A stretch of DNA of 64,000 bases from Candidatus Latescibacterota bacterium. GTDB taxonomy: Bacteria > Latescibacterota > UBA2968. The DNA is taken from the NCBI GenBank assembly GCA_965205975.1, contig OZ242195.1:288001-352000 (forward strand), given 5' to 3'. This document shows, one piece after another, positions 1-64,000 of this stretch. The notes below the pieces were generated by a model that ran no database searches, was not told where the DNA came from, and saw only the letters and a list, made by a program, of their open reading frames with translations. Every line of letters begins with the position of its first letter. Within the stretch, counting starts at the first letter, position 1. The translations under genes and the position numbers were made by a program.

Positions 1-2
1 TT

Positions 3-746
3 CGCAAGCTGTGTGACAGTGCTGAGATTGGGATTGGTAGTGTGGATTGGGGGGCAGGGGGTGGATTGTTGAGTAAAGATGATGGTGCGCGAGAAGAAGC
101 TGTGTCCGCGATGAAAGCGCGCATTCAGGCGGTTGGCGCATACGGTTCAGGGGTGATTTTTTTGTGTTTGGCTCCCGATGATCGATTGCAGGCGCGGGCT
201 GAGACATTTGAGGTGTTCAAGCAGGTCTATCCAGAGATTGTGGAAGAGGCCGAAGCGCACGAGGTTTTTCTCGCCATTGAACCCTGGCCCGGTCCGGCAC
301 CTGCATACCCGAATTTGGGCTGTACGCCCGAAACCTTGCGAGCGGTGTTTGAGGTTGTTCCGTCACCTAATCTGGGTATTTGTTACGATCCGTCGCATTT
401 TGCGCGTATCGGGGTTGATTACAAGCGGTTGCTGATGGAGTTTGGCAATCGGGTGCGGCATGTGCATGCAAAGGATACCGAGTTATTGGCCGATGGACTG
501 TATGAGTTTGGCTGCCTGGGTCAATCTTTTGGACAGCGCTATGGTTATGGCGAGGGGTGGTGGCGTTACTGTATTCCCGGATGGGGTGTGGTGGATTGGA
601 AATGGGTGATTGCGCGTCTGGAGGAATTGGGCTACGACGGACCGCTGGCTATTGAATTGGAAGACCACCGCTATAGCGGCAGTGCCGAAAAGAATGCAGC
701 GGGTATTTTGGCTGCGAAAAATTATCTCGAAGATATTTTGGGATAA
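3..746 (+). CDS. Sugar phosphate isomerase/epimerase (xylose isomerase-like TIM barrel), 5' truncated by the window edge
   Basis: The frame is open from position 3. Family motifs: LAIEPW, ICYDPSH, HVHAKD, PGWGVVDW, IELED (E/D/H/E metal ligands). Confidence 0.85.
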   Translation, partial: RKLCDSAEIGIGSVDWGAGGGLLSKDDGAREEAVSAMKARIQAVGAYGSGVIFLCLAPDDRLQARAETFEVFKQVYPEIVEEAEAHEVFLAIEPWPGPAPAYPNLGCTPETLRAVFEVVPSPNLGICYDPSHFARIGVDYKRLLMEFGNRVRHVHAKDTELLADGLYEFGCLGQSFGQRYGYGEGWWRYCIPGWGVVDWKWVIARLEELGYDGPLAIELEDHRYSGSAEKNAAGILAAKNYLEDILG

Positions 747-798
747 CAAATACTAAAGTTAGCATATTCCTGTAAAAGAGGAACTGCAGGACAGCAAT

Positions 799-832
799 TG
801 TCATTGCGGCATGGTTTTGAGCCGCAATCCAG
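799..832. repeat. REP-like palindrome (TGTCATT-GCGGC...GCCGC-AATCCAG)
   Basis: ATTGCGGC (803-810) pairs with GCCGCAAT (821-828). The flanks GTCATT and AATCCAG resemble known extragenic palindrome families. Confidence 0.5.
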
Positions 833-879
833 AAAAATCGCTCGTGTGTCGTACACTTTATCCCGATACTAAGCAAGAC

Positions 880-914
880 AAAATCCCCACAAGCAGTTTA
901 TTGTGGGGATTTTA
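880..914. terminator. Bidirectional intrinsic terminator between convergent genes
   Basis: Perfect 13-bp stem AAAATCCCCACAA / TTGTGGGGATTTT with an 8-nt loop and A/T tracts on both sides. Confidence 0.75.
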
Positions 915-963
915 TCATGTGTGTCAAACAGCTCGCGACCCTAGCTTTAAAGGCATTATATTT

Positions 964-2373
964 TCATAATTTCTTTAATTCCTGTTCGAGGTTCTCCACT
1001 GCTTCTATTGCCTTGGAAATCTCTTTTTTAATGATGTTGACAATAGTAGCATGGCTTAGCGGGTTCAGGATAATTTTGCGGTACAGTTCAATCTCGTTAA
1101 TGAGAGAGCTTTGTAAAAAGGCTCCACTTTTTATAGCTGTCCAGAAATCTTCGCTTGACAATTTTTGGGGATCTTCGGAGTAGCGGACAGGGAGTCCCTT
1201 TGTGTCGCAAAATTTCTTGATTATCTCTTCAAAAGCAGTGCGAAGATAAATTGCACAGGCTTTGTAGTCGTTGGCTGCAAAATACTCCTTCGCCTTTTCA
1301 AGATACGCTCGATTTTCTACATAGACCGGAATTTCGTTTTTTGAAGTTTTGCTAAAGTAAAATTCAGCGTATTTCCATTTTCTTTCTTCCGTCCGTTGCC
1401 TGACAATTTCATACCAGATGCGATCATAGGTCAGGAAGAATATCTGATAATCTGAGAAGTATTCTTCTAAAATGTCGATCATCGGCAGGCGGTTTGACAT
1501 GTCCAGGCCGATTAGCACATCATCTAATGCCAGAATTTTTAGAGTGCTTTCTGGCTGAATCAGAATTGATGAAAGGTAGATCGCAATAGCAATCGAGGAC
1601 AATTTTGCTTCATTCAAGAAACGGTGATGCGAAGAGATGTCTCTGGCGAAGAACTTGACCTTCAAGAGTATTTGCTCACCATCAAGCACCTTGTTGTCGC
1701 GGTTATATGTGATACCCTGAAAGTCGAACTCGATGACAACATCGTCCCCAAATTTTTCGAGGATTTCAGATGTCTTCGTTTGCAATTCTGTTAATCTGTC
1801 TGCTAATTCGAGGTTAAAATTCTCTATCTGTTCTTCGAGAATTGCAATTTTATTTGTCGCGTTTCGGCGTGGAAATGGTGGCTGAATGTCTTCCCACTCG
1901 TCGGCAAGGCTTCGACCTGTTAGAGCACTAACGGTATTTGCCAGGAGATTCTTAACCAGCAAATCGAAAACATTTACAATACCACTTTCTCGATGGACAT
2001 GGTGTGTCTCCAGAAGTGCCTTATAGTCGAGGAAGCCCTTTGACTTTGATGCTTCAATAAACAGAGGATCATTTGTCTCTTTAACGCTCTGTGACCATTC
2101 GTAGATTTGTTCATTTGATCGTCGGTGAGTGCGGAGATGCAGTTTGACGTAGCCAGCATCCGCAGTAAAGATGTTCTGATAGTTTTCAAATTGGTACGAA
2201 TCATCCTCACTTGATTCAAGAAAGTATTTTAACGCGAGATACAGCGATGATTTTCCACTTCCATTTTCGCCATAGATCAGCAGATTTTTTCCTGCTCGAT
2301 GCAGATTGATTTGATATGGCGGCCCATAAAAAGCCCTAAAATTTTTTATTTCGATTTTGGTAATTCTCACCAC
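964..2373 (-). CDS. ABC-type (SMC/RloC-like) ATPase with a putative C-terminal HEPN-like RNase domain
   Basis: N-terminal IKNFRAF, Walker A GENGSGKSS, short coiled coil, signature-like FLNEAK, Walker B LALDDVLIGLD, switch LTYD. C-terminal LRTAFE...RKIILNPLSH. The start may be 2370 (GTGA overlap with the upstream stop). Confidence 0.8.
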   Translation of the reverse strand: MVRITKIEIKNFRAFYGPPYQINLHRAGKNLLIYGENGSGKSSLYLALKYFLESSEDDSYQFENYQNIFTADAGYVKLHLRTHRRSNEQIYEWSQSVKETNDPLFIEASKSKGFLDYKALLETHHVHRESGIVNVFDLLVKNLLANTVSALTGRSLADEWEDIQPPFPRRNATNKIAILEEQIENFNLELADRLTELQTKTSEILEKFGDDVVIEFDFQGITYNRDNKVLDGEQILLKVKFFARDISSHHRFLNEAKLSSIAIAIYLSSILIQPESTLKILALDDVLIGLDMSNRLPMIDILEEYFSDYQIFFLTYDRIWYEIVRQRTEERKWKYAEFYFSKTSKNEIPVYVENRAYLEKAKEYFAANDYKACAIYLRTAFEEIIKKFCDTKGLPVRYSEDPQKLSSEDFWTAIKSGAFLQSSLINEIELYRKIILNPLSHATIVNIIKKEISKAIEAVENLEQELKKL

Positions 2374-4991
2374 TTGCCCTCAATGATGCGGATAGGTTTT
2401 AAGCTATCGAGAAAGAAAAGATTTTTCCGGACAGGATGCGTTCTGTCATACAGGTGCTCGAAGATGTCTCGGAACGCAGATATTTTATCATCCGAAATCT
2501 CTTCAAGTTGTGGGAAGTGTTCGTCTAACAGCGGTTTGAAGAAGTATTTGTCGCCTTGATGAAGTACGTCGGGTAGATAGCACTCATAGACCAATCCGTC
2601 AATGATTCGCTCAAAATATTTGAGCATCATGTAATCGCGAGCATGTGCCAAATTTTGGCTATTTGTCATTGGCTGTTTCTGGAGGTATATGAGATAATTG
2701 ACGATTTTGCCGATCAGTGCCTTTTGAGTTGAGGTGACATTGGGGATAGGGATCTGCTGCATATAACCACTGAGTGCGCGAAGTTCATCGGCTGTTAATT
2801 GGTCTGATACCTGTGAATAAAACCATTCCACAACGCTGGAATTGAGGATACCGCATAACCATGTTTCCTCAGTCGGGATAAGGTAGCAGGTATCCCCGCA
2901 GTAAAGACCATCTTCATCTACAGCGAAAGTTTGGTGGTTATAGCGGTTTGGACAGACCAGCTTTGGTCGCGTAAAATACTCAGAATCACCAGGGACTGCC
3001 TGTAGCTCGTACCATTCCTGTTTCCCCGCCCTTTTGCACAGGGAATCCCTGTATTTTTTCAGGTGTTTCAGAATTGCCGGATAAGCGTCTATTTCTATTC
3101 CGTGGTAGGCAAAGATCAACCACAAATTCTGTGCATCTACCTGCCAGCGACTTATATCCCGTCCGCGCAAAAATGGCTTCAAAATGTCAGCAGATAAAGG
3201 ATGCTCGGCAATGAGTTTATCCCGCGTTTTTCTATCTACCACAAACGCATCGTCCATACCTGTCTTGATACCGAAATGAGATGGTATATTGACATATTGT
3301 CCTAACGGTATTCCTGTGTTGCGAAGTTCCTCGAGTAAATTCACTACATCAGGTGATTTAGGAAGCGTGGCGTCCGCACTTAAAACTTCTTTATTTTGTG
3401 AGGGAAGGTTCAGTTCAGACGAATATTGGCCTTGGCGAGGAGAGGGCTGTTGTATCAAGTCTTTTTGCATCTTGGGAAAACGGCTCCGTCGCCGTTGCGT
3501 TAGCATCGCCGCAATGTTTTCTGGCAACTGCAAACCATGTCTGCGTTCAAAAGCCTCAACATTTTTGTAATCGTTGCGAAATGCCGCGATAATATCCTCT
3601 CCTATGCTCTTGGCAACTGTCAGATCTGATCTGGCTTCTCGCCAATTTTGCAAGTGCAGCCAACACATACCACGACTGAAATAGGCTAAGGCAAGTCCTG
3701 GGTTCAGGTCTATTGACTTATTGAAGTCTGCGATGGCACGGTCAACCTCGCCTTTGTTGTGGTAAGTAGTACCGCGATTGTGATAGGCTAAGGCAAGTCC
3801 TGGGTTCAGGTCTATTGACTTACTGAAGTCTGCGATGGCAGGGTCATGTTCGCCTTTGTCACCGTAAGCAATGCCGCGATTATTATAGGCTTCGGCAAGC
3901 TCTGGATTCAGTTCTATCGCCTTGTTGTAATCTGCAATGGCCTGATCATACGAGCCTTTGCGATGGTAAGCAATGCCGCGATTGCAATAGGCCCTGGCAT
4001 TATCTGGGTTAAGTTCTATCGCCTTGTTGTAATCTGCAATGGCACGGTTATATACGCCTTTGTCGCTGTAAATATTTCCGCGATTGTAATAAGCACCTGT
4101 GTAATCCGATTGCAAATCTATCGCCTTGCCATAGTCTGAGATAGCACGGTCATGTTCACCTTTGTCACCGTAAGCATTGCCACGATTGTTATAAGCTTCG
4201 GCGTAATTCGGTTTCAGTCGTATCGCCTCGCTGTAGTCTGAGATAGCGTGGTCATACTTATCTTTGCGGTGGTAAGCAATGCCGCGATTGTAATAGGCGC
4301 CGGCAAATTCTGGGTTAAGTTCTATCGATTTGTCCAAGTCTGAAATAGCACGGCCAATCTCACCTTCGCTGAAGTAAGAAGTCCCCCGATTGTTATAGGC
4401 ATCGGCATAGCGCGGCTTGAGCTCAATCGCATGTGAGTAGGCTTCTTCCGCCTTGTCGATTTGCCCTAATATCATTAGAAAGTTACCCTGTTGTAGTGCC
4501 AAATAAGCCAGTATTTCTATTTCTTCATCTGTTATACGAGATACGGGTTTTACATGAGATTGTGTTTCATCAACAATTTTTCGGAGACCTGCTACCACAT
4601 TTTGCCAGCCTTTATTCTCAGGTTGCCATTCGTTAATAGGCTTGCCTTTAGCAGGTAGAGCTTGAATGTCGCTGAGTTGATGATTTAGCCAATCGCAATC
4701 CTCAAGAATAACGGGAATGACTCTCATCTCTCCGCTTAATGCTTCTGCCAATTCCTTATTGCAGTTTGTAGAGGCAAGACTTGAAGCGGAGACGAGGTAG
4801 AGTAGAATGTCCGAATCGGCAAGATTTTTAGAAATGTCTTTATACCACTTGTCGCCTGGGAGGATTTCGTTATCATGCCAAATTGTTATCATGCCTTGTT
4901 GTACCATTACATCAAGACACTTTTTCAATTTGTCCTTTAAATCTGTATCCTCATGCGAATAAGTAATAAATACTTTTAGTGATTCGCCCAT
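2367..4991 (-). CDS. TIR domain + 9 TPR repeats + TaqI_C-like type IIG R-M target-recognition domain fusion
   Basis: TIR: KVFITYSHED...WHD..ILPGDKW...LVSASSLASTNCNKELAEAL. 34-aa AY(N/Y)NRG...AIxD(Y/F)xKAIELNP repeats. C-terminal GIKTG..AFVVD, LKPFLRGRDISRW, YPAILKHL, WYELQ, LCGILNS, MQQIPIP are typical of Eco57I/TaqI-like specificity domains. Confidence 0.85.
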   Translation of the reverse strand: MGESLKVFITYSHEDTDLKDKLKKCLDVMVQQGMITIWHDNEILPGDKWYKDISKNLADSDILLYLVSASSLASTNCNKELAEALSGEMRVIPVILEDCDWLNHQLSDIQALPAKGKPINEWQPENKGWQNVVAGLRKIVDETQSHVKPVSRITDEEIEILAYLALQQGNFLMILGQIDKAEEAYSHAIELKPRYADAYNNRGTSYFSEGEIGRAISDLDKSIELNPEFAGAYYNRGIAYHRKDKYDHAISDYSEAIRLKPNYAEAYNNRGNAYGDKGEHDRAISDYGKAIDLQSDYTGAYYNRGNIYSDKGVYNRAIADYNKAIELNPDNARAYCNRGIAYHRKGSYDQAIADYNKAIELNPELAEAYNNRGIAYGDKGEHDPAIADFSKSIDLNPGLALAYHNRGTTYHNKGEVDRAIADFNKSIDLNPGLALAYFSRGMCWLHLQNWREARSDLTVAKSIGEDIIAAFRNDYKNVEAFERRHGLQLPENIAAMLTQRRRSRFPKMQKDLIQQPSPRQGQYSSELNLPSQNKEVLSADATLPKSPDVVNLLEELRNTGIPLGQYVNIPSHFGIKTGMDDAFVVDRKTRDKLIAEHPLSADILKPFLRGRDISRWQVDAQNLWLIFAYHGIEIDAYPAILKHLKKYRDSLCKRAGKQEWYELQAVPGDSEYFTRPKLVCPNRYNHQTFAVDEDGLYCGDTCYLIPTEETWLCGILNSSVVEWFYSQVSDQLTADELRALSGYMQQIPIPNVTSTQKALIGKIVNYLIYLQKQPMTNSQNLAHARDYMMLKYFERIIDGLVYECYLPDVLHQGDKYFFKPLLDEHFPQLEEISDDKISAFRDIFEHLYDRTHPVRKNLFFLDSLKPIRIIEGKW
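3590..4505 (-). repeat. TPR-coding tandem array with a 102-bp period
   Basis: 3681-3738 vs 3783-3840 match at 57/58 nt. 3910-3941 and 4012-4043 are identical over 32 nt. Both offsets are 102 bp. Confidence 0.9.
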
Positions 4992-5094
4992 TTTCTTTTC
5001 TCCACGGTCAGGGTCAGGATGACTGACATTGTACTGCGCGTGTTCAGGATTTTGGGCTTTTCAAGATTCTATCCTTACATCTATAATACCTGAT

Positions 5095-5982
5095 TTACCC
5101 CGATAATGCGCGTTGCATTGTTGCGCCCATTTCAGCGGGGCTTTCGCATACGTGAATGCCGGCTTCTCGAAGCGCGGCCATTTTGTCGGCGGCGGTGCCC
5201 TGTCCGCCGGAGATAATTGCGCCCGCATGCCCCATGCGTCGCCCCGGGGGCGCTGTTTGACCCGCGATAAAACTGACTACGGGTTTGCCAAAGTGCGCTT
5301 TGACATAAGCGGCGGCTTCTTCTTCGGCGGTGCCGCCAATTTCCCCGATCATGATGACGGCATCTGTGTCGGGGTCGTCCTTGAAGAGCGCGAGGCAGTC
5401 TGTAAAGGTCGTGCCGATGATGGGGTCTCCGCCGATGCCCACACACGACGATTGACCAAAGCCACTATCGGTGAGTTGCGAGACCGCTTCATAGGTGAGC
5501 GTGCCGCTGCGCGAAATGACGCCAATGCGACCTTCGCGATGAATCGCGCCTGGCATAATGCCGATTTTGCACTTGCCCGGAGAAATCAGGCCCGGACAAT
5601 TGGGGCCGATCAAGCGCGTGTTTTTATCGGCCAGATAGTGTTTGGCTTTTAGCATGTCGAGGACGGGTATGTTCTCAGAGATGCACACGACCAGGGGGAG
5701 GTCTGCATCGGCCGCTTCCATGATGGTGTCGGCTGCAAAGGGCGCGGGAACAAAATTGGCCGATGCCGTGGCACCTGTTTGTTCTACGGCATCGGATACA
5801 GTATCAAAAACGGGTATGCCATCCACGCTCTCGCCGCTTTTACCGGCGTTGACCACGCCGACGACTTGCGTGCCGTATTCGACCATTTGTTCCAGATGAA
5901 ATCGCGCTTCGCCACCCATTGCTCTGCTGCTGGAAAAGCTCTGGACGATCACGCGGGTGTTGCTGTCAATGAGGATGCTCAT
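5095..5982 (-). CDS. sucD: Succinyl-CoA synthetase alpha subunit
   Basis: [28 protein letters not shown] and the phospho-His motif MGHAGA. Confidence 0.95.
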
Positions 5983-6067
5983 AAAATTTGTTCCTTGTGG
6001 TTGAAATACGAATCAGCGAAGTAGTTTGTAGTAACTCTGGGTGGTAGGGTGGGGTTCGTCTATTCGT

Positions 6068-6754
6068 CTATTCGCGCTTCTTTGTTCGTTCTTCGATTGT
6101 GCCATCTGTTTTGCCGATGATGATGCGATCCGTCAGGCCAATAAAAAGACCGCATTCGACCACGCCGCACAAGGCGTTGATTTTTGCTTCGAGCGCGGGC
6201 GGGTCGTCAATGCGACCAAAATCGCAATCGATGATATAATTGCCGTTGTCTGTGACAAAAGGCGTGTTGTCCTGCGCGTTGCGAAGCGTGGGATGACAGC
6301 CCAGGTCTGCGAGCAGGCGTTGTATGGCTTGCCAGCCAAAGGGAATGACTTCAACGGGCAAGGGGAAAGCCCCGAGGTGCGCCACTGGTTTGGATTCGTC
6401 GGCGACGATGATTTCTCTGTCGGATAGAGAGGCAACGATTTTTTCTCGCAAAAGCGCGCCGCCGCCACCTTTTATGAGGTTAAAGTCCGGGTCAAATTCA
6501 TCCGCGCCGTCAATGGTCAGATCAATGCGGGTAACTTTGCCGAAGTCGATGAGTGGAATATTTTCAGATTCCGCCTGAATGCGCGATTGCTCTGAGGTGG
6601 GTATGCCGCATATATCGAGTCCTTCCGCGATGCGCTGGCCGAGCTTTTGAATTGCAAAAAAAGCAGTTGATCCCGTGCCCAGACCGACGACCATGCCATC
6701 TTCGACATATTCGGCAGCTCGTTCTCCTGATAGTTGCTTGGGGTTAATTGTCAT
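6068..6754 (-). CDS. rpiA: Ribose-5-phosphate isomerase A
   Basis: GLGTGST, IDGADE, KGGGGALLREK, PVEV, TDNGN. Start set at ATG 6754 (alternative 6772). Confidence 0.95.
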   Translation of the reverse strand: MTINPKQLSGERAAEYVEDGMVVGLGTGSTAFFAIQKLGQRIAEGLDICGIPTSEQSRIQAESENIPLIDFGKVTRIDLTIDGADEFDPDFNLIKGGGGALLREKIVASLSDREIIVADESKPVAHLGAFPLPVEVIPFGWQAIQRLLADLGCHPTLRNAQDNTPFVTDNGNYIIDCDFGRIDDPPALEAKINALCGVVECGLFIGLTDRIIIGKTDGTIEERTKKRE

Positions 6755-6919
6755 ATCTGTTCCATCCTTCATAATAAAAACAAGCAGAAGATAAACGGAA
6801 GATAGTGATTTGGCAATGATTTTGACTCAGACAGGCACGGTATTTTTCTATTTATTTTTTTTAAAAATTGTCATACTCTATCAAATGGGTGGACACTGTG
6901 ATTAAATTCGGAGAGAAAT

Positions 6920-7756
6920 ATGGCTTATCGCACATTGGAAGATTTTTTTGGTGATATTGTGGGGAAAGCGCGTCGGGGACAGGGGATTTCGGAATCGGAA
7001 CTGGCGCAACAGGTGGGGCTTAGTGTTCGACAAATTGGACAAATAGAATCGTACGAGTTGACACCTGACGATCAGACTATTTGCCGACTTGCAGACGCAC
7101 TTCATCTCGATGGTGAAAAATTGGTGGAAGTGGCGCGTGGATGGGTGCCACCACAGGGTAATGCGGCGTTTGAAGATGAGGCCGTGCGGGTTGATCGATT
7201 GATTCTCGATGCGGGCATGACGGTGAATTGTTATGTCCTAAAGTGTAAGGCGTCGGGCAAAGGAGCTGTGATTGATCCCGGTGGGCAGGCGCAGTTGATT
7301 TTGGATGCGATAGCCGATGTACAGGTGACGCATATTTTGCTCACACATGGGCACGGCGATCACGTTGGGGCACTCGAAGCAGTTGCCGATGTGACACGGG
7401 CGCAGGTATGTGGTTGCGAGCGCGATTTTGCGTTGATGGGCGGGCGCAGCCAGCGGGTGACTGAACGCGTGGATGAGGGCTGGCAAACAGCGATTGGCGA
7501 ACTCGGTATTGATACGGTGAGTTTGCCCGGGCATACGGGCGGTGGCATTGGTTATTATACTGCGCCCGTGTTTTTTTCGGGCGATGCGCTATTTGCGGGT
7601 TCTCTGGGAGGGGCGAAGGGAGGTGCCTACCAAGGGCAAATTCAGGCTGTGCGTGCAAAGGTACTCTCTCTGCCGGAGGAAACGACTATTTTCCCCGGTC
7701 ATGGTCCGATTACGTCTGTGGCACAGGAGTTGGCGCATAATCCCTATTTTGTTTGA
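6920..7756 (+). CDS. XRE-type HTH fused to an MBL-fold metallo-hydrolase (glyoxalase II-like)
   Basis: N-terminal KARRGQGISESELAQQVGLSVRQIGQIES HTH, then THGHGDH, PGHT, GDALF, PGHG. RBS GGAG upstream. Confidence 0.85.
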   Translation: MAYRTLEDFFGDIVGKARRGQGISESELAQQVGLSVRQIGQIESYELTPDDQTICRLADALHLDGEKLVEVARGWVPPQGNAAFEDEAVRVDRLILDAGMTVNCYVLKCKASGKGAVIDPGGQAQLILDAIADVQVTHILLTHGHGDHVGALEAVADVTRAQVCGCERDFALMGGRSQRVTERVDEGWQTAIGELGIDTVSLPGHTGGGIGYYTAPVFFSGDALFAGSLGGAKGGAYQGQIQAVRAKVLSLPEETTIFPGHGPITSVAQELAHNPYFV

Positions 7757-7787
7757 GATGGGTCCCTGTGCTGGAATCCGGGGCTTT

Positions 7788-7976
7788 TTATTTTTCTTCA
7801 GATGTCTGGGTTTCAACCCATTGTCCAATGGCCTGGCAGATGGATTCGACAGCGGCTTTTTTGCGCTCAAGGCGGTCAATATGCACGCGTAGCTGATCGA
7901 TTTGTGCGTCGATGTCTTGAAGTTCTTCCTTTGCTGCTTCAAGTGCTTGTTGATATAGGGGGGTTGGTTTAGCCAT
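7788..7976 (-). CDS. Small coiled-coil hypothetical protein (62 aa)
   Basis: Strong RBS AAGGAG 8 nt before the ATG; heptad pattern LQDIDAQIDQLRVHIDRLERKK; fills an intergenic gap. Confidence 0.65.
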   Translation of the reverse strand: MAKPTPLYQQALEAAKEELQDIDAQIDQLRVHIDRLERKKAAVESICQAIGQWVETQTSEEK

Positions 7977-8325
7977 GAATTAATCTCCTTTTTATTAAGT
8001 AATAATGAAATTACGAGATCCAGCTAAACATAAGCTGTGCAGCCTTGTGGCGTCAAGCGCGAAAAAGTCCGCTTGCAGTTGATTCGACAAAGTGGTGTAT
8101 GTTTTTTTACCCGTTACAATTTATTACAATTTTCATGGGAACGAAGTGGTCCAGATGGTTGTTTAATGCTGTAAATTACAGATTCTTAGAGATATGCAAC
8201 TTTCTTTTGATTCACGCATTTAAAAAAAAGTAGTAAATTTCAATATATAGTGGGCGTTGAGAGTATGTCAACGCTGTTTCACAAGGATATTTCTCACAGT
8301 TGATTACGTCGCAAAGGAGCTAAAC

Positions 8326-11300
8326 ATGGCTCGGTGGTGTTGTCTTTTCGCGCGAAACGCAATATTCGTCCTCATTTTTGGGGTTTCAACCTCTGCTTTC
8401 GGGCAGGAATATTTTGGCAAAAACAAGGTCAATTACAGCCAGTATGCGTGGCATTATATCGACAGTGAACACTTCACGGTTTATTTTGATGAGGGTTCAC
8501 TGGGGCTGGCCGAGTTTGTTGCCAAAGAAGCCGAAAGATCTCTGGTACACATTGAGAAAACACTGAAATATACGCTGAAGGATCGCTATCCCATTGTTAT
8601 TTACAATTCTCACAATGGATTTGCGGTGTCGAATATTATCAGCGGGGAACAGTCTGAGTTTACGGGCGGATATACCGAGTTTGCACAGGGGCGCGTGGTG
8701 ATTCCCTTTACGGGGTCTTATGGAGATTTGCAGCACGTCATCCATCACGAACTCGTTCACGCTGTTACAATTGAGTTGTGGACCGGTGGCGGCTGGTTGG
8801 GATCTCTGGTTTCGCAGACATCGACATTGCCTCCGCTGTGGATTGCCGAGGGCATTGCCGAGTACGTATCTCGATATGGCTGGCATAAGGAGCACGACAA
8901 TTTTATGCGCGATGCAACCATTACCGGATATGTGCCGACTATCGAAATGATGTCCATGAGTTATTTTGCCTATCCCGGTGGCAGTTCAGTTTTTTATATG
9001 ATAGAACAGGAATACGGCAAGGACAAAGTGGCGTCCTTTATTTCTTCTTTCCGCACGGCCAAAACCCCCGATAAAGCACTCAAAGCATCTCTGGGATTTG
9101 GGATGAAGGAATTGGAGGAAAAATATCAATTGTGGCTCAAGCGGCAATACTGGAATGAGATCAATTTGCGCCATACGCCCAAAGAGATGGCAACAAATTT
9201 GACGGAGCGCGAAGACAGGCGTTCATCGTATAATTTATCTGCTGCGTTATCCCCACAAGGCGACAAGGTCGCGTATTTGACCGACCGAAATGGCACGTTT
9301 GATATTTATTTGATGTCGGCGATTGACGGCAAAGACCTGGGGCGTTTGGTCGAAGGGCAAAAGTCGTCTGCTTTTGAGTCGATGTTTGTTTTACGACCCG
9401 GATTTACCTGGTCACCAGATGGTCGGCATATTGCATTCGCTGCCAAATCGAATAACAAGAATACCCTGTATATCCTCGAAGTTAAAAATAAACAGATTCG
9501 CAAGCGATTTAAGTTTGACCTCGATGGCTTGTTTGAACCTACCTGGTCGCCCGATGGAGAAAAAATTGCCGTCGCGGGTATTAAAGATGGTTGGTCCGAT
9601 ATCTATGTGGTCGATTTGAACGACGAGTCGCTTACACGGCTTACAAATGATCCCTATGACGAGCGGCATCTGGATTGGTCGCCCGATGGCACATGGATCG
9701 CTATGAGTTCTGATCGTCCCGATACCCATTTGGAGTTCAATGGGGGGAAAGATTTTGCTTTTGGTCAGTACGATATTTTCTTACTGCGTACAGATGGCTC
9801 TGAAATGCGCCGCATTGTCGCGTCTGAAGACGCCGAAGATTCACATCCCGTATGGGGTGCCGATAGCAAACACGTCGCCTTTGTTTCTGACCGCACGGGA
9901 GTGGGCAATATTTATATTGCAAATGTTGACAGTACGCAGGAGATATATCCCATTACCAATTTGCTGTCAGGGGCGCAATATCTCGATTGGTCAGCCGATG
10001 GCAAAAAGATCGTGTTCAATGCGTTTCACAAGGGTGCCCTGGATATATTTGTGATGCGCGACCCACTTGCAGAGCGAAAAGAAATGGCGGATTTGCCGCG
10101 CACCCGGTTTGTCAAGCGCCTTGCTGGCGAAGATGAAAAGATGTTTGTCGAGTTGCAAAAGGAAAAATATGCGAGCCGCAAGATTGACAAAGTAGAAGCC
10201 GACAGCACCGCGGTCGATTCGACAGCAGAAAAAACAGAAAAGAAAGTGGCGCAGTGGATTTCCGATCAGGAAGCACTTGCAGCGGCAGAGAGTACACCTG
10301 CAGATAGTACGACTGAGATCGATACCACGCATCCGGTTGCAGGCAGTCCAGAAATGGCCGATACTGGCAAACAAGGGGTGAAAAACTGGGGTGAAAAGGA
10401 ATTTCAGGTTAAGAAGTACAAGCTAAAATTCAAGCCTGAACTGTTTGGTGCACAGGCGGGATTTGATACGTTCTACGGCGTGAGCAGTTCCATTGTATTG
10501 TCTATGAGTGATGTGATGGGCGATCACCGCGCCACGTTGGTGACGAGTTTGAATTTTTCGCTCAAAGACAGCGACTTTCTGCTTGCTTATGCCTATTTGA
10601 AGAATCGTACAAATTACGGTGCGCAGCTTTTTCACACGCGGTTCTTCTTCTTTGATAATACAGGTCGTCTGACTGCGGATCGATATTATGGGCTTTCGGG
10701 GATGCTCGAGCGGCCATTTAATCGGTTTGCCCGTTTGGAACTCAGTACGCGTTTTGTATCTGTTGATCGCGAAGAGGTGTTTACTGATATCAACAATTAT
10801 TTGTATCAGCCGGGCTTTCGCGGCGTTGGGCGGTTTTCGAGCCAATTGATCGAGCGTCGTCGGGCGGCTATCGGCGAAGTGGCTCTGGTGGGCGATAGCG
10901 CGTTGTACAGTTTGTTTGGCGCGGTAGATGGGCATCGCTATCGGTTGAATTTTGAAGGTTCTGGCGTGGGCATGAAATTTGCCACATTGACGCTGGATTA
11001 TCGTAAATATATGCGGTTGTTGAACGAATATACCTTTGCCATCCGGATGTCGGGTGGGACGGGTTATGGTCCCAACAAAACTATGTTTTTCTTGGGCGGT
11101 GTGAACAATCCAGTCAATCCGACATTTTCAACCATTGCCAGTGTTGATCAGAGTCGCGTGTTTTTCTCTTCTTATGTTTGGCCCCTGCGCGGCGCGAGAT
11201 TGCTCGAAATGGCGGGCGATTCTTATGTGCTGGCCAATGTCGCATTCCGGTTCCCGCTCATCCGGCAATTGGCCATGGGTTGGCCTTTACCGTTTTTCTT

Positions 11301-11595
11301 TCAGAATGTACAGGGTGAGTTGTTCTTTGACATCGGGGGAGCATTTAACCGCGTCAGTTGGAGAGACGGATGGACTTCCAGAGATGGCGGGTTTGAGCTC
11401 AATGTCCCGCAGCACTTTCGCAGCGGATCGAAACATGGACTGCCAAAACCGCAAATGGCTGCCGGGTACGGGTTTGGTGTGCGGGTGAATTTGGGTTATT
11501 TCCTGTTCCGATACGATCTGGCCTGGCCTACAGATCTCGCGCAAACATATCATCCATACCAGTATTTTTCAATTGATTTCACGGGTTTGTTCTAA
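8326..11595 (+). CDS. Outer-membrane Omp85/BamA-family protein with an N-terminal gluzincin peptidase and TolB-like PD40 beta-propeller
   Basis: AAGGAG RBS before ATG 8326, signal peptide, HELVH plus WIAEGIAEY, repeated WSPDG motifs, PLRG lid motif, YGFGVR..YDLAWP and a C-terminal Phe. Confidence 0.8.
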   Translation: MARWCCLFARNAIFVLIFGVSTSAFGQEYFGKNKVNYSQYAWHYIDSEHFTVYFDEGSLGLAEFVAKEAERSLVHIEKTLKYTLKDRYPIVIYNSHNGFAVSNIISGEQSEFTGGYTEFAQGRVVIPFTGSYGDLQHVIHHELVHAVTIELWTGGGWLGSLVSQTSTLPPLWIAEGIAEYVSRYGWHKEHDNFMRDATITGYVPTIEMMSMSYFAYPGGSSVFYMIEQEYGKDKVASFISSFRTAKTPDKALKASLGFGMKELEEKYQLWLKRQYWNEINLRHTPKEMATNLTEREDRRSSYNLSAALSPQGDKVAYLTDRNGTFDIYLMSAIDGKDLGRLVEGQKSSAFESMFVLRPGFTWSPDGRHIAFAAKSNNKNTLYILEVKNKQIRKRFKFDLDGLFEPTWSPDGEKIAVAGIKDGWSDIYVVDLNDESLTRLTNDPYDERHLDWSPDGTWIAMSSDRPDTHLEFNGGKDFAFGQYDIFLLRTDGSEMRRIVASEDAEDSHPVWGADSKHVAFVSDRTGVGNIYIANVDSTQEIYPITNLLSGAQYLDWSADGKKIVFNAFHKGALDIFVMRDPLAERKEMADLPRTRFVKRLAGEDEKMFVELQKEKYASRKIDKVEADSTAVDSTAEKTEKKVAQWISDQEALAAAESTPADSTTEIDTTHPVAGSPEMADTGKQGVKNWGEKEFQVKKYKLKFKPELFGAQAGFDTFYGVSSSIVLSMSDVMGDHRATLVTSLNFSLKDSDFLLAYAYLKNRTNYGAQLFHTRFFFFDNTGRLTADRYYGLSGMLERPFNRFARLELSTRFVSVDREEVFTDINNYLYQPGFRGVGRFSSQLIERRRAAIGEVALVGDSALYSLFGAVDGHRYRLNFEGSGVGMKFATLTLDYRKYMRLLNEYTFAIRMSGGTGYGPNKTMFFLGGVNNPVNPTFSTIASVDQSRVFFSSYVWPLRGARLLEMAGDSYVLANVAFRFPLIRQLAMGWPLPFFFQNVQGELFFDIGGAFNRVSWRDGWTSRDGGFELNVPQHFRSGSKHGLPKPQMAAGYGFGVRVNLGYFLFRYDLAWPTDLAQTYHPYQYFSIDFTGLF

Positions 11596-11620
11596 TCTGC
11601 AAAATCAATCGCTGTATTTT

Positions 11621-11652
11621 AGGGAGAGGCATTTTGCGCCTCTCCTTTTTTT
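11621..11652 (+). terminator. Rho-independent terminator
   Basis: GGAGAGGC-ATTTTGC-GCCTCTCC followed by T7. Confidence 0.8.
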
Positions 11653-11732
11653 GTCAGGTTGATGGATAGTGGTTTTTTGTGTATTATTGAGGTGGTTAGA
11701 GATGAGTGGGATTTTCTGATGAGGGATTTGTT

Positions 11733-12047
11733 ATGACAGCCAAAAAATGTTACATGGCGGGATTGGGTAAGTTGGGAACTGGAGACCTGGAAGGCGCGAT
11801 TGTCGAATTTGAGAAGGCTGTTGCAGATGATGCCTCGTTTTACATGGCGCATCTGGGATGGGCACAGGCACTGGATCGGCAGGGGAAGATTGACGAGGCG
11901 ATTGAACAGGTCAATCTCGCTTTGCAAATAGTTCCCGATGAGGCACTTGCACATACGAGTCTGTCGCGCTTGTATCAGCAGAAAGGAATGATTGAAGAGG
12001 CCGAAGAGGAAATGGCTATTTCTCACAAACTCTCTCAAAATATTTGA
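11733..12047 (+). CDS. Small TPR protein
   Basis: About 3 TPR-like helical pairs (GDLEGAIVEFEKAV, GKIDEAIEQVNLAL, GMIEEAEEEM). Confidence 0.75.
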   Translation: MTAKKCYMAGLGKLGTGDLEGAIVEFEKAVADDASFYMAHLGWAQALDRQGKIDEAIEQVNLALQIVPDEALAHTSLSRLYQQKGMIEEAEEEMAISHKLSQNI

Positions 12048-14074
12048 AAATGGCTCGTGTACTGAAAATGAGGACGTCCTGTTTGGGCGTCCTCTCTGTT
12101 TTTGTGTTAATGGCGTGTGTAACAGCAAACGCAGATTCGGTTGATTCGCTGCTGGCGCGCGCGCAGAGCGATACGTTGAGACCGCTTGATTACCGCATTG
12201 GTTTGCTTCGAAAAGCGCTCAGTGTGGATGGCGATCGCGCTGATGTTTGTGCGGCATTGGGTGCATTATTTATGGAAAAGAATACGCCTGCGGCGAGGTT
12301 GCGTGCAGATCGCTATATTTATCGCGCGATTGTATTGGATCCTGAGAATATAGACTATCATCTGTCTTACGCGACTCTGCAGCGCCAGAAGGGTTTTCGG
12401 TACAATGCCAGGCGATATTTTGAAAAGGTGCTCAGCATAGATTCAACACAGGTTGAAGCAGCCTGTGAAGTGGGCGATTATTATTTGCAGGATATGTTAA
12501 AATACGTTGATGCACGACGTTTTGACGGAGGTGGGAGTATGCGTTCTTTTGCAATGGAGAGTGTGCAAAAGGCCGCAGATTATTACCACTACGCACTTGC
12601 ACATGATCCCTATTGCAGGCGCGCGTATTACGGGTTGGGTATGCTGAGTATAGAGGGTGGGTATAATGAGGATTTGATTGTTATTGCACGGGCACTTTTA
12701 GACCGATGGCCACAGGATCGGGACGGTCTTTTGTTTTTGGGATTGGGGTATTATGTGGCCGAAAATTTTGAGGCAGCGGGCAAAGCATTTGATCGCGCAT
12801 ACGCACAGATGGATTCTGTTGGGCAGGCGGCAATGACTTCAATAGAGTTGTTGGGTGGTGGGGATGAGGCACACGCGCTTTTTTGGCAAAAACGCGATCC
12901 TTTATTTCTCACGCCTGTGAACGAAAGAAAGTTGGCACATCGCGGGCGGGTTGCTTATGCAAATTTGAGATTTGGTCTGCCCGATGAGGGGATTGCGGGC
13001 TGGAAAACGGATATGGGCAAGATATGGATTCGCTATGGTCGCTATGTCAATCGCGTGAGAATGCTTATTCCGCATCGGGAGATCTGGACTTATGAAGATT
13101 TTTCAATGGCCTTTTTTTCTTACGATTCTGTGCATTGGAAATTGGAATCGATGCAGGATGAACGCTGGGCGCTCGTTCCGGGTGGATGGGGCAGAAGTCA
13201 GATTCTGTCGTCCAATTTTTATTTGCTCGAGCGCTATGTCGATCCATACGGAGATCAGAAATACGGATTGCCCGTGCAGGTAGGATTTTTTAAGGCGAGA
13301 GAAGGACAGGTCAAAGTGGCGCTATCGTGGGGCATCCCCAAGCGTCAGTTGCAGTATCTCAAGCTCTATGAGACCTATCAAGTCGATTTAGATGCAGGTA
13401 TTTTTGTACACAGAAGTAACGGGCAAGAGGTAACAAATGTCAGGTGGGAACCAGAGGCATTTCGGGATGTTTGGACCGATTCATTAAAGGCACAGTATTT
13501 ATTGGGACAACGCGACCTGATTTTGGCACCAGATCAACAAGATGCCGATTCACTCGCGTTGGCTTTAGAAATTAGAGATGTGGGAAAGAAAACAGTGGGC
13601 GTGTTCCGCGATACGGTTTTTGTACAGACATTTCCCGATGATGTGGTTTCGATGAGTTCTATATTGCTGGCTTCACATGCAGGGGAGGGCAAAGAGGGGA
13701 TAGAGGTCATACCCAATCCGTTGAGAACTTTTGGTGCGGACGAGTTGTTGTATATCTATTTTGAGATCTACAATCTGGTACGCGGTGAGTTTGGGCAGAC
13801 GGATTTTTCTGTGACGTACAGAGTAGGACCGCCAGATTTGAGGCGTTTTTCCGATAAGCGAGATCGAAAGGCGATCGCGCAATTGGGAATAAGTGATGAC
13901 AGGTGGCGTATTTCCGTTAGTACAGATTATCGAGGAAGGGAGATGCAGGAGCCGATTTATTTATCCGTTGATTTAAGTGAGTTGGGGCCTGGTGTGCATC
14001 TGCTATCCATAGTTGTCACTGATCGTCAGACGGGTTTACAGGCCTGGCGAGAAACCCTGTTTCGCATTCTGTGA
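12044..14074 (+). CDS. GWxTD domain-containing exported protein with TPR repeats
   Basis: Signal-like N-terminus, TPRs, FWQKRDP..TPVNER...RVAYANLRF...GWKTDMGKIWIRYG, C-terminal Ig-like region (IYFEIYNL). Confidence 0.85.
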   Translation: MKMARVLKMRTSCLGVLSVFVLMACVTANADSVDSLLARAQSDTLRPLDYRIGLLRKALSVDGDRADVCAALGALFMEKNTPAARLRADRYIYRAIVLDPENIDYHLSYATLQRQKGFRYNARRYFEKVLSIDSTQVEAACEVGDYYLQDMLKYVDARRFDGGGSMRSFAMESVQKAADYYHYALAHDPYCRRAYYGLGMLSIEGGYNEDLIVIARALLDRWPQDRDGLLFLGLGYYVAENFEAAGKAFDRAYAQMDSVGQAAMTSIELLGGGDEAHALFWQKRDPLFLTPVNERKLAHRGRVAYANLRFGLPDEGIAGWKTDMGKIWIRYGRYVNRVRMLIPHREIWTYEDFSMAFFSYDSVHWKLESMQDERWALVPGGWGRSQILSSNFYLLERYVDPYGDQKYGLPVQVGFFKAREGQVKVALSWGIPKRQLQYLKLYETYQVDLDAGIFVHRSNGQEVTNVRWEPEAFRDVWTDSLKAQYLLGQRDLILAPDQQDADSLALALEIRDVGKKTVGVFRDTVFVQTFPDDVVSMSSILLASHAGEGKEGIEVIPNPLRTFGADELLYIYFEIYNLVRGEFGQTDFSVTYRVGPPDLRRFSDKRDRKAIAQLGISDDRWRISVSTDYRGREMQEPIYLSVDLSELGPGVHLLSIVVTDRQTGLQAWRETLFRIL

Positions 14075-14084
14075 AATCAGGGGC

Positions 14085-15077
14085 CTATTTTTTGGTTTTT
14101 TTGTACCAAAGGAGTCTGATCAGTGGGGGGCCGCCAAATAAAATAAAACCGAAGAATGCGACTGCGTGTACCGACGTGGCAAATGCCAATGCGATTTCTG
14201 TTGGCACATGGTAGAAGTGGTGGAGGGTTTGGGCGCAAAAGAAATGATAGGAGCCTATACCACCCGGGGCGGGAAGGACAAATCCGATCGTGGCGATGGT
14301 CATCACAACCATAGCTTCAAACAGGCCGAGGTTGTACTTATGTGATAGGTCAAAACTGTAGAAGGGCAAGTACATGGCAAACAAATAAAGACTGTTGAGA
14401 ATCAGGGTTGACACCAATATCCCCGCGTAGCCTTCCACAGTGTGAATAGCTTTCATGCCCTGTAAAAAAGAACGCAAAATATGGGTTGCACCATCGGCCA
14501 GTTTGGGAGAGAGGCGCGCCAGCAGGCGGCGGAAAATGGACAGGCCGCGTTCTTCGCGGGCGGAGAGCAGTCCCAAAAATACGAAAGCAAACAGAATGAT
14601 GGGCAATGTCAGCAAGACGACTGGTTCAAGGCTGGGAAATACCGCGCCGATCTGTTCTCTGGCAAAAAATAAAACCACGCCCAAGATGATCAAGAGAGTG
14701 AGTACATCGAGCAAGCGTTCTACAATCACTGTCGCCAGGATTGCACTGATGCCGGTGGGGTGATCCCTTTCAAGGGCGAGGGCACGAGCAACTTCGCCAG
14801 CGCGTGGGAATACGACATTGCCCGCATAGGCGACCATGACAGCCCAAAATGCCGACCGAATGGAAATATTTGAGGCAACGGGCAATAGCAAAATGCGCCA
14901 GCGCCAGGCGCGGGGCAAGCCCGAAGCGATGATGATGATGGCCGATAAGAGCAACCACAAAGGATTGGCTGTTTGCAGGGCCTCCAGGAGGCGCGTTCCA
15001 TTTACATCTCTAAACGCTGCCCAGAGAAAGCCCCCCATTAACACGAGACTGGCTGCGAGTTTGAGAAGGTTTTTCAT
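14085..15077 (-). CDS. Lysylphosphatidylglycerol synthase TM / flippase-like (UPF0104) membrane protein
   Basis: RAWRWRILL, PRAGEVAR, ERLLD, PGGIGSYH; multiple TM helices. Confidence 0.85.
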   Translation of the reverse strand: MKNLLKLAASLVLMGGFLWAAFRDVNGTRLLEALQTANPLWLLLSAIIIIASGLPRAWRWRILLLPVASNISIRSAFWAVMVAYAGNVVFPRAGEVARALALERDHPTGISAILATVIVERLLDVLTLLIILGVVLFFAREQIGAVFPSLEPVVLLTLPIILFAFVFLGLLSAREERGLSIFRRLLARLSPKLADGATHILRSFLQGMKAIHTVEGYAGILVSTLILNSLYLFAMYLPFYSFDLSHKYNLGLFEAMVVMTIATIGFVLPAPGGIGSYHFFCAQTLHHFYHVPTEIALAFATSVHAVAFFGFILFGGPPLIRLLWYKKTKK

Positions 15078-15961
15078 GATGTCCCATATCCCAGGCTGCG
15101 AAGGGCGGTGTCTTTTTTTCGCCAGTTCTCATAGACTTTAACATGCAGGTCGAGATAAATTGGGCGTTCCAAAAATGCTTCGATTTTTTTTCGCGCCTGA
15201 TGTCCAATAGTTTTGAGGGTTTTTCCACCCCGTCCGATGACAATGCCTTTTTGAGAATTGCGTTCGACAATGATATTGGCCTGAATATAGACTTTGGGGC
15301 GGTTTTCTTCAAACGCCTCAATGTCGATTGCCGTTGCATAAGGCAATTCCTGGCGGAGATGGTGAAACACTTCCTCGCGAATGAGTTCCGCAACAAAAAA
15401 TCGTTCGGGCTGTTCGGTGAGCGTATCTTCCGGGTAGTACTGTGGGCCTTTTGGCAGTGCCTGGCGCAAGGCTGTGTGGAGGGCTTTTATGCCCTGTCCG
15501 TTGATGGCCGCTATGGATAAGACGGTCTGTGTAGCGAGTGAAGCGCGAATCTGTTGCTCGCAGCGTTGGGCTTGCGCACGTGAGATGAGGTCGGTTTTGT
15601 TTATAGCGATGATTTTGGGAATATCCCATTTTCCAAAGGTTTGTTGCACTTCGACGTCATAGGAAGTGTTAAATTCTGAACCATCAACGATGCCCAAAAG
15701 CACATCGGCACTTTGATATGCACGCCCAATTTGCCGATTCATAAATTCGTGAAGGCGATAGCGCGCAGACAAGATACCAGGGGTGTCGAGAAATATCATT
15801 TGAGTCTGTTTATCTGTGACAATCCCCAGGATATTATTGCGAGTTGTTTGGGGTTTGGGCGAAATAATGGATAGACGCTCCCCCACGAGTGCATTAAAAA
15901 GCGTGGATTTGCCGACATTCGTGCGTCCAGCGATTATGACATATCCAGATTTGAAAGCCAT
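15074..15961 (-). CDS. era: GTPase Era
   Basis: GRTNVGKST, QTTR, DTPG, NKTD, ELPY and the KH-domain motif VIGRGG. Confidence 0.97.
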   Translation of the reverse strand: MAFKSGYVIIAGRTNVGKSTLFNALVGERLSIISPKPQTTRNNILGIVTDKQTQMIFLDTPGILSARYRLHEFMNRQIGRAYQSADVLLGIVDGSEFNTSYDVEVQQTFGKWDIPKIIAINKTDLISRAQAQRCEQQIRASLATQTVLSIAAINGQGIKALHTALRQALPKGPQYYPEDTLTEQPERFFVAELIREEVFHHLRQELPYATAIDIEAFEENRPKVYIQANIIVERNSQKGIVIGRGGKTLKTIGHQARKKIEAFLERPIYLDLHVKVYENWRKKDTALRSLGYGTS

Positions 15962-15971
15962 TACTGTCCAA

Positions 15972-16943
15972 TCAAAAAAATAAAATAGCCGAAATTCGGT
16001 ACGTATTGTCGAGTTGGTCGTGTTCCATGAAGGCGAGATCTACGCCGAACCGACGAAGTTGCAAGCCAGTACCTGCTGTAAAGTGTCCGTCTTTGTATCC
16101 GAGGCGAAATGCAAGGCGGTGTTGCAGACGGTATTCTATACCGAGTTGTATGCTGCGTGTTTTTTCCACTGTCGATTTTTTGTTATTCAGGTGTGTGCTA
16201 AAACCGACTTTCATATCGCCGCCGGGCACCCTGTGGTGGAGGGCGGAGCCAATGAGTAGAGATGGCGAAATACGATCTGCAATGCCGTCGGGAAATGCAA
16301 TGCGCGTTTTTGTGAGATCGCGTATTATCGCGCCAATGCGAAACGTCGATGTGGGTAGATAAAGCAGACCGATGTCCAGGCCAAAGCCACTTCCGATGCC
16401 CACGCTGAGATCGCGTCTGATCATTTTTATTCCTGCCCCAAGACGCAATTTATCTGTGATATACCGGCCATAAGCGATTCGAAAGACGTAATCTGCCGTG
16501 CCGATTTTATCGATTATTACGGGGCGATTATCTGGGCCAATTGGACGATTTGGATCTTCCAGACCCGTCAGAGCAATCCCATCAACGCCAGCGCGAACAA
16601 TGCCCAGACCAACGCCACCTTTTCTTATGGGCAAGCGCAATGCGAAAATATCTTGATTCACACTGCCGCCAAATTGCTCTGCATGTTGTAAGTGAATCTC
16701 ACGTTTTGTCAGAGATGAACTGCTATCCAGCCCAGGGTTGTACACCTCTGGCGCAAGTCCTGCGGGATTCCAATAGATCGCTGTTGCATCAAAACTGAGC
16801 GCGACATAAGCACTTCCCATGCCCAGCGCGCGGGCACCGGCACCCAATAAGAGTGGGTCTCCTGCATAATGGGATGTCTGCGCATGGGTTGGGCTTGTAA
16901 ACGCGCCGGTGCAATACAATGCCAGGATCGCAAAGCGTTTCAA
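15972..16943 (-). CDS. PorV/PorQ-like (UPF0164) outer-membrane beta-barrel
   Basis: Signal peptide, GAGARALGMGSAYVA, AIYWNPAGL, alternating beta-strands, C-terminal Phe. Confidence 0.8.
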   Translation of the reverse strand: MKRFAILALYCTGAFTSPTHAQTSHYAGDPLLLGAGARALGMGSAYVALSFDATAIYWNPAGLAPEVYNPGLDSSSSLTKREIHLQHAEQFGGSVNQDIFALRLPIRKGGVGLGIVRAGVDGIALTGLEDPNRPIGPDNRPVIIDKIGTADYVFRIAYGRYITDKLRLGAGIKMIRRDLSVGIGSGFGLDIGLLYLPTSTFRIGAIIRDLTKTRIAFPDGIADRISPSLLIGSALHHRVPGGDMKVGFSTHLNNKKSTVEKTRSIQLGIEYRLQHRLAFRLGYKDGHFTAGTGLQLRRFGVDLAFMEHDQLDNTYRISAILFF

Positions 16944-17536
16944 GGATTGGCCTCTGCATGGGGGATGAAGATGGCGATACTGCCGGGACGCAATGCCGAT
17001 CCCAGGGCTTTGATATCGAGAGGAGATAAAGTGATGTGCGGCGTGATACCTGTTGAAATTCCGTCTGCTCGAATGACGAGGTTTGGCGCAAAATAGAGGC
17101 GGGAACGATGGCGAGGCCCTTCTATCAGGCGTCCGGAGAAGTCGAAGGGGAAAAGCCGCCCGCGAAGTCGCAGATTTGCATTGCCGGGTTCAACCGAGAT
17201 GGGATCAATTCTGTTCACAAAGGAGTAGTTCTGGGTATGGCGTGCTTCTATGGGCGACAAGTTGAGGATGGAGCACGTTCTCAGGACATTGCCCTGTGAT
17301 TTGAGGTGAATTTGCTTTGAGGGGACGTCGATGATAAGGTAGAATTCGCCCGGTGCTGTTTTGACCTGGTCGAGTTCTCGAACAAGGGCTTCGCGGTAGT
17401 TTTGGAGAACGATTTTGTCCTGACCAAATACAGGCGTTTCCACCAGAAGCAAACAAATTAGTAGATATAGACCCGGTCGCCAACTTGAAGTGAGCGATAC
17501 ACAAAAGCCAGGTCTTCGTCGTTGAGGCGAATACAT
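16940..17536 (-). CDS. Exported YkuD-like protein lacking catalytic residues (start uncertain, 17536 or later)
   Basis: Only the 3' part of ORF 16940..17857 looks real: hydrophobic LLICLLLV..FG|Q, then YLIIDVPSKQIHLK..VLR and HITLSPLDIKALGSALRPG, which parallel the neighbouring L,D-transpeptidase. Confidence 0.55.
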   Translation of the reverse strand: MYSPQRRRPGFCVSLTSSWRPGLYLLICLLLVETPVFGQDKIVLQNYREALVRELDQVKTAPGEFYLIIDVPSKQIHLKSQGNVLRTCSILNLSPIEARHTQNYSFVNRIDPISVEPGNANLRLRGRLFPFDFSGRLIEGPRHRSRLYFAPNLVIRADGISTGITPHITLSPLDIKALGSALRPGSIAIFIPHAEANP

Positions 17537-18042
17537 CCGTGCGTGATATGCCGTCCGAGCAATGTGGGATAAAGAGTACCGTGAATTTCGTACCCATCGC
17601 CCAATTCGAGGGCGTAGGCACCCAAGGTTGTCCGGTCGAGACGCCGAAACTCCCAGGGCAATACAGTGGGTTCTTCTCCATTTTCGATAAAGGCCCACAC
17701 GGGCTTGGCCCAGATGGGGTCTGTCACTTTGTGCAAAATAGTTCTGACACCCAATGGGGTGTGAAATTGCCAGCGTGCCGAAGCACCCGGATGGAGCAGT
17801 ACTTTGCCGCTGCCTGTCGCACACGTCGCTTCTCTTATTATCTGGTTGTTGTGCCAAACTTGAAGACGGTTATGTACGGTATCGATAACGATGTAGGTTT
17901 CTGCTGAGTGTCGTTTCAACGCTTCCCGAAGTGATGCGATGTCAGCTTTGAGTTGTTCGACCTCTGTTTCTCGCGCGGGTATATGCAGGGAAAAACAGAA
18001 GGACAAATAGAGAGCGAGCAATATGGTGTAAAAGCTGTGCAT
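17458..18042 (-). CDS. L,D-transpeptidase (YkuD family)
   Basis: Signal peptide, YIVIDT..NRL, TPLG, catalytic HGT...THGCIRL. Confidence 0.9.
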   Translation of the reverse strand: MHSFYTILLALYLSFCFSLHIPARETEVEQLKADIASLREALKRHSAETYIVIDTVHNRLQVWHNNQIIREATCATGSGKVLLHPGASARWQFHTPLGVRTILHKVTDPIWAKPVWAFIENGEEPTVLPWEFRRLDRTTLGAYALELGDGYEIHGTLYPTLLGRHITHGCIRLNDEDLAFVYRSLQVGDRVYIY

Positions 18043-18060
18043 GTATGGCTCAGAAATTGT

Positions 18061-18095
18061 AAAACCGAGGCGCGCAAAAAGCACCTCGGTTTTTG
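18061..18095 (-). terminator. Intra-operon hairpin/terminator between the lipoprotein and L,D-transpeptidase genes
   Basis: Minus strand AAAACCGAGGUGC-loop-GCGCCUCGGUUUU (one G-U pair). Confidence 0.65.
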
Positions 18096-18129
18096 TCTTT
18101 CATTAAGAAGATATTTGGGTGGTGCCTAC

Positions 18130-18756
18130 CTACAGGCGGAAGTACCAGGGTTTGTGTCGCTCTTTCCAATCTTCGATTTTCTGGAGCGCGACCGAAACAG
18201 CACCCTGAACCTCAGAGAGTTTGTTTTCTGCACCCTGAGCTTGACCAAGAGCATCTCTGTATTGCCCGTTGTCGAGGCTGCTGCGTGCATCGCTTATATT
18301 GGTCTCGGCCTGATTCAGGTCGGCGTTGAGCTGATCGAGATCATCGTCCGCGCCTTTTCCCCGAGGTGCCTCGCCCAAACTGACTCTGGTATCTGAAATA
18401 CCTGGCGTTACGCGTTCGATAATTGCCTGGGTATCGGCCTCCAGTTGCCTATTGGTGTCAGCTTCTGATTTGGCGCTATTAGCTAACTCCTGAGCTTCTA
18501 CATAAAGAGGCTCGGCCTCGTCAAATTTATTAAAGAAAAAGAACTTTTTTTCTTCAAACTTTTTGGCAGCACTGTCTATGGCAGCAGTTGCTAAACTATA
18601 TGCGGCGGGCGCATAAGACTCAGCCTGAGCCGCTTGAGCTGCAGCATAAGCAGCCTCAGTATCTGCTTTCAATTTTACCAATTCTTCGGAAGGCCCACAA
18701 CCCGTTATGGCAAATGCCAAAATTAGAACAGTGCAAAGGCTTAAAATGGATCGCAT
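18130..18756 (-). CDS. Alanine-rich helical lipoprotein (DUF4398-like)
   Basis: AAGGAG RBS, lipobox ITG|C, AQAAQAESYAP motif, GKGADDDLDQL, long amphipathic helices. Confidence 0.75.
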   Translation of the reverse strand: MRSILSLCTVLILAFAITGCGPSEELVKLKADTEAAYAAAQAAQAESYAPAAYSLATAAIDSAAKKFEEKKFFFFNKFDEAEPLYVEAQELANSAKSEADTNRQLEADTQAIIERVTPGISDTRVSLGEAPRGKGADDDLDQLNADLNQAETNISDARSSLDNGQYRDALGQAQGAENKLSEVQGAVSVALQKIEDWKERHKPWYFRL

Positions 18757-18813
18757 CCTTAGACTCCTTGAGTTTGTTGTCAATAAAGGCTTTACGCATT
18801 GTTTCCTTTGCGG

Positions 18814-18842
18814 AAGATAAAACACAAATTTCCGCTTGTCAA
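18814..18842 (-). promoter_or_regulatory. Putative sigma70 promoter of the lipoprotein/LDT operon
   Basis: TTGACA-17 nt-TATCTT. Confidence 0.55.
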
Positions 18843-18898
18843 CACCAATTTTGAGATATGGAAAATGGCATTGAGCAGTCGGTGACGGAGTATTTTAT

Positions 18899-19750
18899 TT
18901 ATCGACGTTCACTTTTTTTATAAAAAAGTTTGTTCAGCGGGCTTTTGGGTGCTGTAAGGTATTTGGCTTCGTCGGGCGTCAAGGCTTTGTCAAAAACAGC
19001 GATTTCATCGATTTCTCCAGGGTATTTGAAATGATTAAATCGCATCACGAGGGTTTCTATATCCCAGGTCATATTCTGTTGAAGCGGACCTTTGCGCCCT
19101 GCTTCTTTGCCATCTATATACAACGCCCATTCTGCATCGGCCTTGCCACTGTTAAAGTTGGACCAGGTAATCGCTATGTGGTGCCAGTCATTTGCACGCC
19201 AATTGACTGGCACAGAAATCACACGAGCAGCGACCACATCGTCGGTAACTGGCTGTTCTTTGTTGGGGTAACATCCAAACCGAAGCGTGCCATCGGCTTT
19301 TTTGAAATCAACGAAAACGACTGCATCGTCCCAGGGATATTTCCCCTCCTCTTTTTTGCCAATGTGAAAGGGCTCTGGGTAGCTTTCATCAAAGCTGGCG
19401 ATGTCGGCTTTGAGCCAGAATGCAATGCTGCCAGACCACGCGTTGTTTGCACTGTAGGCGAGGTTGTTTTTTCCGCTGTAATTGAGCGCGCCTGCATTTG
19501 GGTTAAAAGCCAAATACCCGTCGGGATTACCGCCCTGTTTGATGTGGTTGGTGTTGGCTGTGTCAAAGGTGGCCAATGGATCGCCGAGGCTGTCGAGGGC
19601 ATCCACGCCTTTTTCAAAGTTGGCAAAAAAAAGTACGTGTGCTCGCAAGCTCTCTTCAATGGCCTTTTCGGGACCACCACAAGCTGTTGTGATCGCCAAA
19701 AATATGACGATTAGAGTGCCGCGAGATAAATGGGGAAGATGGAGCGACAT
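18899..19750 (-). CDS. LamG/concanavalin A-like jelly-roll lipoprotein
   Basis: Lipobox TTA|C; GSIAFWLK, WHHIAITW, LYIDG, GEIDEIAVFDKALT. Confidence 0.8.
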   Translation of the reverse strand: MSLHLPHLSRGTLIVIFLAITTACGGPEKAIEESLRAHVLFFANFEKGVDALDSLGDPLATFDTANTNHIKQGGNPDGYLAFNPNAGALNYSGKNNLAYSANNAWSGSIAFWLKADIASFDESYPEPFHIGKKEEGKYPWDDAVVFVDFKKADGTLRFGCYPNKEQPVTDDVVAARVISVPVNWRANDWHHIAITWSNFNSGKADAEWALYIDGKEAGRKGPLQQNMTWDIETLVMRFNHFKYPGEIDEIAVFDKALTPDEAKYLTAPKSPLNKLFYKKSERR

Positions 19751-19812
19751 GTGTGAGGTCTCCTCAAAAAAGAAATTTGGCGCATTGCATTATTAAGTTG
19801 AGTGCATAAATT

Positions 19813-19841
19813 GATATACTCCCAAAATGCGGGTATGTCAA
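19813..19841 (-). promoter_or_regulatory. Putative sigma70 promoter of the LamG gene
   Basis: TTGACA-17 nt-TATATC on the minus strand. Confidence 0.45.
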
Positions 19842-19913
19842 TACTAAAATTACGAGATTGCGAAGATAGCTTAATTACTCGAAAAATCAACTGCGTGTGT
19901 CTCTGAAATTGTC

Positions 19914-19942
19914 TTGACATCTCAAAAGTTATTTATTAGCAT
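19914..19942 (+). promoter_or_regulatory. Putative sigma70 promoter of the FtsX/OPT operon
   Basis: TTGACA-17 nt-TAGCAT, followed by RBS AGGAG before ATG 19993. Confidence 0.5.
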
Positions 19943-19992
19943 AAAAATTCAATTTTCTCAAAACGTGCGGCATTTTAACAGGAGCCTCCTCG

Positions 19993-22900
19993 ATGCGTAA
20001 AATCGGCACAGGTATTCTCTGGGTTATCACGATTTTGATGTTGTCTTCGGTGACCATTTTTAATCCGGGACAGGTGACGGATTTTTTTGTGACGCTTTTT
20101 AATATTAAACCGAGTATTCCCGAACTCAAACCCATTGAAATTTCAGAACGGGATCGCGAAATTCGATCCATTGCAGAGTCCATTACAGAAGAAGATGTGC
20201 GCCAAATCATTGCTGACTTATCTGGCATGGGATCTCGGGTTCCTGGCTATGCGGGGCATAGGCAGGCTTTTGAATATGTCAAACAGCATTTTGAGCAATT
20301 TGGTCTTGAAGATATCGCGGTCGAAGAGCACACGGTAACGGTTCCTATTGACAAAGGTGCTTCACTCACTTTGACGGATACCGGCGAAGAAATTGCGATC
20401 TACGGTTTTTGGCCCAACCATGTACAAACGCCCTCTGTGCCCAGCGCTGGGATTTCGGGGGCGCTTATTTATGGGGGCAAAGGATCATTTGCAGAACTCA
20501 ACGGCAAAAAGGTCGAAGGCAGTATTGTCCTGATGGACTTCGATTGTGACCAGGGCTATTTAAGCCCGCGTATGCTGGGGGCGCAGGCCATTTTATTTTA
20601 CGACAATGGGCGGGTGACACAGGGGCAGGCTGTAGATAAATTTTTGCCCGTGCCCGTTGATGTGCCGCGGTTCTGGGTAAAAAAAGACGATGCTTTGCGC
20701 TTGCTCGAACTGGCCCAAACGCAATCTCCTGAAGTGCATTTAACGTCGAAGATGGATTGGGAAGAGGTGCCGACCTGGAATATTTTTGCAACTCTTCCAG
20801 GGTCCGAAGACTATATCACGGAGCGCGAAGAACGCAAGTGGAAAGACCAGCAGATTGTGTTGAGTGCTTTTTACGATGCCATTTCCGTTGTGCCCGCTCT
20901 CGCACCAGGGGCTGAAAATGCGACGGGTTTGGCTGCGCTTTTACACACTGCCCGCGTTTTGAAACAGAATCCGCCCAAATATTCGATGACCTTTTTGGCA
21001 ACGGGTTCTCATTTCCAGGGCCTGGCAGGCATCAATGATTTTGTGTATCGGCATTCGCGCGAAAGCGATCATTTTCGCGATAAGATTCCCGATAGTTTAT
21101 CGGTTGCCGGTGCTTATCTCGATGGCGAACTTATTCCGCGCGACAGCGAAGAGTTTGAAGAACTTATTCCCGACAGCTATAAAATTGATTTTCGGTTATT
21201 CATCGGCTTAGATCTGTCGAGTGAATCCGATGAGTTGGCGAGCTTTTCACACGGCACCTTTAACAACCCAAATTGGCAGACAGACAATTATCTGAATAAT
21301 CTGTTGGCGCCTTATGCGGACAAATTCGATAAATATATGGCCAAAGTATTTCCGGGCGAAGAAGTGCGCCATGTCGATGCGATTGCACCGCCAAAACGCA
21401 CGTGGAAAAATTTTATGCCCATTCGCCTGGGATTTGACAGCGAGGCCGTTACGTTTGTTGGGAAAGAAGGCATTACACTGGCGACGCCATCAACAGTGCG
21501 GCGTTTTGTCGATACGCCCATCGATCGCGTTGAGAATGTCAATATGGACAATTTGACGCGCCAGGTCCAAACGGCGATAGCTGCCATGATGAAAGCGGGT
21601 GAAGATCCCGAGTTTTTCAGGGTGTCCAAACTCAAATTGCAAGATCGCGGTCACAGTTTGAGAGGACAGGTATTGTGGTTTGATCGCAATGTCGATTTCG
21701 CGTTGCCCCGCGTGCCCGTGCCCGGTGGGGTTGCGACGTACCGGCAACCGGGCAATGTTCACAGTTGCGCGGGAGTGCGGACGCTGATTATTGACAAGAC
21801 AACAGAAGGTCCCATTTACGATATCGATAAATTGGCAGACGGTCAGACAGAAGATGCAGATATAGATTTGTTTGGCGATAAAAATAAGGTAAAGGAAACC
21901 GGATGGTTTTTCTTCAACATTATGCGAAATCGGTTTACCAATCGCATTTTGGCTTATGATATTGACGAAGAGGGGAATATTACGTCGGCACCCGACATGG
22001 GTACTGAAGGGGATAAGAAATTTCCACTGACACAGCGATATGGCTGGTGGGAAAATGAAATGCTGACGGTTCTGTTTAAGAGTCGCTCCATCAGTGTTTT
22101 TGAAATTATCGATTCGAGCTATTTGTCGGCACTCGATTTTATGACGGTGCTCAATGACAACGATACGCAACCTATAGAATTTGGCTATACGTATTTGCCT
22201 GGACAAAGCACCAAAGAAGGCGACGTGACGCGCGCTGCAGTGACGTTTGCGCGTGTGGATGAACACACGGGAGAAGCCGAGCGGTTGAAAGTTTTGATGA
22301 GCACGGGTTTGTTTGGTGTTAAGTATTTGTTGATCAATGCTCCCCAGAAATTTTTGGACAATCCGATTGATAAACGCGAGGTGAATCCCGATATTCTGGA
22401 AGAGGCCCGAGGTGAAGGGTATGAACCCGGCGTCATTTTCACGCCCTCGTATCAGGCCGCTAAGGATATGTGGGTGATTGACGATGTGCGGATGAAACAG
22501 TTGGCGCAATTTGGTATTGAAAACAATCGACTCACCCTGTTGCACAACAGCGCGCGTGAGGCATTGATCGAAGCGCGTCAGCACCTTGAAAATTTGGATT
22601 ACGAAGGGTTTATGGCCGCATCTCGGCGGGCATGGGGGCTGGAGGCTCGGGGGTATCCCGAAGTGATGGCGACGGCCAATGATACTGTGCGGGGTATTAT
22701 TTTTTATTTTATTTTATTATTGCCGTTTTCATTTTTTTGCGAGCGATTGTTGATCGGCGCGTCGAGTATTACCGCGAGGTTGAGCTGGTTTGCCGCATTT
22801 TTTATATTTTTCTTTATTGTCCTGCGATTTGTCCATCCGGCTTTTCAGTTGAGCAATTCCCCCTATATTATTTTTCTCGCATTTGTGATTATGGCTCTCG

Positions 22901-24846
22901 GAGGCGTGGCCATGGTCATTGTGGTGTCTAAGTTTGGCGATGAAGTTCGCAAAATGAAGCAGGCTTCTGCCGGGACTTATGAAGCCGATGTCGGGCGCAT
23001 TAGCGCGACGTCGGCCGCGGTTGTGCTGGGTATTTCAAATCTGCGAAAGCGCCCTATGCGTACGGGATTGACAGCAATTACATTGACTTTATTGACGTTT
23101 ACGACCCTGTCTTTTACTTCGGTGCAGACTTCGTTGAAGTTTTACAAATTGCCCCGCGATAACGAGCCGTCGTATCAGGGGGCACTCGTGCGCGACCGAT
23201 CCTGGCGCGGGATGCAAGAATCCGTGCTCAATTATCTCAATAGTGCTTTTGAAGGTCGCGCCGATATTGTGCCTCGATCGTGGTATTTGTCACAGGTGCG
23301 TGGTGAGCGCGCTTATGTGAATTTTTCTCGCGTGACAGAGGCTACTGCCGATATGGGCCCCAAGGAGATTTACGTCGATTTCGATGTGGGCATTACCACG
23401 GGAAAAGACAGTTTTGTCAATGCGTTGTTGGGGCTTACGCCAGACGAACCCAAAATTACCGGGGCTGATCGCTATTTGATGAGTGGGCGATGGTTTGAAC
23501 CCGGGGAAGAGTTCGTTTGCCTGTTGCCAAATGATCTGGCCGAGCTTGTCGGTATTTTTCCCGAGGATGCAGGAACGGCTAAAATTGAAATGCAGGGGCA
23601 GATTTTTACGGTGATTGGGATTTTGGATTCCGAGATGTTTAACAAGTTTAAAGATCTGGATGATGAAAAACTGACCCCTGTCGATACGGTTAAAGAGAAA
23701 GACGATTTGGCAGATGCACAGGATCAGGATCCGAGGGTTGTCGCGGCTGCGCCGATTGAAACCTTTACCCATTTGGAATCGACCAATGTGCTCGTCGTGC
23801 CCTATGAGTATATTCGGGATATCGGGGGTGTGTTGGCCTCGGTGGCGATTGCAAATTTTAAGGATGAGAGCGGGCAGCCTAAGTTGAATTTTGTTCCCGA
23901 CATCGAAGAGTTTATGGCGCGCGTGTCTTTGACGATGTTCGTGGGCAAGGATGATGGTGTAACCGTCTATAGTTCGATTGGTTCAACGTCGCTTTCTGGA
24001 TTGGGCAATTTGTTTATTCCGATCTTGATTGCGGCACTTATTGTACTCAATACTATGATGGGTGCTGTGTATGAGCGTTTCCGAGAGATCAGTATTTATT
24101 CTTCGGTGGGATTGGCTCCCAATCATATTGCCGCACTTTTCCTCGCGGAGGCTGGCGTATTTGCCACACTCGGCGCGGTTATGGGATATTTGATTGGACA
24201 GGTTCTGGTGCTCGTACTTTACAATGAGGGATTGTTGGGAGGCCTGGAATTAAATTATTCGTCCTTATCTGCAATTTCCGCCACGTTGATTGTGATGGCA
24301 ACGGTATTTCTCTCCGCGCTTTATCCAGCTAAAAAAGCTGCGGATATGGCTGTGCCCGATGTGACCCGTAAATGGGAATTTCCCGATCCAGATGGCGATC
24401 GGTGGGTGTTTGACTTTCCCTTTACAGTAGGCGGTGCCGAGGTATTGGGCATGTACTCTTATTTGACCCGGGTTTTTGAATCTTATGGTGAGGGATCGGT
24501 GGGTGATTTTGTTGCAGATCATGTGAAGTTCTGGTCTGAGGATCACGAGGGAGAACCGCAATACAATATTGACCTGACGGCATGGTTGGCACCTTATGAC
24601 CTGGGAATTAGCCAGGAAGTGCAGTTAAAAGCTATTCCAACGGGTGAGCATAATATTTATAAAATTGAAGTGGTGATCAATCGCTTGAGCGGTGATGTGG
24701 CGTCCTGGAAACGGATCAATCGCGGATTTTTGAATGTGTTGAGAAAGCGATTCCTGGTCTGGCGCACAATTCCGGGCGATATGAAGTTCAATTATGCAGA
24801 AGACGGACGCCGGGTTTTGTCTGGCGAAGTCGCGGCAATAGCATAA
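19993..24846 (+). CDS. Large membrane protein: PA domain + M28-peptidase-like ectodomain + FtsX/MacB-like permease
   Basis: N-terminal TM, GSRVPGYAG, LIYGGKG (PA), SAFYD...PGAENATG (M28-like), NLRKRPMRTGLT, GRWF, VYERFREISIYSSVGL, AEAGVFA, LYPAKKAA (FtsX). Confidence 0.8.
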   Translation: MRKIGTGILWVITILMLSSVTIFNPGQVTDFFVTLFNIKPSIPELKPIEISERDREIRSIAESITEEDVRQIIADLSGMGSRVPGYAGHRQAFEYVKQHFEQFGLEDIAVEEHTVTVPIDKGASLTLTDTGEEIAIYGFWPNHVQTPSVPSAGISGALIYGGKGSFAELNGKKVEGSIVLMDFDCDQGYLSPRMLGAQAILFYDNGRVTQGQAVDKFLPVPVDVPRFWVKKDDALRLLELAQTQSPEVHLTSKMDWEEVPTWNIFATLPGSEDYITEREERKWKDQQIVLSAFYDAISVVPALAPGAENATGLAALLHTARVLKQNPPKYSMTFLATGSHFQGLAGINDFVYRHSRESDHFRDKIPDSLSVAGAYLDGELIPRDSEEFEELIPDSYKIDFRLFIGLDLSSESDELASFSHGTFNNPNWQTDNYLNNLLAPYADKFDKYMAKVFPGEEVRHVDAIAPPKRTWKNFMPIRLGFDSEAVTFVGKEGITLATPSTVRRFVDTPIDRVENVNMDNLTRQVQTAIAAMMKAGEDPEFFRVSKLKLQDRGHSLRGQVLWFDRNVDFALPRVPVPGGVATYRQPGNVHSCAGVRTLIIDKTTEGPIYDIDKLADGQTEDADIDLFGDKNKVKETGWFFFNIMRNRFTNRILAYDIDEEGNITSAPDMGTEGDKKFPLTQRYGWWENEMLTVLFKSRSISVFEIIDSSYLSALDFMTVLNDNDTQPIEFGYTYLPGQSTKEGDVTRAAVTFARVDEHTGEAERLKVLMSTGLFGVKYLLINAPQKFLDNPIDKREVNPDILEEARGEGYEPGVIFTPSYQAAKDMWVIDDVRMKQLAQFGIENNRLTLLHNSAREALIEARQHLENLDYEGFMAASRRAWGLEARGYPEVMATANDTVRGIIFYFILLLPFSFFCERLLIGASSITARLSWFAAFFIFFFIVLRFVHPAFQLSNSPYIIFLAFVIMALGGVAMVIVVSKFGDEVRKMKQASAGTYEADVGRISATSAAVVLGISNLRKRPMRTGLTAITLTLLTFTTLSFTSVQTSLKFYKLPRDNEPSYQGALVRDRSWRGMQESVLNYLNSAFEGRADIVPRSWYLSQVRGERAYVNFSRVTEATADMGPKEIYVDFDVGITTGKDSFVNALLGLTPDEPKITGADRYLMSGRWFEPGEEFVCLLPNDLAELVGIFPEDAGTAKIEMQGQIFTVIGILDSEMFNKFKDLDDEKLTPVDTVKEKDDLADAQDQDPRVVAAAPIETFTHLESTNVLVVPYEYIRDIGGVLASVAIANFKDESGQPKLNFVPDIEEFMARVSLTMFVGKDDGVTVYSSIGSTSLSGLGNLFIPILIAALIVLNTMMGAVYERFREISIYSSVGLAPNHIAALFLAEAGVFATLGAVMGYLIGQVLVLVLYNEGLLGGLELNYSSLSAISATLIVMATVFLSALYPAKKAADMAVPDVTRKWEFPDPDGDRWVFDFPFTVGGAEVLGMYSYLTRVFESYGEGSVGDFVADHVKFWSEDHEGEPQYNIDLTAWLAPYDLGISQEVQLKAIPTGEHNIYKIEVVINRLSGDVASWKRINRGFLNVLRKRFLVWRTIPGDMKFNYAEDGRRVLSGEVAAIA

Positions 24847-24883
24847 CGCGCAGATTTTGTGAATTTCCTTCTGGGAGGCAATT

Positions 24884-26941
24884 TTGGCAACCGACGAACC
24901 AAGAGATACTGAAGAGACAAAAGAGGATCTGACAGAATACGAACAGATTATGCCAGAGGACGCGCCCTTTGAGGATGGCTTTGGCTGGAAGACGATATGG
25001 GCGACGGCGTTCGTTGGGATTGTCATGTTGCCGGGGGCGATTTATTTGGGCCTGGTGACCGGGCAAAGCATGGCTGGCGCGTCTGAGTGGGTGACGATTA
25101 TTCTCTTTTTAGAGATTGCCAAGCGCTCTTTTGTTCGGCTCAGGACACAGGAAATTTTGATCATCTATTGGGTCGCCGCAGGGCTGTTGGGCATTGGGGT
25201 AAAACTCGGCTCCGGCGCGCATCTATACGGTGGACCTTTTGGAGGGTTGATCTGGGATCAATATTTGATTCAGTCACCCGCGGCAAAAGGTCTGGATAGT
25301 TATATCCCAAATTGGGTGACGCCACCTCTGGATTCGCCGGTTTATGCCGAGCGCACATTTGTGCATCCCGACTGGATTTTGCCAGTGTTGATTCTGTTTC
25401 TGGTCATGATTATTAATCAGGCTGCGCGGCTGTCTTTTGGGTATGTGATGTTCCGCATTACCAGCGATATCGAGCAATTGCCCTTTCCCCTCGAGCCTGT
25501 TCAAGCACGGGGTGTCACAGCACTGGCTGAAACATCGGCCAAAACCGAGGGTTGGCGGTGGCGCGTGTTTAGCACGGGAACGTGTATTGGTCTGGTATGG
25601 GGATTGCTCTATGTAGTTGTGCCCACGTTGTCGGGTATTTTTCTGACTGAGACCGTTCAGGTTCTGCCGATTCCGTTTATCGATTTTACAGCCGAGGTAA
25701 AGACCATATTGCCCGCTGCCGTGTTTGGTATAGGAACGGATTTGGGGCATTTATTGTATGGTTTTGTCCTGCCGTTTTACGTGGTGGTGGGGTCGTTTAT
25801 CGGTGCTGTGCTCGCCAATCTGGTAATTAATCCACTGCTTTATACTTACACAGATGTCTTGAGCCGATGGGCACCGGGTATGACGGCGATTCCCGCAAGT
25901 ATTTCCAACCGTTTCGATTTCTGGCTGAGCTTTGGAATCGGTACTTCAATCGTGATCGCGCTCACCGGTTTTTATATGGTGGGCAAAACCCTGTTAGAGC
26001 AGCGCAAGCTGAAACAGGAAACAGGACATCATTCGATAAACATTAGTATGGAGGATTTACCCGAAGGCCGGGGTGATATGCCGATGAAGTGGCCCCTCGT
26101 GTTGTGGGTCATGGCATCTTTTGCCGCCATTGGGCTGTGCCAGTGGCTTGTGCCGGAATTTCAATGGTACTGGCTGGTTTTCTTCGCGTTTATTTATACG
26201 CCTGTTTCGTCTTATATCGGTGCCCGGATGATTGGTCTTACGGGCAGTCCTTATGGGGCGAGCATTCCCTATATTCGAGAAGCGGCCATTTTGTTGTCGG
26301 GGTATAAGGGCGTGGCGGTGTGGTTTGCGCCCATTCCACTGCACGACCACGGGCTGGCCGTGCGGCAGTTTAAGCAACTTGAATTGACCAAAACGAAGAT
26401 CGGCAGTTATCTCAAAATGGTCGTGGTTACGATGTTTGTGATTTTCATTTGCAGCTTTATGTTCTATGAGTTTATCTGGCGGTTGGGACCTATTCCATCT
26501 TCCACATATCCTTATGTCCAGCTATTTTGGCCCTATGAAGCCACGATGCAAACCGTATGGCTTAAAGCGACTTTGCCGCCCGGAGAAGTGCAAGGTGCTG
26601 TGGGTATGGAACTCTTGGCAGATATTATTAAGCCAGAATATATAGGTGTTGGTTTCGTTGCAGGTGGACTTCTCTATCTGGTACTGGTCGCCGCCAAGGT
26701 CCCCGTGCTGGCATTTTTCGGTTTTGTGAATGGTCTGGCGCAATGGCCGCACTTTGTCATTTTAAATTTTGCCGGGGCCATGCTGGGGCGATATCATTTT
26801 CAAAAGCGGTTTGGCGAGTCCAAATGGAAGGCTTACGCGCCTATTTTAGTAGCGGGTTATTCCTGCGGCATGGGGCTTATTGGCATGACGTCAATTGCCG
26901 TGGCTTTGATATCCAAAGCCGTGTCTCAGGTGGTTTTCTAA
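24884..26941 (+). CDS. OPT-superfamily-like (oligopeptide transporter-like) polytopic membrane protein
   Basis: GGGAGG RBS with TTG start; many TM helices; FEDGFGWKT, EQLPFPL, IWRLGPIPSSTYPY. Confidence 0.65.
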   Translation: MATDEPRDTEETKEDLTEYEQIMPEDAPFEDGFGWKTIWATAFVGIVMLPGAIYLGLVTGQSMAGASEWVTIILFLEIAKRSFVRLRTQEILIIYWVAAGLLGIGVKLGSGAHLYGGPFGGLIWDQYLIQSPAAKGLDSYIPNWVTPPLDSPVYAERTFVHPDWILPVLILFLVMIINQAARLSFGYVMFRITSDIEQLPFPLEPVQARGVTALAETSAKTEGWRWRVFSTGTCIGLVWGLLYVVVPTLSGIFLTETVQVLPIPFIDFTAEVKTILPAAVFGIGTDLGHLLYGFVLPFYVVVGSFIGAVLANLVINPLLYTYTDVLSRWAPGMTAIPASISNRFDFWLSFGIGTSIVIALTGFYMVGKTLLEQRKLKQETGHHSINISMEDLPEGRGDMPMKWPLVLWVMASFAAIGLCQWLVPEFQWYWLVFFAFIYTPVSSYIGARMIGLTGSPYGASIPYIREAAILLSGYKGVAVWFAPIPLHDHGLAVRQFKQLELTKTKIGSYLKMVVVTMFVIFICSFMFYEFIWRLGPIPSSTYPYVQLFWPYEATMQTVWLKATLPPGEVQGAVGMELLADIIKPEYIGVGFVAGGLLYLVLVAAKVPVLAFFGFVNGLAQWPHFVILNFAGAMLGRYHFQKRFGESKWKAYAPILVAGYSCGMGLIGMTSIAVALISKAVSQVVF

Positions 26942-26965
26942 CATGAAATGATGGGTGGAACTTTT

Positions 26966-27013
26966 ATCCGGGCATGTGTCGTCTAATTTGTTGCGATTTA
27001 TGCCCGGATTTTT
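26966..27013 (+). terminator. Inverted repeat / probable terminator after the OPT-like gene
   Basis: ATCCGGGCAT (26966-26975) / ATGCCCGGAT (27000-27009) followed by a T run; large, partly pairable loop. Confidence 0.4.
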
Positions 27014-27049
27014 ATGGGTATTTTTACAACCTTTTCAAAGGAGCAGATT

Positions 27050-27565
27050 ATGCAGAGGTTTCGACTCTTCGGTTTTTTGGCAGTGGCAATGCTTCTGGCC
27101 GCGTCCTGCGATGTGTGGGCACAGCCTCAAAGAGGCGGTCAAGGTCAAGGTCAACGCGGTCAAGGGCAGCGCGGAGGCGTGCAGGTGCAGCGTTTTTTGC
27201 CGGTTGAACAGGCGCTGACTTATCTGGCGTTTAACGAGAATGTCGCTCTGAGCGATGAGCAACTCGTCAAGGTGCGCGCGTCACTTAAAGGGGTTTATGC
27301 AAAACGCCAGGAGTTGCAAAGAAGCCTGCGCGGTAGCAACGACCAGCAGGCGGCCATGCAGCAAGTGCGCGCACTGCGAATGGAAATGATGCAGGGGCTG
27401 ACAGCCATTCTCAATGAGGATCAGACAAAGGTATTTCAAGAACAGATGCAGCGGATGGGCCAGCGCGGGCAACGCGGAGGGCAAGGTGGTCAGGGTGGTC
27501 AGGGTGGTCGCCGTGGTGGGCAAGGTGGTCGCGGTGGTGGTGGCGGTGGTGGCGGTGGTGAGTAG
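27050..27565 (+). CDS. Exported Spy/CpxP-like (LTxxQ) helical protein with Gly/Gln/Arg-rich low-complexity ends
   Basis: AAGGAG RBS, signal peptide (VWA|Q), LSDEQ and LNEDQ motifs, GQG/RGG repeats. Confidence 0.7.
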   Translation: MQRFRLFGFLAVAMLLAASCDVWAQPQRGGQGQGQRGQGQRGGVQVQRFLPVEQALTYLAFNENVALSDEQLVKVRASLKGVYAKRQELQRSLRGSNDQQAAMQQVRALRMEMMQGLTAILNEDQTKVFQEQMQRMGQRGQRGGQGGQGGQGGRRGGQGGRGGGGGGGGGE

Positions 27566-27599
27566 AAGGTCCCTCTGCCTGTTCAGTATTGGAGATGTC

Positions 27600-27638
27600 A
27601 AAACGCGGGTTTCTTTGAAGAAGCCCGCGTTTGTTTTT
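27600..27638 (+). terminator. Rho-independent terminator
   Basis: AAACGCGGGTTTCT-TTGA-AGAAGCCCGCGTTT followed by GTTTTT. Confidence 0.75.
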
Positions 27639-27702
27639 GGGGCGCGCTTGTTTATCGGAAAAAAATGGGTTACATTATCTCACATTGCCATGGGAGGGTT
27701 TT

Positions 27703-29058
27703 GTGGTACCTGAGTCTATTAAACATCTCAAGCGGCCTTTTTCATTTGCAGTTGTGAGTGATACGCATTTTGTGACGCGAGATTTTATTGGGCAGGCATT
27801 TGACGCGTCAAGACCGCTCAGTACTGAGGGGTATGTGGAAAATGTGACCTATTCACTCGCGCCAATGATGGATGCACTTCGCCATCTCAAACCAGATTTT
27901 ATAATTTTGACAGGCGATGTGGCCGAACCTCCGCTGGATCCAGAATGCCACCGCGAGAATCTCAAGGCTGCGCTGGATTTTTTTGCCACATGCGATATTC
28001 CCCTGATCGTCGCTCGTGGCAATCACGATGGCACCTCGACTTTTGATGAGGTTGTGGGGTCGCGTATTGCACAGTTTTTAGGTGAGGCACCCAAGGCGCA
28101 TTATTTTTCATTTGAGGTGGATGGTTGCCAGTTTATTGTTCTGGATACGCCGTTTTGGAATCCCGAGCAATGTCAGTGGCTCGATGCCGTGTTGGCAGAA
28201 AATGCTTATGCACCATCCTTTTTATTGGGGCATCATCCTATCTGGCCGGTAGCACGCGCTTTTTTTTACAATCGCGATTTTCAGACGGATATGGTCAATC
28301 TTTTGTCTCGGTACGCGATTGATGCCTATTTTTGTGGGCATTCACACAATCAAAGCATTGTGTTGCACCGCACGCCCTATTTGCCAGTGTTGCAGTGTAT
28401 GGGTGCTCTGGTCGGGTTGTCTGACGCGCCGCCACTTCCGCTCAACCACGTTCAAGCCCTTTTGCCCACGTCCGATGATCTCATGGCTGTTTGGCCTGGA
28501 TATATTGAAAATACGGCTCCAGGATGGTTTATGGGATATGTTTCACAGGGCCAGGCGCGTGTGGAATGGTATCATATTAACCGCGGAGCCGAGGCCATGG
28601 TGCGTTGGTTTCGGCCTGGTGATATTCAGACTTTTTGGACGATGGATCCCGCGCCCCCTGCCCAACTCATTGAAGCAAATTTGCAGCGTATTCGACAGGG
28701 GATTCTTCGTTTTTGTGCCTGGGATAGTATGGGAGATGCGCGCGTATTTCTCAATGGGAATGAGATTGGCCTTTTGCCGCGTGCAGATAATTTTACGCCC
28801 AGTCGCCTCTCTTTACCTCCCAACGCACTCGCTTGTTTGCAGATGGAAAATAAGGTGCGTATTGAACCAGCTGAGGGAAGTGAGATAACTCTTGGCAATC
28901 TGGTTATCGAAGTGGTATTGCCCGGTGGTCGTTATGTGCGGTCACAGATTTTTGAAGAGATTTATACGTGGTCTAACCGGTGGGAGAGGTATGAATATGA
29001 GACGTTGCAAAAGATGAAACCGGGGCGACCGTTAACAACAGTGTTGTCTTTCAGGTGA
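27703..29058 (+). CDS. Calcineurin-like metallophosphoesterase with a C-terminal beta-rich domain
   Basis: SDTH, TGD, GNHD, GHHP, GHSH motifs; GGGAGG RBS before GTG 27703. Confidence 0.85.
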   Translation: MVPESIKHLKRPFSFAVVSDTHFVTRDFIGQAFDASRPLSTEGYVENVTYSLAPMMDALRHLKPDFIILTGDVAEPPLDPECHRENLKAALDFFATCDIPLIVARGNHDGTSTFDEVVGSRIAQFLGEAPKAHYFSFEVDGCQFIVLDTPFWNPEQCQWLDAVLAENAYAPSFLLGHHPIWPVARAFFYNRDFQTDMVNLLSRYAIDAYFCGHSHNQSIVLHRTPYLPVLQCMGALVGLSDAPPLPLNHVQALLPTSDDLMAVWPGYIENTAPGWFMGYVSQGQARVEWYHINRGAEAMVRWFRPGDIQTFWTMDPAPPAQLIEANLQRIRQGILRFCAWDSMGDARVFLNGNEIGLLPRADNFTPSRLSLPPNALACLQMENKVRIEPAEGSEITLGNLVIEVVLPGGRYVRSQIFEEIYTWSNRWERYEYETLQKMKPGRPLTTVLSFR

Positions 29059-29062
29059 GGAT

Positions 29063-31090
29063 GTGATGGACGATAGAAGAGATACCAATAGATTGGTCCA
29101 CGAGACCAGTCCGTATTTATTGCAGCATGCACACAATCCCGTTGCGTGGTTTCCGTGGGGAGAAGAGGCGTTTGAAAAGGCCATTGCCGAAGACAAGCCC
29201 ATCTTTTTGAGCGTGGGATATGCGGCCTGTCACTGGTGCCATGTGATGGCACACGAGTGTTTTGAAGACGAGGAAATAGCGCAGATTATGAACGCGCATT
29301 TTGTCAATGTGAAGGTCGATCGGGAAGAACGCCCCGATGTCGATGAAATTTATATGAATGCGGTACAGGTTATGACCGGTTCCGGTGGATGGCCTATGAG
29401 TGTGTTTTTAACGCCGCAGGGCGTACCGTTTTACGGGGGCACGTATTTTCCGCCTCAGAGTCGGCACAATATACCGGGCTTTCCCCAGGTTCTGGAATCC
29501 GTTGCCAGGCATTATCGGGAAAATGGGGATAATGTCGCAGATGTGGCGAATCGGTTGCATGAGCATTTGCGGGCAATGGCGCATATTGATGCTTTGGCAG
29601 ATGACCTGACTGAGGCGGATTTTGATGGCGCATTTCAAAAGATTAGATCGAATTTTGATTTTCAAAATGGCGGGTTTGGCACACAGCCCAAGTTCCCCAA
29701 TTCGATGAATCTCGACGTATTTTTGCGAACTTATTTGCGTACGGGGGACATAGAGGCACGCGCGATGGTAAAATTGACGCTCGAAAAAATGGCGCGCGGG
29801 GGCATTTACGATCAACTCGGCGGGGGATTTCACCGCTATTCTGTTGATCGCCACTGGCTCGTGCCCCATTTTGAGAAGATGCTGTATGACAATGCACTGC
29901 TCGCACAGCTTTATACACAGACTTATCAGGTGACGAGGCAACCGTTTTTTGCGCGCATTGTTAGGTCAATTCTGGATTATACGCGTCGAGAGATGACTGC
30001 GCCAGAAGGCGGTTTTTATTCTACGCAAGATGCCGATAGCGAGGGGGAAGAGGGCAAGTTTTTTGTGTGGACGCCGCAGGAGGTGGTGGATCTATTGGGC
30101 GAAGAAGAAGGGGCGATATTTTGTCGGTATTTCGATGTGACGGAGCGGGGCAATTTTGAAGGTAAAAATATTTTAAATATTCCTCGTATTTATGAGGTGG
30201 ATGAAGACGCGATAGCACGCGAATGTACGATTTTGTTTGATGCGCGAGAAGAGCGCGTCAAACCCGGGCGCGATGAAAAAATTCAGGTGAATTGGAATGG
30301 GCTGATGATTTCGGCCTTTGCCCAGGCATATCGGGCGTTTGGCGATTCCGTTTATCTGGATAGTGCGTCAGATGCGGCTCAATTTATCCTGGAGAATATG
30401 TGTACGGATCGCGGGCTTTTGTTGCATACCTATAAAGATGGTCGCGCGCGTTTCAATGCCTATCAGGATGATTATGCCTGTTTGATCGTTGGGTTAGTCG
30501 ATCTGTACGAGGCGAGTTTTGAGCCTTCTTATCTCATTGCTGCCCGCGATTTTATGGAGGTGATGATCGATCAATTTTGGGATAATGAAGATGGCGGATT
30601 TTTTTATACGGGAAGAGATCACGAGGAGCTGATTGTGCGTTCAAAAAATCCCTTTGACAATGCGACTCCCTCTGGCAATTCAACAGGGGCGATGGCACTG
30701 CTGCGATTGGGGACGCTGCTGGAGCGCCGAGATTGGCGGGATATGGCCGCCCGTATTTTGCATCTTTTTGGCAGACATATTCGGGAGGTGCCTTCGGGTT
30801 TTGGCAATATGATTTGTGCCCTGGATCTCTATTTGCAAGGGGCAGTTGAGGTTGCTGTTTTGGGCGATCGAGACAGTGCGGATACGGTTGCACTGCTCGA
30901 TGTGGTGAATAAAACATGGCGACCCAATGTCGTTTTGTGCGGGGGAAGTGATCCCGTGTCCGACGCTATTCCGCTTCTGAAAAATCGCGGTATGATTGAC
31001 GGACGCGCCACGGCTTATGTATGTCGCAATTTTGTCTGTTCTGAACCCGTTACAGATGCCGAGGCACTGGAAAAATTACTGGATGAATAG
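29063..31090 (+). CDS. YyaL/SSP411 (DUF255) thioredoxin-domain + (alpha/alpha)6-barrel protein
   Basis: NRL..ETSPYLLQHAHNPV, CHWCHVM, KVDREERPDVD, GGWP, PHFEKMLYDNA, AYVC...C. Confidence 0.95.
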   Translation: MMDDRRDTNRLVHETSPYLLQHAHNPVAWFPWGEEAFEKAIAEDKPIFLSVGYAACHWCHVMAHECFEDEEIAQIMNAHFVNVKVDREERPDVDEIYMNAVQVMTGSGGWPMSVFLTPQGVPFYGGTYFPPQSRHNIPGFPQVLESVARHYRENGDNVADVANRLHEHLRAMAHIDALADDLTEADFDGAFQKIRSNFDFQNGGFGTQPKFPNSMNLDVFLRTYLRTGDIEARAMVKLTLEKMARGGIYDQLGGGFHRYSVDRHWLVPHFEKMLYDNALLAQLYTQTYQVTRQPFFARIVRSILDYTRREMTAPEGGFYSTQDADSEGEEGKFFVWTPQEVVDLLGEEEGAIFCRYFDVTERGNFEGKNILNIPRIYEVDEDAIARECTILFDAREERVKPGRDEKIQVNWNGLMISAFAQAYRAFGDSVYLDSASDAAQFILENMCTDRGLLLHTYKDGRARFNAYQDDYACLIVGLVDLYEASFEPSYLIAARDFMEVMIDQFWDNEDGGFFYTGRDHEELIVRSKNPFDNATPSGNSTGAMALLRLGTLLERRDWRDMAARILHLFGRHIREVPSGFGNMICALDLYLQGAVEVAVLGDRDSADTVALLDVVNKTWRPNVVLCGGSDPVSDAIPLLKNRGMIDGRATAYVCRNFVCSEPVTDAEALEKLLDE

Positions 31091-31164
31091 AGTTTGGGAT
31101 ACTAATTTGAACGATTGACAGCGTCTAATTGTTAATCTATCACAATTCTAAGAAAGGATATGTT

Positions 31165-31710
31165 ATGGCAGATGTTTTGATTATAGGCGATGGACCTGCG
31201 GGACTGAGTGCCGCGTTGTTTTTGACGAAAAATGGTCAGAATGTGACGGTGTTTGGGCAAGATGGAACGCCGATGCACAAGGCAATGCTCTACAATTATC
31301 TGGGCATTCCCGAGATGACGGGGAGTGAGTTTCAGCGGGTAGGTCGAGCGCAAGTCCAGAATTTGGGCGGCAAAATTGAGGATGTAGAAGTGACCGATGC
31401 CGAAAAGACCGATAGCGGTTTTGCCGTTACAACGGCGGATGGAGATCGAAGAGAGGGGAAGTATCTCATTTTGGCGACTGGTACAAATACCAAATTGGCC
31501 GAGGGGCTGAGTTTGGCCAAGGAGAACAAGGGTATTGTTGCAGATGGAGATGGCCGCACTTCAGTTGAGGGGCTTTTTGCAGTGGGTTGGAATACGCGTC
31601 TCATCCGCACACAGGCGATTATTTCCGCCGGGCAAGGCGCCGCAACTGCGCTTGAAATTTTATCGCTCGAAGCTGGTGAAGATTTCCATGATTTTGATGT
31701 GGTTGAATAA
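31165..31710 (+). CDS. Short FAD-dependent oxidoreductase (thioredoxin-reductase-like FAD domain only)
   Basis: IIGDGPAGLSAA, LILATG, TSVEGLFAVG, QAIISAGQG; no CxxC or NADPH-binding domain. Confidence 0.8.
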   Translation: MADVLIIGDGPAGLSAALFLTKNGQNVTVFGQDGTPMHKAMLYNYLGIPEMTGSEFQRVGRAQVQNLGGKIEDVEVTDAEKTDSGFAVTTADGDRREGKYLILATGTNTKLAEGLSLAKENKGIVADGDGRTSVEGLFAVGWNTRLIRTQAIISAGQGAATALEILSLEAGEDFHDFDVVE

Positions 31711-31729
31711 GGTAAGATAAATTTTTTCG

Positions 31730-31778
31730 GGAGGTTCCAGGGCAGGTGGTGGGTATCTGGAACCTTCTTTTTTATTTT
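31730..31778 (+). terminator. Rho-independent terminator
   Basis: GGAGGTTCCAG...CTGGAACCTTC followed by TTTTTTATTTT. Confidence 0.65.
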
Positions 31779-31813
31779 GAGCGGAATCAAGGTGAATGGA
31801 AAGGGGAAATAGT

Positions 31814-32017
31814 ATGGCTGGACAAGGTTCGGGCGGCAATGTTCTTGCAGCTTTGTGTAGTTTTTTTATTCCAGGGTTGGGCCAGTTGCTTCAGGGACGT
31901 TTACTAATTGCTCTTTTCCAATTTGTTCTGGCAGCCATCCTGTGGTTTATCTGGATGGGCTGGTTGATCCATCTGTGGTCGGTTTTGAACGCGGCGCGGT
32001 GGAGACCAGGAGATTAA
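31814..32017 (+). CDS. Small membrane protein (SFFIPGLGQ motif)
   Basis: Purine-rich RBS; LAALCSFFIPGLGQ motif plus 2 hydrophobic helices. Confidence 0.7.
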   Translation: MAGQGSGGNVLAALCSFFIPGLGQLLQGRLLIALFQFVLAAILWFIWMGWLIHLWSVLNAARWRPGD

Positions 32018-32029
32018 GAGGATTTGCAG

Positions 32030-33142
32030 GTGAAAATTGATGCCGCGGAAATTCGATATGTCGAGTTGCCGCTGATTTCGCCGTGGCGCACGGCTTATGG
32101 CGAGGATGCGACGATTCATTCGGTGATGGTTAAACTCTCAAGTGGAGAAACCGTTGCCTGGGGTGAGGCTACGCCGTTTTACGCGCCGACTTATTCGTCC
32201 GAGTCGGCCCGATCTGTTTATGAGACGGCGCGAGAATTTTTTTTGCCGCATCTGGTGGGAGAGCAGATAGAGACAGCGGCGGAACTGATGGCGCGGATTG
32301 CGGTGTTTAAGGGCAATCCTTTTGCCAAAGCGGCTGTGGAGACCGCGTGGTGGGCATTGGATAGTAGGTTGAGAGGCGTACCGCTCTGGCAGTCGCTGGG
32401 CGCAGTTGATCCTACGGTGGCATGCGGTGCTGATTTTGGTGTGCAGGATACGATTGATGAACTTTTATCGCTGATTCAGGAGGCTGTGGATGTGGGATAT
32501 CCTCGGATAAAGCTGAAGGTACGGCACGGATGGGATATCGAGATGCTCAAAGCCGTGCGTTCGGCTTTTCCCGATCCCGTGATTCATGTGGATTGCAATT
32601 CGGGGTATGATTTGAACGTGGATTTTGATACCCTCAAGGGATTTGATCAGTTCAATTTGGCGATGATTGAACAGCCATTGGATCATCTGGATCTGATTGA
32701 GCACGCGGAGTTGCAAAGCCAAATCGAGACGCCTGTGTGTTTGGATGAGTCGGTCAAACGCCCGCGGGATTTTGAACTCGCCCTGAAAATTGGCGCCTGT
32801 CGCGTGATCAATGTAAAACCCGGTCGCGTGGGAGGCTTGTTAAACGCTGTGAAAATTCACGATATGGCGCGCGATGCGGGCATAGATGCATGGGTGGGCG
32901 GGATGCTGGAGAGCGGTGTTGGTGCCGGGATTTGTGCGGCGTTGGGTACGTTGCCGGGATTTAACTATCCGGCAGATGTATTTCCATCCCGCAAGTTTTA
33001 CGTTGAGGATATTACAGATCAGTGGATTGAGCAGGATGAGAATTGCAATGTAGTACTGGACGAGACACCCGGCGTTGGGTTCGATCCGATTCCCGAGCGT
33101 CTGGAGAAAGTGACGGTTATGAAAGCAGTTATAGAAGCGTAA
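32030..33142 (+). CDS. menC: o-Succinylbenzoate synthase / N-acylamino acid racemase (enolase superfamily)
   Basis: KLK, VDCN, IEQP, LDES, NVKPGRVGG, WVGGMLESG. Confidence 0.85.
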   Translation: MKIDAAEIRYVELPLISPWRTAYGEDATIHSVMVKLSSGETVAWGEATPFYAPTYSSESARSVYETAREFFLPHLVGEQIETAAELMARIAVFKGNPFAKAAVETAWWALDSRLRGVPLWQSLGAVDPTVACGADFGVQDTIDELLSLIQEAVDVGYPRIKLKVRHGWDIEMLKAVRSAFPDPVIHVDCNSGYDLNVDFDTLKGFDQFNLAMIEQPLDHLDLIEHAELQSQIETPVCLDESVKRPRDFELALKIGACRVINVKPGRVGGLLNAVKIHDMARDAGIDAWVGGMLESGVGAGICAALGTLPGFNYPADVFPSRKFYVEDITDQWIEQDENCNVVLDETPGVGFDPIPERLEKVTVMKAVIEA

Positions 33143-33161
33143 AAGCAATGACAAAATTTCA

Positions 33162-33413
33162 CTATTCAACTAACTCCTGTTCTGCAATTTTTCCTTCTCT
33201 AACTTCAGCAATTGACTGGCGCAAATGATCTGCATTGGCAGGGTTTGAAAGCAGGTACAGAGTTTCCTGCCAGGAATTAAATTCTTCCAGAGATAGGAGA
33301 ACAGCTTTCTGACTTCCCTCGCCACAAATAATCATTGGTTCGGCATCGGCTGTAACGCGCTCAATAACGCGACCCAGATCATTTTTTGCTTCATTTACGG
33401 TGATGGCATTCAT
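33162..33413 (-). CDS. Phd/YefM-family antitoxin (no cognate toxin adjacent)
   Basis: MNAITVNEAKNDL..VIERV, AVLLSLEEFNSWQETLYLLSNPANADHLRQSI. Confidence 0.9.
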   Translation of the reverse strand: MNAITVNEAKNDLGRVIERVTADAEPMIICGEGSQKAVLLSLEEFNSWQETLYLLSNPANADHLRQSIAEVREGKIAEQELVE

Positions 33414-33449
33414 AGATATCGCCCCAATCTGAAAAATTTGTCTGCACAA

Positions 33450-33478
33450 AATATACTGTAATTGCAACGCTCGGTCAA
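33450..33478 (-). promoter_or_regulatory. Putative sigma70 promoter of the antitoxin gene
   Basis: TTGACC-17 nt-TATATT. Confidence 0.6.
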
Positions 33479-33488
33479 TCCGGTTAGG

Positions 33489-34400
33489 TTAGATTCCAGG
33501 TTCACTTCCCTTAAGCGGGCGCAAATTGCCTTCTATCGGTTCTACGGTGACAGATACGGTGAGTGCGTGTTGCCCACCGCCCAAGACTACGCCTTTGAGA
33601 GGGGTGACGTCGGCAAAGTCGCGGCCCCAGGCTAAGGTGATGTGCCGGTCATCACCGGGTATGAGGTTGTTGGTCGGATCAAAGTCGATCCAGCCGTGAT
33701 TGGGCAGGTACACAGAGAACCAGGCATGGGAGGCATCCGCGCCAATCAGGTAATCTGTTCCGGGGGAGGGCAGGGTCTCGAGATAGCCGCTTATATAGCG
33801 TGCGGCCAGACCCATAGCACGGAGGCAACCGATAGCCAGATGGGCAAAATCCTGACACACGCCTTTGCGGTGTTTGAACACATCGGATAATGGCGTGGAT
33901 ATGGTGGTGAATCCAGGTACGTATTCAAAGTCGTTGTAGATGCGTTGGGTGAGGTCGCTAACCGCTTCTATAAAGGGACGGTCTTTAGAAAATGACGGCT
34001 CCGCATATTTTGTCAACTCGGGGATGGTAGTGGCTTTGGGAGAATCCAGTGCAAATTGGCGCACTGAAAGAAGGTCGGGATCGGTTGTGGTTTTGAGGAT
34101 GTGACACACGGTTTCCCAGGGCATATCGCTGGTCAATTGGGCTTGCGATACGATATGCACATCGCTTTCGGCTGTGACTGAGAGGATATTATGGGGTTGT
34201 TCGATGGAAAAATAGGCGGTGCGATTGCCAAAAAAATCTTTTCGCTCGCGAAAAAATGCTGGCTGTGGATTGATGGTGATGTGGCTATTTAAGCATGTCT
34301 GATTGAAAAAACTGCGCGGGCTCAATCGGGCTTGATTGTGAGACAGGCTCACGGTCTCTGCATATTCGTAGTGGCTCTGATGTGTGATGCGATAATTCAT
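33489..34400 (-). CDS. Transglutaminase-like protein (Bact_transglu_N + core)
   Basis: YRITH...Y; Cys-His-Asp triad in GVCQDFAH, SHAW, FDPTN; GRDFADVTPL. Confidence 0.92.
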   Translation of the reverse strand: MNYRITHQSHYEYAETVSLSHNQARLSPRSFFNQTCLNSHITINPQPAFFRERKDFFGNRTAYFSIEQPHNILSVTAESDVHIVSQAQLTSDMPWETVCHILKTTTDPDLLSVRQFALDSPKATTIPELTKYAEPSFSKDRPFIEAVSDLTQRIYNDFEYVPGFTTISTPLSDVFKHRKGVCQDFAHLAIGCLRAMGLAARYISGYLETLPSPGTDYLIGADASHAWFSVYLPNHGWIDFDPTNNLIPGDDRHITLAWGRDFADVTPLKGVVLGGGQHALTVSVTVEPIEGNLRPLKGSEPGI

Positions 34401-35911
34401 GTGCCAAAGTTCCGGTGTGGGAGACCGTCGATTACCCAGGTGTCTTTGCTGTGTACAAACGTATGCGTAGGAACGACAAAATTGTCGCGTTCGGGTGCGC
34501 TGCGCGTGAGGCCTCCAGGCATTACCGAGTATGTATTTTGGTGGGAGACTGCAAAGGCTGTGAGAGTGGTATAGCGAGATTCGAGATGCCCGTTGATCAG
34601 GGAAGGCGCTGTTGCAAAGCTGACTTGTTCCTGGCCTGCGTAACGGGTGGGATTTGCCCTGATGCGATCGCGCCAGACTTCGCGCTCGGCGCGGCTGAGC
34701 AAGGCACCGAAGACGCGGGGAATAGCTGATTGCTGATCAATTGGACAGAGAACCAGACTGTCGAGATGGTCGAGTACGTAGTTCATTTCTCGCGCTTGTC
34801 CGCACCACCAGGTGGCTACCGAGGGCAGGATGAGGTCTTCGTCCAGCAAGTGTCGCGCAATGCCGGGCAAAAAAGGCATCAAGCCCGGATTTTCGAGTAC
34901 GCTACTGCCCAGAGGATTGGCAATGGCAACGTGCCCATTTCGCACGGCATCGAGTAGCCCGGCAACGCCGAGTTGCGATTCTTCGTAGAGTTCCAATGGG
35001 TCGCAAAAATCGTCATTAATGCGGCGCAAAATGATATCAACGGGATGCAAGCCATCGATGGATTTGAGCCACGCGTGCCTATCGCGCACGATGAGGTTAT
35101 CGCCTTGCACAAGGGTATAACCCAGATAAGCTGAGAGATATGCATGCTCAAAATAGGTGGCGTTAAAAGGCCCTGGGGTCAGTACGACGATCCGGGGGTT
35201 TTCTTTGTTGTGAGGCGCAATTTCAGACAGGCCAGATTGAAAGGTGCGAAAAAAATCGGCCAGACGCCGCACATTGCAGTCGTTGAACAAGGTGGGCATA
35301 ATGCGCGACATCGCGGTTCTGTTTTCGAGCGCGTACCCCAGGCCCGAAGGTGCCTGTGTGTGGTCGTACAAAACCCACATTTGTCCATCGGGTCCTCGCG
35401 CGAGATTGGCGGCATAGATGCGCAATTGATGTTCAGCAGGCAGAAAGACATCTTTGCAGGATCTCAAAAAACCCGCGTGATTGTAGATGGGTTCAAAGGG
35501 TAAAAGGCCCTCTCGGATGAGTGTTTGGGGACCGTATATGTCTTTGAGCACAAGGTTGAGTAATTCGGCGCGTTGAGACACCCCTCGCGCAATATGGGTC
35601 CAGTCATTTGCCTGAAGCAGGAGGGGGATGGGATCGAGTTCCCGAGGGCGATGCAAGCCATCGGGATTGTCGGGTACGTTATACGTAACGCCGTTTTCGC
35701 GCAGCAATAGTCGCGCTTCCTGGTCGCGGCGTGCCAGTTCTTTGCTGCCCATGCGTTCTATTGCTGAAAAAAAGGGATGCCAATGGGCGCGCACCCCGTC
35801 TTTTTGATCCCACATTTCGTCGTAAGAACCGGGGGCAGGGGCGTACCCTTCGGGCATAATATCGGCAATTTCAGGTGGGGTTTTGGACAAGGCAGATTTC
35901 CCGTACAACAA
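34397..35911 (-). CDS. Circularly permuted ATP-grasp type 2 protein, degenerate paralog with no C-terminal alpha-E domain
   Basis: YDEM, ENGVTYNV, APSGLGYALENR, YFEHAYL, MPGGLTR, SKDTWV. Start may be ATG 35857. Confidence 0.85.
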   Translation of the reverse strand: MLYGKSALSKTPPEIADIMPEGYAPAPGSYDEMWDQKDGVRAHWHPFFSAIERMGSKELARRDQEARLLLRENGVTYNVPDNPDGLHRPRELDPIPLLLQANDWTHIARGVSQRAELLNLVLKDIYGPQTLIREGLLPFEPIYNHAGFLRSCKDVFLPAEHQLRIYAANLARGPDGQMWVLYDHTQAPSGLGYALENRTAMSRIMPTLFNDCNVRRLADFFRTFQSGLSEIAPHNKENPRIVVLTPGPFNATYFEHAYLSAYLGYTLVQGDNLIVRDRHAWLKSIDGLHPVDIILRRINDDFCDPLELYEESQLGVAGLLDAVRNGHVAIANPLGSSVLENPGLMPFLPGIARHLLDEDLILPSVATWWCGQAREMNYVLDHLDSLVLCPIDQQSAIPRVFGALLSRAEREVWRDRIRANPTRYAGQEQVSFATAPSLINGHLESRYTTLTAFAVSHQNTYSVMPGGLTRSAPERDNFVVPTHTFVHSKDTWVIDGLPHRNFGT

Positions 35912-35926
35912 AAAAAGAGGAAGATT

Positions 35927-36886
35927 TCAGACGGTCGTGGAGGAGGGCGAAGTTGCGAAGAAGGTTTCGAAAATTGCGTTGTCAAGCTGGTTGAGTCGCG
36001 TTTGAAATGCGTCGAGGTATTCGTGCAGGCCCTGCGAAATGATTTCATCGATACTGGTGTAATCCAGTTCGGCGAGCAGGCGACCCAGTACTTGTTCAGA
36101 TGTGTTTTGGAAAGAGCCTTCGGGTGTGCCCGATATGGTGTGCAAGGATTGATTGGCCCTGGAAAGACAGTATCGAATAGCGCGAGGAAATTCGCGGTTT
36201 AAGAGCAAGAAATCGACCACATTATGGGGTTCGATAGGGCCAAATTGCTTGCGATACATTTCGAGGGCACTGGCAGATTTGAGCAATGCCGACCACTGGA
36301 TATTGTCATAGGCCGTGCCCACATCATCAACTTCGGGCAATAAAAAGAAGTATTTGACATCGAGGATGCGCGAGGTTTTATCGGCGCGTTCTAAGTCCCG
36401 ACCCAGTTGAGCAAATTGCCAGGCTTCATTGTGAGACATGGTGTTGCGCTGAATGCCTGTGAACAGGTGACTGGCCATGATGATATCTGTAAAGTAGGCA
36501 TGGGGTGCATCCTGTGCATGGGGTTTGTCGATATTTTGTACCTGCAAGTAGAATTTGTTAATCTGTTCCCACATTTCCGTTGAAATAATTTCTCGGATAG
36601 AACGCGCATTTTCACGGGCGTTTCGCAAGCAGGAGAGAATGGAATTGGGATTTACGGGACTAAATGTCAGGAAGTCGATGACGTTGGCCTGGTTGTCCGT
36701 TGCGTAGTTTTCGTAGAACAGGTCCTGGTCGCCTGTGGTGAGCACAAGCGGTTCCCACTGTCCTTTGGCTTCAACGGGTAAGTCGAGCATCAAGTGACAA
36801 TTGACCTCAATAAAGCGGGCGACATTTTCGGCGCGTTCAAGATAACGACTCATCCAGTAAATGGATTCTGCTGTGCGGCTTAACAT
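35927..36886 (-). CDS. Alpha-E domain protein (DUF403)
   Basis: MLSRTAESIYWMSRYLERAENVAR, ARENARSIRE, LERADKTSRILDVK, FPRAI. Confidence 0.92.
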   Translation of the reverse strand: MLSRTAESIYWMSRYLERAENVARFIEVNCHLMLDLPVEAKGQWEPLVLTTGDQDLFYENYATDNQANVIDFLTFSPVNPNSILSCLRNARENARSIREIISTEMWEQINKFYLQVQNIDKPHAQDAPHAYFTDIIMASHLFTGIQRNTMSHNEAWQFAQLGRDLERADKTSRILDVKYFFLLPEVDDVGTAYDNIQWSALLKSASALEMYRKQFGPIEPHNVVDFLLLNREFPRAIRYCLSRANQSLHTISGTPEGSFQNTSEQVLGRLLAELDYTSIDEIISQGLHEYLDAFQTRLNQLDNAIFETFFATSPSSTTV

Positions 36887-36900
36887 AAGATGGCTCGGCG

Positions 36901-38382
36901 TTAGTGCGTTTGTGAAAGGTACCTGGACGGGACAAGTGGATCGTCGCTGTCGTATAATACCCAGGTGTCTTTGCTTCCCCCACCTTGTGAAGAGTTGACC
37001 ACCAGAGATCCTTTTTTAAGGGCCACGCGCGTCAGCCCGCCGGGCAAGACATAAGTATCTTCGCCATTGTAGAGGATATAGGGCCGCAAATCGACATGGC
37101 GGCCTTCAAAGTGGTCTTCTACCAGAATAGGGCTTCGCGAGAGTGCAATGGTGGGTTGTGCAATATAATTGCGTGGGTTTTGGGTGATGCGGTTGGCAAA
37201 GTCTTCGCGTTCGGCTCGTGTGGCATGCACGCCAATGAGCATGCCATATCCGCCCGACTCATTGGCGGCTTTGACCACAAGGGTGTCCAGGTTTTCGAGT
37301 ACATGCTGGCGCTGCTTGTCGTCCCAACAAACATAAGTGGGCACATTGGGCAGCAGGATGTCTTCGTTGAGATAATATTTGATGATCTGCGGCACATAAG
37401 CATATACGACCTTGTCGTCGGCAACACCTGTGCCGGGCGCATTCGCAATGGCGACCTGACCATTTTTATAGACCTCCATGAGTCCGGGTACTCCCAACAT
37501 AGAATCGGGGCGAAAGACTTTTGGGTCGAGAAATTCGGCATCAATGCGCCGATAAATAACGTCAATGCGCTGGAATCCACGGGTCGTTCGCATCGCCACA
37601 GTACCATCGGCAACGACGAGGTCTCGGCCTTCGACCAATTCGATACCCATTTGTTGGGCGAGAAAGGCATGTTCAAAATAGGCCGAGTTGTAGATGCCGG
37701 GTGTGAGTAAAACGACAGTTGGCGATGTGACATGGGCAGGAGATAGAGAACGCAATGTGTTGAGCAATTGAGCGGGATATTCATCGACGTGTCGCACATG
37801 AGAAGCTTCAAATACTTCCGGAAATATGCGTTTGAGAACCTCGCGATTTTCAAGCACGTAAGACACGCCCGAAGGACATCGCATATTGTCTTCGAGAATG
37901 TAAAACTGGCCGTCTTTATCGCGCACGAGATCAATGCCGGAAATATGACACCACACATCTTTGGGCGGCGAAAGGTCCATACAGGGTTTTAGAAATTCTT
38001 TAGCTGTGTCGATGGCGTAGCGGGGTATGATGCCGTCTTTGAGGATTTTTTGATCGGTGTAGATGTCGCAGATAAAGAGGTTGAGGGCCTGAATGCGTTG
38101 CACGAGGCCCTTTTCGATGTAGGTCCAATCGGTATGAGAAACGATGCGGGGAATGATGTCGAAGGGAAAAATTTTTTCAACGCCAGCTTCGTGGCCATAC
38201 ACGTTAAACGTGATGCCCATGTTCATCAAGGCCAGTTCGGCGGCTTGATGGCGTTTTTGGAGTTCGTCTTTGGAGAGTTCACCGAGTTTTTCGAGGAGCA
38301 AGCGTGCGCCGGGATGGGGCGTGTTCGGAGATTCAAAGAGTTCGTCGTAAAATCCGCCGAGTTCATAAGATGAAAAATCCAT
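36901..38382 (-). CDS. Circularly permuted ATP-grasp type 2 peptide ligase (DUF404/DUF407)
   Basis: [55 protein letters not shown]. Confidence 0.93.
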
Positions 38383-38431
38383 GTATTCACCATAAAAAAA
38401 AGAATGACTTATGTGATGTAGCGACGAAAAA

Positions 38432-38460
38432 ATAATAAAGCTATGGAGAGCACCTGTCAA
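38432..38460 (-). promoter_or_regulatory. Putative sigma70 promoter of the ATP-grasp operon
   Basis: TTGACA-17 nt-TATTAT. Confidence 0.6.
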
Positions 38461-38523
38461 TTGTTTTTGGGTGAAATGCGGGAGGTGTCTGCAGATGGAT
38501 TGTCACATCTCACCACCATCGCA

Positions 38524-38552
38524 TTGACCACGTACTGCAATTGCAGTATATT
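38524..38552 (+). promoter_or_regulatory. Sigma70-like promoter with a 16-bp palindromic operator in the spacer
   Basis: TTGACC-17 nt-TATATT; perfect palindrome TACTGCAATTGCAGTA at 38533-38548. Confidence 0.65.
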
Positions 38553-38596
38553 TTCTACTACTTTTCTTTTACTTTAGGCTATTATTTTGAGGAGGT

Positions 38597-40450
38597 ATGG
38601 TTATGGCTATCGCTACTCAAAGTTTCCAGGATCGACTCATGGACGGGGATATGACCCTGGATGTTTCTCCGGAGGTGGATCCGGGTAATCTGGTGTATCA
38701 CAAATTGTGCTCTGCTGATGATTTTGCAGAAGGCGAAGGGAAGCCGTTTACAGTGGAGGGCACCCACATCGCCGTTTTCCGCTACGAAGGGGAGTTCAAT
38801 GCGGTAGATAACCGCTGTCCGCACATGGGATATCCGATGTCCGAGGGCAGTGTTCGGGACGGGGTCCTGATCTGTCACTGGCACCACTGGGAGTTCGACC
38901 TTAAGACGGGCGGCTGTTTCATAACCTCCGGAGCCGGAAATGATCTGAAGAGCTTTCCCGTGGAGGTGCGAGACGACGGGTGTCTGTACGTGGGACTTGC
39001 GCCGGGCGAAAAAGAGGCGGCCAGACGCCGGCGGATTGACCGGGGGAAGTATATTCTTGAGCAGGGTCTGAAAGATCGGAGCTCGCTCCTGATTGCCAAG
39101 GCGATTACCGCGCTAAGGGCTGCGGGCGCCACGCCGCAGGAGATGATCCAGCAGGGACTTTTTTACGGAGCATATAAATCGAATGAGGGGTGGTCATCGG
39201 GGGTGGCTATTTTGACGCTGGCTGCAAATATGTGGGAAGATGTTGATGAGAGGGACCACAATCTTTTCCTGGTCCACGGGCTGACACAGATTTCCAGACG
39301 CACATCAGGAGGCTCGCGGCGACAGGGTTTCCCTTTGCCCAAAACATCGGACGAACCGGACCTGGAGACCCTCAAACGCTGGTTTCGGCGGCTGGTAGAT
39401 CAGCGCAGCAGCAGCGCAGCACAGCGTATTCTGATGACCATGTACGACCGTGGATATTCACCGGAAGAGATTGCGGATATCGTTTTTACCACGGCGACGG
39501 ATTTCTATTTTACCGGGGACGGTCACGCGCTCGATTTCGCGAATAAGATGTTCGAGGCCTTAGATTATGTAGATTGGGAAGGGGCCAATGAGATTTTGAG
39601 ACCGATTGTGGTAGATTTAGTGGGCAGGGAACGACATGAGGAGACCGCTCGGTGGGAAGACAGCGTGCCGGTCCTGGAAGATATTTTCACTCGTCTGGAC
39701 GAGATGTGGGAAGCGAACCAGGAGAACGAGGCACCGCTGGATATTTCTGCTTTTACGCAGACGCTGCTGGGGGAGGAGTTCGAGCCGATTGTCGCCGAGA
39801 TTGAAGACAAACTGCGCGAGGGTGTGAAGCCCACGGATATCTGCCGGGCGATGACCTATGCCGGGGCCATCCGCACGGCGCGGTTCCACCTCAAGAATGA
39901 GGGAGACTGGCACGATGTGGCGAATATTTACTCTTATGCCCATGCCCTCTATCGCGCTTTCCATCTGGCACCGAGCAAAGAGCTTTTGCGCGGCATTTTC
40001 CACGGCGCTGTGTTTATGACCTATTTGCGCTGGCTCAACATGCCAGCGGCCCGCCTGCCCAGGGAAGGACAGCGGCTGGACGAGACGTTCGCGTCTGAGG
40101 ACAAGATGTTGGACCGGCTACAGGAGTTTGCGGATTTCCAGAAGGTCTTCGAGGCTGAGGTCCTGGTAAGCCAGTACCTGGAGGAAGGATACGATATCGC
40201 GAAGCTCAGGCATACTTTGGCCCATATTATGCTGCGCGAGGATGCGGAGTTGCACATGTTCCAGGTGCTGGAGGTGGCGTTCCGGCACTACGACCTGTCG
40301 GACGATCCGAAGGAGAAGCGTATGCACCTGCTGGCGGCGACCCGGTATATTACCGCCCAGAAGGTGATGAAGGGAATTCTGTGGTCCACGGAGAACGCGG
40401 AGCGGCTGCAGCGCGGGGAACTGCTAAGCGAGCGGGATGATGATAATTAG
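38597..40450 (+). CDS. Rieske [2Fe-2S] domain protein with a long helical C-terminal region
   Basis: GGAGG RBS; NRCPHMG...ICHWHHWEFDL (CxH..CxxH). Confidence 0.85.
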   Translation: MVMAIATQSFQDRLMDGDMTLDVSPEVDPGNLVYHKLCSADDFAEGEGKPFTVEGTHIAVFRYEGEFNAVDNRCPHMGYPMSEGSVRDGVLICHWHHWEFDLKTGGCFITSGAGNDLKSFPVEVRDDGCLYVGLAPGEKEAARRRRIDRGKYILEQGLKDRSSLLIAKAITALRAAGATPQEMIQQGLFYGAYKSNEGWSSGVAILTLAANMWEDVDERDHNLFLVHGLTQISRRTSGGSRRQGFPLPKTSDEPDLETLKRWFRRLVDQRSSSAAQRILMTMYDRGYSPEEIADIVFTTATDFYFTGDGHALDFANKMFEALDYVDWEGANEILRPIVVDLVGRERHEETARWEDSVPVLEDIFTRLDEMWEANQENEAPLDISAFTQTLLGEEFEPIVAEIEDKLREGVKPTDICRAMTYAGAIRTARFHLKNEGDWHDVANIYSYAHALYRAFHLAPSKELLRGIFHGAVFMTYLRWLNMPAARLPREGQRLDETFASEDKMLDRLQEFADFQKVFEAEVLVSQYLEEGYDIAKLRHTLAHIMLREDAELHMFQVLEVAFRHYDLSDDPKEKRMHLLAATRYITAQKVMKGILWSTENAERLQRGELLSERDDDN

Positions 40451-40484
40451 GCCAAGGGGCAAGGTGAAGGCATAGGGCTGAACA

Positions 40485-40519
40485 GGCAGTAGCAGGCAAC
40501 ATCCTGCTACTGCTTTTTT
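40485..40519 (+). terminator. Rho-independent terminator
   Basis: GCAGTAGCAGG-CAACAT-CCTGCTACTGC followed by T6. Confidence 0.85.
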
Positions 40520-40531
40520 GTGTGCCACTCA

Positions 40532-41530
40532 CTATCTGATCGATAGAAATTTTCCACCTTTTCTCGCCGATTCTTCGGCTGTAATACAGGCATTGGCAAC
40601 GGCGAGGGTATCGTCTGTTGAGATCGAGTTTTCTTCGTCGCGCGAGAGTGCATCGATCATATTTTCAACAAATGTGTGATTAGTTGAGGGAGGGAGTTTG
40701 GGTTCGTAAGTGCCCGATTTGTTGGAGACAATGAGTACGTGGTCGTCGGCGTAGGCGCGTAAGTGTGCCGAGCCTTCGGTGCCCATGATAATGAATCGCG
40801 TGTCGCCAAAAGACCGCGCATCGTTTGGGGTGAGCCAATCGGCAGTGGCGGTGGCAAGTGCGCCATTGTCGAGTTGAAACGAAGCCTGGACGTGATCGAA
40901 TGTGAGACCCGTGTTGATGTGTTTTTTGAGTGTGCCGAGCGCGTGAACACCCGTGTATTCTGCGCCGGTGAGCCAGCGAATTTGATCCACGCCGTGGCCT
41001 GCTAAATCGTGGAATGTACCCACATATTTGTCAGCATCGAAGTAGAGTGCAGGGGGATTTGCGCCGAGTTTGTGCGGATGGGTGGTGATGAGGCTTATGA
41101 GGTCACCCAAATCGCCATTTTGAATCGCCTGTCTCAATGCGATAAATGCACCATAACGGCGGGAAGTGAAAAAGGTGGAGAGTTTGATGTTGTTCTTTGT
41201 TATAGCCGTTTTGATGCGTTGTAATTCTTCCCGCGTTCGGCAGAGCGGTTTGTCGAGTAGTATGTGGACGCTGGCTGCGGCACATGTTTCGATGACAGGC
41301 GTTTTTTCGTGATGTTCGAGACCCTCAATTACCAGATCGGGTTTTGCTTTTTCAAGCATCTGCTCAAGTGTGGCAAAGCGGGTGATATTGTGGTCTGCGG
41401 TATATTTTTTGCAAAGCGCGTCATCGGATTCTACAATGCCGACGATTTCACCGTTTGGCGCGTTGACCGCCGAGTGAAGCATACCGCTTATATGTCCGTA
41501 GTGCATGCCCATAATACCGATTTTCATCAT
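40532..41530 (-). CDS. Gfo/Idh/MocA-family oxidoreductase
   Basis: KIGIMG, HILLDKPL, DLAGHGVDQIRWL, IMGTEG. Confidence 0.88.
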   Translation of the reverse strand: MMKIGIMGMHYGHISGMLHSAVNAPNGEIVGIVESDDALCKKYTADHNITRFATLEQMLEKAKPDLVIEGLEHHEKTPVIETCAAASVHILLDKPLCRTREELQRIKTAITKNNIKLSTFFTSRRYGAFIALRQAIQNGDLGDLISLITTHPHKLGANPPALYFDADKYVGTFHDLAGHGVDQIRWLTGAEYTGVHALGTLKKHINTGLTFDHVQASFQLDNGALATATADWLTPNDARSFGDTRFIIMGTEGSAHLRAYADDHVLIVSNKSGTYEPKLPPSTNHTFVENMIDALSRDEENSISTDDTLAVANACITAEESARKGGKFLSIR

Positions 41531-41540
41531 AGCGTCCTTC

Positions 41541-42317
41541 CTACGATCGCCACCTGCGCGATTCGAGCACCGTATGTGTTAAAAAGAGGAAAAAAGTCGC
41601 AGCACTAATAAAAAATACCACGTCGTGCGTATCGACAACACCGTGAATCATGTCTCGGGTGTGTTCTATGAGGGAGAGAAATTTTAAAATAACAAAAAAT
41701 ATGTCGCTGGCAAACCGCGCTGCCCAGTCGATAATCCACAATAGAATTAAAAAGAAAAAAGACAACACAGCCGCGATAATCTGATTTTCGGTCAAAGATG
41801 ACGCCAAAATACCCACGCTGATAAATGTGGCGCCAATCAGCACCACAGCCAGCGCACCGGAAAAAATGGGGCCCCAGTCCAATTGCGCGTGCATAGACAA
41901 CACGCCAATATAGCCAAAGGCCATTGCTTCGATTAGCAAATACAATACATAACAAGCGAGAAATTTTCCTATCAAAATTTGTGCTGAAGTAATCGGCGAG
42001 GTCATCAACAACTCATACGTGCCCCCGCGTTTTTCCTCGGCGTAAAGACGCATCGTGAGCATTGGAATTACAATCATCCAGATAAAAGTCTGAAATTCAA
42101 AGAATGGCGTGACGACTTCTGTATTGACGTTTAGCAGGATTTTTTCCTCGCGTTCTGCCAATTTCAGATATACGGCCATATCGTGAAATTCGAGCAACTG
42201 GTTGCGAAAAACAAAGCCGCTAAATAGCAAAAACACACCGGCCATCACATAAGCGATTGGCGAGCCAAAATACGACCGCATCTCTTTGCCAAAAATCGCC
42301 ATTACATTGCCCATCAC
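41541..42317 (-). CDS. ABC-2 transporter permease (GldF-like)
   Basis: KEMRSYFGSPIAY, TMRLYAEEKRGGTYELLMTSP, GKFLA, SSLTENQIIA. Confidence 0.88.
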   Translation of the reverse strand: MMGNVMAIFGKEMRSYFGSPIAYVMAGVFLLFSGFVFRNQLLEFHDMAVYLKLAEREEKILLNVNTEVVTPFFEFQTFIWMIVIPMLTMRLYAEEKRGGTYELLMTSPITSAQILIGKFLACYVLYLLIEAMAFGYIGVLSMHAQLDWGPIFSGALAVVLIGATFISVGILASSLTENQIIAAVLSFFFLILLWIIDWAARFASDIFFVILKFLSLIEHTRDMIHGVVDTHDVVFFISAATFFLFLTHTVLESRRWRS

Positions 42318-43240
42318 ACCTCCTCCTCGTGCATGGTCAGCGCGTGAAAAATTTCTTCCAAAGACATGGCGTCACGCTTCATTTCCACCAGTCCCATGCC
42401 CAATTCGACAATGCGAGCCGATACTGCGGCACTCAAATCCGCTTCAGCCGGCCAATGGACATGCAGCCCATTGTTCAGGTGCGTCACGTCGCTAATCCCT
42501 TCAATAGTGGCAATGGCTTTGGCTGCAATATCTACATCGCCCGATATCCGCACAAAAAATCGCGTTGTGTCGCGCGTATGAGCCGTGAGATTTTCAGGGG
42601 TATCAACAGCGACAATTTTGCCTTCGTGAATAATGATCACGCGATTGCAGGTCATTTCAACTTCGGGCAAAATATGCGTGCTCAAAATTACCGTACGTTC
42701 CTGGGCAAGTTCGCGGATCAATTGTCGCACCTCGATGATCTGATTGGGATCGAGACCCGAAGTCGGCTCGTCCATGATGATTACTTCAGGATCGTGCAAT
42801 ATCGCCTGTGCAAGTCCTACCCGTTGTCGATATCCTTTGGATAAATGACCGATGAGTTGCTCGGTGCGATCCACAAGCCCGCATTGGGCAATAGCTTCAT
42901 CAATTCGCTGTCTGGATTCTTTTGGCGCAACGCCCTTGATTTTAGCGATAAACTCCAGATATGTACGCACGCGCATATCGCGATACAGGGGAGGCAATTC
43001 GGGCAAATACCCAATGCGTTTTTTGACTTCCAATGGATTGTCAAAGATGTCGTAGCCGGCAATGCGCGCTGTGCCTTCTGTGGCGGGTAAAAAACAGGTG
43101 AGCACGCGCATGGCCGTGGTTTTGCCCGCGCCATTTGGACCCAAAAAACCGACAATTTCGCCTTTACCTACCTGAAACGAAATGTCGTCAACAGCCGTAA
43201 ATGCGCCGTATCGCTTTGTCAGGCGATCAACTTCTATCAC
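42314..43240 (-). CDS. ABC transporter ATP-binding protein (GldA-like)
   Basis: GPNGAGKTT, LSKGYRQR, IMDEPTSGLDP, LSTH. Confidence 0.92.
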   Translation of the reverse strand: MIEVDRLTKRYGAFTAVDDISFQVGKGEIVGFLGPNGAGKTTAMRVLTCFLPATEGTARIAGYDIFDNPLEVKKRIGYLPELPPLYRDMRVRTYLEFIAKIKGVAPKESRQRIDEAIAQCGLVDRTEQLIGHLSKGYRQRVGLAQAILHDPEVIIMDEPTSGLDPNQIIEVRQLIRELAQERTVILSTHILPEVEMTCNRVIIIHEGKIVAVDTPENLTAHTRDTTRFFVRISGDVDIAAKAIATIEGISDVTHLNNGLHVHWPAEADLSAAVSARIVELGMGLVEMKRDAMSLEEIFHALTMHEEEV

Positions 43241-43250
43241 GTTTTGCTCC

Positions 43251-44147
43251 TTATCCTTTAATTTTTTTTGCCCGCATCCTGAAAAATTGCATCAACGGTT
43301 CGTGATACGCTCCTTGAGTCGAAATATTCACGGCGTCTAAGCCCATACGTCGAAATAACGCTTCACGGTCATCGCGCTCTTTTTTTGTCAGCTTTTGGAA
43401 TGCCTCGCGCACTGCTGCATCGCCAAAATCGACCATTATACCTTCGCCCGTCTCAGCATCTTCCAACTCCACAATGCCAATTGCAGGCAGATCGTACTCC
43501 CGAGGATCTTCCAGTGCTATCGCTACCAGATCATGGCGCTGATTGGCAACGCGCAATGCTTTCTCATAGTCAGAAGCGAAAAAATCCGATACCAGAAACA
43601 CGACACTGCGCCGATAGGTCACGCGATTTAAATATTCCAATGCCGTATCGATATTTGTACTGCGTCCTGAGGGCTGAAAATACAACAACTCTCGAATTAC
43701 GCGCAGCACATGCTTTTTGCCCTTTTTGGGGGGAATAAACAGCTCAACTTCGCCGGTAAAAATGATCAGTCCCACGCGATCGTTGTTCTGAATTGCGGAA
43801 AAGGCGAGCAAAGCACAAATTTCAGCACCTATCTCGCCTTTCATTTGCGCCACCGTTCCAAAGTCACCCGACGCACTCGCATCCACCATCAATATCACGG
43901 TGAGTTCGCGCTCCTCATCGAACACTTTGACAAAGGGATCTCCCATACGCGCTGTCACATTCCAGTCAATTGTGCGAACATCATCGCCGGGCTGATATTC
44001 TCGCACTTCCGCAAACGCCATGCCCCTGCCTTTAAATACCGAATGGTATTCGCCGGCAAATATTGTATTTACCAGATTGCGCGTGCGCAACTCAATGCGT
44101 TTCACTTTTTTTAAAATTTCAGTTGGAATCATGGGAAAAATTATCAC
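43251..44147 (-). CDS. DUF58 (vWA-like) protein, MoxR partner
   Basis: GRGMAFAEVREYQPGDDVRTIDWNVTAR, DASAS, VSDF. Confidence 0.92.
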   Translation of the reverse strand: MIIFPMIPTEILKKVKRIELRTRNLVNTIFAGEYHSVFKGRGMAFAEVREYQPGDDVRTIDWNVTARMGDPFVKVFDEERELTVILMVDASASGDFGTVAQMKGEIGAEICALLAFSAIQNNDRVGLIIFTGEVELFIPPKKGKKHVLRVIRELLYFQPSGRSTNIDTALEYLNRVTYRRSVVFLVSDFFASDYEKALRVANQRHDLVAIALEDPREYDLPAIGIVELEDAETGEGIMVDFGDAAVREAFQKLTKKERDDREALFRRMGLDAVNISTQGAYHEPLMQFFRMRAKKIKG

Positions 44148-45139
44148 GGCACTTCAACGTGATCGAATATTTGGCGTGCGATTTCTTCGGAGTTAATTTC
44201 CTCGGCTTCTGCCTCGTATGTCACCAGTACGCGATGGCGCAATACGTCCATGCCAATGGCTTTCACATCTTCGGGAGTAACATAGCCGCGGTGGCGCAAA
44301 AACGCATGCGCTTTGGCAGCGCGGGTCAGGGCGATAGACGCGCGTGGAGATCCGCCAAATTCGATTAGAGCGCGTAAATCACCCAAACCGTAAGCCTCTG
44401 GATCGCGGGTTGCCAACACGAGATCGACGATATAATCTTTGATTTTATCATCCACGTAAATCTCGTCGACCACACTCCGCGCGCGAATGAGATCGTCAGT
44501 TGTTATGACTGTCCCAATTTTGGGGGGTGCATTGCGGCTCATGCGATCGACAATGGCGCGTTCTTCCTGTTTATTGGGATATGTTACCCGCACTTTCAGC
44601 ATAAAGCGATCGACCTGTGCCTCGGGTAGTGGATAGGTCCCTTCTTGTTCGATGGGATTTTGCGTGGCCAGCACCAAAAAGGGATCGGGCATGGCAAATG
44701 TTTCGTTTCCAATGGTAACTTGGCGCTCTTGCATAGCTTCGAGCATGGCACTTTGCACTTTTGACGGTGCGCGATTGACTTCATCGGCGAGTACGAGTTG
44801 GGCAAAAATAGGCCCTTTTTGAGCCATAAATTCGCCCGTCTCCCGGTGATAGACCATTGTGCCAATCAGGTCTGCGGGCAACAAATCGGGTGTAAACTGA
44901 ATGCGTTTAAAAGATGCTTGAATCGCCTGAGCCAATGAATTGACGGCTAATGTCTTAGCAAGACCGGGAACGCCTTCGAGCAGGACATGGCCGTTGCACA
45001 ATAGGCCGATTAGCAATCGCTCAATCATGTCCTGCTGTCCGACAATGACCTTGCCCACCTCGGACAATAATCGATCGACAAACGCGCTTTCGCGCCCAAC
45101 CCGTTCATTGATTAATTGAATATCTTGTCCAACTGTCAT
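44144..45139 (-). CDS. moxR: MoxR-family AAA+ ATPase
   Basis: EGVPGLAKT, RIQFTPDLLPAD, DEVNRA, ATQNPIEQEGTYPLPEAQVDRF, SPRA. Confidence 0.95.
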   Translation of the reverse strand: MTVGQDIQLINERVGRESAFVDRLLSEVGKVIVGQQDMIERLLIGLLCNGHVLLEGVPGLAKTLAVNSLAQAIQASFKRIQFTPDLLPADLIGTMVYHRETGEFMAQKGPIFAQLVLADEVNRAPSKVQSAMLEAMQERQVTIGNETFAMPDPFLVLATQNPIEQEGTYPLPEAQVDRFMLKVRVTYPNKQEERAIVDRMSRNAPPKIGTVITTDDLIRARSVVDEIYVDDKIKDYIVDLVLATRDPEAYGLGDLRALIEFGGSPRASIALTRAAKAHAFLRHRGYVTPEDVKAIGMDVLRHRVLVTYEAEAEEINSEEIARQIFDHVEVP

Positions 45140-45143
45140 TGCA

Positions 45144-45626
45144 TCACTCTCGACTTATTGGTTTGGTACGCAACCACTGATCGGGCACTTTGCCCAAATT
45201 TTCGATTGAAAATTTGGCATCATCCACTAACTCAGAGTTTGGATAGGTATCAATCACCTGTTGATAGGCTACTCGCGCTTGTTCGTAATCGCCGAGTTGG
45301 TCGTGGATATAGCCAATCATAAACTGTGCCTGTACACAATATCGGCTCTGCGGAAATCGCGCGATCAGGATTTCGTATCGCGCAATGGCTTCTTTGTGCT
45401 TTTGTTGATTCAGTAATACCCTCGCCAGAGCCTGTAGTGCCACCTCAGCCCGAGGATCGTCGGGAAAACGCGTCAGAAATTCCGCCAATTTGACTTCGGC
45501 CACGGGATACGACGCCATATCGTGCGTGGCCTGTTCGCCCTCTCGAAAGAGTAAATCCGCAGATTGTTCTTGTGCCCCACAGGCGACAAAAAGTGGCAGA
45601 AAGAATAAGAATCGAAATCTGTGCAT
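45144..45626 (-). CDS. TPR lipoprotein (BamD/CpoB-like)
   Basis: Lipobox FVA|C; repeats ending in FPDDP, FPQS, YPNS. Confidence 0.75.
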   Translation of the reverse strand: MHRFRFLFFLPLFVACGAQEQSADLLFREGEQATHDMASYPVAEVKLAEFLTRFPDDPRAEVALQALARVLLNQQKHKEAIARYEILIARFPQSRYCVQAQFMIGYIHDQLGDYEQARVAYQQVIDTYPNSELVDDAKFSIENLGKVPDQWLRTKPISRE

Positions 45627-45713
45627 CTTTGCCGACCTCCTTTGCTTATTTATACTTTTTCAAAAACGTTTTTGTCCAACTCGAGTTCCGTTTTTTCTTT
45701 TCAGACAGTGCAA

Positions 45714-47003
45714 TTAGATTAGACGGTGTATATTAAAAGAACGTCCTATTTTCGTCAAGATTTCTGTGCGTTTGAAAAGCAAAGACGAGAGGCCTACCAG
45801 TATCAATCCACCGTATTCCACCCATTGGACCCATGCGGCTTCTTCCCATACGCCACGAGCCTGGTATTGAATCAAAATATGATAGGATAAGACTACCAGG
45901 AGTGAGAAAGCGATCCAGGGCGGATGCCGATAAAAAACGAGAAATGGGATTAACCACAAGACATACCATGGATGGAGCGTGGGGGTGAGTAGAACAAAGG
46001 TCGCCGCAGTCAGATATGCACCGTGCAACAGGGGGACGCGCTTCCAGATCAGCAACAGTACAACACTTGAAAAGAGCAAGGCAATGATACCGCGTGCAAT
46101 TTGTCCATCGCCGCAAAGCAGAATGAGTACATCAAATACCGCGCTGTTAAATGACCAGTGCTGTACATAAGTCTCCAGGCTACCCAAAACAGGCGCGCCG
46201 GTCCACGCATAGGGCAAATAGCCCAGAAACGCGACACAGGGTGCCATGAGCAGAGCGGGCCAATTGGTTGGCAGCCACCCTTTCCAACGCACGAGATTCG
46301 GCAAAAAAACAAGGGGGAAGAACTTCACCAGAACAGCCCCGCCCAGCGCACTTAGTGCGATGTAATCTCGCCCTTTTAAGAACAAGTAAAATGCAGCCAA
46401 TAAAGCGACAATGCCCAGTGATTCTATATGTCCATTTCCAGCAATTTCTACTACGACCAGCGGATGCCAGAAGTAAATCAAAACCCATTGCGTCCGCTGC
46501 TCAAAATGCCTGAGCAAACAGACTATAAGCCATCCCGAAATTAGATCGGCACAGACGAGTAGCACTTTGATACCCAGTATGCCACCCGAAATGCCGTACC
46601 CCACCCAGAATGCTATTTGGGCGATGGGCGGATAAATGGTCGGCAATTCGGGGTGGTTAATTTTAGAGAAAATGTGCGCGTCTCGTACAGGTGCCAGTTC
46701 TTGTGCCGCAGGCGCAAACTGGTAGGGATTGATGCCCGCCCACTGTACGCGTCCATCCCATACATAGCGATAAATATCATCTGACAGCGCGGGGATGGAA
46801 AACAAAAGGCTAAGCCGAAATACAGCCGCAGCGATTACAATAGCTGTCAATGGCACATATTCACAATGCCAGACTGCAATGAGATAGGCCACAGATGCAA
46901 TGCCAAAAAGCACAAAAAAAACCGGCAGGCCCAATGCCGGCATCGCAGCAAAACTGCTCGTCATGACCAACCCCATTAAAAGGGGCACGATCCATCGCTG
47001 CAT
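45714..47003 (-). CDS. GT-C fold membrane glycosyltransferase (GT87/DUF2029-like)
   Basis: LSDDIYRYVWDG, NPYQFAP, TIYPP, GNGHIE, HPWY; many TM helices. Confidence 0.8.
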   Translation of the reverse strand: MQRWIVPLLMGLVMTSSFAAMPALGLPVFFVLFGIASVAYLIAVWHCEYVPLTAIVIAAAVFRLSLLFSIPALSDDIYRYVWDGRVQWAGINPYQFAPAAQELAPVRDAHIFSKINHPELPTIYPPIAQIAFWVGYGISGGILGIKVLLVCADLISGWLIVCLLRHFEQRTQWVLIYFWHPLVVVEIAGNGHIESLGIVALLAAFYLFLKGRDYIALSALGGAVLVKFFPLVFLPNLVRWKGWLPTNWPALLMAPCVAFLGYLPYAWTGAPVLGSLETYVQHWSFNSAVFDVLILLCGDGQIARGIIALLFSSVVLLLIWKRVPLLHGAYLTAATFVLLTPTLHPWYVLWLIPFLVFYRHPPWIAFSLLVVLSYHILIQYQARGVWEEAAWVQWVEYGGLILVGLSSLLFKRTEILTKIGRSFNIHRLI

Positions 47004-47029
47004 AAATATCTCTTAGCGCAATATGCCCA

Positions 47030-47938
47030 TTACCGCTGGTCTTGTCCAATGTGCCACCGGTGTGTGTTTATTTGCAAAACGATTTTGCCCTGTTTAAATA
47101 CGCGAACCGTTCCTGTTGACTCAGAAATAGCCAGGGCGATGGCCCGGGTGGTTTTGGTAATCGCCGCCGCCGCCACATGCCGTGCGCCCAACCCCTTGGG
47201 CAAAGTGAGACCGCGCGCACTCGCTGAAATATAGCGCCCTCCAGAGAGGATAATTCCATCTTCCCGAATGATAAATGCACCATCCATCAGCGATACTTCT
47301 TTGACACCTTCGTGAACATCGGGATTGCAGATATTTTTTTCTTTATCGGAATATCCACGAAAAGGATCAAATGTCATGGACCGCGAATGGTGCAAAACCC
47401 GTTTGGAATCGCCTATTACAAATAAGGTGCCGACCGGTTCGCCTTCGCGACCTTCCGTACCAATATCGATGGAAAGATCGAGCGTGGTTTTGACAACTTT
47501 GAGTGGCAAATCGCCCGCTATGGCTGAGATTTTTGCCGAATCGTATATATCAAACCCAATACTGGTATCCATCACCGTTATCGCATCCACACCCCGCGAA
47601 GCCAGCATATGACTCAGGCATACCAATCGCGCATCCCGATGAATATGCCCGCTTTCCATGCCTCTGATAACGCATTGTCGCACCTGTTCGAAGTGCGTGT
47701 CATTGCCCAGGTGATAATCATAAGTTAAACGCTGCACACCCTTTTCTTCAATACCTTTCAAAAAGTGTTTTTTTCGCGTAATAATCAGGACTTGGCAGGT
47801 GGTGTTCAACTTGAGAACATCAGTGTGGCTCACGTCGGAATTGGCCACGAGCAGGATCATATCGGCGCAGGTTTCCCGAGCCAAATTTTTGGCGGTACTC
47901 AGCAAGGACTGCGTGTGGTTTTTGTGGGAGTTAGCCAT
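47030..47938 (-). CDS. Diadenylate cyclase (DisA_N/DAC), DacZ-like architecture
   Basis: EGREGEPVGTLFVIGD, DGAFII, GLGARHVAAA, ISESTG. Confidence 0.85.
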   Translation of the reverse strand: MANSHKNHTQSLLSTAKNLARETCADMILLVANSDVSHTDVLKLNTTCQVLIITRKKHFLKGIEEKGVQRLTYDYHLGNDTHFEQVRQCVIRGMESGHIHRDARLVCLSHMLASRGVDAITVMDTSIGFDIYDSAKISAIAGDLPLKVVKTTLDLSIDIGTEGREGEPVGTLFVIGDSKRVLHHSRSMTFDPFRGYSDKEKNICNPDVHEGVKEVSLMDGAFIIREDGIILSGGRYISASARGLTLPKGLGARHVAAAAITKTTRAIALAISESTGTVRVFKQGKIVLQINTHRWHIGQDQR

Positions 47939-48000
47939 AAAACACTTTTGTGAGAAGATTATTTTAGCCTTGTGAACACATGCCCCAAAGCTACTATTTA

Positions 48001-48624
48001 CTAACGCCGGGATGAGAAGCGTCGCCGCCGACCATAAGTCACATTCTCTCGTTCCTGGGATATGTTATGTGATGTTATGCCCCCTCCTCGTTCTAAATCC
48101 AAAAATTCCCCAGGAATATGTTTGGTCAATACGGTTGGGCCACAATCGTAGAAATGCACGCCACTCTGATGGGCGCGTGTCGCAGCAATGCGTATGACAG
48201 CCCCTCGGCGTCCGGGTCTGGCGCTTAATCTCGCGGCGACATCGGCATCAAACGACAAATGTACATAATCGCGATCATCTGGTGCCAAGCCTTCGGACAA
48301 TAATCGCTCAGCATCGGCAGAATCTACTCCTTTATACAAAAATTCGGGGGGTTCTGATGGATCGAGACCCAGATCAATGGAAAAACTGTGTCCATAACGC
48401 GCTCGAATGCGGTTTTCCACAATCTCGAAACGTTGCTTTTCTCCATCATAAACCACTTTTTCAATATCTTCAAGAGTAAATGTCGAATTTCGGTCTTGAA
48501 ATGCACTTAAAACCGCATCGAGGTCGGCAAAACCATAGCGATCGACTTGTAGCCCAAACTCATCGGGCCTGTGTCGCAACATCAATGACAACAATTTGGA
48601 AATGTGTACAATTCTCGGTACCAT
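48001..48624 (-). CDS. kptA: RNA 2'-phosphotransferase (Tpt1/KptA)
   Basis: SKLLSLMLRH, KQRF, IRARYGHS, RDYVHLS. Confidence 0.85.
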   Translation of the reverse strand: MVPRIVHISKLLSLMLRHRPDEFGLQVDRYGFADLDAVLSAFQDRNSTFTLEDIEKVVYDGEKQRFEIVENRIRARYGHSFSIDLGLDPSEPPEFLYKGVDSADAERLLSEGLAPDDRDYVHLSFDADVAARLSARPGRRGAVIRIAATRAHQSGVHFYDCGPTVLTKHIPGEFLDLERGGGITSHNISQERENVTYGRRRRFSSRR

Positions 48625-48648
48625 GCGCTTTCTCCGTAATAATAATTT

Positions 48649-50016
48649 CTATGAAAACACCACATCTTGCGCAGCATCCACATCCTGAACGCCAATCAAC
48701 GACAGGCTATCGGGAATGCGCGCTCCACTCAAATTTGCTTTGGCGGCAATACACCGCGTGAAGCCCAGTTTGCGCGCTTCGGTCATTCTGCGTTCAATTT
48801 GACTAACAGCACGCACTTCTCCACCCAGCCCAACTTCGCCAATTACAACCGTATCGCGGTGCATCTGTCTGCTGCGAAAGCTCGACGCCATAGCCATAGC
48901 TACACCCAGATCGACAGCGGGTTCGTCGATACGCAAGCCCCCTGCGACATTTAAGAAAATATCTTCAGTTCCCAATTGCAGGCCCGACCGTTTTTCGAGC
49001 ACAGCAATTAAAATTGCCATTCGCCGGGCATCAAATCCCGTAGCCACGCGTTGCGGGTATCCGAAATTACTGCGACTGACCAGTGCTTGTACTTCGACCA
49101 AAATGGGACGTGTACCTTCAATTGTGCAAACAATGGCTGTGCCTTCTCGCTCGGCCTCGCGCTCGGGCAAGAATACCTGTGAGGGATTATCCACTTCGAC
49201 CATCCCCCGATCACACATTTCAAAAATGCCAATTTCATTTGTCGATCCAAACCGGTTCTTGGCCGCCCGCAAAATGCGAAACGCACCGTGTTGTTCGCCT
49301 TCCAGATAAAGTACGGTATCGACGATGTGCTCGAGCACGCGCGGCCCTGCAACGGTGCCTTCTTTGGTGACATGTCCGATTAAAAAAATTGATGTGCCCG
49401 TGCGTTTGCCCAGTGCCACCAGTCTTGCAGAAGATTCTCTAACTTGTGCCACACTTCCCGGCGCGCTTTGCAGGTCTGGGCTAAAAATGGTCTGCACCGA
49501 ATCGACCACAACTGCGACGGGCTGCATTTCTTCGATGTAGCCGCAAATCAGATCGAGATTGGATTCAGAAATCAAGTACAATTCATCGGATAACGCGCCG
49601 ATTCTTTGGGCGCGCATTCGCGTTTGGCGGGGGGACTCTTCTGCGGATACGTACAGTGCCTTCATACCCGAAAATGCGAGTTGTGCAACGCCTTGCAACA
49701 GCAATGTGGATTTGCCTATGCCGGGGTCGCCGCCAACAAGCGCAGCCATGCCGGGCACTATGCCGCCACCCAATGTGCGGTCAAATTCGCCGATGGCTGT
49801 TTCTATGCGGTCTTCTTTGCCGCCCACCACTTCCGTAATCGGTTGCGGTGGATTTGCTTTGACCCATTCGTCCGCGCGTCTGTTTTGTTTTACCTCGGGC
49901 GATGCCTGTTCTTCGACACAGGTGTTCCATTCACCACAGGATACACACCGACCAAACCACCGTCTCGAATCAGCACCGCATTGCTGACATACATACCGCA
50001 CGCGCACTTTGCCCAT
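48649..50016 (-). CDS. radA: DNA repair protein RadA/Sms
   Basis: C4 zinc finger, GDPGIGKST, KNRFG, Lon-like C-terminus GEVGLGGE. Confidence 0.97.
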   Translation of the reverse strand: MGKVRVRYVCQQCGADSRRWFGRCVSCGEWNTCVEEQASPEVKQNRRADEWVKANPPQPITEVVGGKEDRIETAIGEFDRTLGGGIVPGMAALVGGDPGIGKSTLLLQGVAQLAFSGMKALYVSAEESPRQTRMRAQRIGALSDELYLISESNLDLICGYIEEMQPVAVVVDSVQTIFSPDLQSAPGSVAQVRESSARLVALGKRTGTSIFLIGHVTKEGTVAGPRVLEHIVDTVLYLEGEQHGAFRILRAAKNRFGSTNEIGIFEMCDRGMVEVDNPSQVFLPEREAEREGTAIVCTIEGTRPILVEVQALVSRSNFGYPQRVATGFDARRMAILIAVLEKRSGLQLGTEDIFLNVAGGLRIDEPAVDLGVAMAMASSFRSRQMHRDTVVIGEVGLGGEVRAVSQIERRMTEARKLGFTRCIAAKANLSGARIPDSLSLIGVQDVDAAQDVVFS

Positions 50017-50028
50017 GGGTTATATTCC

Positions 50029-51399
50029 TCAGGGAAATTCGCGATAGATTTCGGGCTCTTCAAAGCGGAGGTATTCTGCCTGAAAGATTAAAAAAACGCT
50101 GCCAATCGGCCCGCTGCGCTGCTTGCCCAAAATGATCTCGGCTCTGCCTTCTTGCGTATTGCCCTCTTCATCTACAATGCCATATACTTCGGGGCGAAAG
50201 AGAAACATCACCACATCCGCGTCCTGTTCCAGGGAACCACTCTCACGCAAATCGGCCAATTGTGGTCGTTTATCCGTGCGACTTTCCACAGCCCGCGACA
50301 ATTGCGCGCAGGCAACGATCGGAATATCGAGTTCTTTGGCGAGAGCTTTCAGAGACCGCGAAATATAGGCGATTTCTTGTTCGCGGCTGCCAAAATTTTC
50401 AGATGCGGTCATCAGTTGTAGATAATCGACAATGATTAACTCAATATTGTATTCGGATTTTGCACGGCGCGCTTTGGCACGCAGTTCCATGACGGAAATA
50501 GCAGGTGTGTCATCAATGTATATGGGGGCCTCAATAAGCTTTCCAGTCCACTCGGATAAGCGTTGCCATTCCTCTTCTGATAGCCTGCCCGTTCGCAAAC
50601 GGTGCGAACTCACGCGCGCTTCTGCACACAAAAGTCGCTGTGCGAGTTGCTCTGTTGACATTTCCAGAGAAAAATACAGCACGGGTGTACTGCCCTTCAC
50701 GGCGGCATTGCGCGCCATGCACAATGTGAGTGCTGTCTTGCCCATCGATGGACGCGACGCGAGGATGATCATGTCCGAAGACTGCAAGCCCGCTGTGATC
50801 TCATCCAGGTCCGTATAGCCCGTGGTCACGCCAGTCAGCGCGCCGGGCTGTTCGTGCGCGCGCTCAATCGCTACATAAGCCTCTTCAATTGCGGATGCAA
50901 GGGACATAACGCCTTTGCCCAATTCGCCTTCGGCAATTTGAAAGACCCGTTGTTCGGCGCGGTCGATGAGTTCGCGCACATCCTCGGTTTCTTCATAGCT
51001 TTCGGTAAGCGTTTGGGTCGCTGCGGCGATCAATCGCCGCCGTTGTGCTTTTTCGAGTACGATCTGTGCGTGGTATTCTGCATTGGCTGCTGTCGCCATT
51101 TCACTGGCCAGCTCGGCAATCAAAACCGCGCCGCCGACATCATCGAGTTGCCCTCTGCGCACGAGTTCCTCAGTGAGTGTGACCTGATCGACGGGATCGC
51201 CGCGTTCAGACAATTTTTGAATTGCCGCATAGATTTTTCGGTGTGGGGTATGATAAAAAGCCGTTTCATCCCCCAATACTTCTACCACGCGATTGATTGC
51301 CATATTGTCAATCAACATGGCACCCAACACAGCGCGTTCGACTTCGAGTGCCTGGGGCAGCGCGCGTTCAGCCGTGTTCAATGTCGGATTTTCGACCAT
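50029..51399 (-). CDS. dnaB: Replicative DNA helicase
   Basis: SRPSMGKT, FSLEM, VDYLQL, QLSR, LRESGSLEQDAD, KQRSG; no intein. Confidence 0.97.
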   Translation of the reverse strand: MVENPTLNTAERALPQALEVERAVLGAMLIDNMAINRVVEVLGDETAFYHTPHRKIYAAIQKLSERGDPVDQVTLTEELVRRGQLDDVGGAVLIAELASEMATAANAEYHAQIVLEKAQRRRLIAAATQTLTESYEETEDVRELIDRAEQRVFQIAEGELGKGVMSLASAIEEAYVAIERAHEQPGALTGVTTGYTDLDEITAGLQSSDMIILASRPSMGKTALTLCMARNAAVKGSTPVLYFSLEMSTEQLAQRLLCAEARVSSHRLRTGRLSEEEWQRLSEWTGKLIEAPIYIDDTPAISVMELRAKARRAKSEYNIELIIVDYLQLMTASENFGSREQEIAYISRSLKALAKELDIPIVACAQLSRAVESRTDKRPQLADLRESGSLEQDADVVMFLFRPEVYGIVDEEGNTQEGRAEIILGKQRSGPIGSVFLIFQAEYLRFEEPEIYREFP

Positions 51400-52097
51400 T
51401 AAATTTCAGTTCCATCGTAAAGTTTGCGAACCAGTTTCAAGTCTTCCCATGCAGGGCGCTTCCAGTGTGCATTTCTCAATAGGGCAGCAGGATGATATGT
51501 GGGGACTAATTTCGCGCCCTGGTATTCAAAAACTTTCCCCCGCAAACGCCCTATCGACTCGGTGGTCTGCAACAAGGTTTGCGCGGCAAAACGGCCAAGA
51601 GTACAGATTACAACCGGCGCAATCAGGTCAATTTGTTGTAGTAGATAAGGCTGGCACTCAACAATTTCATCGGGTTTGGGATCCCGGTTATTGGGGGGCC
51701 TGCATTTGATAATGTTGGTGATATAGACATCTTTGCGCGTCAAACCCATGGCTTCGATCATTCGCGTCAACAATTGTCCAGCAGCCCCTACAAAAGGCAA
51801 CCCCTGTCGGTCTTCTTCAGCGCCGGGTGCTTCGCCAACAAATAGGAGGTCTGCATTGGTTTTCCCACTTCCAAACACGACTGAGGTGCGCGTTTGGGCC
51901 AATCCGCATTTTTGACAGCTACAAGCCTCTTGATCCAAAATAGTCAGGGGATCACTGACTAACCCCTTGTCAGTGTAGGCAGCGTCCGATTCCCGATCAT
52001 CTATCCGCGCAACCGAGGCGGGCGCATAAGCGAGTTCTCGCGATAGAAAATCGCGTGCAAGCTCGAGGGTTTCCAACAGGTCGGGGGATTTATTCAT
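51399..52097 (-). CDS. Uracil-DNA glycosylase family 4 (Fe-S)
   Basis: CQKCGL, GEAPG, PFVG, KCRPPNNR, YHPAALL. Confidence 0.93.
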   Translation of the reverse strand: MNKSPDLLETLELARDFLSRELAYAPASVARIDDRESDAAYTDKGLVSDPLTILDQEACSCQKCGLAQTRTSVVFGSGKTNADLLFVGEAPGAEEDRQGLPFVGAAGQLLTRMIEAMGLTRKDVYITNIIKCRPPNNRDPKPDEIVECQPYLLQQIDLIAPVVICTLGRFAAQTLLQTTESIGRLRGKVFEYQGAKLVPTYHPAALLRNAHWKRPAWEDLKLVRKLYDGTEI

Positions 52098-53295
52098 GCA
52101 CATTCTCCCAACGCGACACCAGCCAATCCAAAATGCGATCTGCCACATCGCGTTTGGACATCAAGGGCAATGCGACAGGTTCTCGATGGGGTTCTATAAA
52201 AGTCGCGACATTGGTATCAACGCCAAACCCCGCCCCTTCCACATTCAATTCGTTTAACACAATCAGGTCAAGGTTTTTCTCGTGGAGTTTTTTGCGGGCA
52301 TTTTCCAGCGCGTGATCGGTTTCCATCGCAAATCCGATTACGATCCGCTCGCCCTTGTTTTGTCCCAGAGAAATTAAAAAATCTTCATTGGGCAGAAGAT
52401 GAAGGGACAGACCGCCATCGCGTTTTTTTATTTTTGATTCGGACACATGTTCGGGGCGAAAATCGAGCACGGCTGCGGTCATAATTAGTGCGTCTGCATG
52501 CTGATATGCGCGGATGGTCGCTGCTTTTAAATCGGCAACTGTGCGGATATATTCGACCTGTGTACCGGCGGGTGCAGTGAGTTCTGTCGGTCCACTGATC
52601 AACGCGACATTAGCACCTCGGCGGTGCGCTTGTTCGGCAATAGCATAGCCCATTTTACCCGTTGAGCGATTGGTAATAAAACGCACGGGGTCAATGGGTT
52701 GCTCTGTCCTGCCCGCTGTCACTACAATGCGTTTCTCTGCAAGTGATTGTGTCGCGCCAACCATACTGCTGGCCTCATCCACAATCTCATGGGGTTCGGC
52801 CATGCGTCCCATTCCCTCGGCACCCGAGGCGAGCGATCCCGTCCCCGGCCCAACCATCCGATAGCCGTCTTTTTTCAAGAACTCGATATTTTGTCGTACA
52901 GCACCGCGTTCCCACATTTGGGTTTCCATTGCCGGGGCGAGTAAAACAGGTGCTTCTGCAGCCAACAACGCACAGGTCAACAGGTCGTCGGCCAACCCAT
53001 GGGCCAATTTCCCCATGCAATTTGCAGTTGCTGGCGCGACAATGATTAGATCGGCCCACTTGCCCAAATGCACGTGGATAACATCGGGGTCGCCGTCCGA
53101 CGGAAACAAATCCGTATAGACGCGATGGTGTGAGAGTGCTTCAAAAGTGAGGGGCTGCACAAACTTTTGTGCAGCGGGCGTCATGACCACCCGAACCTCT
53201 GCGCCTGCATTCTGAAGAAGGCGCAATAAAAATACACTTTTATAGGCGGCAATTCCACCGCTAACGCCCAGAAGAATCCTCTTTCCCGTCAGCAT
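52090..53295 (-). CDS. coaBC: Bifunctional PPC decarboxylase / PPC synthetase
   Basis: GGIAAYK, APATAN, PAM, TAGRT..IDPVRFITNRSTGKMG, GFAME. The PAMN Asn and LACG Cys appear as E and S (PAMETQM, LASG). Confidence 0.93.
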   Translation of the reverse strand: MLTGKRILLGVSGGIAAYKSVFLLRLLQNAGAEVRVVMTPAAQKFVQPLTFEALSHHRVYTDLFPSDGDPDVIHVHLGKWADLIIVAPATANCMGKLAHGLADDLLTCALLAAEAPVLLAPAMETQMWERGAVRQNIEFLKKDGYRMVGPGTGSLASGAEGMGRMAEPHEIVDEASSMVGATQSLAEKRIVVTAGRTEQPIDPVRFITNRSTGKMGYAIAEQAHRRGANVALISGPTELTAPAGTQVEYIRTVADLKAATIRAYQHADALIMTAAVLDFRPEHVSESKIKKRDGGLSLHLLPNEDFLISLGQNKGERIVIGFAMETDHALENARKKLHEKNLDLIVLNELNVEGAGFGVDTNVATFIEPHREPVALPLMSKRDVADRILDWLVSRWENVHE

Positions 53296-53488
53296 AGGTC
53301 ACCTGAATTTTTTTTTCTACAATTCGGTCCAGTGCAATGGTTGTTATTTTTTCTTCGCCTTCGGGCACACCTGCAACCAACCGGGCTTTATTCAACCGGC
53401 GAGCTTCTTTTGATGCCAGTAATACGGCTTTATAGGTATTCATATCCTCTTCAACCGTTAATTCCTCAGTGAAAAATACATTCGACAT
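53261..53488 (-). CDS. rpoZ: RNA polymerase omega subunit
   Basis: AAGGAG RBS; YKAVLLASKEARRL, KITTIAL; conserved gmk-rpoZ-coaBC order. Confidence 0.8.
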   Translation of the reverse strand: MSNVFFTEELTVEEDMNTYKAVLLASKEARRLNKARLVAGVPEGEEKITTIALDRIVEKKIQVTYADGKEDSSGR

Positions 53489-53565
53489 AACGCACTCCTT
53501 GTTAGAAATGGACTTTCGCACTGCAATAACGGGCCGGAGATAGGCCGGGAGCATAGCACGAGTTT

Positions 53566-54219
53566 TTAGAGACTCAAGCGACGCAAACATATCCGCCGTG
53601 TGCGCTGGCGCTCCGCGCGAATAATTGCGAGCAAATCGGCGATGGCTTGTTCCAATTTGTCATTTACGACAACGTAATCGCTGTTTTTGGTCTGGACAAG
53701 TTCAGAAACGGCATTTTCCATACGCAATCGAAAGTCCGAAGCACTTTCAGACTGTCGCGCATTGAGCCGCTTTGCAAGCACATCGAGAGATGGCGGCACG
53801 ACAAATACGGTCACGCAGCGATCTCCCAGGACTTTTTTCCACGCGGCCACGCCTTGCACATCTACATCCATCAACATCACATGTCCACCGCACAGAGCTT
53901 TTGCAACCGCGTCGAATGTCGCGCCGTAAAGATGTCCATGTACTTCGGCAGATTCGATAAAATCGCCTCGCGTTTGCATGGATTCAAATTGTGCAACTGT
54001 CACAAAATGACGGGCAACACCCTGTATTTCGTCATCGCGTGGTGGTCGCGTCGTTGTCGTCACACAGCGCCGGACGCTTGAATCTGCACGCAAAACCTCC
54101 TGGCACATCGACGTTTTTCCAACTCCCGATGGCCCGGCGACGATCACGGCAAATGCGGCGGGACTATCGCCCAACTTTTGCCGAATTCTTTTAACACCAG
54201 TTTTTTCTGATTTAATCAT
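53566..54219 (-). CDS. gmk: Guanylate kinase
   Basis: GPSGVGKT, TTRPPR, EVHGHLYG, DVDVQG, VPPS, VVND. Confidence 0.93.
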   Translation of the reverse strand: MIKSEKTGVKRIRQKLGDSPAAFAVIVAGPSGVGKTSMCQEVLRADSSVRRCVTTTTRPPRDDEIQGVARHFVTVAQFESMQTRGDFIESAEVHGHLYGATFDAVAKALCGGHVMLMDVDVQGVAAWKKVLGDRCVTVFVVPPSLDVLAKRLNARQSESASDFRLRMENAVSELVQTKNSDYVVVNDKLEQAIADLLAIIRAERQRTRRICLRRLSL

Positions 54220-54228
54220 CCGCGATTT

Positions 54229-55101
54229 TTACTCGATGTTTTGAATCTGTTCTTTGAGTTTTTCAATTTCTTCTTTGATATCTACGACTACATGGGCTAT
54301 TGTCGCGTCACCTGCTTTGGATCCCAGGGTATTGGCTTCTCTGAGCATTTCTTGCAGTAGAAAATTGAGACGCCGGCCAACTGCTTCCTTGCGGTTGAGC
54401 ATATCGAGAAACTGTGCGTTGTGACTGTGAAAACGCACGCATTCTTCCGTTATGTCGCTGCGGTCGGCCAGGAGGGCAATTTCCATCAACAGCCTGCTCT
54501 CATCAATTTGTTCGGGTGTTAATAATTGCGCCAATTTTTCCTCTAATCGCGTCCGAACAGTTTCTACTCGCTCGGGTGCGAGTTCTTCGACGCGCTGGAG
54601 AAATTTATTGAGCACCAAAATGCGCGTGCGGAGATCATGGGCGAGTTTTTCACCTTCTGATAGGCACATGGCCCGACAGGCGTCAATAGCCTGACTGAGT
54701 GCTACAGATACCACCTTCCATAGGGCTTCAGAATCGAGTTCGGGAATTTCAAATGCGAATATTTGAGGTAACTGAGCAATTTGCATCAGATCGATATCGC
54801 CAGATATCTCCGCGCGAATTTCTTTAATTCCTTTGAGATACGCGGATAGAACTTCGGGCTTGAGTACAGGAAGACCCTGCTCCGATGCAGTACCCTGCAA
54901 AGTTATACTCACATCGAGTCGCCCTCTTGCAAAGACCGATAAAACCCGTTCTTTGATGCGAGATTCAAGCTCAGACAAAGAACGGGGCATGCGTACTATC
55001 ACATCGCCATAGCGCCCATTGACCGACCGAATTTCAACAATAACGCGGCCCACATCCCCTTCTGCAATACCCTTTCCAAAACCGGTCATGCTGGCGATCA
55101 T
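54229..55101 (-). CDS. yicC: YicC/YloC-family endoribonuclease
   Basis: SMTGFG, RSVNGRY, DITEECVR, GRRLNFLLQEMLREANTLGSK, EQIQNIE. Confidence 0.93.
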   Translation of the reverse strand: MIASMTGFGKGIAEGDVGRVIVEIRSVNGRYGDVIVRMPRSLSELESRIKERVLSVFARGRLDVSITLQGTASEQGLPVLKPEVLSAYLKGIKEIRAEISGDIDLMQIAQLPQIFAFEIPELDSEALWKVVSVALSQAIDACRAMCLSEGEKLAHDLRTRILVLNKFLQRVEELAPERVETVRTRLEEKLAQLLTPEQIDESRLLMEIALLADRSDITEECVRFHSHNAQFLDMLNRKEAVGRRLNFLLQEMLREANTLGSKAGDATIAHVVVDIKEEIEKLKEQIQNIE

Positions 55102-55156
55102 ACCCACTCCTACCTGCTGGCAAATGCAGTAAAAATGTCTGAAATAATAGCTAAAA

Positions 55157-55185
55157 AAGATAGTCAATTTACATATTATTGTCAA
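55157..55185 (-). promoter_or_regulatory. Putative sigma70 promoter of the yicC-gmk operon
   Basis: TTGACA-17 nt-TATCTT. Confidence 0.6.
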
Positions 55186-55279
55186 TCAAACTGGATAGAA
55201 CTACGGATTTAAGGTTATCAATCGCATTTCTTCGCAGCTCGCAATGGGGGTGGTTTGGAGTTGCGTTTCTACACTTTGA

Positions 55280-55308
55280 TTGACCTCAACGTGGTAAGAA
55301 GGTATATT
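55280..55308 (+). promoter_or_regulatory. Putative sigma70 promoter of the lepA operon
   Basis: TTGACC-17 nt-TATATT. Confidence 0.6.
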
Positions 55309-55460
55309 CTTATGCTTTATGGCGTTTATTGAACTGTTATACTGAAGTTGTACTGCGCGTGTGCAGTCATGCTCGAAGCGATGTACAACTGTGCCGCTTT
55401 ATCAGCAGTTCATTACTCGTCTTCATATACAACTTCCCAAACTTGTAGCAATGCAAAAAT

Positions 55461-57260
55461 ATGAATCTTCATAATATTCGAAATTTTTCCATCATTGCGC
55501 ATATTGATCACGGAAAATCGACTCTGGCTGACCGGTTGCTGGAAGAGACGCAAACTCTGAGCGAATTTCAAATGCAAGATCAGGTGCTCGATAACATGGA
55601 TCTCGAACGCGAGCGGGGTATTACCATCAAATCGCACGCCATTCGCATGGATTATACAGCGCCAGATGGTCAGATTTATGAACTCAATCTCATCGATACG
55701 CCAGGTCATGTCGATTTCTCTTATGAGGTCTCGCGCAGTCTCACCGCGTGTGAAGGTGCGCTGCTCCTCGTTGACGCGGCGCAGGGAGTGGAAGCCCAAA
55801 CCGTTAGCAATGTTCTCCTCGCTATGGAGCACGACTTGTTCATCATTCCCGTGATCAACAAGATTGACCTGCCCGGTGCCGAAGTAGATCGCGTGGTCAT
55901 GCAACTCCATGACTTGCTCGGTGTAGAAGAAGAGGAAATTGTCAAAATCAGTGCTAAAGAGGGCATTGGGATCGATAAACTCCTGGCCGCTATTATCGAT
56001 GAGATACCACCTCCTGAGGGGAATCCGGATGCTCCGCTCAAGGCTCTCATCTTCGATTCTATTTTCGACCAATATCGCGGCGTCGTGGCTTATGTGCGCG
56101 TTTTTGATGGCGTTTTAAAAAAAAATATGCCTATCCGTCTCTTTTCGACCAACCAAAATTACGACGCCGAAGAAATCGGTACCCTCAAACTCAAGCGTAT
56201 CAAACAGCAAAGCCTCAGCGCAGGCGAAGTCGGGTATCTCATCGCGGGGATAAAGGACCTTGAAGACGCTCGGGTCGGGGACACCGTCACTGGCTCTGCG
56301 AATCCCGCCATTCATCCCTTACCTGGCTATCAGGAAGTCAAACCCATGGTCTTTGCCGGGCTTTATCCCATATCATCAGATGACTTTGAAAACCTTCGTT
56401 CTGCGCTCGAAAAACTGCATCTCAACGATGCGTCATTGTCCTACGAACCCGAAACTTCGACAGCACTCGGTTTCGGATTTCGATGTGGCTTTCTCGGCCT
56501 GCTCCACATGGAAATTGTCCAGGAGCGACTGGACCGCGAATTTGACATAGACATCATCACTACTGTGCCGAATGTCGAATATCGCGTGCGCCTGACCAGT
56601 GGAGAGCAGGTCAATGTGCAAAATCCCGCCGAGATGCCACCTGCGGGAAATATAGAAGATATTGCCGAACCGATGCTCGATGCCCAAATTCTGGTGCCCT
56701 CTGAATATGTGGGCAATATTATGCGTATTGCACAAGATCGTCGGGGCCATTATCGTACGACCGAATACATTGACCCCACCCGTGCACTCTTGCGCTATGA
56801 TCTGCCCTTATCCGAAATTGTGCTCGATTTCTACGACCGCCTCAAATCGGTCTCGCGCGGTTATGCATCGTTTGACTACGAATACAAAAAACACCAGGCA
56901 GCGGATTTGGTCAAACTCGACCTGCTCATCAATGGCGAACCCTTAGACGCACTCTCTGCAATTGTTCACCGCGATAAAGCCTATGAATGGGGGCGCGCTT
57001 TGAGTCAAAAACTCAAAGCACTGATCCCGCGCCAGCTCTTTGAAGTCGTTATTCAAGCGGCAATCGGTGCCAAAGTGATTTCGCGCGAAACCGTGCGTCC
57101 TTTCCGCAAAAACGTCACTGCCAAATGTTATGGCGGCGATATTACCCGCAAGCGCAAACTCCTCGAGCGTCAAAAAGAGGGCAAAAAGCGCATGAAACAA
57201 GTCGGCGCAGTAGAAATCCCTCAAGAGGCGTTTCTCGCTGTTTTGCAGATGGAAGTGTGA
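55461..57260 (+). CDS. lepA: Elongation factor 4
   Basis: [57 protein letters not shown]. Confidence 0.98.
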
Positions 57261-57265
57261 GGAAA

Positions 57266-57955
57266 ATGCCCCCAAAAAAATCCGTGACTATTGAATATAT
57301 CAAGGCCATCTTACTCGCGTTTGCACTCGCGCTTTTTATTCGCATATTTGTCGTGCAGGCATTTCGCATTCCTTCAGGATCGATGGAAAACACTTTGCTG
57401 GTCGGAGATTTTTTGCTGGCAAATAAATTTATTTACGGTGCTCGCATTCCCTTTACCGACATTCGCCTGCCCGCGTGGCGTTCGCCAGATTCCGGCGATA
57501 TTGTCATTTTTCAGTATCCCAGAGACCCATCCCGCGACTTTATCAAACGCATTGTTGCAGGTCCCGGGCAGAAAGTTGAAATTAAAGATAAAATCCTTTA
57601 TGTTGACGACAAACGCGCGATTGATCCATCCAGAGCCAAATATATCGATTCTGTTATTCTCAGACGGAGATCGGTGGCCAATACGCGGGATAACTACGGG
57701 CCTAAGATCGTGCCCGAAGACTGCTATTTCGTGATGGGCGACAACCGCGACAGCAGTGAAGACAGTCGATACTGGGGTTTTCTCAAGCGCGATCTCATTC
57801 GGGGAAAAGCATTTATTCTCTACTGGTCCTGGGCACCTGATGATCGCGTCCCCGCATATAGCAACGTGACGTCTCTATTCGGTATCGCGCTCTATAATCT
57901 GTTTCGCTTTCCCGAGCGCGTGCGCTGGCGGCGCATTGGTATGCTCGTGGAGTGA
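57266..57955 (+). CDS. lepB: Signal peptidase I
   Basis: IPSGSMENTL (Ser), FIKR (Lys), GDNRDSSEDSRYWG. Confidence 0.96.
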   Translation: MPPKKSVTIEYIKAILLAFALALFIRIFVVQAFRIPSGSMENTLLVGDFLLANKFIYGARIPFTDIRLPAWRSPDSGDIVIFQYPRDPSRDFIKRIVAGPGQKVEIKDKILYVDDKRAIDPSRAKYIDSVILRRRSVANTRDNYGPKIVPEDCYFVMGDNRDSSEDSRYWGFLKRDLIRGKAFILYWSWAPDDRVPAYSNVTSLFGIALYNLFRFPERVRWRRIGMLVE

Positions 57956-57962
57956 AGATTTC

Positions 57963-59072
57963 ATGCACTTCAGCCTTTACATCCATATCCCATTTTGTCA
58001 CTCGCGCTGTCCGTATTGCGATTTTGCATTTGTGGTGGGCAAAAATCATCTGGCGAAGCGCTATATGGATGCGGTGATTGTTGAAATGCAAAATCGCATA
58101 CAATCTCTTGGAATGCCACCTGTGTTCAACACGCTTTACTTTGGAGGAGGCACGCCTTCGGCAATACCGCCTGGACAGTTGAATCGGATCACGACAAATG
58201 CGAAAAGCGCGGTCGCTCCCGATGCAGAGATTACGGCAGAGGCCAATCCAAATGATCGCAAGCACTTTAAAAAATTATATGAACACGGCATCAACCGCTT
58301 GAGTCTGGGCGTGCAGGCATTTACAGATCGCGCACTCAAAGCACTCGGCCGATTTCACACGGCATCAGATGCGATAGGCGCGTTTCGTGCCGCCCGCGAT
58401 GTGGGGTTTAAGAACATAAGTATCGACCTTATGTACGGTGCGCCGGAACAGACGTTTGAAGAATGGGCAACGAGTATTCAGAGGGCCATTGACCTGTGTC
58501 CCGAACATATCTCGGTATATGGTCTCACGATTGAGCCTCAGACCAATTTTGCGCGCCGCTTTCAAAAGGGGAAATTGGATGTGCCGCCTGAAACCGATCA
58601 GGCCGAGATGTATATGTATGCTATTGACCAACTCGAAGCTGCCGGGTACATACATTACGAAATTTCCAATTTTGCCCAACCGGGATTTGCGTCGCGTCAC
58701 AATCTCAACTACTGGCATGATCGCCCCTATCTGGGCGTTGGTTTATCTGCACATTCGTATCTCGACAATCGGCGATTCTGGAATGTGCGCGATCTCACGA
58801 CTTATATGCAGCATATTGAGGCAACCGGATTTGCGCTGGAAAGAGAAGAACAGCTTACACCGACGCAACATCTGCTGGAGCGCATTATGCTGGGGTTGCG
58901 CCAGCGTCGGGGGCTTCGTGCAGAGTTTTTGAGTCATCCAAAAATCCACAAACAGTATATCGCGATGACAAACCAGCACTTGCTGGAACGAACTGATAAC
59001 CGCGTTCGTCTGACACGGCGAGGTCTCCTGCTCGCCGATCTGGTATGCACCGAACTCGTTAGAGAATTATAG
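57963..59072 (+). CDS. hemW: Radical SAM heme chaperone HemW
   Basis: YIHIPFCHSRCPYCDF, FGGGTPS, YEISNF, HNLNYW. Confidence 0.92.
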   Translation: MHFSLYIHIPFCHSRCPYCDFAFVVGKNHLAKRYMDAVIVEMQNRIQSLGMPPVFNTLYFGGGTPSAIPPGQLNRITTNAKSAVAPDAEITAEANPNDRKHFKKLYEHGINRLSLGVQAFTDRALKALGRFHTASDAIGAFRAARDVGFKNISIDLMYGAPEQTFEEWATSIQRAIDLCPEHISVYGLTIEPQTNFARRFQKGKLDVPPETDQAEMYMYAIDQLEAAGYIHYEISNFAQPGFASRHNLNYWHDRPYLGVGLSAHSYLDNRRFWNVRDLTTYMQHIEATGFALEREEQLTPTQHLLERIMLGLRQRRGLRAEFLSHPKIHKQYIAMTNQHLLERTDNRVRLTRRGLLLADLVCTELVREL

Positions 59073-59972
59073 ATGGAATTTCACATCCGGCTACCCGGTT
59101 CCACTGCCAATCTCGGCCCCGGTTATGATGCACTGGGCATGGCGCTGTCCATTTACAATCATGTCGCGGTAAAAACCCGTTCTCAATCGGGCGTGTCGTT
59201 TGGCATAGAGGGTGAAGGCGGGGGTATTTTGCCCGCTGATGAGGAAAATCTCTTCTATTGCGCCGCGCAATTCACCGCTCAACGCACAGGCAAAACACTG
59301 CCCGGAATCGATGTCCACATGCACAATACTGTGCCCCTTGCCCGGGGATTGGGCAGCAGTTCAACTGCCATTGTCGGCGGTGTTATTGCGGCTAACTGCC
59401 TTTTAGGTGAACCCTTTTCACAGATGGAGATGCTCGATATTGCCACGGCTATTGAAGGGCATCCGGACAATGTCTCGCCCTGCTTGCTCGGCGGCCTCAC
59501 TGCTTCTACTATGGATGGCAACCGCGTTGCATGCGTGCGCGCCCTGCCGCCGAGAGAATTGCGCGCTGTGGTCGCCATTCCCGAATTTGAACTCAAAACA
59601 GAAGATGCCCGCAATGTCTTGCCCAATACCGTTTCTCACGGTGACGCCGTTTTCAGTACAAGCCGAGCGTGCATTGTTACGGCAGCACTGATCACGGGAA
59701 ATTTTGAGTATCTCGGCGTTGGCATGGAAGACCGATTGCATCACCCCTATCGAGCAAAACTCATTCCGGGTTTTGATCAGATACTCGCAGAAGCGGTCAA
59801 CGCAGGTGCCTGGGGTGCCGCGCTTTCGGGCGCGGGACCGACTCTCATCGCGCTTACGACCCAAAATGCCGACACTATTGGGCGGGCTATGATCGATATT
59901 TGGGCAAAAAAAAATATACAAGCGCGTTATCGCATCCTCAAAGTTGATCCATCGGGAGCCACCGTCACATGA
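59073..59972 (+). CDS. thrB: Homoserine kinase
   Basis: STANLGPGYD, PLARGLGSS, EGHPDN, LSGAGPT. Confidence 0.95.
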   Translation: MEFHIRLPGSTANLGPGYDALGMALSIYNHVAVKTRSQSGVSFGIEGEGGGILPADEENLFYCAAQFTAQRTGKTLPGIDVHMHNTVPLARGLGSSSTAIVGGVIAANCLLGEPFSQMEMLDIATAIEGHPDNVSPCLLGGLTASTMDGNRVACVRALPPRELRAVVAIPEFELKTEDARNVLPNTVSHGDAVFSTSRACIVTAALITGNFEYLGVGMEDRLHHPYRAKLIPGFDQILAEAVNAGAWGAALSGAGPTLIALTTQNADTIGRAMIDIWAKKNIQARYRILKVDPSGATVT

Positions 59973-61687
59973 TTATCTCTATGGCATATCCGGGACGCTA
60001 TATGCGTCTTTTTTATATCGCGCTTGTGGGTTTGCTCATTTTTGACTTCGCGGTTTACCCTTTAGCCGCACATGCGCAATCTCGCCGCACTGCACGGCAA
60101 ACCGGGGAAAAAACCGAGGGCCAATCTCCCAGACCCTTTACCACATCTGATCTCCAAGAATCAGAAAAAGAAACCGCGCAACCGGTTGAAATCAAAAGCA
60201 TTGGCAAAGCAGCCTACGATGCGGTTATTCGCTCGGGGCGCTATATTATCGGGCCGGGCGATGTTTTTGCCGTTGTGCTCAACAGGGATGAAGAAATCAA
60301 AACCTTTGAAGTCCCCGTCGGCGCGGGTGGTAGCTTGCTCTTCCCGTCTATCGGCGCCGTGCCCGTTGCATCTTTATCGCTTGCAGACGCCAACGAAGCC
60401 ATCCAGGCGGCGATCAAAAAACGCTTTTATCAACTCGATATCTCCATCAGCCTCGCACGCCTGCGTATTTTTCCCGTCAATGTGGTTGGCGAAGTACACA
60501 TGCCAGGTGCCGTTGACCTTGAAGGTGTCGAACAGGCGTCGCAGCTCATCACCAAAGCCGGAGGCATCATTGACGACTTTGGCCGCAAAGGCTCCAGCCG
60601 CAACATCCAGATCATGCGTCTCGAAAATGGACAATGGCACAACACGGGACGCAGGGTTGATCTCGATCTGTGGAATCGCACGGGCAAAGCAGAGTACAAC
60701 CCCTTCATGCTCGACGGTGAACAAATTTTTGTGCCCGTTGCCCACAGCGATTCCATCCATATCACTGGCGCAGTACAATACCCGGGCAGTTATGAATTTG
60801 CGCCCGGTGATCGCGTGTCCGATCTCATTGTTTTGAGCAATGGTCTGCGTGCTCATGCCCCTCCCCAACGCGCTCAATTGTCGCGCCTGTCGCAAAATGG
60901 CGAGTCGATACCCGTAACCATCGATCTCGCCCGTGCGCTTACAGGTGATCCCAGCGCGAACCTCCCTTTGCAAGCGGGTGACAAACTCTATGTTATCGGC
61001 GAGACAAAGTGGGTTTATGTTGAAGGCGAGGTAAAATTCCCTGGTTCTTTTCTTTTACAAGAGGGGCTTCGCCTCAAAGAATTATTACAGCAGGCCGAAC
61101 TCACACCCGAAGCATCCGTGGTTCAGGCGTCTCTTATTCGCAAAGTCAATTTTGGAGAACAGACCATCGAAGACGACCCCGCGCTCAATAGATTGCTCGG
61201 CATTCCCCGCACGCAGCGCACCGATGCCGAAGAGGCCCTCATTACCCTCAAAACCCAGCAATTTTCAGGGCGTTTGCCCGTTGATTTTGTAGCGCTCATG
61301 GCCGGCGACGATCGGCACAATATCATCCTGCAAGATGGCGATGTCGTTCGCATTCCCAGATTTGTGCCTTCTGTGCGCGTGACAGGTGCGGTTGTCGCAC
61401 CTGCGAATATTCCCTACGATGCGGTGCTTACGGTTGGCGGTTATATTGACCTTGCTGGCGGTTTTAACACGCGTGCAAAACGAAAAGATATTATTATTGT
61501 TGAGGGCAATACGGGCAATGCCATAGACGCCACAGCAGAATCGATCGTGCGTCCCGGCGACGCGATTTTTGTCCCCCCACGAGAGATCGTACCGGGGCAG
61601 GGCTATCGGATTTTGAGAGAAGCTATTGCTATGGTGGGTGCTGTTGCATCGGTTGTTCTAACTATTACGGTGATACTCCAGCAATGA
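59969..61687 (+). CDS. Polysaccharide export protein with multiple SLBB domains (Wza/KpsD-like)
   Basis: YIIGPGD, VNVVGEV..PG, ITGAVQYPG, VEGEVKFPG, LQDGD, YIDLAGG; C-terminal hydrophobic helix. Confidence 0.88.
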   Translation: MIISMAYPGRYMRLFYIALVGLLIFDFAVYPLAAHAQSRRTARQTGEKTEGQSPRPFTTSDLQESEKETAQPVEIKSIGKAAYDAVIRSGRYIIGPGDVFAVVLNRDEEIKTFEVPVGAGGSLLFPSIGAVPVASLSLADANEAIQAAIKKRFYQLDISISLARLRIFPVNVVGEVHMPGAVDLEGVEQASQLITKAGGIIDDFGRKGSSRNIQIMRLENGQWHNTGRRVDLDLWNRTGKAEYNPFMLDGEQIFVPVAHSDSIHITGAVQYPGSYEFAPGDRVSDLIVLSNGLRAHAPPQRAQLSRLSQNGESIPVTIDLARALTGDPSANLPLQAGDKLYVIGETKWVYVEGEVKFPGSFLLQEGLRLKELLQQAELTPEASVVQASLIRKVNFGEQTIEDDPALNRLLGIPRTQRTDAEEALITLKTQQFSGRLPVDFVALMAGDDRHNIILQDGDVVRIPRFVPSVRVTGAVVAPANIPYDAVLTVGGYIDLAGGFNTRAKRKDIIIVEGNTGNAIDATAESIVRPGDAIFVPPREIVPGQGYRILREAIAMVGAVASVVLTITVILQQ

Positions 61688-62874
61688 ATATGGAATCTGA
61701 ACGCAATATTCTCGATCACATTCACGTTCTCGTGCGCTGGCGGCGCATGATTCTCTTATGCTTTTTTGCGGTCACGCTGGTCACGGCGGGCATTTCGCTC
61801 GTCTTGCCCGAAGCGTACCGCGCTTATGCCACGGTCTATCCACCGCAAGATGCTGGCGGTGGTCTCGGTGGGCTATCGACTCTTTTGCAAGAACTGCCCC
61901 TCAATTTGATGGGGCTGGGTAGTGAGGCCGTATCCGCCACAGAATTTGTTCTGGTCGTTGAAAGCGAAAGCGTGCGCCTATCCGTTGCCAGGCGTTTTGA
62001 TCTCGCTGTGCGCTATGGGGCCAGCCATCAAAGCGAGTTACTGGACATGATCGCCAATCGCCTGCAAGTCGATCTCTCCCGCGAGCAATTTCTCACAATT
62101 TCCTACGAAGCCGATTCCCGAGAACTGGCGGCAGAATTGACCAATGCGTTTGTTGAAGAACTCAAAAACGCGCTTGAACAACGCAGCCAGAACAAAACGC
62201 GCCCTTATCTGGCCTATCTCACGGAGCGGCTCAAAGAAGCCGAACAGGATATGCTCGAAGCCGAGAGACGCTATCGGGATTTTCAGAACAAACACATGAT
62301 CATAGATGTTGAAACGCAGGCGAAGACGCAGTTGGAAATCGCTTCCGGTCCCATCGGCTCGCTGGCAGAACTCATTGTCAAACGCGATGTGCTGTCGCTA
62401 CAGATGACAGCAGACAATCCCGAACGCAAAAAACTCGATCTTGAAATCCAAAAAACGCGCGAGGTGCTCGACGATTTGCTTATGGGCCAATTTCCCGATA
62501 GCCTGCACAGTCGTAGCGATTCGGGTGGACAATTGCCAGAGATTTTCAAGCCCTTTCGACAATTGCCCGAATTGGGCCTGGCCGCGCTACCCCTCATCCG
62601 AGATATTGAAATCCAGAACGCCATCTACCAGTTTGTCAAACAGGAATACGAAAAAACGCGATTTGAAGATGAAAAGGGCATACAGGTGGTTACAGTCCTG
62701 GATTATGCGCGACCTCCCGATACGCGCAGCTATCCGCGCCGCAGCCTCATGGTCACTGTTGCGGGAGGCCTCAGCCTGGTATTGAGTTGCTTGTTTGCCT
62801 TTGTATTTGAAGCTTTGAAGAATCTAACCCCGGAGAATCGTGCTAAAATCGATGCCATATCAGATGAATTGTGA
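61684..62874 (+). CDS. Wzz/GumC-like polysaccharide co-polymerase (chain-length determinant)
   Basis: N- and C-terminal TM helices, coiled coil, VLDYARPPD..SYPRR; no kinase domain. Confidence 0.85.
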   Translation: MNMESERNILDHIHVLVRWRRMILLCFFAVTLVTAGISLVLPEAYRAYATVYPPQDAGGGLGGLSTLLQELPLNLMGLGSEAVSATEFVLVVESESVRLSVARRFDLAVRYGASHQSELLDMIANRLQVDLSREQFLTISYEADSRELAAELTNAFVEELKNALEQRSQNKTRPYLAYLTERLKEAEQDMLEAERRYRDFQNKHMIIDVETQAKTQLEIASGPIGSLAELIVKRDVLSLQMTADNPERKKLDLEIQKTREVLDDLLMGQFPDSLHSRSDSGGQLPEIFKPFRQLPELGLAALPLIRDIEIQNAIYQFVKQEYEKTRFEDEKGIQVVTVLDYARPPDTRSYPRRSLMVTVAGGLSLVLSCLFAFVFEALKNLTPENRAKIDAISDEL

Positions 62875-62891
62875 GTAAGCGAGGTATTTCC

Positions 62892-63920
62892 ATGCAAAAA
62901 TTATCCCGGGATTCTACAATTCTCACCACTACAGTGGGATCTTATCCACTGCCCGACTGGCTCGTGGCAGCACCGAGTGAAACCGCCGTTGTGGATGCCA
63001 CGCGCGTTATCTTTGATACGCAGCGTCAAGCCGGGATTGATCTGCCCACCGATGGCGAACTCTACCGATTTGACATCAACCATCCAGAGACCAATGGCAT
63101 GATCGAATATTTTGTGCGTCCTATGGGTGGTACACGTGCCGATTTTGGGCGTACTGAGGTCGAGGTATTTCGCCAGCGACAATCCATGGACTTTCGCGCC
63201 AAACCCGCTGCTGTTGTCGATGACGCGCTCTCAGAGGGGTCGCTCGATTTGTTATCCGACTGTTTGCGCGCGGCAACCATCGCAGGCGGGCCCTTCAAAT
63301 TTACGCTTACCAGCCCCTATATGCTTGCCCGCACCTTACTCGACAATTACTACGGCGATTTTGAAGCCCTGCTCATGGGGGTGGCAGATGTGTTGGCCGG
63401 TCAGGTGCGCGGTTTGCCATGCGCCTGTGTACAGGTCGATGAAGCCAATATTCCGGGCAACCCTGAGGACGGACCTATCGCAGCGAAGGCGATTAATACG
63501 GTACTCGATGCGATTGATTCCGATACTGAAAAAGCTGTTCATTTTTGTTTTGGAAATTACGGTGGGCAAACCATCCAACGCGGCACATGGCGCGCGCTTA
63601 CCGCTTTCCTCAACGACCTGCACACCGATCACCTCGTGCTCGAGCTCGCCCATCGTCCTGATGATGATCTGGTTGCTCTGAAAGAAATTGATCCGCGCAT
63701 CAAACTTGGCATCGGCGTGATCGACATCAAAAGCAATCATGTTGAAACCGCGGAACAGATTGCCCGACGCCTCGCCCAGGCTGAAAAAGAACTCGGTCCG
63801 GGGCGCATCGCATTTATTCATCCCGATTGCGGGTTCTGGATGCTCAAACGCTCGGTAGCTGATCTCAAGATCGCAGCTCTCGCACAGGGTAGAGATCTCT
63901 ATTTGGGACGTGTGAAGTGA
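62892..63920 (+). CDS. Cobalamin-independent methionine synthase catalytic-domain-only protein (MetE C-terminal-like)
   Basis: TTTVGSYP, TDGE, QVDE; Zn ligands HFC, E, PDCG. Confidence 0.85.
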   Translation: MQKLSRDSTILTTTVGSYPLPDWLVAAPSETAVVDATRVIFDTQRQAGIDLPTDGELYRFDINHPETNGMIEYFVRPMGGTRADFGRTEVEVFRQRQSMDFRAKPAAVVDDALSEGSLDLLSDCLRAATIAGGPFKFTLTSPYMLARTLLDNYYGDFEALLMGVADVLAGQVRGLPCACVQVDEANIPGNPEDGPIAAKAINTVLDAIDSDTEKAVHFCFGNYGGQTIQRGTWRALTAFLNDLHTDHLVLELAHRPDDDLVALKEIDPRIKLGIGVIDIKSNHVETAEQIARRLAQAEKELGPGRIAFIHPDCGFWMLKRSVADLKIAALAQGRDLYLGRVK

Positions 63921-63938
63921 GAAGTGTGAAGTGTGAAA
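63911..63938 (+). repeat. Heptamer tandem repeat (TGTGAAG)x4, imperfect
   Basis: TGTGAAG TGAGAAG TGTGAAG TGTGAAA, spanning the stop codon. Confidence 0.7.
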
Positions 63939-63944
63939 ATTCGT

Positions 63945-63968
63945 GTAGGAGCGGCATCCCTGCCGCGA
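63945..63968 (+). repeat. GTAG-type REP element
   Basis: GTAG-GA-GCGGCA-TCCC-TGCCGC-GA: GTAG tetranucleotide followed by a GC palindrome. Confidence 0.65.
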
Positions 63969-64000
63969 ATGCAGGTCCCCAATGTGTCTATTTTACCATG

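Follow-up and report, generated by a model that had tools for sequence, protein, structure and literature searches.

A TIR-TPR protein in the methylase position of a Latescibacterota gene pair that looks like an offshoot of a restriction-linked phage-defence family

The stretch of 64,000 nucleotides analysed here (the window), from a Candidatus Latescibacterota bacterium, carries two overlapping genes that a sequence-only reading had proposed as a candidate new anti-phage system, with a TIR-TPR-target recognition domain (TRD) sensor coupled to an ABC-ATPase/HEPN effector. The locus thus raises the question of whether this pair is a working unit, from what it was derived and what it may do.

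A low-GC insertion between housekeeping genes

Both open reading frames lie where they had first been placed (Table 1) and, as had been described, between unrelated housekeeping genes, namely an isomerase-like gene on one side and sucD and rpiA on the other. The inserted segment of about 4.3 kb holds the two overlapping genes and has a GC content of 0.39-0.48, versus 0.53-0.57 in the flanks. The site is empty in 14 of the 21 genomes of the genus, where the two flanking genes are ~60-230 nt apart. In the window, the cassette stands alone amid housekeeping genes and not in a defence island. The junction of the two genes reads ...AAGTGGTGA, the stop codon of gene 1 being the TGA at 2369-2367. Gene 2 has two possible starts, GTG 2373 (7-nt overlap) and GTG 2370 (GTGA, 4-nt overlap), the second of which gives MRITKIE and matches the family consensus. 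This overlap of stop and start suggests that the two genes are translationally coupled, and an overlap of 4 or 7 nt is likewise present in most related loci. The pair had also been thought to be closed by a terminator of its own. A strong hairpin with a U-rich tail does follow gene 2 (883-910, −25.4 kcal/mol, z −7.7), although a consensus terminator scan did not list it. However, the genomes with an empty site have a homologous hairpin between their two flanking genes, sucD and the isomerase gene, as a bidirectional terminator, and the terminator is therefore the resident one of this locus and not part of the cassette.

Table 1. Positions of the features of the cassette and its flanks in the window
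Feature	Position	Strand	Description or basis
Gene 1	2367..4991	-	874 aa, ATG start; TIR - 9 TPR - linker - TaqI_C TRD - conserved tail
TIR domain, aa 7-115	4647..4973	-	TIR_2 E 5.2e-17; PADLOC ThsB-type TIR E 5.2e-28
TPR array, aa ~164-470, 9 repeats of 34 aa	3582..4502	-	Pfam TPR_1 and regex
Type IIG-like TRD, aa ~537-745 (TaqI_C aa 605-749)	2757..3383	-	TaqI_C E 6e-16
Conserved tail of gene 1, aa ~746-874	2370..2756	-	Predicted docking module for the ATPase
Overlap of gene 1 stop and gene 2 start, GTGGTGA	2367..2373	-	Sequence reading
Gene 2	964..2373	-	469 aa from GTG 2373 (468 from GTG 2370); Rad50/SMC-type ABC ATPase head and C-terminal HEPN
HEPN-fold tail of gene 2, aa ~355-469	967..1311	-	Fold matches, DUF4145, conservation
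Terminator hairpin and U-rich tail, 3' of gene 2	874..910 (hairpin 883-910)	-	Folding; homology to empty sites
Low-GC inserted cassette, approximate extent	911..5094	.	From resident terminator to sucD stop; GC profile and empty sites
Flank: sugar-phosphate isomerase-like TIM-barrel gene	3..746	+	
Flank: sucD	5095..5982	-	
Flank: rpiA	6068..6772	-	

Domains of the two proteins and their predicted contact

Pfam, PADLOC and regex searches agree with the initial description of gene 1 as a TIR domain with its Glu, nine TPRs and an orphan TaqI_C domain without a methylase. The candidate catalytic Glu of the TIR domain, E80 in 'NCNKEL', is invariant in 14/14 aligned TIRs. TPR_1 matched with an E-value of 5.7e-78 over 8 scored stretches, and the count of nine repeats follows from 8 'AYxNRG' units spaced exactly 34 aa apart (198...436), which a single degenerate unit precedes. 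The homologs of gene 1 range from 481 to 1154 aa in length, which suggests that the number of TPRs varies among them. The C-terminal part matches TaqI_C, as had been predicted, and residues 537-781 match only positions 855-1112 of the 1148 of the PADLOC type IIG model (E 2.8e-27). A regex search of the whole protein found neither [ND]PP[YFW] nor FxGxG, and neither Eco57I nor N6_Mtase is among the Pfam matches listed (25 of 30 families).

The initial domain reading did not include the conserved tail of gene 1 (aa ~745-874).

This tail of ~125 aa is the best-conserved part of the ATPase partner protein, with 59-86% identity between the window and other partners, whereas the TRDs of divergent partners share only 15-19% (14.6% in locus L019 and 18.6% in L005). 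Stand-alone Eco57I-TaqI_C methylases lack it. In the predicted complex, the tail sits against the helical lobe of the ATPase; this model reached an ipSAE of 0.75 (median of 3 runs), compared to 0.01 for the best control, with at least 77% of the contacts shared between runs and a partner pLDDT of at least 83. Of 157 solved complexes, 116 reach the mark used for ipSAE, as do 2 of 215 mismatched pairs, counts that hold only roughly here because our own alignments were used. The predicted interface comprises approximately residues 779-795 and 848-873 of gene 1, within the conserved tail, and takes in the near-invariant P274 patch of the ATPase.

There is strong support for gene 2 being a fusion of a Rad50/SMC-type ABC ATPase with a HEPN domain, which is the composition first assigned to it. 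Pfam placed SMC_N at aa 4-319 (E 4.8e-13), in addition to AAA_23 and AAA_15, and the profile of the ATPase family matched the Rad50 head over positions 1-314 (E 1.6e-15). Walker A (G35-K41), N254/E255, Walker B (D284/D285), Q310 and T315 are invariant in the family. Walker B has DD in place of DE and the H-loop position has TYD, so that hydrolysis of ATP may be slow, or binding may take its place. The tail, when modelled alone (pLDDT 87.2), resembled HEPN proteins in 11 of the top 12 structure matches, with VIA-align Z-scores of 12.4-9.1, a range in which (below ~13) helical bundles can match through a common arrangement, and Foldseek TM-scores of 0.60-0.65. DUF4145 matched 7/50 family members (best E 0.0014). 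R378, E382 and H441 are invariant in 50/50 members, as expected for a catalytic site, and N437 is nearly so. A motif scan of the tail did not find the canonical Rx4-6H; R432, 8 residues before H441, is a majority residue only. Weak matches to AAA_13, which we take to be the PrrC/RloC family, were found in 32/50 members (E ≤ 0.05, best 1.5e-6).

With a TIR domain whose best PADLOC match is the ThsB model and a HEPN tail that lacks the canonical motif, one could suppose that gene 1, like ThsB of Thoeris, produces a nucleotide signal that is received by an effector encoded at another locus, and that the HEPN domain is regulatory or RNA-binding instead of catalytic. We consider this quite unlikely: the two-gene insertion encodes no ThsA-like or other signal-binding effector, the three invariant HEPN residues have the conservation of a catalytic site, and the core pair of TRD-tail protein and ATPase also occurs without any TIR.

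Relatives in a restriction-linked family

Relatives of the ATPase are, as a rule, encoded directly 3' of a gene that ends in TaqI_C and the ~125-aa tail, so that TRD plus tail is the standing partner of the family. In 14/14 genome loci, wherever upstream sequence was present, a TaqI_C-bearing gene lay directly before or beside the ATPase match, and in the 67 metagenome loci with upstream DNA a tail-bearing ORF abutted the ATPase gene in 47, lay farther upstream in 10 and was absent in 10. The commonest partner is an Eco57I-type methylase of 1100-1400 aa (Eco57I and TaqI_C in Pfam), which itself follows an SNF2 (sometimes PLD) helicase; SNF2/Helicase_C matches were found upstream of the long partners. 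The loci with a distant partner have other genes embedded between the tail-bearing ORF and the ATPase gene, and those embedded between methylase and ATPase in relatives include McrBC, GmrSD-HNH, Schlafen, RhuM and RT + ABC-3C genes. In the lineage of the window, TIR and TPR stand in for all that precedes the TRD in the long partners, and the helicase has been lost; in some relatives, the N-terminal replacement is FRG plus TPR, the FRG module matching the PADLOC candidate PDC-S15, or there is none. In a quick tree the ATPase of the window nests inside the radiation of ATPases from helicase-methylase-ABC-HEPN loci. The pair is thus a derived form of a large restriction-linked family. The view that it belongs to no named system stands insofar as neither the PADLOC 2.0.0 system models, beyond single domains, nor the searched literature describes it, but it is not a free-standing novelty.

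A minimal pair, consisting of a 338-aa TRD-tail protein and the ATPase, is found on a conjugative Nostoc plasmid. Such a location, together with the tight coupling through overlapping genes and the predicted direct binding of the two proteins, is what would be expected of an addiction module, with the ATPase-HEPN protein as toxin and the TRD-tail protein as its neutraliser, whose main role is to stabilise the carrier island or plasmid rather than to sense phages; HEPN toxins with protein partners are common, according to an excerpt of PMC3710099. We regard this as unlikely, since it leaves unexplained the conserved TIR domain with its intact Glu, the nine TPRs, and the regular linkage of the relatives to helicase-methylase restriction genes with embedded defence genes. 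It should be noted that toxin-antitoxin and abortive-infection roles are not mutually exclusive.

The closest relatives, in Latescibacterota and Poribacteria metagenome-assembled genomes, have the same TIR-TPR-TRD fusion, with 62-88% ATPase identity. These are sponge-symbiont phyla with many eukaryote-like repeat proteins, TPR proteins among them, and bacterial TIR proteins are able to disturb TLR signalling in a host, so that the TIR-TPR protein might act on the TIR signalling of an animal host instead of on phages. This seems very improbable for a protein that is fused to a restriction-enzyme TRD and is coupled translationally to a PrrC-like ATPase-RNase, which it is predicted to bind. Furthermore, the same ATPase family occupies restriction operons, and by inspection the N-terminus of gene 1 has no secretion signal and opens directly with the TIR strand 'KVFITYSH'.

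Of the 168 genomes in the phylum sample, 15 carry the ATPase, and these belong to 3 of the 49 genera. The ATPase is broken in 3 of these 15 carriers (one TAG in G019, a 5' truncation in G004 and two TAA codons in G135); in G029/L011 and L013 it is the partner that is split. These lesions, and the fact that the 3' end of the methylase gene is a hotspot for insertion of the embedded genes in relatives, would fit a decaying remnant, in which a type IIG-like methylase gene received a TIR-TPR gene at its 3' end, by insertion or recombination, and what remains is an accidental in-frame chimera with a stranded ATPase without current function. We judge this improbable, because dN/dS is well below 1 and not neutral, with 0.065-0.228 for the ATPase, 0.117-0.239 for the TRD-tail (0.07-0.24 for the two together) and 0.179-0.545 for the TIR. 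In addition, the catalytic-type residues are invariant, the fusion recurs in both phyla, and the nearest 120 of the 977 homologs of gene 1 (E ≤ 1e-3) retain TRD and tail in 120/120 and the TIR in 89/120 cases, which extends the architecture beyond a single contig. The data support the view that the pair is conserved, moves horizontally as a unit and evolves under purifying selection.

Comparison with known systems and a possible mode of action

The comparison with PrrC drawn at the outset proved apt. PrrC, which accompanies the type Ic enzyme EcoprrI in E. coli, likewise combines a Rad50/SMC-like ABC NTPase at the N-terminus with a HEPN RNase at the C-terminus, and its gene, like those of the gene 2 family, is embedded in or adjoins restriction-modification genes. 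Judged by domain layout and residue pattern, the invariant R-x3-E...H of gene 2 (R378/E382/H441) appears to echo the anticodon-nuclease triad R320/E324/H356 given for PrrC in an excerpt of PMC1484252, although Glu and His are 59 aa apart in gene 2 and 32 aa apart in PrrC. In contrast to the HsdM/S/R partners of PrrC, that of the gene 2 family is a single protein with a type IIG TaqI_C TRD and a special tail, which in the window has TIR and TPR in place of any methylase or nuclease. As far as excerpts of PMC3710099 and PMC1484252 go, the RNase of PrrC has been proposed to be held latent by binding to the DNA-recognition machinery of EcoprrI.

By analogy, the module is most likely built like PrrC with its restriction enzyme, and on balance we favour a two-gene cassette of the abortive-infection type that descends from an ABC-HEPN system linked to restriction and has TIR and HEPN for its effectors. 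In the resting state, the ATPase-HEPN protein would be kept latent by the TRD-tail protein, as is proposed for PrrC and EcoprrI. A trigger would then act on either the TRD or the TPRs and alter the ATPase state; ATP-driven engagement of the heads could then pair the HEPN domains into an active RNase that cleaves tRNA or mRNA, and could also gather the TIR domains for NAD+ hydrolysis or signal synthesis, thereby halting the infected cell. The orphan TRD may, as first suggested, be either an integrated decoy or a sensor of DNA, binding unmethylated phage sites or anti-restriction DNA mimics, with cleavage of NAD+ or tRNA as the outcome. By rough estimate, an anti-restriction protein directed against type IIG-like enzymes (or a decoy) and foreign DNA carrying the site are equally possible triggers, both tentative; a phage protein bound by the TPRs is slightly less probable, and some other trigger is rather doubtful. 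A search of the same genome found, with the query used, no methylase with a similar TRD, which leaves the DNA-sensing mode without a visible means of sparing self DNA.

Among other systems, the closest are the unnamed helicase, type IIG-like methylase and ABC-HEPN triads seen in metagenome and Latescibacterota loci, which share with the window the ATPase-HEPN family, the TaqI_C-tail module and the overlapping junction. The window differs from them in two respects: its partner protein has neither the Eco57I methylase nor any of the N-terminal ~900 aa, and there is no SNF2/PLD helicase gene; relative to these triads, the TIR-TPR part in the methylase position is new. The relatives also have a gene logic and embedded defence genes in common with Hma, or 'BR type 1', for which an excerpt of 10.1101/2024.01.29.577857 describes a helicase, an N6-methylase and an ATPase, often with other defence genes between the core genes. 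However, HmaC is a DUF499 STAND/AAA+ ATPase in an excerpt of PMC12839542, whereas gene 2 encodes an ABC ATPase. The PADLOC HmaA model matched the L019 helicase over the helicase-C part only (E 4.4e-26), and no Hma ATPase model is among the PADLOC matches listed for gene 2 (25 of 55 families) or for its L019 relative (25 of 33).

Gene 1 shares a ThsB-type TIR with conserved Glu with Thoeris, but the cassette lacks ThsA (SIR2 or Macro with SLOG), and its TIR belongs to a protein that also has TPRs and a restriction TRD and whose partner is an ABC-HEPN protein. PARIS, consisting of the ABC ATPase AriA and the Toprim protein AriB, senses the anti-restriction DNA mimic Ocr and cuts tRNA through its effector, according to an excerpt of PMC12839542; it resembles the cassette in coupling an ABC ATPase to a nuclease and in the concept of an anti-restriction protein as trigger. 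The match of the AriA model to gene 2 is confined to the first ~66 aa (E 3.8e-9), and the cassette differs from PARIS in having, without a Toprim partner, a Rad50/SMC-like ATPase with the HEPN nuclease fused in cis.

Domain architecture of the two genes

As described in the sequence-only reading, gene 1 and gene 2 are two overlapping genes, and both were recovered as minus-strand ORFs. The stop of gene 1 and the start of gene 2 meet in the junction GTGGTGA. Two GTG start candidates for gene 2 are 3 bases apart, and the inner one (2370) gives the N-terminus MRITKIE, which is usual in the family, and makes the start overlap the gene 1 stop as GTGA. An identical overlap of 4 or 7 nt is found in related loci, and the junction suggests translational coupling of the two genes.

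Positions in the window of the two genes and the flanking elements
Feature	Position	Strand	Description
Gene 1 + gene 2	964-4991	minus	two overlapping ORFs occupying the interval
Gene 1	2367-4991	minus	874 aa; TIR, TPRs, TaqI_C target-recognition domain (TRD), tail (aa ~746-874)
Gene 2 (the ATPase)	964-2373	minus	469 aa; ABC ATPase head, C-terminal HEPN domain
Terminator hairpin after gene 2	883-910 (element 874-910)		-25.4 kcal/mol, z -7.7, by folding
Spacer between sucD and gene 1	4992-5094		

Gene 1 starts with a TIR fold (Pfam TIR_2, E 5.2e-17, aa 7-115), which matches the ThsB-type model of PADLOC (E 5.2e-28). The candidate catalytic glutamate is E80, which all 14 aligned TIRs of the family share and which we take, from its motif position alone, to be the equivalent of the catalytic Glu on the alpha-C helix of characterised TIRs. 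The TIR domain is followed by nine 34-aa TPRs (TPR_1, E 5.7e-78), consisting of eight exact 'AYxNRG' periods and a degenerate first unit, and a short linker leads from these to the TRD (Pfam TaqI_C, E 6e-16, full model length 1-118). When the C-terminal region was compared to the type IIG model of PADLOC (E 2.8e-27), the last ~260 positions of the model alone aligned. Regular expressions found neither the N6-adenine methylase motif I FxGxG nor motif IV NPPY/F/W in gene 1, and Pfam gave no Eco57I or N6_Mtase match.

The head of gene 2 is of the Rad50/SMC type and carries Walker A, a signature-like motif, Walker B and a Q-loop, with matches to SMC_N in Pfam (E 4.8e-13) and to Rad50 across positions 1-314 of the gene 2 family profile (E 1.6e-15). 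In an alignment of 50 members with 32-64% identity, the invariant head residues are Walker A G35-K41, N254/E255, Walker B D284/D285, Q310 and T315; the Walker B motif of gene 2 reads DD and its H-loop position TYD. When the AF2 model of the whole ATPase (pLDDT 91.3) was used in Foldseek, SMC/Rad50 heads were retrieved exclusively (E ~1e-11), with nothing on the helical segment of ~115 aa that follows the head. A model of this segment by itself (pLDDT 87.2), with the four-helix up-down fold of HEPN, retrieved HEPN domains or HEPN-bearing proteins in 11 of the 12 top rows of VIA-align (Z 12.4-9.1; the highest scores being 12.4 for 2hsb, 11.4 and 10.9), where it should be noted that helical bundles can reach a Z of ~13 through arrangement alone. 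Foldseek aligned it with TM0613, AF_0298, SsR10 and HepT-type toxins at TM 0.60-0.65. Within the segment, R378, E382 and H441 are invariant and N437 is near-invariant in the 50-member alignment, and the catalytic motif Rx4-6H is absent from aa 340-469. DUF4145, which PMC3710099 places in the HEPN clan, was matched by 7 of the 50 family members in Pfam, and AAA_13, the PrrC/RloC family, was weakly matched by 32 of 50 (E<=0.05, best 1.5e-6). A protein atlas search with the segment returned unnamed clusters only (best score 0.93), in one of which (0.83) AAA_13 is found on 10% of members. These results bear out the domain content proposed from the sequence, namely a TIR with a catalytic-type Glu, nine TPRs, an orphan type IIG TRD without methyltransferase motifs, and an ABC ATPase with a HEPN-like tail.

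The TRD-tail module and its partners

The gene upstream of the ATPase gene, here called the partner, almost always ends in TaqI_C and a tail of ~125 aa. In the phylum sample, the partner is a TIR-TPR-TRD-tail protein in 7 genomes, is this same protein split in two in 1 (G029), and has a length of 1170-1306 aa in 7. The long partners carry Eco57I / N6_Mtase / MmeI_Mtase and TaqI_C matches in Pfam and are preceded by an SNF2 helicase, which at locus L019 has an N-terminal PLD nuclease. We also analyzed 80 metagenome loci in which the ATPase is 26-52% identical to gene 2, and in 67 of these the upstream DNA is 400 nt or longer. Using a tail HMM, a tail-bearing ORF was found to abut the ATPase in 47 of the 67 loci, and a tail-bearing gene was located further upstream, with other genes between, in 10. 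The tail was absent in the remaining 10, including Mza-like loci and loci where the ATPase is paired with a GmrSD_N protein of ~1000 aa. The genes embedded between the tail-bearing methylase and the ATPase encode McrBC, GmrSD-HNH, Schlafen, RhuM, and RT + ABC-3C components.

The embedded genes at L027, L029, L030, L032, L041, L052 and L084 (RhuM; Schlafen + AAA_5 + McrBC; GmrSD_N-HNH; RT + ABC-3C CTD12 + DUF2326) are of defence type, and their position fits the 'guilt by embedding' pattern. Partners without the tail accompany distant ATPase relatives (27-33% identity) at L053, L059, L055, L063, L074, L089 and L099, either in Mza-like loci (NOV_C, HATPase_c_3, Z1, ATPase, AIPR) or with the GmrSD_N (DUF262) protein directly before the ATPase.

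Over all aligned partners, tail identity to the window is 59-86%, and the TRD varies. The TRDs of other TIR- or FRG-linked forms are 51-91% identical to that of gene 1. Those of methylase-linked forms are 36.5% (L006, with a partner of 1170 aa), 18.6% (L005) and 14.6% (L019) identical, and their tails fall within the same range as all others. Stand-alone Eco57I-TaqI_C methylases that are not followed by the ATPase (L015, L020) do not have the tail.

When the ATPase was modelled together with aa 574-874 of gene 1, three runs had ipSAE values of 0.74, 0.81 and 0.75, and three control predictions gave 0.01, 0.00 and 0.00. Of 157 solved complexes 116 attain the calibration mark, as do 2 of 215 mismatched pairs; these counts are approximate here, our own alignments having been used. 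The runs share at least 77% of contacts, with a partner pLDDT of at least 83. On the partner, the confident contacts are on the tail (fragment residues 300-316 and 369-394, corresponding to gene 1 aa ~779-795 and 848-873), and near-invariant E315, I318, I388, I390 and E392 adjoin them; on the ATPase, they involve residues 103-110, 148-154, 178-195 and 272-276, including the near-invariant P274. The predictions support binding of the gene 1 tail to the ATPase.

In a tree of 63 ATPases (quick search, SH-aLRT supports, midpoint root), all TIR-linked ATPases and six methylase-linked ones from Latescibacterota form one clade (SH-aLRT 98), which nests among methylase-linked forms. The TIR form may have had one origin or several. 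In some relatives, FRG instead of TIR heads the TPR-TRD-tail protein (L014:4461-7001; P0192, P0236), the FRG matching the PADLOC candidate PDC-S15, and at L015:1887-3608 a separate FRG-TPR gene lies beside the TIR-TPR-TRD gene. One Poribacteria genome has three consecutive TIR-TPR genes (L018:961-7007), of which the middle one ends in UPF0175 and the last alone has the TRD and tail. Furthermore, in Poribacteria a stand-alone Eco57I-TaqI_C methylase was found just upstream of the TIR-TPR-TRD gene (L015:38-1750, L020:13-3619). Between these methylases and the TIR-linked protein of their own locus, TRD identity is only 43-48%, which is too low to assign a shared specificity.

Insertion site, distribution and decay

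The cassette is an insertion of two genes only, with sucD, rpiA and an isomerase gene as neighbours, in agreement with the unrelated housekeeping flanks noted from the sequence. Its GC content is 0.39-0.48, compared to 0.53-0.57 outside. The sucD gene is present in all 21 genomes of the genus. In 14 of the 21 the site is empty, the isomerase gene being located ~60-230 nt from the sucD stop (L135-L149); in 4 (the window's own, G013, G004 and G019) the TIR gene follows sucD, and in 3 (G006, G001 and G017) there is other content beside sucD. The empty site of ~75 nt is a single bidirectional terminator hairpin, and the hairpin after gene 2, which was missed by a consensus terminator scan and detected by folding, is homologous to it. 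This argues that the cassette landed between sucD and a resident terminator and has no terminator of its own, contrary to the view that the pair is closed by its own terminator. Since sucD at the filled site has no terminator ahead of gene 1, read-through transcription is possible.

The ATPase belongs to a large family: of 8000 candidates that were scored, 3819 match it at E<=1e-3, and a library of 50%-identity clusters contains 2742 matches at E<=1e-3, falling to 1320 at E<=1e-10 and to 554 at E<=1e-30. A search with the last 395 aa of gene 1 retrieved 977 proteins. Among the nearest 120 of these, TRD and tail are present in 120 and TIR in 89, so that the architecture of gene 1 does occur in other genomes; the others have TPRs, an FRG domain or a short unknown stretch at the N-terminus. 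The relatives that carry names are MAGs of Latescibacterota and Poribacteria, and the source names of two ATPase relatives are Gemmatimonadota and Poribacteria. In the phylum sample, the ATPase was found in 15 of 168 genomes and 3 of 49 genera, and it is patchy within those three genera (5/20, 8/31 and 1/2, excluding the window's genome, which has a single copy). A phage collection contained no ATPase relatives at E<=1e-6.

Neutral dN/dS, which would have spoken against function, was looked for by pairwise Nei-Gojobori comparison against the window. The values were 0.065-0.228 for the ATPase (one comparison being saturated), 0.117-0.239 for TRD-tail and 0.179-0.545 for TIR, and these low values indicate that the fusion is maintained. 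Broken ATPase genes were found in G019 (L003/L009; one TAG), G004 (L007/L012; a 5' truncation leaving aa 165-469) and G135 (L119-L120/L132; two TAA), and in all three genomes the partner gene looks intact.

Relation to known systems and possible mode of action

PADLOC 2.0.0 matched single domains or the P-loop region and gave no system-level match for either protein, and NCBIfam gave no equivalog match. A TIR-TPR-TaqI_C protein, or its pairing with an ABC-HEPN protein, is not described in the literature searched, although an ABC ATPase survey from outside it (Krishnan et al. 2020) may cover the ATPase clade, and the supplements of PMC3710099 and PMC12839542 may cover such neighbourhoods. This agrees with the earlier statement that no named system has this architecture. 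The two-gene observation was confirmed and the interpretation given there is partly supported, but the pair is less isolated than it supposed, having TRD + tail partners and methylase-linked relatives.

The closest worked example for gene 2 is PrrC. According to PMC1484252 and PMC3710099, PrrC joins an ABC NTPase and a HEPN-type anticodon nuclease in one protein, and R320, E324 and probably H356 are needed for cleavage by the nuclease; the type Ic enzyme EcoprrI keeps it latent, and inhibition of EcoprrI by T4 Stp leads to its release. As far as these sources describe PrrC, gene 2 resembles it in the ABC NTPase N-domain and C-terminal HEPN, R-x3-E...H being invariant in the gene 2 family, but differs in a longer spacer and in having no canonical Rx4-6H. 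An ABC-HEPN protein that guards a restriction system is a known principle (PMC3710099). With respect to PrrC and RloC, relatives of gene 2 are linked to a helicase and a methylase, whereas the window copy is linked to a TRD-tail remnant alone. Other systems share less. Gene 1 has a ThsB-type TIR, but there is no ThsA gene of Thoeris in the two-gene insertion, and it has the TaqI_C TRD of type IIG R-M enzymes but not their N6-adenine methylase domain. In Hma, HmaC is reported as a DUF499 AAA+ protein (PMC12839542), whereas gene 2 is of the ABC/SMC type and the window has no helicase or methylase; the relatives do resemble the helicase-methylase-ATPase loci with embedded defence genes described in 10.1101/2024.01.29.577857. 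For PARIS, Septu, Gabija and Lamassu, the N-terminal P-loop region of gene 2 alone matches (AriA 4-69, PtuA 4-104, GajA 4-80, LmuB 2-83) and partner genes are absent. MADS is an operon of eight genes, mad1-8 (10.1101/2023.03.30.534895). The head of the ATPase is weakly matched by mad3 (E 1.3e-10), mad5 gives a marginal match (E 0.016), and the other mad genes are absent.

By analogy with PrrC, we infer that the TRD-tail protein would dock the ATPase-HEPN protein and hold it silent, that recognition through the TRD or TPRs would alter the ATPase state, and that head engagement would then pair the HEPN domains and cluster the TIRs, resulting in RNA cleavage and NAD+ breakdown. Within this scheme, there is support for what the domains are, for the coupling of the genes, for the conservation of the tail and for the interface as predicted.

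Regarding the trigger, simple DNA sensing is disfavoured because a TRD search of the window's genome retrieved no methylase that could be cognate: gene 1 alone was matched at E<=0.001, and there are nine Eco57I-type matches elsewhere in the genome. A fixed ligand or bait is favoured by the fact that TIR-linked TRDs are ~61% identical where the ATPases have diverged to ~64-65%, whereas methylase-linked TRDs are only 15-19% identical at equal ATPase divergence (few sequences). However, common descent in a young clade could also explain the TRD conservation in TIR-linked forms. Judging from their lengths (481-1154 aa), gene 1 homologs appear to vary widely in TPR number, resembling repeat-based sensors. 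In a more specific reading, the TRD-tail would be an 'integrated decoy', a catalytically dead copy of the region in a type IIG-like restriction enzyme at which phage anti-restriction proteins are aimed, connected via the PrrC-like ABC ATPase to the suicide effectors TIR NADase and HEPN RNase. We consider this reading improbable. If true, the cell would sense phage counter-defence and not the phage, like plant NLR-ID receptors.

For one type I system, the 'second-strike' logic of PrrC dates back to the 1990s. If active, the pair would add to this logic a large unnamed family (the 554 ATPase clusters), and the DNA-reading end of a restriction enzyme with its docking tail would be a reusable plug between a PrrC-like ATPase-RNase and different effector heads; on TRD-tail these are a methylase, TIR-TPR or FRG-TPR, or there is no head. 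A connection from restriction enzymes to NAD+ immunity based on TIR would be a further gain, as would a compact two-gene model for the relay of recognition to an RNase by an ABC ATPase and for the question of whether bacteria employ decoy domains. A minimal pair is present on a conjugative Nostoc plasmid (L121, NZ_AP025734.1 195530-197976), where a 338-aa 'TaqI-like C-terminal specificity domain-containing protein' overlaps a 477-aa 'AAA family ATPase' with 49% identity to gene 2; this pair would serve as a convenient small model of the core.
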